Shown here: positions 1-22,821 of the stretch, one piece after another
Position numbering within the stretch: the stretch's first letter is position 1
How the letters are laid out: the number at the start of each line of letters is the position of its first letter
Source of the DNA: Methanothrix sp.
GTDB taxonomy: Archaea > Halobacteriota > Methanosarcinia > Methanotrichales > Methanotrichaceae
Length of the DNA stretch: 22,821 nt
Reading direction: 5' to 3'
Assembly (NCBI GenBank): GCA_040770465.1
Contig: JAXGJB010000043.1
Location: 1-22,821, forward strand
Position numbers and translations under genes: made by a program
Notes under the pieces: model-generated
The model's database searches: none
Told to the model about the DNA's origin: nothing
The model's input: only the letters and a program-made list of their open reading frames with translations

Positions 1-47
1 TATCCTTACAACAATATCTTCAGGGATCCGTTCGACCTTCATCGACC

Positions 48-1919
48 TCATTTCTTGTCGTTGACGACCTCGAAGTCGGCGTCGATCGTCTCTCCTGAGG
101 CTGAGGAGGAGCCACCCTGCTGGCTCTGCTGGCTCTGCTGCTGCTCTTGCTGCTGTTGTTGCTCCTGGGCCGCCTTCTGGTACATCGCCGTCGATAGCTC
201 GTAGATGGCGTTCTGGAGGGCCTCTGCCTTCTCCTTTATCCTCGCTATATCCCCGCTGGCCAACGCCTCCTTCGCCTCTTCGATCGCCTTCTCGATCTTC
301 TCCTTCTGGTCGGAGGTAACGACGCCCCCCGCATCCTTGAGGGTCTTCTCAGCGGTGTAGACGAGGGTCTCGGCCTGGTTCTTCGCCTCGATCTCCTCCT
401 TCCTCCTGGTGTCCTCGTAGGCGTGCTCCTCGGCCTCTCTGACCTTCCGCTCGATCTCGTTCTGAGAGAGCTTGTGGGGGGCGGAGATGGTGATCGCCTG
501 CTCCTTTCCAGTGGCGAGATCCTTTGCATTGACATTCAGTATGCCGTTAGCGTCGATGTCGAATGTCACCTCGATCTGAGGGATGCCCCTCGGCGCGGGC
601 GGGATACCCGCCAGGTTGAACCTGCCGAGGGACGTGTTGTCCTTGGCCATGGGCCTCTCCCCCTGGAGGACGTGAATCTCGACGGTCGTCTGGTTGTCTG
701 CGGCGGTGGTGAATATCTGGCTCTTTCTTGTGGGGATGGTGGTGTTCCTCTCGATCAGCTTGGTGTCGACGCCGCCGAGGGTCTCGATCCCGAGGCTGAG
801 GGGGGTCACGTCCAGAAGGAGAATATCCTTAACCTCGCCTCCGAGGACCCCGCCCTGGATCGCAGCGCCGATGGCGACGCACTCCATGGGGTCGACTCCA
901 CGCTCAGCCTCTTTTCCCATGAAGTCGCTGAGAAACTTCCTCACTGCGGGCATCCGGGTGGGGCCGCCGACGAGGACTATCTTGTCGATCCCGGTCTTAT
1001 CGAGCTTCGCATCCCGGATCGCCTGGGTCAATGGTCCCCGACACCGTTCCAGAACGTCCTTTATCAGCTCCTCGAGCTTCGCCCGGGTGATCGTCATCTC
1101 CAGGTGCTTGGGGCCGGTCTGGTCTGCGGTGATGTAGGGGAGGTTGATCGTCGTCTGCAGGACTGATGAGAGCTCGATCTTGGCGATCTCCACCGCCTCC
1201 CTCAGCCTCTGCATCGCCATCCGGTCGCCCTTGAGGTCGACCCCGGACTCCTGTCTGAACTTCTCGACGACGTAATTGGTGAGGATCTCGTCCATATCCC
1301 GGCCGCCGAGCTGGGTGTCTCCGCTCGTCGACTTGACCTCGAAGACACCTTCCCCCACCTCCATGATGGTGACGTCGAGGGTTCCTCCGCCGAAGTCGAA
1401 GACCATCATGGTCGCTTCGCCCTCCTTGTCCATGCCGTAGGCGAGGGCCGCGGCCGTAGGCTCGTTGATGATCCTGACGACGTCAAGGCCTGCGATGGTA
1501 CCGGCGTCTTTCGTCGCCTGCCTCTGGTTGTCGTTGAAGTAGGCGGGGACGGTGATCACGGCTTTATCCACCTTCTCGCCCAGGTACGCCTCGGCGTCCT
1601 CCTTGATCTTTCGCAGGATGTAGGAGGATATGTCCTGGGGCGTATAGGATTTGCCGAATACGTTGACCTTGTAGTCCTGGCCCATCTTTCTCTTGATCCC
1701 GGTTATGGTGCCGTCGGGGTTGGTCGCCGCCTGTCTTCGGGCCGGCTCTCCGACGAGCCTCTGGCCGTCTTTGGTGAAGGCGACGTAAGAGGGAAAGGCC
1801 TTCCCTCCGGCGACGATGCTCGTTCCCTCAGCGCTGGGGATCATGGTGGGCTTTCCGCCTATGAGGACGGCGGCAGCAGAGTTGCTGGTTCCCAGGTCTA
1901 TGCCTATGATCTTGGACAC
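48..1919 (-). CDS. dnaK: Chaperone DnaK (Hsp70)
   Basis: Hsp70 motifs [47 protein letters not shown] start with an AGGTGA RBS upstream. Gln-rich C-terminal tail. Confidence 0.99.
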
Positions 1920-1953
1920 GTTATCACCTTCTAGAAATCAAACGTCTGAATAT

Positions 1954-2556
1954 TTACGGTTTTTTGGAGACCAGGACCTTGGAGAAGCGGATCGGTCTGG
2001 AGTTCAGGGTGTAGCCGCGCAAGACCTCCTCGGTCACCGTCCCCTCTTCGTGCTCGTCGGACTCGACCATCATCAGAGCCTCGTGCCGATAGGGGTCGAA
2101 CTTCTTTCCCACCGCCTCGACGGGCTCGAGGCCCTCGGCCCTTAAGACGGCCAGAAGCTGCTGGCGGATCTTATCCATGCCGTCGACGTGCTTTGCTGCC
2201 TGATCGAGGCTGTCGATCACCGGGAGAAGCTTCGTTATGATCTTCTCCGAGGCGTATCGAGAGAGGGCCTCCTTCTCCCTGGCGGCTCGCTTCGCGGCGT
2301 TCTCCATCTCCGCCCTGCACCGCAGAAGCTGGTCTGTCCGCTCTTCCGCCACCCTCTTCGCCTCAAGAAAGAGATCGAAAAGCTCCCCGGAGTCCAGCTC
2401 GTCGAGGTCGAGATCCGCAAGGTCGAGACCTTCGGCCTCTTCGACCTTTCGACCGGGCTTTCCAGCCCCGACTTCAGCGCTCTTGCCGGTCCCGGCAGCG
2501 CCTTCGGCCTTCTTGTCTGAACGCTCATCCGTTTCTTTGCCGTGCTTCGGCTTCAT
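1954..2556 (-). CDS. grpE: Nucleotide exchange factor GrpE
   Basis: RAEMEN..KR, LLPVIDSLDQA, FDPYRHEA, GYTLNSRPIR.SKV.V. Directly upstream of dnaK. Start placed at ATG 2556 (GGGTG RBS-like site just upstream) rather than 2583. Confidence 0.96.
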   Translation of the reverse strand: MKPKHGKETDERSDKKAEGAAGTGKSAEVGAGKPGRKVEEAEGLDLADLDLDELDSGELFDLFLEAKRVAEERTDQLLRCRAEMENAAKRAAREKEALSRYASEKIITKLLPVIDSLDQAAKHVDGMDKIRQQLLAVLRAEGLEPVEAVGKKFDPYRHEALMMVESDEHEEGTVTEEVLRGYTLNSRPIRFSKVLVSKKP

Positions 2557-2680
2557 AAACCACCCATTCTCTTCGGGGCGCACGAGATAGCTGACAAAAA
2601 GTCATGATCTGATCGGGTCCGGAGGGCGAGATGCTTCCGCCTCCGGGCCCGCGAAGCCCGCGAATAATCGATCCGCCCCT

Positions 2681-4327
2681 CTACATCATGGGGGGCATCA
2701 TCGGCCTTCTGGTGTAGTCGTGGGGGTTCTGGCCAGGCTTTGGCTTCAGCCCCTCGACCTTGGCCGCGATTACGTCGTCGACCCGAAGGACGAGGGTGGC
2801 GGCAGCGGTGGCGGACTTGATCGCCTGGGTCTTGACCCTGAGAGGCTCTACCACGCCCTGCTCCATCATGTCGACGGCCTTCCCGGAACTCATGTCGATC
2901 CCGAAACCCTTCTTGCCCGCGCCGTGGCTGGACCGGAGGTCGACGAGCGAGTTGATGGGGTCGAAACCGGCGTTCTCTGCCAGGGCCACGGGGATCTCCT
3001 CGACGGCGTCGGCGAAGGCCTTGACGGCGAGCTGATCCCTGCCGGTGATGGTGGAGGCGTACTGCCGGAGCCTCTCCGCCACCTCGATCTCGGGAGCTCC
3101 ACCGCCGGGAACTATCTTCTTCGATTCCAGGACCGTCGCAAGAGACCACATGGCGTCCTCAAGAGCCCTCTCGACGTTATCTCTGAGCTGCTCGCTCGAC
3201 CCGTGGATGACCACCGTCACTGCCTTGGCGCCGTGGCACCCCTCGACGAAGATCATCTTCTTATCCTTTCCGACCTTCTTCTCACCGACGAGGTCAGCGG
3301 ACCCCAGGTCCTCCGCCCTCATCTCCAGGGGGTCGGTGACGATCCTCCCGCCGGTGGCGAGAGCCAGAAACTTCATCTCGTCGTCGCCGACCCTCCGCGC
3401 GGCGATGATCCCGAAGTTTGCGAGGTACCGGGAGGCGTAGGCACCGATACCCTGCTTGCAGAATACGACGTTTGCGCCGGCCTTGGCCATGGCGTCGACC
3501 TTCTCCTTGAGAACCTCGTCCTCCCCCTCCCGGAAGCTGCTGAGGCTCTCGGGGCTGGAGATGGTGACCTTGGCATCGGTGGAGAGCTTCTTCAGCTCCA
3601 GGGTCCCGTCCAGGAGGGCGATCTTCGCTCCTGCCACCTTCTTCGGCATATCGGGGTTGAGCCTCTCCTTGTCCAGGACGACCCCCTCCACGAGGATCGT
3701 ATCCTTCACCGATCCGCTCCCGATCTTGACGAAGCTCACCCTCTCCTCGACGTCCACCTTCCCATCCTCTGCGATGGCAGCGGCGGCTTCGACGCAGATC
3801 TCGGTGAGCTTCTCCTTGAAGACCTCGATCCCCTTCCCGGTCATGGCGGTCACGGCGATCTTATTCAATATTTCGCGATCGTCCTTCGAGACATCCACCG
3901 CCATATCCTCCAGAAACTCGTAGGACTTGCTCTGAGCCGCCTTATAGCCCTGGACGATCACCGTGGGATGGACGCCGTTATTGATCAGCTCCTCGGCATT
4001 TTCGAGAAGCCCTCCGGCGATGACGACGGCGGTGGTGGTCCCGTCCCCCACCTCGTCCTCCTGAGCCCGGGCCACCTCGACTATCATCTTCGCCACCGGG
4101 TGCTCGATATCCATCTCTCTGAGGATGGTGGCTCCGTCGTTGGTGATGACCACGTCACCCGTGCCGTCCACCAGCATCTTGTCCATGCCCTTGGGGCCCA
4201 GGGTGGTCCTCAGAGCCAGAGCGACCGCCTTTGCCGCCGTGATGTTCCTGCGCTGAGCTTCCTTTCCGGTCTCGCGCTTATGTCCCTCTTTCAGAATGAG
4301 TATAGGAGCGTTTGTTAAGCCAGCCAA
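2681..4327 (-). CDS. ths: Thermosome (group II chaperonin) subunit
   Basis: [47 protein letters not shown] start with a GGAGG RBS. Confidence 0.97.
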
Positions 4328-4369
4328 ATCGAGGCCTCCCCTTTCGTTCTGGTCATCAGCAGTTTAAAG

Positions 4370-4387
4370 TTCTATATAAACATTTCG
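4370..4387 (-). promoter_or_regulatory. BRE/TATA promoter of the thermosome-grpE-dnaK cluster
   Basis: Minus strand reads CGAAATG-TTTATATA-GAA, about 45 bp upstream of the thermosome start. This is a canonical archaeal BRE plus TATA. Confidence 0.75.
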
Positions 4388-4415
4388 CGAGGCGTTTCCG
4401 GCGCCGGAGATGCAG

Positions 4416-4446
4416 TATATAGACTATATAGGAAAATGCTATATAT
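4416..4446 (+). promoter_or_regulatory. pst promoter region: palindrome TATATAG-A-CTATATA plus BRE/TATA
   Basis: Perfect 7-bp inverted repeat at 4416-4430, followed by GGAAAATG-CTATATAT (4431-4446) directly upstream of pstS. Confidence 0.55.
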
Positions 4447-5343
4447 ATGGGTATGGTGAAGTTCGATCGATTGAAAGAACCTGAGAGATCACCCTATATT
4501 CGGCTTCTGATGGTGGCATTCCTGATCGTCGTGGCGACAGGGTGCGTTGAAGAGGGGGGACGGGAGAGCCTGGTCATCACCGGCTCCACCACTGTTCTTC
4601 CCGCCGTGGAGAGGTGCGCAGAGGTCTTCAACCAGGCCCAGGACGAGATCGGTGTCCAGGTGAGCAGCGGCGGATCGGGAAGGGGGATTCAGGACGTGGC
4701 TTCGGGGCTCGCCGACGTCGGCATGGCCTCCCGAGAGGTGAAGGAGTCGGAGATCTTGCAGTTCGGGGACCGTTTTACAGAGCACCTCATCGGCTACGAT
4801 GCCATCGCCCTCGTGGTCAGCAAAGAGATCTACGACGCCGGCGTAACGGGCCTCTCCTCCGAAGAGGTCTCGGAGATATACGCCGGCAATATCAAAAGCT
4901 GGAAGGATGTCGGCGGTCCCGACGTCATGATACTGCCCGTGGCGAGGGTTCCCGGGTCGGGGACGGGGGATACCTTCAACGAGATGATCATGGGCAGCAG
5001 CCGTGCCGAGACCGAAGGGGTAGAGGTCAACGCCATGGAGAACGCCGAGATCAAGACCCTGATAGTTCAGAGCGATAAGGCCATCGGGTACCTGGGCGTA
5101 GGATACGCCAAGACCGGGGACCTGGGGGTCGTGGCCCTCGACGGGGTCAGTCCGACGGAGGAGAACATCAGGAACAAAACCTACAGTTTATCGAGGCCCC
5201 TTTACCTGTACACCTGGGACGGCACGAGCGAGACCGAGGCAAAGTTCATAAATTTCGTTTTGGGGCCTGAGGGTCAGAGGATAATGGAGGAGGAGGGCTT
5301 CTTTTCGGCCGCAGCTCCCCCCGGTCCGGATGGTCGGGGATGA
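4447..5343 (+). CDS. pstS: Phosphate ABC transporter substrate-binding lipoprotein PstS
   Basis: ITGSTTV, GGSGRG, GMASRE, GSGT, LSRPLYLY motifs and a lipobox-like VATGC. The true start may be downstream (TTG 4471 or ATG 4510) because 4447 abuts the TATA-like element. Confidence 0.93.
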   Translation: MGMVKFDRLKEPERSPYIRLLMVAFLIVVATGCVEEGGRESLVITGSTTVLPAVERCAEVFNQAQDEIGVQVSSGGSGRGIQDVASGLADVGMASREVKESEILQFGDRFTEHLIGYDAIALVVSKEIYDAGVTGLSSEEVSEIYAGNIKSWKDVGGPDVMILPVARVPGSGTGDTFNEMIMGSSRAETEGVEVNAMENAEIKTLIVQSDKAIGYLGVGYAKTGDLGVVALDGVSPTEENIRNKTYSLSRPLYLYTWDGTSETEAKFINFVLGPEGQRIMEEEGFFSAAAPPGPDGRG

Positions 5344-5344
5344 T

Positions 5345-5383
5345 AATGAGAATTTCAGGCAGAATGAGAATTTCAGGCAGAAT
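5345..5383. repeat. 18-bp perfect tandem duplication between pstS and pstB
   Basis: AATGAGAATTTCAGGCAG at 5345-5362 and 5363-5380, followed by a partial AAT. Confidence 0.95.
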
Positions 5384-5403
5384 TTTAATTACGGGGTCTT
5401 GCG

Positions 5404-6150
5404 ATGCCTTTCAAGATTGAATCGAGGAACCTGAACCTGTGGTACGGCGAGAACCACGCCCTGAAAGATATATCGATCGGCATGCCCGAGAATCAGATCA
5501 CGGCGCTGATAGGCCCTTCGGGGTGCGGGAAGTCCACATTCATCCGCTGTCTCAACCGGATGAACGACCTCGTCGACATCGTCCGTATCGATGGCGAGGT
5601 CCTCTACAACGACGTCAACATCTACGACAAAGATACGGACGTGGTGGAGCTTCGAAAGAACATCGGGATGGTCTTCCAGAAGCCAAACCCCTTTCCCATG
5701 TCCATCTACGACAACATCGCCTACGGCCCTCGGATTCACGGAGTGAAGAACGTGGACAGGATCGTTGAAGAGAGCCTCAAAAAGGCCGCCCTCTGGGACG
5801 AGGTCTCCGACCGCATCGAAAAGCCGGCCATGGGGCTCTCCGGTGGTCAGCAGCAGAGGCTCTGCATCGCCAGGGCCCTGGCCATGAAGCCGGATGTCAT
5901 CCTCTTCGACGAGCCCTGCAGCGCTCTGGATCCCTTATCCACGGGAAAGATCGAAGAGCTGATGGACGAGCTGAGAGGGTCGTACACCCAGGTGATCGTG
6001 ACCCACAACATGCAGCAGGCAGCCCGAGTCTCCGACTACACCGCCTACTTCCTCCTCGGCGAGCTGATCGAGTTCGGCGATACAAAAGAGATCTTCGAGA
6101 ACCCTAAAGAGAAGAGCACAGAGGATTACATAACGGGCCGGTTCGGATGA
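5404..6150 (+). CDS. pstB: Phosphate ABC transporter ATP-binding protein PstB
   Basis: [52 protein letters not shown], and C-terminal YITGRFG. Confidence 0.98.
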
Positions 6151-6172
6151 GTTAATCGACGGAGAGGGAGAG

Positions 6173-6832
6173 ATGAGTCCCTATAGAGAGCGTTATCACA
6201 GGGAGCTTGAAGAGCTCAAGATCGACGCGGAGAATCTGGTGGATCTGGTCGGCCAGGCGGTGGCCAAGTCGGTGGATTCCCTCCGCGAGTACGACGTGGA
6301 TAAGGCGCGAGAGGTCATAAGAGACGATCAGATGATCAACGATCTGAGCCTGAGGATAGAGAAGAGATGCATGCAGCTTTTGGCCCTCCAGCAGCCCATG
6401 GCAAAAGACCTCCGGCTGATCGTAACCACCCTGAAGATCGATATCGATCTCGAGCGGATCGGCGATCTCGCGGTGGACATAGCTCGGATCGTGGTCCACT
6501 CCAAAAACAAGGTCCACGTCAAGAGCCTGAAGAACATACCGAGGATGGCGGAGATCGCAGTTGAGATGCTGGTCCAGGCCAACAGGGCCTTCAAGGAGAA
6601 CGATGCCGAACTTGCCCGGGAGACGACGAAATGGGATTACGAGGTGGACGCCCTGTACCAGAAGGTCAGAGACACCCTCCTCAAGATCATCGGAGGAAAC
6701 CCAGACCTCATCGAGGATGCAACGCCCCTTCTCCTGGTCAACAAGCACCTGGAGAGGATCGCAGATCATGTATGCAACATATGCGAGAGCATCATTTACA
6801 TGGTCGAGGCGAAACGAGAACATCTCAACTGA
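6173..6832 (+). CDS. phoU: Phosphate signalling protein PhoU
   Basis: QQPMAKDLR, DLERIGDLA and HLERIADH twin PhoU repeats. Follows pstB. Confidence 0.97.
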   Translation: MSPYRERYHRELEELKIDAENLVDLVGQAVAKSVDSLREYDVDKAREVIRDDQMINDLSLRIEKRCMQLLALQQPMAKDLRLIVTTLKIDIDLERIGDLAVDIARIVVHSKNKVHVKSLKNIPRMAEIAVEMLVQANRAFKENDAELARETTKWDYEVDALYQKVRDTLLKIIGGNPDLIEDATPLLLVNKHLERIADHVCNICESIIYMVEAKREHLN

Positions 6833-6845
6833 TTGAGCGGGTTTT

Positions 6846-7847
6846 ATGGAGACCAGGAAAGTTCAGCGGACGGGAAAGTCGACCTTCATCGTCTCCCTCC
6901 CCAAGCTCTGGGCAGTGAAAAACGACATCCAACCGGGCTCCTTGATCTACATAAACCAGAGCGAGAACGGCGCCCTGGTCCTCACCCCCGATCGGTCCGA
7001 GAGGGAGCTGGCCACCAGGCTTGAGGTAGGAGACAAGGTGGGCGACCCCCTGATACGGGACATCATCGGCTGTTACGTCTCAGGGTACAGGACGATCGAG
7101 GTCGCCTCGACCCACATGACCGCAGACCAGAAGAAGGACATCCACTCGATCGTCCAGAAGCTGATCGGCCCGGAGATCCTGGAGGAGACGGTCAACAAGG
7201 TCCTGATACAGGACCTGATCGACCCGGAGGAGCTCCAGTCGGAGCGGGCCCTCCGGAGGATAAAGACGGTGGTGAGGTCCATGATCCAGGACGCCCTCAG
7301 CTCCCTGTTGACCAACGACCGGGAGATGGCCGCCGACGTCATCCAGAGGGACGATGACGTAGACAGGCTGTACCTGCTCGTCTCGCGCCAGTTCACCGAG
7401 ATTCTGCGGTCCGGCTCGGTGAAGCAGGAGTCCCTCGACCCCATCACCGCCTTCAACTACACCAGGGCCGCCACAAACCTCGAGCGGATGGCAGACCACG
7501 CTGCCAGGGTCGCCGAGATGATCCTCAAGTGCGACTGCACCCTTCCTGCCAACATCGTCGAGGAGATGAGCCGGATATCGCCCCAGCTTCTGGGCCTCAT
7601 CGAGGACTCGATATCATCTCTCGTCTTGCTCAACTCGGGGAAGGCGAACGAGGTTATCGAACTCTCCCGGCGGCTCCGAAGAGAGATCAACCAGATGGTA
7701 TCGGCCGCCAGCTTCTCAGACGAACACGAGGACGCCCTTTTGAGGATGGTGGCCACCAGCATCGAGCGTCTGCTCGACTACATCAAAAACATCGGCGAGC
7801 TCGCCATAAACCTCAGCCAGACCGTACCCCACACCGAGGCGAAGTAG
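6846..7847 (+). CDS. Archaeal phosphate uptake regulator (N-terminal AbrB/MazE-like DNA-binding domain plus PhoU domains)
   Basis: N-terminal RKVQRTGKSTFIVSLPKLW and PhoU-like DDDVDRLY, LERMADHA, ERLLDYIKNIGE. Lies in the pst cluster. Confidence 0.9.
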   Translation: METRKVQRTGKSTFIVSLPKLWAVKNDIQPGSLIYINQSENGALVLTPDRSERELATRLEVGDKVGDPLIRDIIGCYVSGYRTIEVASTHMTADQKKDIHSIVQKLIGPEILEETVNKVLIQDLIDPEELQSERALRRIKTVVRSMIQDALSSLLTNDREMAADVIQRDDDVDRLYLLVSRQFTEILRSGSVKQESLDPITAFNYTRAATNLERMADHAARVAEMILKCDCTLPANIVEEMSRISPQLLGLIEDSISSLVLLNSGKANEVIELSRRLRREINQMVSAASFSDEHEDALLRMVATSIERLLDYIKNIGELAINLSQTVPHTEAK

Positions 7848-8540
7848 GTGACGCCACCTTCTGCCCCCTCCGCCGAAGAGAGGAGACGTTTATTCTCGCT
7901 CCAGGACGATGTCGCGTCCAGGGTCGTCCTGGAGGACCGGTTCTCTGAAAAGGTGGTCGCCGGGGTCGACCAGGCCTTCATATCCGGGGAAGAAGGCGGA
8001 GAGTTGGTGGTCAGCGGGGCCGTCGCCCTCGACTCGTCCCTCCAGCTCATCTCCAAATCCTGGGCGGTCATCGAAACGACTTTTCCTTATGTTCCGGGCC
8101 TCCTCTCTTTCCGGGAGGGAACTTGTGCCGTGGAGGCGGCGAGGAGGCTCGACCCCGCCCCCACCATCCTCTTCGTCGACGGCTGCGGGATCAACCATCC
8201 CCGGAGAGCGGGGCTTGCAAGCGCCATAGGCGTCTCCCTCGACCTTCCCACCGTGGGCGTCAGCAAGAACGTCCTCTGCGGCAGCTTCGATCCGCCCCGT
8301 CGGGTGGGGGACGCCTCGCCCCTGGTCCATCGGGGAGAAATGGTTGGCTACGTCCTCTTCTCCAAAAAGAGGTGCCGTCCGATCGTGGTGGCTCCGGGCC
8401 ACCGGGTATCCGTCGAGTCGGCCCTGACTCTCGCCCAGCGGTACCTCCGGGACCACAAGCTTCCTGAGCCGTGTTTCTTGGCTCATCAGCATGCAAATGA
8501 CGTGAAGCGCCGAATTTTGAGAAAAGAGATATCTATTTAA
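7848..8540 (+). CDS. nfi: Endonuclease V (deoxyinosine 3' endonuclease)
   Basis: AGVD, FPYVPGLLSFRE, VDGCGINHPRRAGLAS, GVSK, KLPEP. GTG start abuts the upstream stop codon. Confidence 0.96.
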   Translation: MTPPSAPSAEERRRLFSLQDDVASRVVLEDRFSEKVVAGVDQAFISGEEGGELVVSGAVALDSSLQLISKSWAVIETTFPYVPGLLSFREGTCAVEAARRLDPAPTILFVDGCGINHPRRAGLASAIGVSLDLPTVGVSKNVLCGSFDPPRRVGDASPLVHRGEMVGYVLFSKKRCRPIVVAPGHRVSVESALTLAQRYLRDHKLPEPCFLAHQHANDVKRRILRKEISI

Positions 8541-8589
8541 TTAGGGAATTAATTTTGCAAGAGTCAACTTGCGGCGATGCACCACGCAG

Positions 8590-8622
8590 AATCAAATTTC
8601 GTGCGACCACCCCGCCCTAAAG
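8590..8622 (+). mobile_element. Truncated copy of an IS200/IS605-end-like hairpin element
   Basis: AATCAAATTTCGTGCGACCACCCCGCCCTAAAG is 29/33 identical to 16805-16837. It stops one base after the TAAA loop, so the 3' arm of the hairpin is missing. Confidence 0.6.
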
Positions 8623-8732
8623 TGCATCGGTTCAGGGTCCATCCCCGCGTCAATGAGGACCGGGACCTCATCGAGGATCAGGTAGACTTTGCCGTCGAAG
8701 GGCGAGCCTGAAACCTTGTGCACTTCCACCAT
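8592..8732 (-). pseudogene. 5' fragment of a metallo-beta-lactamase-fold hydrolase gene
   Basis: My translation: MVEVHKVSGSPFDGKVYLILDEVPVLIDAGMDPEPMH, then out of register into the hairpin element (FRAGWSHEI*). VYLI...VLIDAG is MBL motif 1, and the HxHxDH motif is never reached. AGGTG RBS and host-like GC-rich codons. Confidence 0.7.
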
Positions 8733-9172
8733 TCCAACACCTGACCCCCGAATGGTCTTCATCGATATATCTGTTTGACATCGCTGGACATTAAGAGATG
8801 ATCAATGGGCGGGTCATTTTAGTCATATGTATTTAGCCCCCAAAAATCGCGAGCATGATGCGGGTTTCGTCTAATAGAAACACGTCGACCAGCAACTTGT
8901 GCGAGAATAAAAAGGATACATAATTTTTAAGTTAATTGAAGTTAGCTTTCTGGAACTGGCCACGCGACATCAGATCTATCGAGTCTAAAGATGCTGTTTG
9001 TTGGGTGCTAATAGTACGATAACAGAAGGTTCTAATTTAGTTATAAAATTATATATTAAAATTATGTTAACAGGAATCTATCGAGTCCATGGTTTGTGTC
9101 AGAACGGCTATAAAGACAGAAAAATCAATGTGCAAAGTAGTTAAATTGCGGTTAAGACGGGCAGGAGATAAG

Positions 9173-9511
9173 ATGATACCTTGGCTTCTGACAGCATCAG
9201 CATATTCGGTTCCGAGTGAGATCGGCGTTGGGCTTGAACCACATGAGCGACCAGAACTGATCCTCTGGCTCATTGTAGCCGCAGTATCGTTAATACCTCT
9301 TGTGATATTTTCTGTAAGCTATTATAGGGTAAGAAGCCCAAAATTACTGATAACAACCCTAGCATATTCCCTTTTCTTTGCCAAAGCGCTGATTTTAGCA
9401 ATGAAACTCTTTGTACCCAATTACGTTGATGAGATATGGTGGTCAGTTGCTGCCATATTGGACATCATTATAATAAGTCTCATCGCCTATTCACTGGGAA
9501 GGAAGTCATAA
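9173..9511 (+). CDS. Small membrane protein (3 TM), paralog of 16123-16494
   Basis: Three hydrophobic helices. ATG 9173 has an AGGAG RBS and is preferred over 9089. Stop lies 6 bp before the wHTH gene. Confidence 0.8.
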   Translation: MIPWLLTASAYSVPSEIGVGLEPHERPELILWLIVAAVSLIPLVIFSVSYYRVRSPKLLITTLAYSLFFAKALILAMKLFVPNYVDEIWWSVAAILDIIIISLIAYSLGRKS

Positions 9512-9517
9512 AATCGT

Positions 9518-10039
9518 ATGCAAGATGATGCCACCCTTGAGAACCGAAAGCTGATATTCGACTACATCTCAGATCATCCAGGAGTGCATCTGAGGAAAAT
9601 TTCAAGGGATATTAGTATACATCTTAGTACATTGAGATATCATCTGAATTATCTTGAGAAAGAAGGATTGATAACGTGCCAAAAACAAGGTAATCTAAAG
9701 CTATATTTCGTCTCTGGAAAGCTCAATCCCCACGAAAAAAATCTGACACCTTTGCTTCAACAGAAGCGTTTTCGAGACGTTGTAATCATCATAATAAAGG
9801 CTCATGAGCTTACGTCATCACAAATAGCTGAGAAGCTATCTGTGAATCCATCAACCGCCTCTAAATATATCAAGATTTTAGAGAGGAGAGGAGTAATATC
9901 CCACAAAAAAGTTGATGGGAAGAAGATATATTACCTAAACGACGAAGAGAACATTGTTAAAATTTTGTTGACATATAAAAAATCTATGTGGGATTCCTTT
10001 GTGGACAACGTTTTGGAGATATATCTTGAGAGAGAATAA
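9518..10039 (+). CDS. Tandem winged-helix transcriptional regulator (ArsR/MarR-like double wHTH)
   Basis: Two HTH units: HPGVHLRKISRD...STLRYHLNYLEKEGLI and LTSSQIAEKL.VNPSTASKYIKILERRGVI. C-terminal helix shared with 15571-16116. Confidence 0.9.
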   Translation: MQDDATLENRKLIFDYISDHPGVHLRKISRDISIHLSTLRYHLNYLEKEGLITCQKQGNLKLYFVSGKLNPHEKNLTPLLQQKRFRDVVIIIIKAHELTSSQIAEKLSVNPSTASKYIKILERRGVISHKKVDGKKIYYLNDEENIVKILLTYKKSMWDSFVDNVLEIYLERE

Positions 10040-10094
10040 TTTACACTTTGTGCCATGATTTACACTTTGTGCCATAATTGACACTTTGTGTCAA
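10036..10094. repeat. Three tandem 19-bp repeats; the third contains a perfect palindrome (operator-like array)
   Basis: ATAATTTACACTTTGTGCC / ATGATTTACACTTTGTGCC / ATAATTGACACTTTGTGTC. TTGACAC-TTT-GTGTCAA at 10078-10094. Confidence 0.9.
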
Positions 10095-10108
10095 AAAGGC
10101 CTTATACA
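10093..10108 (+). promoter_or_regulatory. Putative BRE/TATA for the PsbP-like/ABC operon
   Basis: AAAAAGGC-CTTATACA immediately follows the palindrome. Confidence 0.5.
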
Positions 10109-10224
10109 TCGCAATACAACAGGGATTATACTAATCCGCACCCCCAAAATGCATCCCTCCCTACATATACGAGTATGCGGATTAGTTATTCTGATTACAG
10201 GAAGTTCGCAGAAGAGGTATCGAT

Positions 10225-10362
10225 ATGAAGAAGTATTCGAAATGCGGGTTAAAGTGTCTCTCCATGCTGATGGCGCCCTCAATTGAAGTGGCCTTTGAGG
10301 AGAAAGACACCGCCGCCAAGAAGGCAATTTCAACGAAGGATATCGAGGTGCAAAAAATATGA
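10225..10362 (+). CDS. Small 45-aa ORF, possibly a deletion remnant of a secreted protein
   Basis: MKKYSKCGLKCLSMLMAPSIEVAFEEKDTAAKKAISTKDIEVQKI*. GAGGT RBS upstream and an ATGA overlap with the next start. Not in the ORF track. Confidence 0.5.
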   Translation: MKKYSKCGLKCLSMLMAPSIEVAFEEKDTAAKKAISTKDIEVQKI

Positions 10363-10970
10363 ATGAGAAAGTAATAGTTATTTTTATCCTTACCTTTGTA
10401 GCTCTCGGTTTCTTAACATTCTACACATTCGGGCCATCTTCAACAACACGTATAGGCCCGCAAATTAACCCAGAGTCATTGAAACCCGTAAAAGTGGAAG
10501 TCACGAATCAAAACAAAGAATCTTTTGTAGAATACCATAACAAGGATATCACTGAGAATTTCTATTCCGTGAGAATCCCTCAATCCTGGCAGATTCAGAC
10601 AAATATATCTCATCCAGGTGGATACGATTTCCTGTACGATAAAGGAACGGCAAAGATTGAACTTATGGATGTCCCGGATAACAGCACTCTTGAACTTTTC
10701 ATACTAAGCCAGGAAGAGCCCCGGCTCAAGAGCTTGCTTCCCGGATACGAACGGATCGGTTATCAACAGATAAAAGTAAATGGATATGATGCGTACCAAC
10801 TTTCGATTCTGAGCGATGCGAACGGAATTAGAGACGAAAGCATCAAAACCTACATCACAGGCCCGGATCAGGCGGCAGTATTTACCTATTCGCTCCAACA
10901 GGACATGGTCGCATCGCTTCAGGAGACATTCAACCTCGTGACTAACAGTTTCCATTGGGAGAACAACTAA
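10359..10970 (+). CDS. Membrane-anchored extracytoplasmic protein, PsbP/Mog1-like fold
   Basis: N-terminal TM anchor. YSVRIPQSWQ, IKVNGYDAYQL, AVFTYS and FNLVTNSFHW resemble PsbP-related proteins. GAGGTG RBS. Confidence 0.7.
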   Translation: MNEKVIVIFILTFVALGFLTFYTFGPSSTTRIGPQINPESLKPVKVEVTNQNKESFVEYHNKDITENFYSVRIPQSWQIQTNISHPGGYDFLYDKGTAKIELMDVPDNSTLELFILSQEEPRLKSLLPGYERIGYQQIKVNGYDAYQLSILSDANGIRDESIKTYITGPDQAAVFTYSLQQDMVASLQETFNLVTNSFHWENN

Positions 10971-10971
10971 C

Positions 10972-11166
10972 ATGAGGCAAATTTTTCTTTTTATATCTCT
11001 TGCCGTGTTGGGCTTTGGTCTCTATTTGAGGCTCATTTACGATGTTCCCGACAGCCAAGAACAAATTAACTTCTTTGTAAGCTGGTTCTTGATCATAATC
11101 GCTCTTTCAAGCATGCTGATAAATCTCTTCTGGGACACCAAGAAAAAAAGAACTGATGGAGAGTGA
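10972..11166 (+). CDS. Small 2-TM membrane protein
   Basis: Two hydrophobic helices and a basic C-terminal tail. 1 bp from the upstream gene, GTGA overlap with the downstream gene. Confidence 0.8.
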   Translation: MRQIFLFISLAVLGFGLYLRLIYDVPDSQEQINFFVSWFLIIIALSSMLINLFWDTKKKRTDGE

Positions 11167-11912
11167 GGCATCTGACAGACATAATCACTGTAGAAAAGCT
11201 GAGCAAATCATATGGGAACAGAAAGGCCGTCGACGACCTGACCCTCCACATACAAGCGGGAGAATTCTTTGGATTCCTCGGACCAAATGGCGCTGGAAAA
11301 ACGACAACCATACGGATGCTCACGGGAGTTCTCAAGCCGGATCAAGGCAAGGTAGTAATTGATCAGCATATATTGCCAATACATAAAAAAGAAGTCTCTC
11401 AAATCATAGGCGTCAAGCCGGAGAGTCGAGGCTTATACGATTGGATGACAACCACGGAATATCTCTATTTCTTTGCCCGTCTCTATGGAATAGGAGAAGA
11501 CCGATTAAAAGAGCATGTTGATGCTCATCTTTCACAAGTGGGGCTCAATGATCGGAAGAAATCGAAGATCGGGACTTTCTCTCTCGGCATGCGGCAACGA
11601 CTGGGACTTGCGCGCACGCTCATCAATAATCCAAAAATTCTTTTCCTTGATGAGCCTACTCTTGGTCTAGATCCACAAGGCCAGGAAGATGTCCAGCAAT
11701 TGCTCAAGAAGCTTAACCGCCAGGGTGTAACCATCTTTCTATCATCCCATCTCTTGAATGAAATATCCAATCTCTGCACGCGAATAGGAATTATCGATAA
11801 CGGAAAGCTGATTGTGGAAGGGAGAATCGATGACCTTGAGAAAATGCCGGAATTACAGGATAAAACGCTCACTCAGATCTTCTTACAACTGACCAGCAAG
11901 GGAGATGAATGA
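11163..11912 (+). CDS. ABC-2 type exporter ATP-binding protein
   Basis: Walker A GPNGAGKT, signature FSLGMRQR, Walker B ILFLDEP, H-loop SSHLL. Confidence 0.96.
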   Translation: MRHLTDIITVEKLSKSYGNRKAVDDLTLHIQAGEFFGFLGPNGAGKTTTIRMLTGVLKPDQGKVVIDQHILPIHKKEVSQIIGVKPESRGLYDWMTTTEYLYFFARLYGIGEDRLKEHVDAHLSQVGLNDRKKSKIGTFSLGMRQRLGLARTLINNPKILFLDEPTLGLDPQGQEDVQQLLKKLNRQGVTIFLSSHLLNEISNLCTRIGIIDNGKLIVEGRIDDLEKMPELQDKTLTQIFLQLTSKGDE

Positions 11913-12684
11913 TTTGTTCAAATTTATTTGGAAAAAAGAATTACAGGGAGAGTTCTATACCTGGAAGAGCATGACCTGGCTGGTTATCGCTTCGATCCTT
12001 TTTAGCTTTACAAGCTATCTTCTTCTTACAAATCGAGAGCTGAGTCTCCTGGATCAAACCGAACTAATGTTGCTTTTTGGGCAGATCATTATCGGGGTCG
12101 CCCTTCTAATTATAACGATAGATGCTTCATCCATAATTACCGCTGAATTCGAGAATGAAACTGCAGAGAGCCTTTTTTTAACACCGCTTTCGTTAAAGGA
12201 CTTCCTATTAGGAAAATTTTTAGCTTCACTCACCCTCTGGGTTTTCCTATTTATAGTCTCCCTGCCCTACATCGTTGTCACTTCATCAGGCTCTCATCTA
12301 ACTCTTGAATTTATTGGCTACATAGCCCTCCTCGGTACGTTGGGCCTAACAGGAGTGACGGCTTTTATTTTCGCGATTTCTTTGCTCCTTCGCTCCACCA
12401 AAAATACTCTCACAACCTCTCTTATTGTAATCCTGGTTCTTACTACGCCGGCACTCTTCTCTACTACGCTTAAGAATAATGTTCCATCCCAGGTCTTGAG
12501 CCAGATAAATCCCATCGACAACATATTTTTGTCACTTGACAATGTTCTTGTCGACTACCAGACCTCACTTTTGCAAAATTGGCATTTTATTTTGCCGCTT
12601 CTCATATTCTGCTTATTGATGTTTGGATTCCTGGTTATTGCTGCCAAAAGGTTCACTGAACAGGGGGTTATCAAAAATGATTGA
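11905..12684 (+). CDS. ABC-2 type exporter permease
   Basis: About 6 TM helices. IWKKEL and EFENETAESLFLTPLS...FLLGKF are typical of ABC-2 permeases. Confidence 0.9.
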   Translation: MNDLFKFIWKKELQGEFYTWKSMTWLVIASILFSFTSYLLLTNRELSLLDQTELMLLFGQIIIGVALLIITIDASSIITAEFENETAESLFLTPLSLKDFLLGKFLASLTLWVFLFIVSLPYIVVTSSGSHLTLEFIGYIALLGTLGLTGVTAFIFAISLLLRSTKNTLTTSLIVILVLTTPALFSTTLKNNVPSQVLSQINPIDNIFLSLDNVLVDYQTSLLQNWHFILPLLIFCLLMFGFLVIAAKRFTEQGVIKND

Positions 12685-13219
12685 GAAGATAAAATTCGGT
12701 TCTATCTTAGTCACAGGGATTCTTATGATCCTCTTAATGGGCACAGCTTCCGCCAGAAGCAGCCCACCGACTCTTTCCATAGAGATTACATCATCAAAAA
12801 CATTGAATGGCACCGCCGGAGATTATGTGACGGTAAATGGAACAATAAAAAATACAGGAGACAAACCACTCCAAGATATTGTCACCTACCTGTCGCTAGT
12901 CGACAATGAAACTAAGCTCCCTGTCGATCTCGAAGATTGGAGTGCGGAAAAGGGGCTGCACATTGGCACTATCGAAGCCAATCAAACGTTGCCGCTCAAC
13001 TGGAAGATTCATTTTGTGAAATCTGGTGCGTACTCTTTAATAATCGTTGCAGAAGTTGCCGGCAACGAGTTGCCCCAAGTGAGCAGCATCACTCAGTTTC
13101 ATGTAGATCCCAAAATCAATCTCAATCCTGGAGAGGTACTCCCAGTTGCCTTGGGAACCCCCCTTATTCTGAGCTTTGTGTTGATCCTATTAGCGCACAA
13201 AAGGAGACTTGAGGAGTAG
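12677..13219 (+). CDS. Secreted Ig-like (CARDB-like) protein with C-terminal TM anchor
   Basis: Signal peptide ending TASA, a beta-rich core (VTVNGTIKNTG, VDLEDWS, LNWKIHFVKSG), and a C-terminal TM followed by HKRR. ATG 12677 overlaps the permease end. Confidence 0.75.
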   Translation: MIEKIKFGSILVTGILMILLMGTASARSSPPTLSIEITSSKTLNGTAGDYVTVNGTIKNTGDKPLQDIVTYLSLVDNETKLPVDLEDWSAEKGLHIGTIEANQTLPLNWKIHFVKSGAYSLIIVAEVAGNELPQVSSITQFHVDPKINLNPGEVLPVALGTPLILSFVLILLAHKRRLEE

Positions 13220-13353
13220 GTGAGATTTTTTTCGTTGCCCGAGGTTTTCTGGTGGCCTACCCCAAATGGGGTGAAGCATATGTTATGGTTTTAACGCCCA
13301 ACAACTCGCTAAATAGACTACCCATTATTCGATAATTGAACTAATATTCTATA

Positions 13354-14490
13354 GAGGATTTCGAATAACCCAAACATCGCAATGTTTATATACTATTATT
13401 ACTATAATTAACTCATGAATTCTTTAATCACATTTGCCTTACGAAAGAAGTACGAATCGATGGAGAAGGTTGGAGATCCTTTAGCTGATATTGGTTGTCT
13501 ATTAGACTGGGAGAGATTTCGGCCGCTTTTATCCGATATGTACGATAATAAGAGCGAAAAGGGAGGTCGACCCAATTACGATGAGGTCCTGATGATCAAG
13601 GTCCTTGTTTTAGGTCAATGGTACGGGTTGACGGATAAGGCGCTTGAACGAGAAATTTCTGATAAGATATCTTTCATGAATTTTCTAGGATTTCCTGAGA
13701 AGGCCCCCGACTCATCCACCATCTGGCTATTCAAAGAGCGTCTAATAAATACCAGAAAATATAATCCTGTGTGGGAAGAGATCAATCGTCAGCTCGATTC
13801 CCTCGGTTTAGTAGTCAGGAATGGCAGCATCCAGTATGCAACGTTCATCACAGCAGATCCAGGACACGCCAAAGCAGACAAGCCTCGCGGAGATGAAGCA
13901 AAAACAAGAAGAAGTAGTGATGGCACGTGGACAAAGAAGGGAAGCAAATCATCTTTTGGATATAAGCTTCATTCCAAAGTCGACAGAGAATTTGGCCTCA
14001 TAAGAGATCTGGAAACAACAACAGCGTCACTACATGATAGTCAGGTGGATCTATCCGAAGAAGGAGAAGTTGTATATCGTGATAAAGGGTATTTTGGAGT
14101 TGAGGCAAAAGGTTACTCAGCCACTATGAACCGGGGTACGCGAGACCATCCATTGAGCATTCAGGATGAGATGAGAAATCAACGGATCGCTAAAAAGAGG
14201 GCTCCCGGTGAAAGACATTACGCCATTATTAAACGAGTGTTTAGAGCTGCACATGTCATGGTCACAACCATTGCTAGGGTCCATGTCAAAATGATATTCA
14301 CTGCTATCGCATTTAATCTGCTCCAATTGCGAACTCTGAAAAAACAAAATGCCTTCTAGCGGAGGCTATCTATCTGAATCAAGAAATGAACATGTTAGAG
14401 GCGAATAATGGCCCCAAGTAGAACATAAAGATCAAAAATATTGGCGTGGAGCTTTGTAGGATCGCAGATCGCCGGTTAATAGAAATCCTC
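13354..14490 (+). mobile_element. IS5-family insertion sequence, 1137 bp
   Basis: 17-bp terminal IRs GAGGATTTCGAATAACC (13354-13370) and GGTTAATAGAAATCCTC (14474-14490), 15/17 match. TATA on both flanks (13350-13353, 14491-14494) is the probable target duplication. Confidence 0.93.
13415..14359 (+). CDS. IS5-family DDE transposase, probably inactive (first catalytic Asp replaced by Tyr)
   Basis: GGRPNYD, QWYGLTD, PDSSTIWLF, FGYKLH, YRDKGY, R.PGER...K. It has IQYAT where the family has I.DAT. Confidence 0.92.
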   Translation: MNSLITFALRKKYESMEKVGDPLADIGCLLDWERFRPLLSDMYDNKSEKGGRPNYDEVLMIKVLVLGQWYGLTDKALEREISDKISFMNFLGFPEKAPDSSTIWLFKERLINTRKYNPVWEEINRQLDSLGLVVRNGSIQYATFITADPGHAKADKPRGDEAKTRRSSDGTWTKKGSKSSFGYKLHSKVDREFGLIRDLETTTASLHDSQVDLSEEGEVVYRDKGYFGVEAKGYSATMNRGTRDHPLSIQDEMRNQRIAKKRAPGERHYAIIKRVFRAAHVMVTTIARVHVKMIFTAIAFNLLQLRTLKKQNAF

Positions 14491-14646
14491 TATAATCGGA
14501 CTACTGATTACTTAACCATAAAAAGGGTCATTTAGATTACCGATTAGGTAGCCATTACCAGTTGGATATCAAGCACTATGGGATGATAGCACGAAACGAT
14601 GGCGAAGACCGAAGAGCACAACCAGCTGTAGGCTGGAGGTTGTATT

Positions 14647-15444
14647 ATGAAAAAGTTGCCGCTAGTTGTACTGCTCAGTACATTAGTTATGGTCTCCTCA
14701 GCGTTCGGTATTGGTGTAGAGGATTCAACCCCAACAAAGGCGGCTGAGGACATCAACAACATGATCATCGACCCGTCTAACTTCGTCGAGACGATTGATA
14801 ACCCATATTTTTCTCTCAATCCTGGCACGAAGTTCACCTACGAAACCGATGGCCAGGATGGAGCTGATGACCTGAATGAAACTGAAGACCAGGATGAAGT
14901 TGATGACGAAGATGAAACTGAAGACCAGGACGAAGCTAATGACGAAGACGAGTTAATAGAAACAGTTTACGTCACCAGTGGGACAAAAGAGATCCTTGGC
15001 GTAACTTGTGTCGTTGTTACATCCACTGAAATTGTTGACGGAGAATTATTGGAGATAGCGTCCGAATTGTACGCACAGGACAAAGAAGGCAATGTGTGGT
15101 TACTTGGGGAGGACTGGACCAACTACGAAAACGGAGTAGCCGATAGAACTGGATCATGGAAGGCAGGTATAGATGGCGCCACGCCTTTCATCGCGATGAA
15201 AGCTGCCCCCCAAGTTGGTGATTCCTACAAAGGCGAGGGTGCGGATATGGTTGAAGTGATCAGCTTGACAGAATCTGTCTCGGTGCCCTATGGATCTTTC
15301 GACAACTGCTTGAAGGTCAAAGAGGGGTCAGAACTTGATGAAACTGGCAGCTTCGAGTACAGATATTATGTCCAGGAGATAGGCCTGATCTTAGAAATCG
15401 ATGGATTTGAACGAAAGGAACTGGAGAATGTCGAAACGTTCTGA
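14647..15444 (+). CDS. Secreted acidic hypothetical protein
   Basis: GGAGGT RBS and a Sec signal peptide. IDNPYF, YAQDKEGNVW, GSWKAGIDGA and VPYGSFDNCL look like conserved blocks of an uncharacterised beta-rich family. Confidence 0.85.
   Translation: MKKLPLVVLLSTLVMVSSAFGIGVEDSTPTKAAEDINNMIIDPSNFVETIDNPYFSLNPGTKFTYETDGQDGADDLNETEDQDEVDDEDETEDQDEANDEDELIETVYVTSGTKEILGVTCVVVTSTEIVDGELLEIASELYAQDKEGNVWLLGEDWTNYENGVADRTGSWKAGIDGATPFIAMKAAPQVGDSYKGEGADMVEVISLTESVSVPYGSFDNCLKVKEGSELDETGSFEYRYYVQEIGLILEIDGFERKELENVETF
14842..14949 (+). repeat. Three 36-bp in-frame repeats encoding an acidic insert
   Basis: ETDGQDGADDLN / ETEDQDEVDDED / ETEDQDEANDED. Confidence 0.85.
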
Positions 15445-15455
15445 GCACCCCAGAG

Positions 15456-15487
15456 GAAATGTTGGATCTCCTCAGATCCAACATTTC
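15456..15487. terminator. 14-bp perfect hairpin between convergent genes
   Basis: GAAATGTTGGATCT-CCTC-AGATCCAACATTTC followed by TATTCTTT. Confidence 0.65.
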
Positions 15488-15570
15488 TATTCTTTGTAGT
15501 GAGAAGTAGATCATCATATACACCATAGAAGTGAGACCATGAAAAGAAACATATTCTTGCTTGTATATTC

Positions 15571-16116
15571 CTAACTTATGTCCCACATCTCAATTACCCT
15601 GTCGACGAGAGAATCAAAAAAACTCTCTTTATAAGTTACCAGCAAATTTATAATCTCATCCTCATCGATTAGAATTTTATAATATGTATTCCTTCCATCT
15701 TTCGCTGACACTACTATTTCACTGTCCTCTAACTTTTTCAAATGCCATGAGACTGTAGAGGGGGAAAGATCAACGAACTGAACTATATCTTCATGATTGC
15801 AATTTTGATGTGTTAATATAAATAGTAATATATCTCTGACACTTTTTTGCCTTAATAATCCTAATAATATTTTATTCTCGGATTTGAACTGCCTTGGAAA
15901 ATAGAGCAATTTATTACCATACTTTTCTTCCTTGATCAGCCCATGTCGGCTCAAATAATTGAGATGATACTTCAATGTGCCTGTTGGTAATCCGCTTATC
16001 CGTTCAAGCTCCCTGAAATGGCATCCTGCAAACTTTTGCACAAGATTGTATATATTTCTCCGAGTATCTAACTCAAGTACTCGATTCTCCTCGCTAACAG
16101 GGAAATTGGAATGCAT
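15571..16116 (-). CDS. Tandem winged-helix transcriptional regulator, paralog of 9518-10039
   Basis: GCHFRELER...GTLKYHLNYLSRHGLI and DLSPSTVSWHLKKLEDSEIV. C-terminal LLVTYKESFFDSLVDRVIEMW. GAGG RBS. Confidence 0.9.
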   Translation of the reverse strand: MHSNFPVSEENRVLELDTRRNIYNLVQKFAGCHFRELERISGLPTGTLKYHLNYLSRHGLIKEEKYGNKLLYFPRQFKSENKILLGLLRQKSVRDILLFILTHQNCNHEDIVQFVDLSPSTVSWHLKKLEDSEIVVSAKDGRNTYYKILIDEDEIINLLVTYKESFFDSLVDRVIEMWDIS

Positions 16117-16122
16117 ATCGCC

Positions 16123-16494
16123 TCATTTTTTCAATATCCCGAAGAAAAAGCTCGCAAGAATTGCGAAATCAAGCAGCGACGCGGCCAGATCTACCCAGGC
16201 AGCTTGGGGAAAAAACATTTCAGATATTTCTATAAATCCTTTAATAGCAAATAACAAGAATGCGACGGTAACATACAGGAATTTTGCTCTTTTGTCTCGT
16301 TTGTATGCCATTGCAGTTATAATAAATAGTGCAAACGCTAAAATGCTGCTACAGAATATGAGGACGTTCTCTGCCTCGATTCCAGGATAAAGGATTAAAT
16401 CGCCTTTGTCGTACGTGAAGGCATGTGAAGATAATGGCATTAGGGATAAAACGAGAAAAGCTGCTGATAACAATACATGAGTTCTTTTGGTCAT
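16123..16494 (-). CDS. Small membrane protein (signal peptide plus 3 TM), paralog of 9173-9511
   Basis: ATG 16494 follows a GGAGGAGG RBS. Signal-like N-terminus ending SSHA and three TM helices. Stop lies 6 bp before the wHTH gene. Confidence 0.85.
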   Translation of the reverse strand: MTKRTHVLLSAAFLVLSLMPLSSHAFTYDKGDLILYPGIEAENVLIFCSSILAFALFIITAMAYKRDKRAKFLYVTVAFLLFAIKGFIEISEMFFPQAAWVDLAASLLDFAILASFFFGILKK

Positions 16495-16804
16495 TATGTC
16501 CTCCTCCATCAAGAATGAATCAAAGGCGCTAATTTTGCTGCCACTTCGGCTTTACTTACCAACCAGATCTCGCTTTGCATTGACGGGAGCCACCATGCTC
16601 ATTATCAATTATAAATATCATATACCTTTCGCCGATAACTCGATATATCCCTCCGAATCGCCATCGTGGGACTTATTACTCCCAGCGCGGCATTACCCGC
16701 CCCGTCATCTCCATGTACCGCCGGTCCTTCCTAGACCCGCTCGACTTCCGTCTCGCCATCGACGATCACCGCTGAGAAGGTTTCTGTGACGATCGAACAA
16801 TCTC

Positions 16805-16862
16805 AATCAAATTACGTGCGGCCACCCTGACCTAAAGGTCGGGGTATTCGTGACCTCCGCAC
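16805..16862 (+). mobile_element. IS200/IS605-end-like (REP/MITE-like) hairpin element, complete copy
   Basis: Inner hairpin ACCCTGACC-TAAA-GGTCGGGGT and outer stem GTGCGG (16816-21) / CCGCAC (16857-62). Resembles the subterminal hairpins of HUH-transposase elements. No tnpA/tnpB is adjacent. Confidence 0.6.
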
Positions 16863-16900
16863 TCTCGAAGTAGTAAAAATGAGAAATTTAGAGATAAGCT

Positions 16901-17461
16901 CTATCTCTGGCAAATCTCCCTCTCGACGTCCAGAAGCCTCCGTTTCAGGTCGACGCCAGAGCTGTAGCCTCCGATGCTCCTCGCTCCCACCACCCGGTGG
17001 CATGGAATTATCAGCGGGAACGGATTTTTTCCCAGGGCCTGGCCCACAGCCCTCGCGGCTTTGGGCCTTCCGAGCCGTTCGGCCAACTGGCCATAGGTCA
17101 TCGTCTCGCCGGGCGGGATCCTTGACGTGACCTCCAAAACCTCCCTCTGAAACTCAGTGAGACCCGAGAAGTCGAGTTCGAAGGGGACCGGCTCTCCCTT
17201 CAGCCAGCATCCCAGAAGGGCCTCTTCCTCATCCGGCGGGACCTGATGCTTCGGCCTCTCGACGGAGAAGTCGATCTTCCTGATCATGCCATCGCGCCTC
17301 TCCACCAGAAGGTAGAGGCCAAAAGGCTCCAGAAAGAATCCCTCAGCAGATTCACCATCCTCCGGAAGAGATCGCCTCCTCGAGGGCAGGAAGGCCGTCT
17401 CTCCGGAGTGGTCGGGGCATGCCGCGCGGTCGGAGAAGTCCCTCTCGATCTTCCTGGTCAT
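16901..17461 (-). CDS. ogt: Methylated-DNA--protein-cysteine methyltransferase
   Basis: TEFQREV, IPPGETMTYGQLA, ARAVGQAL, active site IPCHRV. ATG 17461 overlaps the upstream stop (ATGA). Confidence 0.93.
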   Translation of the reverse strand: MTRKIERDFSDRAACPDHSGETAFLPSRRRSLPEDGESAEGFFLEPFGLYLLVERRDGMIRKIDFSVERPKHQVPPDEEEALLGCWLKGEPVPFELDFSGLTEFQREVLEVTSRIPPGETMTYGQLAERLGRPKAARAVGQALGKNPFPLIIPCHRVVGARSIGGYSSGVDLKRRLLDVEREICQR

Positions 17462-17991
17462 GGACGTTTTCCGGTCATATCCAGGATGGAGGGGCGAGAT
17501 CCCATCTCCACGATCTCCGTCGCAAGGGACTCTGTATCCAGGATCGCCACCGTCTTTCGGCCGGTGAAGTGGCCCCATACCTCCCCAGGGTTGATCATCA
17601 GGGTATCTCCGGGAACGACCCTCACGTGATGGTCGTGCCCCCGGACGACTACGTCGTAGCGGCCCGAATCCACGAGAGCCGTCACCAGGGGCTCGTAGGT
17701 CCCGTGGAGGAGGGCGATCGATCTGCCGCCTGCCTCGACCTCGCCGAAATCCTCGAGAAACTCGCCACCCACCCGAGCGAAGTCGCGCTTGAGGCCAGTT
17801 CGGTCGCCGTCGTTGTTCCCGTAGACGAGCTTGAGCTCGCCCGCCCATCCATCGAAGGCGTAGCACATTCCGGGGGCTATTACGTCGCCGGCATGGAGGA
17901 TCATCTCGACGTTCCGTTTCTTGAAGATCGCCACGGCCTCCAGAAGGCCGGGGAAGTTGTCGTGGGAGTCGGACATTAGACCAATCAGCAT
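17458..17991 (-). CDS. Metallophosphoesterase, YfcE/MJ0936 family
   Basis: SDSHDN, HAGD, GNND, LHG, GHDH and NPG motifs. Confidence 0.95.
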   Translation of the reverse strand: MLIGLMSDSHDNFPGLLEAVAIFKKRNVEMILHAGDVIAPGMCYAFDGWAGELKLVYGNNDGDRTGLKRDFARVGGEFLEDFGEVEAGGRSIALLHGTYEPLVTALVDSGRYDVVVRGHDHHVRVVPGDTLMINPGEVWGHFTGRKTVAILDTESLATEIVEMGSRPSILDMTGKRP

Positions 17992-18158
17992 GATATCACA
18001 AACCTTTTGCCAGGAGGGAGGGTCTTTGGGCTTGACAGCCCGGAGAAAGACAGTGATCCTCGTTTATAGCTTTTGACGCTCCACTTTCAGAAACGGATAT
18101 GCGCCAAGCCCATACTAATCGAAAGGGCTAAATACGAGAATGGCTTTGCATCGTTGGA

Positions 18159-18265
18159 CCCGCCTTAACTCAGCCTGGTAGAGTGCGCGGCTGTAGTAGG
18201 TTTCGCGCCAGAAGGCGCACCGTGCGGCTACCGCGATGTCCCCGGTTCGAATCTGGGAGGCGGGA
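18159..18265 (+). tRNA. tRNA-Tyr(GTA) with a 33-nt canonical intron (18197-18229)
   Basis: Acceptor CCCGCCT/AGGCGGG with discriminator A (C1-G72), D stem ACTC/GAGT, anticodon stem CGCGG/CCGCG, T loop TTCGAAT. Bulge-helix-bulge at position 37/38. Promoter-like CGAAAGG-GCTAAATA at about 18120-18134. Confidence 0.96.
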
Positions 18266-18276
18266 CCTTGCTTTGA

Positions 18277-18349
18277 GTCCGGATAGTGTAGAGGCCTATC
18301 ATGAAGCCCTGTCGAGGCTTCGACCCGGGTTCGACTCCCGGTCCGGGCG
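18277..18349 (+). tRNA. tRNA-Asp(GTC)
   Basis: Acceptor GTCCGGA/TCCGGGC with discriminator G, anticodon arm AAGCC-CTGTCGA-GGCTT, T arm CCGGG-TTCGACT-CCCGG. Confidence 0.97.
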
Positions 18350-18357
18350 CTGAATGG

Positions 18358-18392
18358 GGGCGCAAGCATCGAAACTTGCGCCCTTCTCTTCT
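18358..18392 (+). terminator. Hairpin plus pyrimidine tract after the tRNA pair
   Basis: GGGCGCAAG-N8-CTTGCGCCC followed by TTCTCTTCT. Confidence 0.65.
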
Positions 18393-18447
18393 GATCCCAT
18401 CTTCTGCCTCGAAGGTCAGGGACGTTCGACTTTCGTAGCAGTTCAAT

Positions 18448-18461
18448 CGAAAAGTTTATTA
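18448..18461 (+). promoter_or_regulatory. BRE/TATA promoter with no downstream protein gene
   Basis: CGAAAAG-TTTATTA is near-consensus. Predicted start is about G18484. Confidence 0.7.
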
Positions 18462-18483
18462 CTAAATGATATGATTTCCATTT

Positions 18484-18627
18484 GTCGTGTAAAACGTTTC
18501 CATCTATCCACAGAAGAACCGCAACCAAGCCCGCCATCATGCGGTGAGACGCACGACATCACCGCTGCCTTGATGGCAGAGGAGGTGCCCAGGTCCCTCG
18601 GTGGGGCCGGGCATCCTCGACTCTTTT
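18484..18627 (+). ncRNA. Candidate structured small RNA (~144 nt), family not recognised
   Basis: Own promoter, extensive base pairing, and a final GC-rich hairpin followed by TTTT. No credible ORF. Confidence 0.55.
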
Positions 18628-18679
18628 ATGCGCCGTCCTTATGAGCATCCCCCATCTCAGCATCTTCAATTGTCGGGCA

Positions 18680-19078
18680 TCAGGAGCCAGATTTCGTCTC
18701 CAGCTCCTCTATCCTCCTCTTCAGGATCTTGATCTTCTCATCAAATAGCTCCCAATCGACGCTCCGATTGGCGGTGAGGACTTCCAGAAGCTTGATCAGC
18801 TCCTGGGTGGACTCGTCCTCTGAGAACCACGGATGGGCTGCAGAGAGCCCCTCGAGCCGTTCCTCCAGAGCTTCGTAGTTCTCGATCAGGCGGTCATCGG
18901 GGGATTCCCTGTTCTCCTGGAGGAGGTCGAGGGGTCTCATCAGGCTCTCAAGGCACCGGTAGTACTCGAGAAGGCTCTCTCTGGTAAGTATTGGAGGAGC
19001 CATCTCCACATCGAGAGGTTCGTAGGGCTTCGCGATCTGCTGAAGTTTCTCGCACCACCTTGCCCAATAATCAGTCAT
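18680..19078 (-). CDS. Hypothetical helical protein
   Basis: 132-aa ORF with a GGAGG RBS, host-like codon usage and charged amphipathic helices. Confidence 0.8.
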   Translation of the reverse strand: MTDYWARWCEKLQQIAKPYEPLDVEMAPPILTRESLLEYYRCLESLMRPLDLLQENRESPDDRLIENYEALEERLEGLSAAHPWFSEDESTQELIKLLEVLTANRSVDWELFDEKIKILKRRIEELETKSGS

Positions 19079-19228
19079 ATGCCGGATTCCTCCAGCAATT
19101 AAGTAAGGCTGTAACGTACTTAGTTCTATCGGGCATTGTCCGAAACGCCTAGTCTTCTTCCCATAATTGGGATGAAGAAATCAGGGCGATCCCTCGGTGG
19201 CAGGTCTCAGCGGTTTGCGGCCTTTCCT

Positions 19229-19666
19229 TCAAGGGAACTGGCGGGCGCAGGTCCTGGTCTTGCTGGCGCAGCGGCTCGACCAGAGCGGCCCATCGTTTGG
19301 GACCGGCCCTCGTTCCCTGAAGTTGTAGAGCCTCCAGCCGATCTTCATCCCGTCTGAGACGGCGAGGCTATCGGGCATCTCCATTGGGATCCGCCAGCCA
19401 GCATCGCCCCGCTCGAAGACGTAGTAGAGCCAGGCGTGGTCGATGTCGTTGGAAACGCCGTCTATGGCCGTCACCATCGATCCCAAATGGCCGGTGGCGC
19501 TCTCGTCCGCGGTGACGACGACCTCGGCCGAAGCCTCCAGGGCGTCGAGGACGGAGGCGCCGGAGGCGAGCCTCACTGCCTGGTGCCTGATCCTATCCCC
19601 CCCGTAGTTTATGGAGACGAAGGCCTTGATCTCGCCCTCGCCGCCCCTCTTCCGGCCAAAGAACAT
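19229..19666 (-). CDS. DUF4430-like (transcobalamin C-terminal-like beta-grasp) protein
   Basis: SVLDAL, G.MVTAIDGV.N, W.YYV and V.DG..I.W pattern. ATG 19666 is preferred over 19717. No signal peptide. Confidence 0.7.
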   Translation of the reverse strand: MFFGRKRGGEGEIKAFVSINYGGDRIRHQAVRLASGASVLDALEASAEVVVTADESATGHLGSMVTAIDGVSNDIDHAWLYYVFERGDAGWRIPMEMPDSLAVSDGMKIGWRLYNFRERGPVPNDGPLWSSRCASKTRTCARQFP

Positions 19667-19817
19667 CTGGTGGTGGGTTGGCCCGATGATACAAGACCTT
19701 ACCGGCTGGAGTCTCACGAGGCGAAGTCAGGCCGATGCCCTGAATAAAAGTGGTCGGGCCAAAAGGGGGTTTCTGGTCCAGACGCGCCTTCCCTCCCGAA
19801 ACTTTTTGTACATAAAG

Positions 19818-22205
19818 ATGTGTGGTATTTGGCAGGAGGGATACTCGACGAGATCGAAGCCGCTCATCGTCCTGGCGCTGCTGATGCTATCGCTGGCTGC
19901 AACCGCGCTGGCTCAAACGACGGGCAATGAGAGCGGCACAGATCAGATAGTAGTTGGAAGTGAAGATGAGGTAACCTCAGCAAAACCAGAACATATCGCT
20001 ACAGCCAGCCCCAACAAAAGCACGCCTGAGGAGACACTGACGGAAAAATCCACCACATCTAAAACATCTGACTCAATCAAATATATTCTTAGTTGGGTAT
20101 TAGCCATCATAGGTGCCATTGGCGCTTTGATAGCAATTTATGAATTTCTTTATAAGAGACGTATCGAAAATAAACGGCTAACTACTGAAGAAAATACCTC
20201 TATAACTACTGAGTCAATTCGCAATATCCCCTTCTCCCACAACCCCAACTTCACCGGCCGAGTGGACCTGTTAGAGAAGCTCCAGGAAGCCTTGAGTTCG
20301 GGAGAGCATGCCGCGATTACCGATTATCAGGCCATCACCGGCCTCGGCGGTGTCGGCAAAACTCAGCTCGCCCTGGAATACGCCTACAACCACTTGGACG
20401 ATTACCAGGTCATATGGTGGGTCCGCTCCGAGGATACCGCCACCTTAGCCGCTGATTACGCCAATCTGGCCGCGAAGCTCGCCCTCCCCGAGAAGACCTC
20501 TCAGGACCAGAGCACCATCATCTCGGCGGTGAGGAGTTGGCTTGAGCAAAACGACGGCTGGCTCCTGGTCTTCGACAACGCCCAGGACCCCGGAGACCTC
20601 AAGGACTACCTGCCCAAAGTAAGCGGGGGTCACGTGATCATCACCTCCCGGGAATCAAACTGGGGCGGCACAGCAAAGACGCTACCCGTCGACGTCTTCA
20701 GCCGAGAAGAGTCCATCGAATTTCTCCGCAAACGGACCGGGGGGGAGGACGGAGCCGAAGCCCTGGCAGACGCCCTCGGAGACCTCCCCCTGGCTCTGGA
20801 GCAGGCCGGGGCTTACATCGAGGAGACGGGCATAACTCTCTCCGACTACCTCAGCCGGTTCCAGGAAGAGCAGGTGGAGGTTCTGAAACGGGGCAAGCCC
20901 TCATCTTACCCCGCTACCGTCGCCACCACCTGGGAGCTATCTTTCAAGAGGGTCCAAGCCGAATCCGACGCTGGCGCAGACCTCCTTCGCCTCTGCGCTT
21001 TCTTGGCCCCAGACAACATACCCAAATCGCTCCTAGCAGAGGGGGCCGAGCTTCTGCCCGAGCCTTTAGCCTACGTTGTGACGAAACCTCTCGAGTTCGA
21101 CGATGCTGTGGCCGCCCCGAAGCGATACTCGCTTTTGACATTTGCTGACAACTTGCTCTCGATCCATAGGCTAGTGCAGGCCGTAACGCGGAATCGATTA
21201 TCAGATGAAGGACAGAGAATATGGGCCGAGGCTGCCTTGCGGCTTGTCGACGGCTCCTTCCCCGATAGTAATTATGTTCGTGCTTGGCCCTCATGTTCGG
21301 CTATTTTACCTCATGCGCTTGCCGCAGCTAAATGTGCCGAATATCTTCGGGTGGCTCCCAATACGACTGGTCGTCTTCTAAACATGGCTGGCATTTACTT
21401 AAGGCGACGCGGCGATCTCGACGGGGCCAAGTCCGTCTACGAGAAGGCTCTATCGATCCTTAATGAGGCCTACCTTAAAGGATCCACCCACCCCGACGTG
21501 GCCATGACGCTAGGAAATCTCGGTACCGTCCTAGTCGATAAGGGCGACCTCGACGGAGCCAAGGCCGCCTACGAACAGTCTCTGGCTATCTTCAAAGAAG
21601 TCTACGGCCCCGACTCCACCCATCCTGACGTGGCCAAGACGCTCGTAGGCATCGGTAACGTCCTGCACGGCGACCCAGACGGAGCCGAGTCCGCCTACGA
21701 ACAGGCTTTGGCTATCTTTAAAGAAGTCTACGGCCCAGACTCCACCCATCCCGACGTGGCCATGACGCTAGGAAATCTCGGTAACGTCCTTGTCCAGAAG
21801 GACGACCTCGACGGAGCCAAGGCCGCCTACGAACAGGCTTTGACTATCTTCAAAGAAGTCTACGGCCCCGACTCCACTCATCCCGACGTGGCCATGACGC
21901 TAGGAAATCTCGGTATCGTCCTGCACAAGACGGGCGACCTCGACGGAGCCAACGCCGCCTTCGAGAAGGTATTATCGATCTATAATGAGGCCTACGGCCC
22001 CGACTCCACCCACCCCTCCGTCGCCAGGACGCACATGAAACTCGGTATCGTCCTACACAATAAGGGTGACTTCGGCGGAGCCAAGGGCGCCTACGAGAAG
22101 GCTCTATCGATCTTCCGGATGCAGTTTGGTGAGGACCATTCTCTCACGTTGAAGGTGCAGAACTCTCTCGATGCTCTTGAACGCGAGATGAAGAGCAAAA
22201 GATGA
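19818..22205 (+). CDS. Membrane-anchored STAND NTPase (NB-ARC) with C-terminal TPR repeats
   Basis: Signal peptide (ATALA|Q), S/T-rich linker, TM followed by KRR, NPNFTGR, Walker A GLGGVGKT, Walker B LLVFDNA, IITSR, LPLALEQAG, IHRLVQ, and six 42-44 aa TPRs. The nearest ATG is 19818, but the RBS points to ACG 19848. Confidence 0.9.
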   Translation: MCGIWQEGYSTRSKPLIVLALLMLSLAATALAQTTGNESGTDQIVVGSEDEVTSAKPEHIATASPNKSTPEETLTEKSTTSKTSDSIKYILSWVLAIIGAIGALIAIYEFLYKRRIENKRLTTEENTSITTESIRNIPFSHNPNFTGRVDLLEKLQEALSSGEHAAITDYQAITGLGGVGKTQLALEYAYNHLDDYQVIWWVRSEDTATLAADYANLAAKLALPEKTSQDQSTIISAVRSWLEQNDGWLLVFDNAQDPGDLKDYLPKVSGGHVIITSRESNWGGTAKTLPVDVFSREESIEFLRKRTGGEDGAEALADALGDLPLALEQAGAYIEETGITLSDYLSRFQEEQVEVLKRGKPSSYPATVATTWELSFKRVQAESDAGADLLRLCAFLAPDNIPKSLLAEGAELLPEPLAYVVTKPLEFDDAVAAPKRYSLLTFADNLLSIHRLVQAVTRNRLSDEGQRIWAEAALRLVDGSFPDSNYVRAWPSCSAILPHALAAAKCAEYLRVAPNTTGRLLNMAGIYLRRRGDLDGAKSVYEKALSILNEAYLKGSTHPDVAMTLGNLGTVLVDKGDLDGAKAAYEQSLAIFKEVYGPDSTHPDVAKTLVGIGNVLHGDPDGAESAYEQALAIFKEVYGPDSTHPDVAMTLGNLGNVLVQKDDLDGAKAAYEQALTIFKEVYGPDSTHPDVAMTLGNLGIVLHKTGDLDGANAAFEKVLSIYNEAYGPDSTHPSVARTHMKLGIVLHNKGDFGGAKGAYEKALSIFRMQFGEDHSLTLKVQNSLDALEREMKSKR
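21411..22140 (+). repeat. Six near-identical TPR-coding DNA repeats (132-bp unit)
   Basis: Units start at 21411, 21543, 21669, 21801, 21933 and 22065 (spacings 132, 126, 132, 132, 132). The last unit is partial. Confidence 0.92.
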
Positions 22206-22466
22206 GAGGAACATCAAGCGGGCCAAAGGATATCCAGAGTTCTAACTAAGTTCTAAAACGGCCGAGTCTGATGGCCCGCCCCCGACTGGAGGCGCGGTGG
22301 CGAGGATACCACCCACTGGATTTCACCTCCGACAAGGTGGGGAGAGCCGAAAGCCGCTCCACCTTCTGGTTATCGGTGAATAGAGCGGGGGATTACCTAT
22401 CGCTCCCCACCCATCACCTTCTCGATTCCTGGTGACCGCGGGGGGTTTCGAGCCCGGGCTCGAAGT

Positions 22467-22821
22467 CTAAGATCGAATGTACCTGTTCTTGAAGTAGGAG
22501 TACTCGCCGAGGGCCTTTCGGATCGTCTCCCTAGCCCTCTCACCTTCGGCCTCGCCGCCGCAGCAACGCGACGCCACCTCGCCCAGGAGCTCTTCGGGCT
22601 CATAGTTGAAGAACCGGAGGAGCTTATCGCAGACGTCCCCCCGAACGACCTTCGATATCCTCCAGCCGTCGTCCTCGTCCTCCACGGTGACGTGGACCTC
22701 GTTGACGCAGCCGAGAAGGTTGTGGAAGTCTCCCAGGGTGTCCTGGTACGCCCCAAGAAGGAACGTGCCGAGGTGGTAGTCCTCGTCCTTTCTCAGATCA
22801 TGGAGGGCTATGAAGTCGGCA
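22467..22821 (-). CDS. speA: Biosynthetic PLP-dependent arginine decarboxylase, C-terminal part (runs off the window)
   Basis: The frame is open to the window edge: ...IALHDLRKDEDYHLGTFLLGAYQDTLGDFHNLLGCVNEVHV...RGD...LLRFFNY...LGEYSYF. This matches the SpeA pattern LGxFLxGAYQExLGxxHNLFG. Confidence 0.85.
   Translation of the reverse strand, partial: ADFIALHDLRKDEDYHLGTFLLGAYQDTLGDFHNLLGCVNEVHVTVEDEDDGWRISKVVRGDVCDKLLRFFNYEPEELLGEVASRCCGGEAEGERARETIRKALGEYSYFKNRYIRS

Follow-up and report, generated by a model that had tools for sequence, protein, structure and literature searches.

The window, a stretch of 22,821 nt from Methanothrix sp., contains two gene pairs, each encoding a small membrane protein (family MEM) followed by a tandem winged-helix regulator (family REG). 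An earlier note on this DNA had placed the two units at 9173–10039 on the forward and 16494–15571 on the reverse strand. These coordinates are right, and a 6-nt gap separates memA from regA as well as memB from regB. A longer open reading frame for memA begins at 9089, and the ATG of memB at 16494 has a GGAGGAGG stretch just ahead of it. The pairs had been described as bracketing an island, and the island is real: its GC content is 37–46% compared with 55–63% in the flanks, congeners align to about position 8521 and again from about 16901, and at least 10 of 15 congeners lack the insertion, with only 35–75 nt separating the two flanks (Table 1).

Table 1. Features of the inserted island and its two MEM–REG gene pairs (positions in the window)
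Feature	Position	Strand	Basis
Low-GC inserted island, ~8.4 kb, limits approximate	8522..16900	.	GC contrast and congener alignments
memA, 112 aa, hydrophobic N-terminal segment and three TM helices, DUF7471/DUF5985 superfamily	9173..9511	+	
regA, 173 aa, PF24266, ArsR-type wHTH and conserved C-terminal helix	9518..10039	+	
Three tandem 19-nt repeats, candidate operator, after the regA stop and upstream of the exporter genes	10036..10092	+	
203-aa N-terminally anchored protein, cluster c22	10359..10970	+	DcrB match sub-threshold only
64-aa hydrophobic TM protein	10972..11166	+	no Pfam match
ABC transporter ATPase	11163..11912	+	PF00005, E 1.8e-30
ABC-2 type permease	11905..12684	+	PF12679, PF12698
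198-aa protein, signal-like N-terminus, hydrophobic C-terminus	12623..13219	+	CARDB and FxLYD matches weak, below cut-off
IS5-family insertion sequence, 21-nt terminal inverted repeats	13350..14494	+	NF033581 217.9 bits; PF05598, PF01609
c3, 265-aa exported all-beta protein, acidic repeat insert	14647..15444	+	
Perfect 14-nt inverted repeat between convergent c3 and regB	15456..15487	.	repeat search
regB, 181 aa, tandem winged-helix regulator, paralogue of regA	15571..16116	-	
memB, 123 aa, signal-like segment and three TM helices, distant memA paralogue	16123..16494	-	

Judged by their sequences, regA and regB are true paralogues (37% identity across 165 residues, E 6e-34 in a pairwise comparison). 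Both exceed the Pfam cut-off of 31 for PF24266 (HTH_HVO_0163_N), with 41 and 66 bits respectively, and both have a second, ArsR-type wHTH (winged helix-turn-helix) domain. With NF033788 (cut-off 55) regB passes at 75 bits, whereas regA falls below at 49.6. The closest relatives of this second domain with a solved structure are the repressors ArsR, SmtB, HlyU and MarR. The recognition helices had been said to differ, which holds for wHTH2, where regA and regB diverge, but not for wHTH1, where they are almost identical (TLRYHLNYL vs TLKYHLNYL). The acidic, amphipathic helix that forms the C-terminal tail is common to both regulators, as already recognised, and is kept family-wide, including in haloarchaea.

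Among the 150 matches listed for the REG module, about 93 are forms of 220–320 aa, and all ten of those inspected are tailless and have N-terminal hydrophobic segments ahead of the wHTH pair. Another 20 are 490–720 aa long; the two that were scanned combine the wHTH pair with HisKA, HATPase_c and receiver domains. In the kinase-fused paralogues the tail continues directly into the HisKA helix, which points to the tail being a dimerisation helix. The pairs in the window carry no kinase domain in a Pfam scan, in agreement with their earlier description as kinase-free. Since no kinship with MEM is detectable in the fused paralogues' membrane anchor (hhalign probability 0.4%), the fusions argue by analogy only. 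ToxR and CadC are membrane-bound one-component regulators. ArnR and ArnR1 of Sulfolobus are also regulators of this kind (PMC13286277). The 220–320-aa paralogues resemble all of these in being HTH proteins with a TM anchor of their own. However, the fused forms carry the TM part N-terminally, whereas ArnR has the HTH there; in the window the anchor, if any, would be a separate protein, and the likeness drawn here is one of architecture.

The two membrane proteins had been aligned by eye, which proves nothing alone given that pairwise BLASTP between memA and memB is non-significant (E 0.66). Profiles of the memA and memB families do align (hhalign 95%, E 3.4e-8, 81 columns), showing that the two proteins are homologous. 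Both copies have the lysine in TM2 and the aspartate in TM3 that had been pointed out, although the lysine lies in the middle of TM2 and not at its end. Across 262 MEM members this pair covaries, being K/D (139), R/D (23) or K/E (19) in 181 and M/N in 29, with K/N in 18 and other or gapped combinations in 34. Hydropathy and a positive-inside reading suggest three core TM helices with the N-terminus outside, and the parts facing the cytoplasm would be a C-terminus of 2–5 residues and a basic loop conserved as Y-x-R-x-R-R-x-K. At 87–130 aa, the three-helix MEM proteins match no transporter or enzyme family, Pfam returning DUF families only; they belong to the DUF7471/DUF5985 superfamily. Among 622 MEM relatives the best 150 span 67–184 aa and include no MEM–REG fusion, nor did a search limited to longer proteins find one, a negative that the search tool itself rates as weak evidence.

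MEM and REG are a genuinely linked pair, forming a strongly conserved operon. A MEM gene lies directly upstream in 73 of 80 REG-anchored loci, drawn from DPANN, Methanosarcinales, Methanoperedens, Methanocaldococcus, Thermoplasmatota and Bathyarchaeia. The median gap is 7 nt, and 68 of the 73 gaps fall between -11 and +14 nt. Where no MEM was called, the upstream DNA is missing in four loci, no ORF was called in one, and two are genuinely MEM-less. Conversely, the next gene downstream is a co-directional REG in 29/30 MEM-anchored loci and in 20/20 enlarged MEM loci. In a class sample of 201 genomes, 30 of 35 short-form regulators have MEM directly upstream; the other five keep the whole protein including the tail in genomes without a MEM match, and four of them belong to a single genus in which REG is flanked by c3 genes instead. 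Similar pairs had been said to occur in other euryarchaea, and the linkage in fact reaches far wider. Each unit in the window is one copy of an operon with a two-gene core that is widespread among archaea and so far uncharacterised, and we found no publication on the MEM–REG pair.

The association extends to haloarchaea, where a full-length HVO_0163-type REG is found within 1.5 kb of 25 of 30 DUF7471 genes. As in the window, the two families are neighbours, regA and regB belonging to PF24266 and MEM aligning with DUF7471 by profile (90% probability, E 1.6e-6). Individually, 20 of 25 MEMs match DUF7471 at E<=1 (best 2.7e-6), and both memA (10.8 bits) and memB (14.7 bits) fall below the cut-off of 27 for this family (PF24283). 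The haloarchaeal pairs are mostly divergent (17, with 8 co-directional), in contrast to the co-directional pairs of the window. Furthermore, an H-H...H...D motif that could bind metal is invariant in haloarchaeal DUF7471, but the MEMs of methanogens and DPANN, memA and memB among them, lack it. Neither PF24266 nor DUF7471 has a described function.

The view that envelope-type genes accompany the modules is borne out in other genomes, where exported proteins and ABC-2 exporters recur beside them. In 32 of 69 loci, about half, the next gene upstream on the same strand encodes an exported, N-terminally anchored partner, 12 being c3 and 20 falling in a cluster whose sampled members have PepSY; the domain scored above the Pfam cut-off in seven of eight proteins tested, and one c3 protein has a PepSY domain fused to it. 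Directly upstream of MEM–REG is the usual seat of the c3 family of beta-barrel proteins, to which the 265-aa protein of the window belongs, and c3 precedes MEM–REG in 9/20 enlarged loci. The c3 fold was assigned from the one good model among five (pLDDT 74.7). This model resembles most closely a YmcC-like exported protein without a described function (E 7e-7, TM-scores 0.40–0.49); its LolA/RseB-like matches are weak (E about 0.2). ABC genes lie near the module in 8/80 loci and also beside fused REG forms: ATPases or ABC-2 permeases adjoin modules in loci L042, L043 and L046, homologues of the window's ABC ATPase adjoin MEM–REG or fused regulators elsewhere, and c22 homologues come after MEM–REG in L042 and L043, two further genomes of the same family. 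With c3, MEM and REG, the operon has the three tiers of Sigma-E/RseA/RseB and other ECF sigma/anti-sigma systems: one exported and beta-barrel-like, one in the membrane, and one a transcription protein of the cytoplasm. However, REG belongs to the wHTH regulators and is no sigma factor, MEM consists of three TM helices with hardly any soluble domain, and neither a site-1 nor a site-2 protease is linked to MEM–REG.

The mechanism that we consider most likely, with a rough probability of 0.45, is a kinase-independent, membrane-coupled transcription switch. With MEM and REG translated from one message, MEM may report an envelope or membrane cue, possibly via the exported partner, and would set the amount of active dimeric REG reaching DNA. 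REG would then regulate its own operon and adjacent envelope genes; in the window, the putative target of module A is the ABC-2 exporter cluster and that of module B the c3 gene. If this is true, the MEM–REG operon may connect the cell envelope to gene control. The membrane-anchored and kinase-fused paralogues of the same DNA-binding module count in favour of such a switch, as do the MEM–REG linkage, haloarchaea included, the exported partner, the exporter neighbours and the covarying TM2/TM3 pair. Counted against it are the divergent layout of the haloarchaeal pairs, which regulators and their target genes typically show as well, the short-form REGs without MEM, and the fact that no MEM–REG fusion was seen among the relatives compared. 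The predicted cytoplasmic exposure of MEM, about seven loop residues plus the C-terminus, would also leave a small docking surface. The earlier suggestion that MEM holds the regulator by its tail is doubtful, because the tail is kept in the five MEM-less short-form REGs and runs into HisKA in the fusions.

Somewhat less probable is that REG is an ordinary autoregulated ArsR-type repressor responding to a cytoplasmic signal (metal, redox or oxidant) and simply switches on MEM together with the genes for the exported protein or exporter, MEM having no part in sensing or control. ArsR-type repressors are classically co-transcribed with a membrane efflux protein under their control, and the second wHTH of REG is ArsR/SmtB-like in fold and sequence, although REG has an additional N-terminal wHTH and a C-terminal helix, and regA misses the NF033788 cut-off. 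The divergent haloarchaeal pairs, the MEM-less short forms and the candidate metal-binding motif of DUF7471 all fit this explanation, as does the increase of HVO_0163 protein after hypochlorite stress in a study that lists it simply as ArsR-type (PMC10294847). On the other hand, MEM resembles no transporter or enzyme, the histidine motif is missing from methanogen and DPANN forms, and both the repeated membrane anchoring or kinase fusion of the DNA-binding module and the very tight MEM-first spacing are left unexplained.

An immunity circuit of the SdpR/SdpI type is unlikely. MEM would here neutralise or bind a secreted peptide or protein, possibly ABC-2-exported, and the loaded MEM would sequester REG, de-repressing the operon. 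The precedent is B. subtilis, where SdpI, on binding SdpC, ties up SdpR, an autorepressor of the ArsR family, at the membrane; three-TMS SdpI homologues exist, corresponding to the part thought to sequester SdpR (PMC2910880). Both systems combine a small multi-pass membrane protein and an ArsR-like wHTH repressor in one operon without a kinase, both REGs match SdpR, albeit below threshold (40.4 and 47.2 bits; cut-off 100), and the modules repeatedly neighbour ABC-2 exporters and exported proteins. Against this, the Pfam SdpI family is matched by none of 25 MEMs at E<=1, REG contains a pair of wHTH domains, the gene order is reversed (sdpR precedes sdpI; PMC2910880), no candidate toxin peptide gene was recognised, and most modules (72 of 80 loci) are without an ABC gene within 3 kb.

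Very improbable is the reading in which the two inverted modules serve a mobile element as its functional ends, e.g. for island maintenance or transfer: they do stand at both ends of an insertion missing from congeners, with an IS5 element inside (transposase ORF 13415–14359), but a second module occurs in 0/20 (±9 kb) and 0/80 (±3 kb) loci, and no integrase or long terminal repeats were found within 8400–17000. The inward-facing bracket, pointed out in the earlier note, is therefore not a conserved design, this window being alone in it among the loci compared. The closest relatives of memA/regA are in other genera of the same family and those of regB in Woesearchaeota and Methanosarcinales MAGs, which fits a mosaic. 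The best explanation is that both modules came in on a foreign mosaic island of ~8.4 kb and that their inward-facing layout is incidental. Tandem repeats comparable to those after regA were seen near the module in only two of 15 other loci examined. The true start of the 198-aa protein is probably internal, and the inverted repeat between c3 and regB is likely a terminator hairpin.

The small three-helix membrane protein (MEM) and the tandem winged-helix regulator (REG) form a real, widespread and unpublished archaeal module, often expanded to a triad. A MEM-anchored search of a 201-genome sample of the class, where 35 genomes match, returned 30 loci, 29 of which encode a REG directly downstream on the same strand; the single locus without an adjoining REG is a weak match (E 1.5e-4). 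All 20 enlarged loci have MEM followed by REG, including L044, where REG is split. The same sample contains 35 short-form REGs (175–205 aa), 30 of them with MEM directly upstream. The other five come from G165 and from four members of a single genus; no MEM match was found anywhere in these genomes. A separate REG-anchored scan with a narrower alignment (A10) gave 80 loci from named genome records, with MEM directly upstream in 73. Four of the remaining seven end less than 330 nt upstream, one has no ORF called and two are truly without MEM. From MEM stop to REG start the median distance is 7 nt, and 68 of the 73 loci fall in the range -11 to +14. The survey of co-occurrence and neighbourhood across archaea links the two families strongly from either side.

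Among the labels of the named loci are Woesearchaeota, Nanoarchaeota, Pacearchaeota, Aenigmatarchaeota, Iainarchaeum, Altiarchaeota, Methanosarcinales, Methanoperedens, Methanogaster, Methanocaldococcus, Methanoregulaceae, Methanolobus, Methanococcoides, Methanosarcina, Thermoplasmatota and Bathyarchaeia. We found no account of the pair in the literature on archaeal membrane-bound or sequestered regulators or on PepSY. Two MAGs with bacterial labels (L109 and L137; Patescibacteria and Binatia) also carry archaeal-type MEM-REG, 63% and 47% identical to regB, as a result of either mis-binning or transfer. REG is broken by a stop codon in L044 (genome G116; TAA, two ORFs) and in L091/L183 (genome G087; TAG), where the gene is either decaying or affected by a sequencing error.

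Both MEM-REG units of the window, module A (memA and regA) and module B (memB and regB), are real, with verified coordinates and a 6-nt gap in each.

Features of the island carrying modules A and B, in window coordinates
Feature	Position	Strand	Remark
memA	9173-9511	+
regA	9518-10039	+
Three tandem 19-nt repeats	10036-10092
203-aa anchored protein			after the 19-nt repeats
64-aa hydrophobic protein			after the 203-aa anchored protein
ABC ATPase			after the 64-aa hydrophobic protein
ABC-2 permease			after the ABC ATPase
198-aa protein			after the ABC-2 permease, before the IS5 element
IS5 element	13350-14494		21-nt inverted repeats
c3, 265-aa exported protein	14647-15444	+
Perfect hairpin	15456-15487
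regB	16116-15571	-
memB	16494-16123	-

At 37% identity (E 6e-34), the two regulators, regA and regB, are paralogues. With 41.0 and 66.3 bits, respectively, they pass the cut-off (31 bits) of PF24266, HTH_HVO_0163_N, and are alone above it in the whole genome. Their second wHTH is ArsR-like, and the ArsR/SmtB model NF033788 (NCBIfam cut-off 55 bits) gave 75 bits for regB and 49.6 bits for regA. Almost all Pfam matches listed for REG are HTH or winged-helix DNA-binding families, with no sigma-70 family among them. A Foldseek search of the PDB using the regB model found no informative full-length relative, the matches being the generic tandem winged-helix proteins ScpB, RPC62 and SelB (TM about 0.3) and single ArsR/MarR domains. 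REG ends in a helix, the tail, which is conserved from methanogens to haloarchaea as LLxxYKxSFxDxLVDxFxE with an invariant Asp, so the similarity first noticed between the two window proteins extends to the family. Both wHTH domains are confidently modelled by AlphaFold in regB (pLDDT mostly 86–96). The tail is poorly modelled (pLDDT 70, 52 and 43 in the last three ten-residue blocks); low confidence of this kind is common in helices that depend on a partner.

The earlier note also aligned the two membrane proteins. This did not hold for the pair itself (BLASTP E 0.66, not significant), but it did at the level of the families, whose profiles align with 95% probability (hhalign, E 3.4e-8, 81 columns), and memA and memB are therefore distant paralogues. 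Counting the window's own proteins, the protein collection contains 57 relatives of memA and four of memB. The Lys and Asp picked out in TM2 and TM3 are real and covary throughout the family: the 262 members have K/D in 139, R/D in 23, K/E in 19, K/N in 18 and M/N in 29, and the 11 M/N rows of alignment A6 are all from loci L045–L058. The covariation fits an intramembrane contact between TM2 and TM3.

Known families cover MEM mostly below their cut-offs. For DUF7471 (PF24283, cut-off 27 bits) memB scored 14.7 and memA, scanned as a longer 140-aa ORF at 9089–9508, 10.8 bits; for DUF5985 (PF19447, cut-off 27.3 bits) memA scored 17.3 bits. Out of 25 MEMs, 20 match DUF7471 (best E 2.7e-6) and 15 match DUF5985 (best E 1.5e-7) at E<=1, most of them below cut-off, and six of the 57 relatives of memA have PF19447 as a precomputed label. 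A protein-cluster look-up for memB (Protein Atlas) gave only archaeal clusters and leads to DUF7471, DUF7521 and DUF5985. An exhaustive profile search found 622 MEM clusters (50% identity) at E<=0.001, the best 150 of which are all 67–184 aa long. A search restricted to longer proteins, which is weak evidence, found no fused relatives.

DUF7471 proper is mainly haloarchaeal, with matches above cut-off in 53 genomes out of 401 sampled from the phylum. Its profile aligns with that of MEM at 90% probability (hhalign, E 1.6e-6, 73 columns). Furthermore, 25 of 30 haloarchaeal loci encode a full-length HVO_0163-type regulator no more than 1.5 kb from DUF7471, in 17 cases divergently and in eight co-directionally and directly downstream. 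The alignment of 24 of these 25 neighbours runs from model positions 12–18 to 175–180, and one DUF7471-adjacent regulator reaches 125.5 bits for PF24266. The full architecture of wHTH1, wHTH2 and C-terminal helix is common to the window REGs and the haloarchaeal PF24266 members. Given this profile homology and the shared REG neighbour, the window pair is the methanogen and DPANN version of a DUF7471 and HVO_0163 pair. Haloarchaeal DUF7471 proteins (A5, L060–L087) have an invariant H-H-x-x-(E)-H-x-x-D at the start of TM3 and an invariant Arg in TM2. These histidines, which may form a metal site, are absent from the methanogen and DPANN forms. DUF7471, PF24283, PF24266 and DUF5985 were not mentioned in the literature searched. 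HVO_0163 itself appears in PMC10294847 as an ArsR-type protein whose abundance rises following hypochlorite stress, and we found no further text on it.

The third partner is an exported protein. In nine of the 20 enlarged loci, a gene of the c3 family, to which the window's 265-aa exported protein belongs, immediately precedes MEM-REG in the same orientation. The family occurs in 18 of the 80 named loci; in the MEM-less genus, c3 genes flank REG on both sides. One of five c3 models was good (all-beta, pLDDT 74.7), and its best PDB matches are exported YmcC-like proteins and lipoproteins (E 7e-7, TM 0.40–0.49), with LolA- and RseB-like folds far down the list. Many DPANN and Methanosarcinales-MAG loci have, in place of c3, an upstream gene for an N-terminally anchored PepSY-repeat protein; PepSY was above cut-off in seven of eight proteins tested, and one c3 protein ends in a PepSY domain. 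Together, c3 or PepSY proteins directly precede MEM in 32 of the 69 loci with an upstream gene in view, and stand two genes before it in three more. An 18-nt repeat array at 14842–14949 encodes an acidic D/E-rich insert in the window c3; other members have a gap opposite this insert and acidic linkers elsewhere.

Window-like genes for an ABC ATPase and ABC-2 permease are found in eight of the 80 named loci, also beside fused paralogues, and adjoin the module in L042 and L043 (in the order of module A) and L046. L039–L041, the loci of the genus nearest to module A, have no ABC exporter after MEM-REG but encode a Lamin-tail-domain protein (PF00932) and a DUF347 repeat membrane protein in its place. 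The 19-nt repeats start at the stop codon of regA; the exporter genes lie 270 nt downstream of them. Two copies are identical over 14 nt and the third has one change, and the window contains no additional copy. The repeats could be an operator for the two-winged-helix protein. Comparable 21–25-nt tandem repeats occur near two of 15 other modules, L049 and L058.

The same DNA-binding module also occurs in fused form. About 93 of the 150 matches listed are 220–320-aa proteins of a neighbouring family. In all ten that were read, the wHTH pair comes after one to three hydrophobic segments and a short stretch that is presumably external, and the tail is lacking; the two scanned by Pfam are above the PF24266 cut-off. 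As true MEM-REG fusions they were rejected, since hhalign found no similarity between their anchor and MEM. Another 20 of the 150 matches listed are 490–720-aa proteins of the window's own family, with a wHTH pair up to 62% identical to regA; in the two that were scanned, the tail continues unbroken into HisKA, HATPase_c and receiver domains. These kinase and receiver domains were found only in fused paralogues of other genomes and are absent from all scanned island genes, so the pair is kinase-free as originally described. L094 (G184) and L097 (G116) encode hybrid histidine kinases with an HVO_0163-type wHTH pair at the usual place of the sensor domain; the phospho-accepting His position is Phe in L094 (SFDIR) and His in L097 (SHGVR). 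L101 (G179) and L102 (G143) hold two to three membrane-anchored REG paralogues within 12–17 kb, and between them multi-TM proteins and ABC ATPases 42–44% identical to that of the window.

MEM-REG is thus a tightly coupled operon whose partners span the outside (PepSY/c3), the membrane (MEM) and the cytoplasm (REG), and its DNA-binding module has repeatedly been wired to membrane anchors and to a kinase in evolution. A signalling mechanism is plausible. We give a probability of roughly 45% to a membrane-coupled switch, in which MEM would modulate REG and REG would control its own operon and neighbouring envelope genes. Hydropathy and the positive-inside rule suggest that MEM is N-out/C-in with a basic cytoplasmic loop. 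Such a switch would differ from a two-component system in having no kinase and receiver domains, and from ECF sigma/anti-sigma pairs in having no sigma-70 region 2/4 protein and no anti-sigma domain; MEM, like REG, has no sigma-70 family among its Pfam matches. The weakest step is the proposal that MEM holds REG by its tail, which is doubtful because the tail is kept in MEM-less genomes and starts the dimerisation (DHp) helix in the kinase fusions, the latter favouring a role in dimerisation. The lack of a tail in the membrane-anchored paralogues is a point in favour of the tether. A complex prediction for regB (A7) and memB (A6), run without controls, scored 0.00 and is uninformative either way.

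The main rival, which we regard as quite possible, is that REG is a plain ArsR-type autorepressor and MEM its cargo. The divergent layout in haloarchaea, the existence of regulators without MEM and the tiny cytoplasmic surface of MEM all speak for it. Even so, a regulator would be assigned to two Pfam families of unknown function, and a three-gene envelope module (exported PepSY/beta-barrel protein, 3-TM protein, regulator) defined. A bolder form of the membrane-coupled switch, possible but somewhat less likely, is a previously unrecognised kinase-independent three-part trans-envelope signalling system of ancient origin, spread widely among DPANN, methanogens, haloarchaea, Thermoplasmatota and Bathyarchaeia. 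Here an exported PepSY or LolA/YmcC-like beta-barrel sensor would act on a minimal three-helix transducer with an intramembrane charge pair, and the transducer would gate a dimeric double-winged-helix transcription factor. The logic would be that of sigma-E/RseA/RseB or SdpC/SdpI/SdpR built from unrelated parts, and one output module would be wired in other ways in the paralogues with a membrane anchor or a fused kinase. The SdpR/SdpI immunity circuit (PMC2910880) serves as a working analogy, but membership fails: SdpI is absent from the 25 families shown of the 48 that 25 MEMs match at E<=1 and from single-protein MEM scans at E<=10, and regA and regB (40.4 and 47.2 bits) do not reach the cut-off of the SdpR model NF033789 (100 bits).

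To our knowledge, transmembrane signalling in Archaea is poorly understood beyond two-component and chemotaxis systems, and few sensors can be recognised in many genomes of DPANN archaea and methanogens. The operon is small and very widely distributed, with relatives in genera with established genetics. The pair is present in named Methanosarcina, Methanolobus, Methanococcoides and Methanocaldococcus records, and the HVO_0163 family takes its name from a Haloferax volcanii protein. The hypothesis is therefore directly testable.

For this genome, the whole region is better described as a foreign mosaic island than as a designed two-sensor unit. GC content is 37–46% across the 8.5–16.9 kb block and 55–63% around it. 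In congeners, the DNA left of about 8521 and that right of about 16901 are contiguous, with 35–75 nt between them; at least 10 of the 15 other genomes examined from the genus show this (e.g. G020, G128, G122 and G064), and the block is therefore an insertion of about 8.4 kb. The closest relatives come from other genera of the same family for memA/regA (MEM 65–84% identical, REG E 1e-62 to 1e-76) and from MAGs labelled Woesearchaeota and Methanosarcinales for regB (60–70% identity). With an IS5 element between the modules as well, the island looks like a foreign mosaic and its symmetry accidental. Two modules at one locus were seen only in this window among the loci examined, and we judge the inward-facing bracket to be incidental. 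The public sequencing runs listed as containing 8900–16700 are DNA runs of digester-type metagenomes only, four of which may be the source, with no RNA runs among them. A 56-aa ORF at the left edge (8592–8762, minus strand) resembles by eye the N-terminus of a metallo-beta-lactamase-fold protein, and is probably a gene fragment brought along with the island. In the window's own assembly (G000), contig C41 (19363–21399) carries both flanks a second time, contiguous, 86–94% identical and without the island, which means that two related populations are mixed in the bin or that the region is duplicated.

Follow-up and report, generated by a model that had tools for sequence, protein, structure and literature searches.

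The window analyzed herein, meaning the whole stretch of 22,821 nucleotides from a Methanothrix genome, carries on its plus strand, at 18484 to 18627, what is with high confidence a real gene for a structured noncoding RNA. It is best explained as an independently transcribed, structured, genus-confined small RNA (sRNA) that would act in trans by base pairing through an exposed 13-mer, a reading to which a probability of roughly 50% is assigned. The RNA is a lineage-specific archaeal sRNA that is absent from Rfam, and its gene has not been catalogued previously. Hence, the original prediction, made from the sequence of the window, of a stand-alone noncoding RNA that has its own promoter and could not be assigned to a known family agrees with what is found, namely a conserved and bounded unit with no conserved ORF and Rfam scans devoid of a credible match. 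The features of the locus are as follows, in the numbering of the window.

18435 to 18473, plus strand: promoter cassette consisting of BRE and TATA box, conservation 0.96 to 0.97 over 17 loci
18448 to 18454, plus strand: BRE CGAAAAG, as read in the sequence
18455 to 18461, plus strand: TATA box TTTATTA, directly after the BRE
18484 to 18627, plus strand: predicted noncoding transcript of ~143 nt, with a presumed start ~26 nt past the TATA center and a 3′ end in the T-run
18484 to 18489, plus strand: 5′-terminal GUCGUG (5′ strand of helix P1), complementary to the loop sequence CACGAC, with which it may pair
18498 to 18510, plus strand: 13-mer UUCCAUCUAUCCA, candidate seed, invariant or nearly so (conservation 0.97) and unpaired in the consensus fold
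18533 to 18539, plus strand: central hairpin, lower helix, 5′ strand GCCATCA, pairs with 18571 to 18577
18541 to 18548, plus strand: central hairpin, upper helix, 5′ strand GCGGUGAG, pairs with 18558 to 18565
18549 to 18557, plus strand: 9-nt apical loop, conservation 0.95, with invariant CACGAC at 18552 to 18557, alignment columns 70 to 75
18558 to 18565, plus strand: upper helix, 3′ strand AUCACCGC, CUCACC.. in most species
18571 to 18577, plus strand: lower helix, 3′ strand UGAUGGC, pairs with 18533 to 18539
18584 to 18615, plus strand: terminal GC-rich hairpin, 18584 to 18596 with 18603 to 18615; here the stem reaches ~18579 to 18619
18624 to 18627, plus strand: T-run TTTT, likely the archaeal termination signal
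18680 to 19078, minus strand: ORF (132-aa gene), convergent
19229 to 19717, minus strand: ORF, the second one past the unit

In the proposed mechanism, the exposed 13-mer, and possibly the loop as well, would pair with mRNAs in trans. Docking of the invariant 5′ GUCGUG onto the invariant loop CACGAC probably creates a pseudoknot that stacks on the central hairpin, as opposed to a rival fold, and the GC-rich 3′ hairpin and the U-run would end and stabilize the RNA. The sRNA is probably coregulated with two to three sRNA-like units that stand under the same promoter cassette.

The boundaries of the unit were read from a profile alignment of 17 orthologous loci—both copies in the genome of the window and one locus in each of 15 other genomes—that starts in the 3′ part of the tRNA-Asp gene (18328) and stops shortly after reaching the terminal part of the convergent gene (18713). 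Column conservation amounts to 0.96 to 0.97 at the promoter (18448–18467), and the predicted CGAAAAG-TTTATTA element at 18448 to 18461 is thus present and near invariant. Between the TATA box and the start, conservation is 0.79 to 0.82, the sequence of this spacer being variable and its length constant. The transcribed conserved block then opens exactly at GTCGTGT (18484), ~26 nt past the TATA center, which is the distance expected for an archaeal start site. Transcription from this strong BRE/TATA promoter would hence begin at or beside G18484. Conservation reaches 0.97 at 18498 to 18507, 0.95 at 18548 to 18557, and 0.91 at 18608 to 18617 within the 3′ stem; after 18627, it drops to 0.47 and then to 0.00. 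The position of the T-run is T-rich in all orthologs, and the terminal hairpin followed by TTTT is found as foreseen, with the GC stem at ~18579 to 18619, the T-run at 18624 to 18627, and 96% of the helix cells paired. Upstream, a hairpin with a T-rich tail (~18358–18395) is kept between tRNA-Asp and the sRNA promoter, from which it appears that the tRNA operon ends separately. It is thus likely that the sRNA unit is driven by a promoter of its own.

No conserved ORF exists in the unit among 16 orthologs; the longest ORFs vary in start, frame, and length, and a GTG in the unit of the window directly precedes TAA. Helix cells pair to 90.9% when the alignment is read as the plus strand and to 83.5% when it is read as the minus strand (39 G–U cells), which assigns the RNA to the plus strand.

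Regarding the genomic setting, ARAGORN and Rfam both call a single tRNA, tRNA-Asp at 18277 to 18350. A tRNA-Tyr gene at ~18159 to 18265, with an anticodon loop CUGUAG and an intron, is our own reading and is called by neither program. The sRNA unit lies 134 nt past tRNA-Asp in every genome. The gene order, consisting of a Metallophos_2 phosphoesterase (minus), tRNA-Tyr, tRNA-Asp, the sRNA (plus), and the 132-aa gene (minus), is the same in 17/17 loci, and the next gene on the plus strand lies far from the unit; the absence of a protein gene downstream of the promoter, as originally described, therefore holds throughout, with the following ORFs being on the minus strand and convergent. The loci were all cut at ~3 kb or less, and beyond the 132-aa gene, 14/17 gave a match to a 162-aa gene (minus). 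Neither of these neighboring genus-restricted proteins has a Pfam family. The 132-aa gene occurs in 15/15 genomes of the genus and in one of 89 genomes elsewhere in the family, namely G045, which belongs to another genus and carries the homolog after tRNA-Asp without the sRNA.

The distribution of the RNA is narrow. In a blastn search of 41 genomes, a query of 601 nt (18100–18700) matched every genome over the two tRNAs; past tRNA-Asp, it matched only the 15 further members of the genus, at 68 to 93% identity. A covariance model, R1, built from 16 sequences with 147 positions and 25 base pairs, matches 18484 to 18629 of the window at 152 bits. Within the family, it finds 16 of 105 genomes (96–156 bits), namely the genome of the window and 15/15 others of the genus, so that the homologs sought downstream of tRNA-Tyr and tRNA-Asp in the Methanotrichaceae are at hand; 0/89 genomes from the 15 other genera of the family match. 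In a class-wide sample of 151 genomes, the genome of the window and 13/13 other sampled members of the genus match, and the best hit among the 137 remaining genomes has E = 0.04 at 19.9 bits. The four matches outside the genus (E = 0.04–0.1, 19–20 bits) were treated as noise; searches of more than 40 genomes used stricter filters, by which weak matches may be lost. Downstream of tRNA-Asp in nine sister genera, no similar unit was found and the sequence is unrelated. By the sequence searches made, the RNA appears confined to one genus of the Methanotrichaceae.

Known RNA classes do not account for the unit. At gathering scores, Rfam 15 recognizes in the whole window tRNA-Asp alone, and in a permissive scan of 18050 to 18750, the only family overlapping the unit is the lncRNA HOTTIP_4 (14.8 bits, E = 5.4), which is not credible. 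RNase P RNA is excluded by its gene being located elsewhere, on contig C11 (209.6 bits), and neither ARAGORN nor Rfam detects a tRNA or tRNA-like structure at 18484 to 18627. An H/ACA guide RNA has an ACA box that directly follows its hairpin; it also has a K-turn or K-loop and a pocket for pseudouridylation that is two-sided. Herein, the 3′ flank reads AGA, AAA, GGA, or GAU in the alignment, not ACA; the internal loop comprises 1 nt on the 5′ side, leaving no two-sided pocket; and tandem G–A motifs are missing. In box C/D RNAs, the C box (RUGAUGA) is close to the 5′ end and the D box (CUGA) close to the 3′ end. Neither box is found at the conserved ends, and no C/D family of Rfam matches within the unit. 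A riboswitch or cis-regulatory leader was rejected since the next genes are convergent in 17/17 loci and no Rfam riboswitch matches. What the unit does show are the marks of an archaeal intergenic sRNA, meaning its own promoter, an intergenic position, and no conserved ORF.

Two mutually exclusive folds had been predicted for the RNA. In the one (Fold 1), the continuous strand 18540 to 18558 takes up three 5′ segments (18483–18489, 18495–18500, and 18518–18523), forming helices P1, P2, and P3 next to a small hairpin; in the other (Fold 2), the central hairpin forms from GCCATCA/TGATGGC and from GCGGTGA (18541–18547)/TCACCGC (18559–18565). Both sets of complementary segments exist in the sequence as described. 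Covariation was then examined for both folds, and it favors Fold 2. RNAalifold, applied to 16 sequences, independently yields two hairpins, the central one of Fold 2 and the terminal one, with the first 50 nt open. This 5′ stretch of ~50 nt is mostly single stranded and contains two invariant words, GUCGUGU at the very 5′ end and UUCCAUCUAUCCA. Fold 2, the terminal hairpin, and P1 taken together have 92.7% of 491 cells paired, as opposed to 40 to 46% in slid controls, and 10 pairs show both-side changes, where shuffled alignments give 3.7 ± 1.3 and 0/500 reach 10. The lower central helix (87.2% of cells paired) shows both-side changes in 4/6 pairs and the upper central helix (86.4%) in 3/8 pairs, including the compensated pairing GCUGUGAG/CUCACAGC in genome G015. 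The terminal helix, with 96.0% of cells paired in the 16 sequences, has both-side changes in 3/11 pairs, rising to 5/11 once metagenome sequences are added. These additional sequences stem from a scan whose pattern excluded both P1 strands and which detected 112 stretches; of these, 80 were listed as loci, 13 of which the covariance model confirmed, and together with the 17 genome loci, 21 distinct full-length sequences were obtained. Among 21 to 22 distinct sequences, 12/25 pairs are changed on both sides (4.3 ± 1.5 in shuffles, 0/500 reaching it) with 90.8% of cells paired. The shuffle statistics of both alignments are generous, as kinship within the single genus inflates them and the larger alignment was fitted to the model. 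The compensations can be read directly in the alignments. On this sequence evidence, Fold 2 is the conserved fold of the two. A Shine–Dalgarno-like GGAGGTG had also been seen in the last hairpin; it is present at 18581 to 18587, yet it is not conserved across species, where GGAGATG, AAAGATG, or AGAGGTG stands in its place.

Fold 1 is the minimum-energy fold of 18480 to 18630 at −57.5 kcal/mol, compared with a shuffle mean of −44.9 kcal/mol (z = −3.11; 0/200 shuffles as stable). The original proposal amounts to a bistable riboregulator that toggles between the two folds and thereby decides which conserved element is exposed: Fold 1 would engage the 5′ region with 18540 to 18558 and free the ..UCACC.. 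strand, and Fold 2 would free the 5′ region. When either P1 or the helices of Fold 2 are forced, the two energies lie within 2.1 kcal/mol in 8/16 orthologs (full range of the difference −7.7 to +12.4 kcal/mol), the P1-containing fold being the minimum in 6/16 and the Fold 2–containing fold in 2/16; by these models, which ignore pseudoknots, a competition of folds is thermodynamically possible. In addition, both P1 strands are invariant, and ACCGC (columns 35–39) duplicates the 3′ partner of GCGGU in 11 to 14 of the 16 sequences. However, the other helices of Fold 1 are less well paired (paired cells: P2, 77.9%; P3, 76.0%; small hairpin, 62.0%) with few compensations. The structure was derived from the sequence of the window, and the counts are biased toward it. 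They are broken in divergent species, uncompensated in G015, exactly where Fold 2 is compensated, and P3 is wholly missing in G003, G006, G008, and G012. An evolutionary maintenance of both alternatives is therefore not seen in the alignment, with seven compensated pairs in Fold 2 and the loss of Fold 1 in divergent species. P1 alone, moreover, does not need Fold 2 to open. Its strands GUCGUG and CACGAC never vary, neither in 16/16 orthologs nor in all 21 distinct sequences, which renders covariation uninformative on their pairing. At the possible extension of P1, the first pair is U–G in 15 sequences and U–A in one, and the next is A–U in nine, G–C in one, and mismatched in six; these changes are at most a hint that P1 pairs, and for a P1 pairing of some form, the odds are about even. 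CACGAC lies in the 9-nt loop and adjoins the 3′ strand of the upper helix. By reasoning from helix geometry as opposed to computation, P1 and Fold 2 could coexist as a pseudoknot, since a 6-bp helix that stacks on the upper helix has a deep groove that three loop nucleotides suffice to cross and since the 5′ strand of P1 is tethered by a 52-nt linker. Thus, of the prediction of two exclusive folds, Fold 2 stands by its both-side changes above the shuffles and Fold 1 does not beyond P1, with P2, P3, and the small hairpin falling away and exclusivity not being required. A toggling riboregulator is accordingly considered quite unlikely.

The remaining explanations concern the transcript itself and its mode of action. 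RNA-level data consisted of contigs from three metatranscriptome runs of one anaerobic-digester study, which were compared with 17900 to 19200. Run X1 contributed one contig of 249 nt (depth 2.2) covering 18394 to 18626 with 13 differences in 233 nt, as from a related strain; one of its ends lies in the T-run, and the other extends by 16 further letters upstream to ~18378 and thus spans the promoter. A contig from run X3 that belongs to the convergent gene reaches no further than 18631. The runs X2 and X3 do not cover 18384 to 18603, which is not evidence of absence. Contigs, which show neither RNA ends nor strand, weakly fit two convergent units abutting at the hairpin and T-run, and the upstream part of the X1 contig agrees with transcription running on from the tRNA operon, or with carried-over DNA, as well as it does with a start at 18484. 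That this sole RNA contig runs across the promoter and that the unit follows tRNA-Asp by 134 nt in every genome would suit a processed 3′ trailer of the tRNA-Tyr/tRNA-Asp transcript, with no separate gene. Such an origin is very improbable, given the near-invariant BRE/TATA element at the right spacing ahead of the conserved block, the recurrence of the cassette at the head of unlinked noncoding units, and the conserved hairpin with a T-rich tail between tRNA and promoter. The stops at 18626 and 18631 of contigs from either side bear also on a cis-antisense or boundary element, whereby the unit or its GC hairpin would end or modulate the minus-strand transcript of 18680 to 19078. The layout agrees with it: the genes are convergent with ~50 nt from the stop codon to the 3′ end of the sRNA in 17/17 loci, the sRNA and the 132-aa gene are both nearly genus restricted, and the minus strand contains no T-run from the stop codon to the hairpin. 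Pairing statistics favor the plus strand, though; promoter and 5′ 100 nt are conserved far past the needs of a terminator, and G045 keeps a 132-aa homolog after tRNA-Asp without the sRNA, all of which makes this role improbable. Somewhat less so, but still unlikely, is a protein-binding or scaffold RNA, be it a component of a small RNP or a sponge for proteins, in which the invariant words would be protein contacts, not seeds. GUCGUGU, the 13-mer, and the loop GAYGCACGAC are invariant amid diverging sequence in a manner typical of protein or tertiary contacts, so that this role would account for them no less well than base pairing does, the promoter is strong and like that of stable RNAs, and the genome scan returned no convincing mRNA targets; the alignment is nevertheless free of a K-turn, C/D, or H/ACA signature, and no candidate partner protein emerged. 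The adjoining 132-aa and 162-aa proteins are without a Pfam family.

A trans base-pairing regulator is favored over these because the anatomy of the RNA is like that of the genus-restricted intergenic sRNAs of Methanosarcina mazei; argued by this analogy, the role may be put at slightly below an even chance. The scan for targets does not lend it support. The 13-mer UUCCAUCUAUCCA is unique in the genome except for the second copy on contig C41. An exact complement does not occur in the genome beyond the antisense of the two copies themselves (C43 and C41), and 84 near complements (≤1 mismatch, G–U allowed) are scattered inside ORFs with no start-site pattern in the genome scan.

Several known systems can be set beside the RNA. 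In bacterial sRNAs of the Hfq type, hairpins follow a 5′ region that is conserved and single stranded, and the 3′ end is formed by a GC hairpin with a U-run. The present RNA has the same seed-plus-terminator architecture and differs from them in domain, promoter type (BRE/TATA), and termination rules. With the archaeal C/D and H/ACA guide sRNAs it shares being small, stable, and structured under a strong promoter; unlike them, it lacks terminal C/D boxes, a conserved ACA, a two-sided pocket, and an Rfam snoRNA match. Riboswitches and bistable leaders resemble it in having two computed folds of similar energy that share one strand, but a downstream gene in the same orientation is absent from the 17 loci and the alternative fold is not conserved here. 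The closest likeness is to sRNA154, sRNA41, and sRNA162 of M. mazei, which, in the accessible part of the source, are likewise free-standing intergenic sRNA genes in a methanogen of the same class. That part of the source states that sRNA154 is highly conserved in Methanosarcina and forms a stable secondary structure and that M. mazei sRNAs act in trans, with exposed loops or stretches pairing with mRNAs, including ribosome-binding sites (PMC5867862). The likeness is one of description, as homology is not shown and the covariance model has no match in other families of the class. Complementarity between an invariant 5′ end and a loop, as in the present RNA, is not among the features that the same part describes for them.

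The promoter of the unit recurs elsewhere in the genome. As a 20-mer, CGAAAAGTTTATTACTAAAT, it is found with ≤4 mismatches in six places: the present locus, the copy on C41, C7:77986, C30:9284, and one site each on contigs C5 and C61. At the present locus, C41, C7, and C30, the cassette is followed by ~150 nt of noncoding sequence, closing with a GC hairpin and then a tail rich in pyrimidines or T. The sites on C5 and C61 (four mismatches) were not counted as sRNA units, and the one on C5 precedes an apparent protein-coding start. Four relatives have three to four cassette sites each at ≤3 mismatches versus zero to one for a reversed control, and these sites head at least three further sequence types. 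Judged from sequence, the cassette would thus drive two to three other noncoding units of ~150 nt per genome. Of the 15 further genomes of the genus, 13 contain the C7-type unit, the two genomes without a match being 81% and 84% complete, and neither the C7 nor the C30 locus belongs to an Rfam family. Paralogy of the present RNA with the C7 unit could not be demonstrated: a profile that includes the promoter gives E = 1.7e-9, and the transcribed part alone gives E > 1; a local alignment of the consensus sequences is no better than 136/1000 shuffles, and R1 scores the unit at E ~2. What the units demonstrably share is the promoter only, including the stretch just downstream of the TATA box, and this shared promoter suggests that the cassette-bearing units may be under common control.

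Several sister units carry GACCUCC words, and in the present RNA, (A/C)UCACC forms part of the 3′ strand of the upper helix. In G001, a relative, the 16S rRNA ends in GGAUCACCUCCU; its overlap with the ..UCACC.. strand is 5 to 6 nt and could be due to chance, and in the assembly of the window itself, the one word searched did not find a 16S gene. An anti-Shine–Dalgarno role is hence speculation. Extending this line, a genus-wide regulon may be conceived in which three to four unrelated sRNAs, all under the same ~30-nt promoter cassette, answer to one factor and together tune translation initiation in a methanogen that lives obligately on acetate, the present RNA being pseudoknotted or bistable so that docking would expose either the seed or ..UCACC..; this is a long shot. 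The Methanotrichaceae are acetate-splitting methanogens of importance in digesters and wetlands. Titles and abstract openings yielded no literature on sRNAs of Methanothrix/Methanosaeta, and functionally understood archaeal sRNAs are few, according to the accessible part of the source (PMC5867862). The locus does not represent a new kind of system; it offers an entry point to post-transcriptional control, with precise boundaries, a covariation-backed structure, a candidate seed, and sister loci.

The second sRNA copy, on contig C41 of the same genome, is 94 to 95% identical and sits within several kilobases of sequence that share ~93% identity with the window, which points either to a duplication or to the bin containing a second strain. 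An integrated element at the tRNA was discarded as an origin of the unit, there being no integrase nearby. Elsewhere in the window, an IS transposase is located at 13415 to 14359, and an NB-ARC/TPR protein is encoded at 19611 to 22205.

The sRNA is flanked on its 5' side by the tRNA-Tyr and tRNA-Asp genes and on its 3' side by two convergent protein genes:

about 18159-18265, + strand: tRNA-Tyr-like gene with the anticodon loop CUGUAG and an intron of about 35 nt
about 18358-18395, + strand: conserved hairpin GGGCGCAAG...CTTGCGCCC and T/C-rich tail, directly 3' of tRNA-Asp
18680-19078, - strand: gene for a 132-aa protein, convergent to the sRNA
19229-19717, - strand: gene for a 162-aa protein, convergent to the sRNA

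Neither protein belongs to a Pfam family. The 132-aa gene is convergent to the sRNA in 17/17 loci and is nearly restricted to the genus, being found in all 15 other genomes and in one genome of another genus; for the 162-aa gene, 14 of these loci gave a match, all 17 being cut at about 3 kb or less. Within the 132-aa coding region (18686-18723, - strand), the Rfam model leuA-Halobacteria gave a subthreshold match (cutoff 47.9 bits; score 20.1 bits, E = 0.11) that is probably due to chance. The tRNA-Tyr-like gene was called neither by ARAGORN nor by Rfam at either threshold, and a sequence search with 18100-18700 of the window as query showed it to be kept across the class. The hairpin and its tail likely mark the end of the tRNA operon.

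The promoter cassette of the sRNA also heads two types of ~150-nt non-coding units elsewhere in the window's own genome:

contig C7, 77986-78180 (about 1504-1700 of locus extract L003): C7-type unit
contig C30, 9284-9480 (about 985-1180 of locus extract L051): C30-type unit

Both end in a GC hairpin followed by a T/C-rich tail, and scanning of the C7 and C30 loci returned no Rfam match. The C7 type is kept in 13/15 other genomes of the genus, another type is present in three relatives (G001, G008, and G012), and several of these sister units contain GACCUCC words.

Contig C41 of the same genome matches 5497-8521, 16901-21262, and 22453-22820 of the window with 87-97% identity (93% in the two longest aligned blocks), large parts that take in the tRNAs and the sRNA. 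Either the bin contains a second strain, to which this copy belongs, or the copy arose by segmental duplication; the reported contamination of the genome is 3.44%.

Further proteins of the window are as follows:

13415-14359, + strand: DDE transposase (DUF772 and DDE_Tnp_1)
15571-16116, - strand: double winged-helix regulator (HTH_HVO_0163_N and HTH_24)
19611-22205, + strand: NB-ARC/TPR (STAND-type) protein of 864 aa

In the last of these, the TPR units are repeated internally (21410-22113) with 76-80% self-identity.

Among the genomic near-matches to the complement of the candidate sRNA seed, a ~90-nt repeat (...GGCTCCTCGCTGTTT.ATGTGGGTAG.TTGAACTTGAGTTTTCCTAATCT...) occurs five times (C4:10579, C8:13144, C8:46630, C42:4348, and C42:5742); it may represent a mobile-element terminus.
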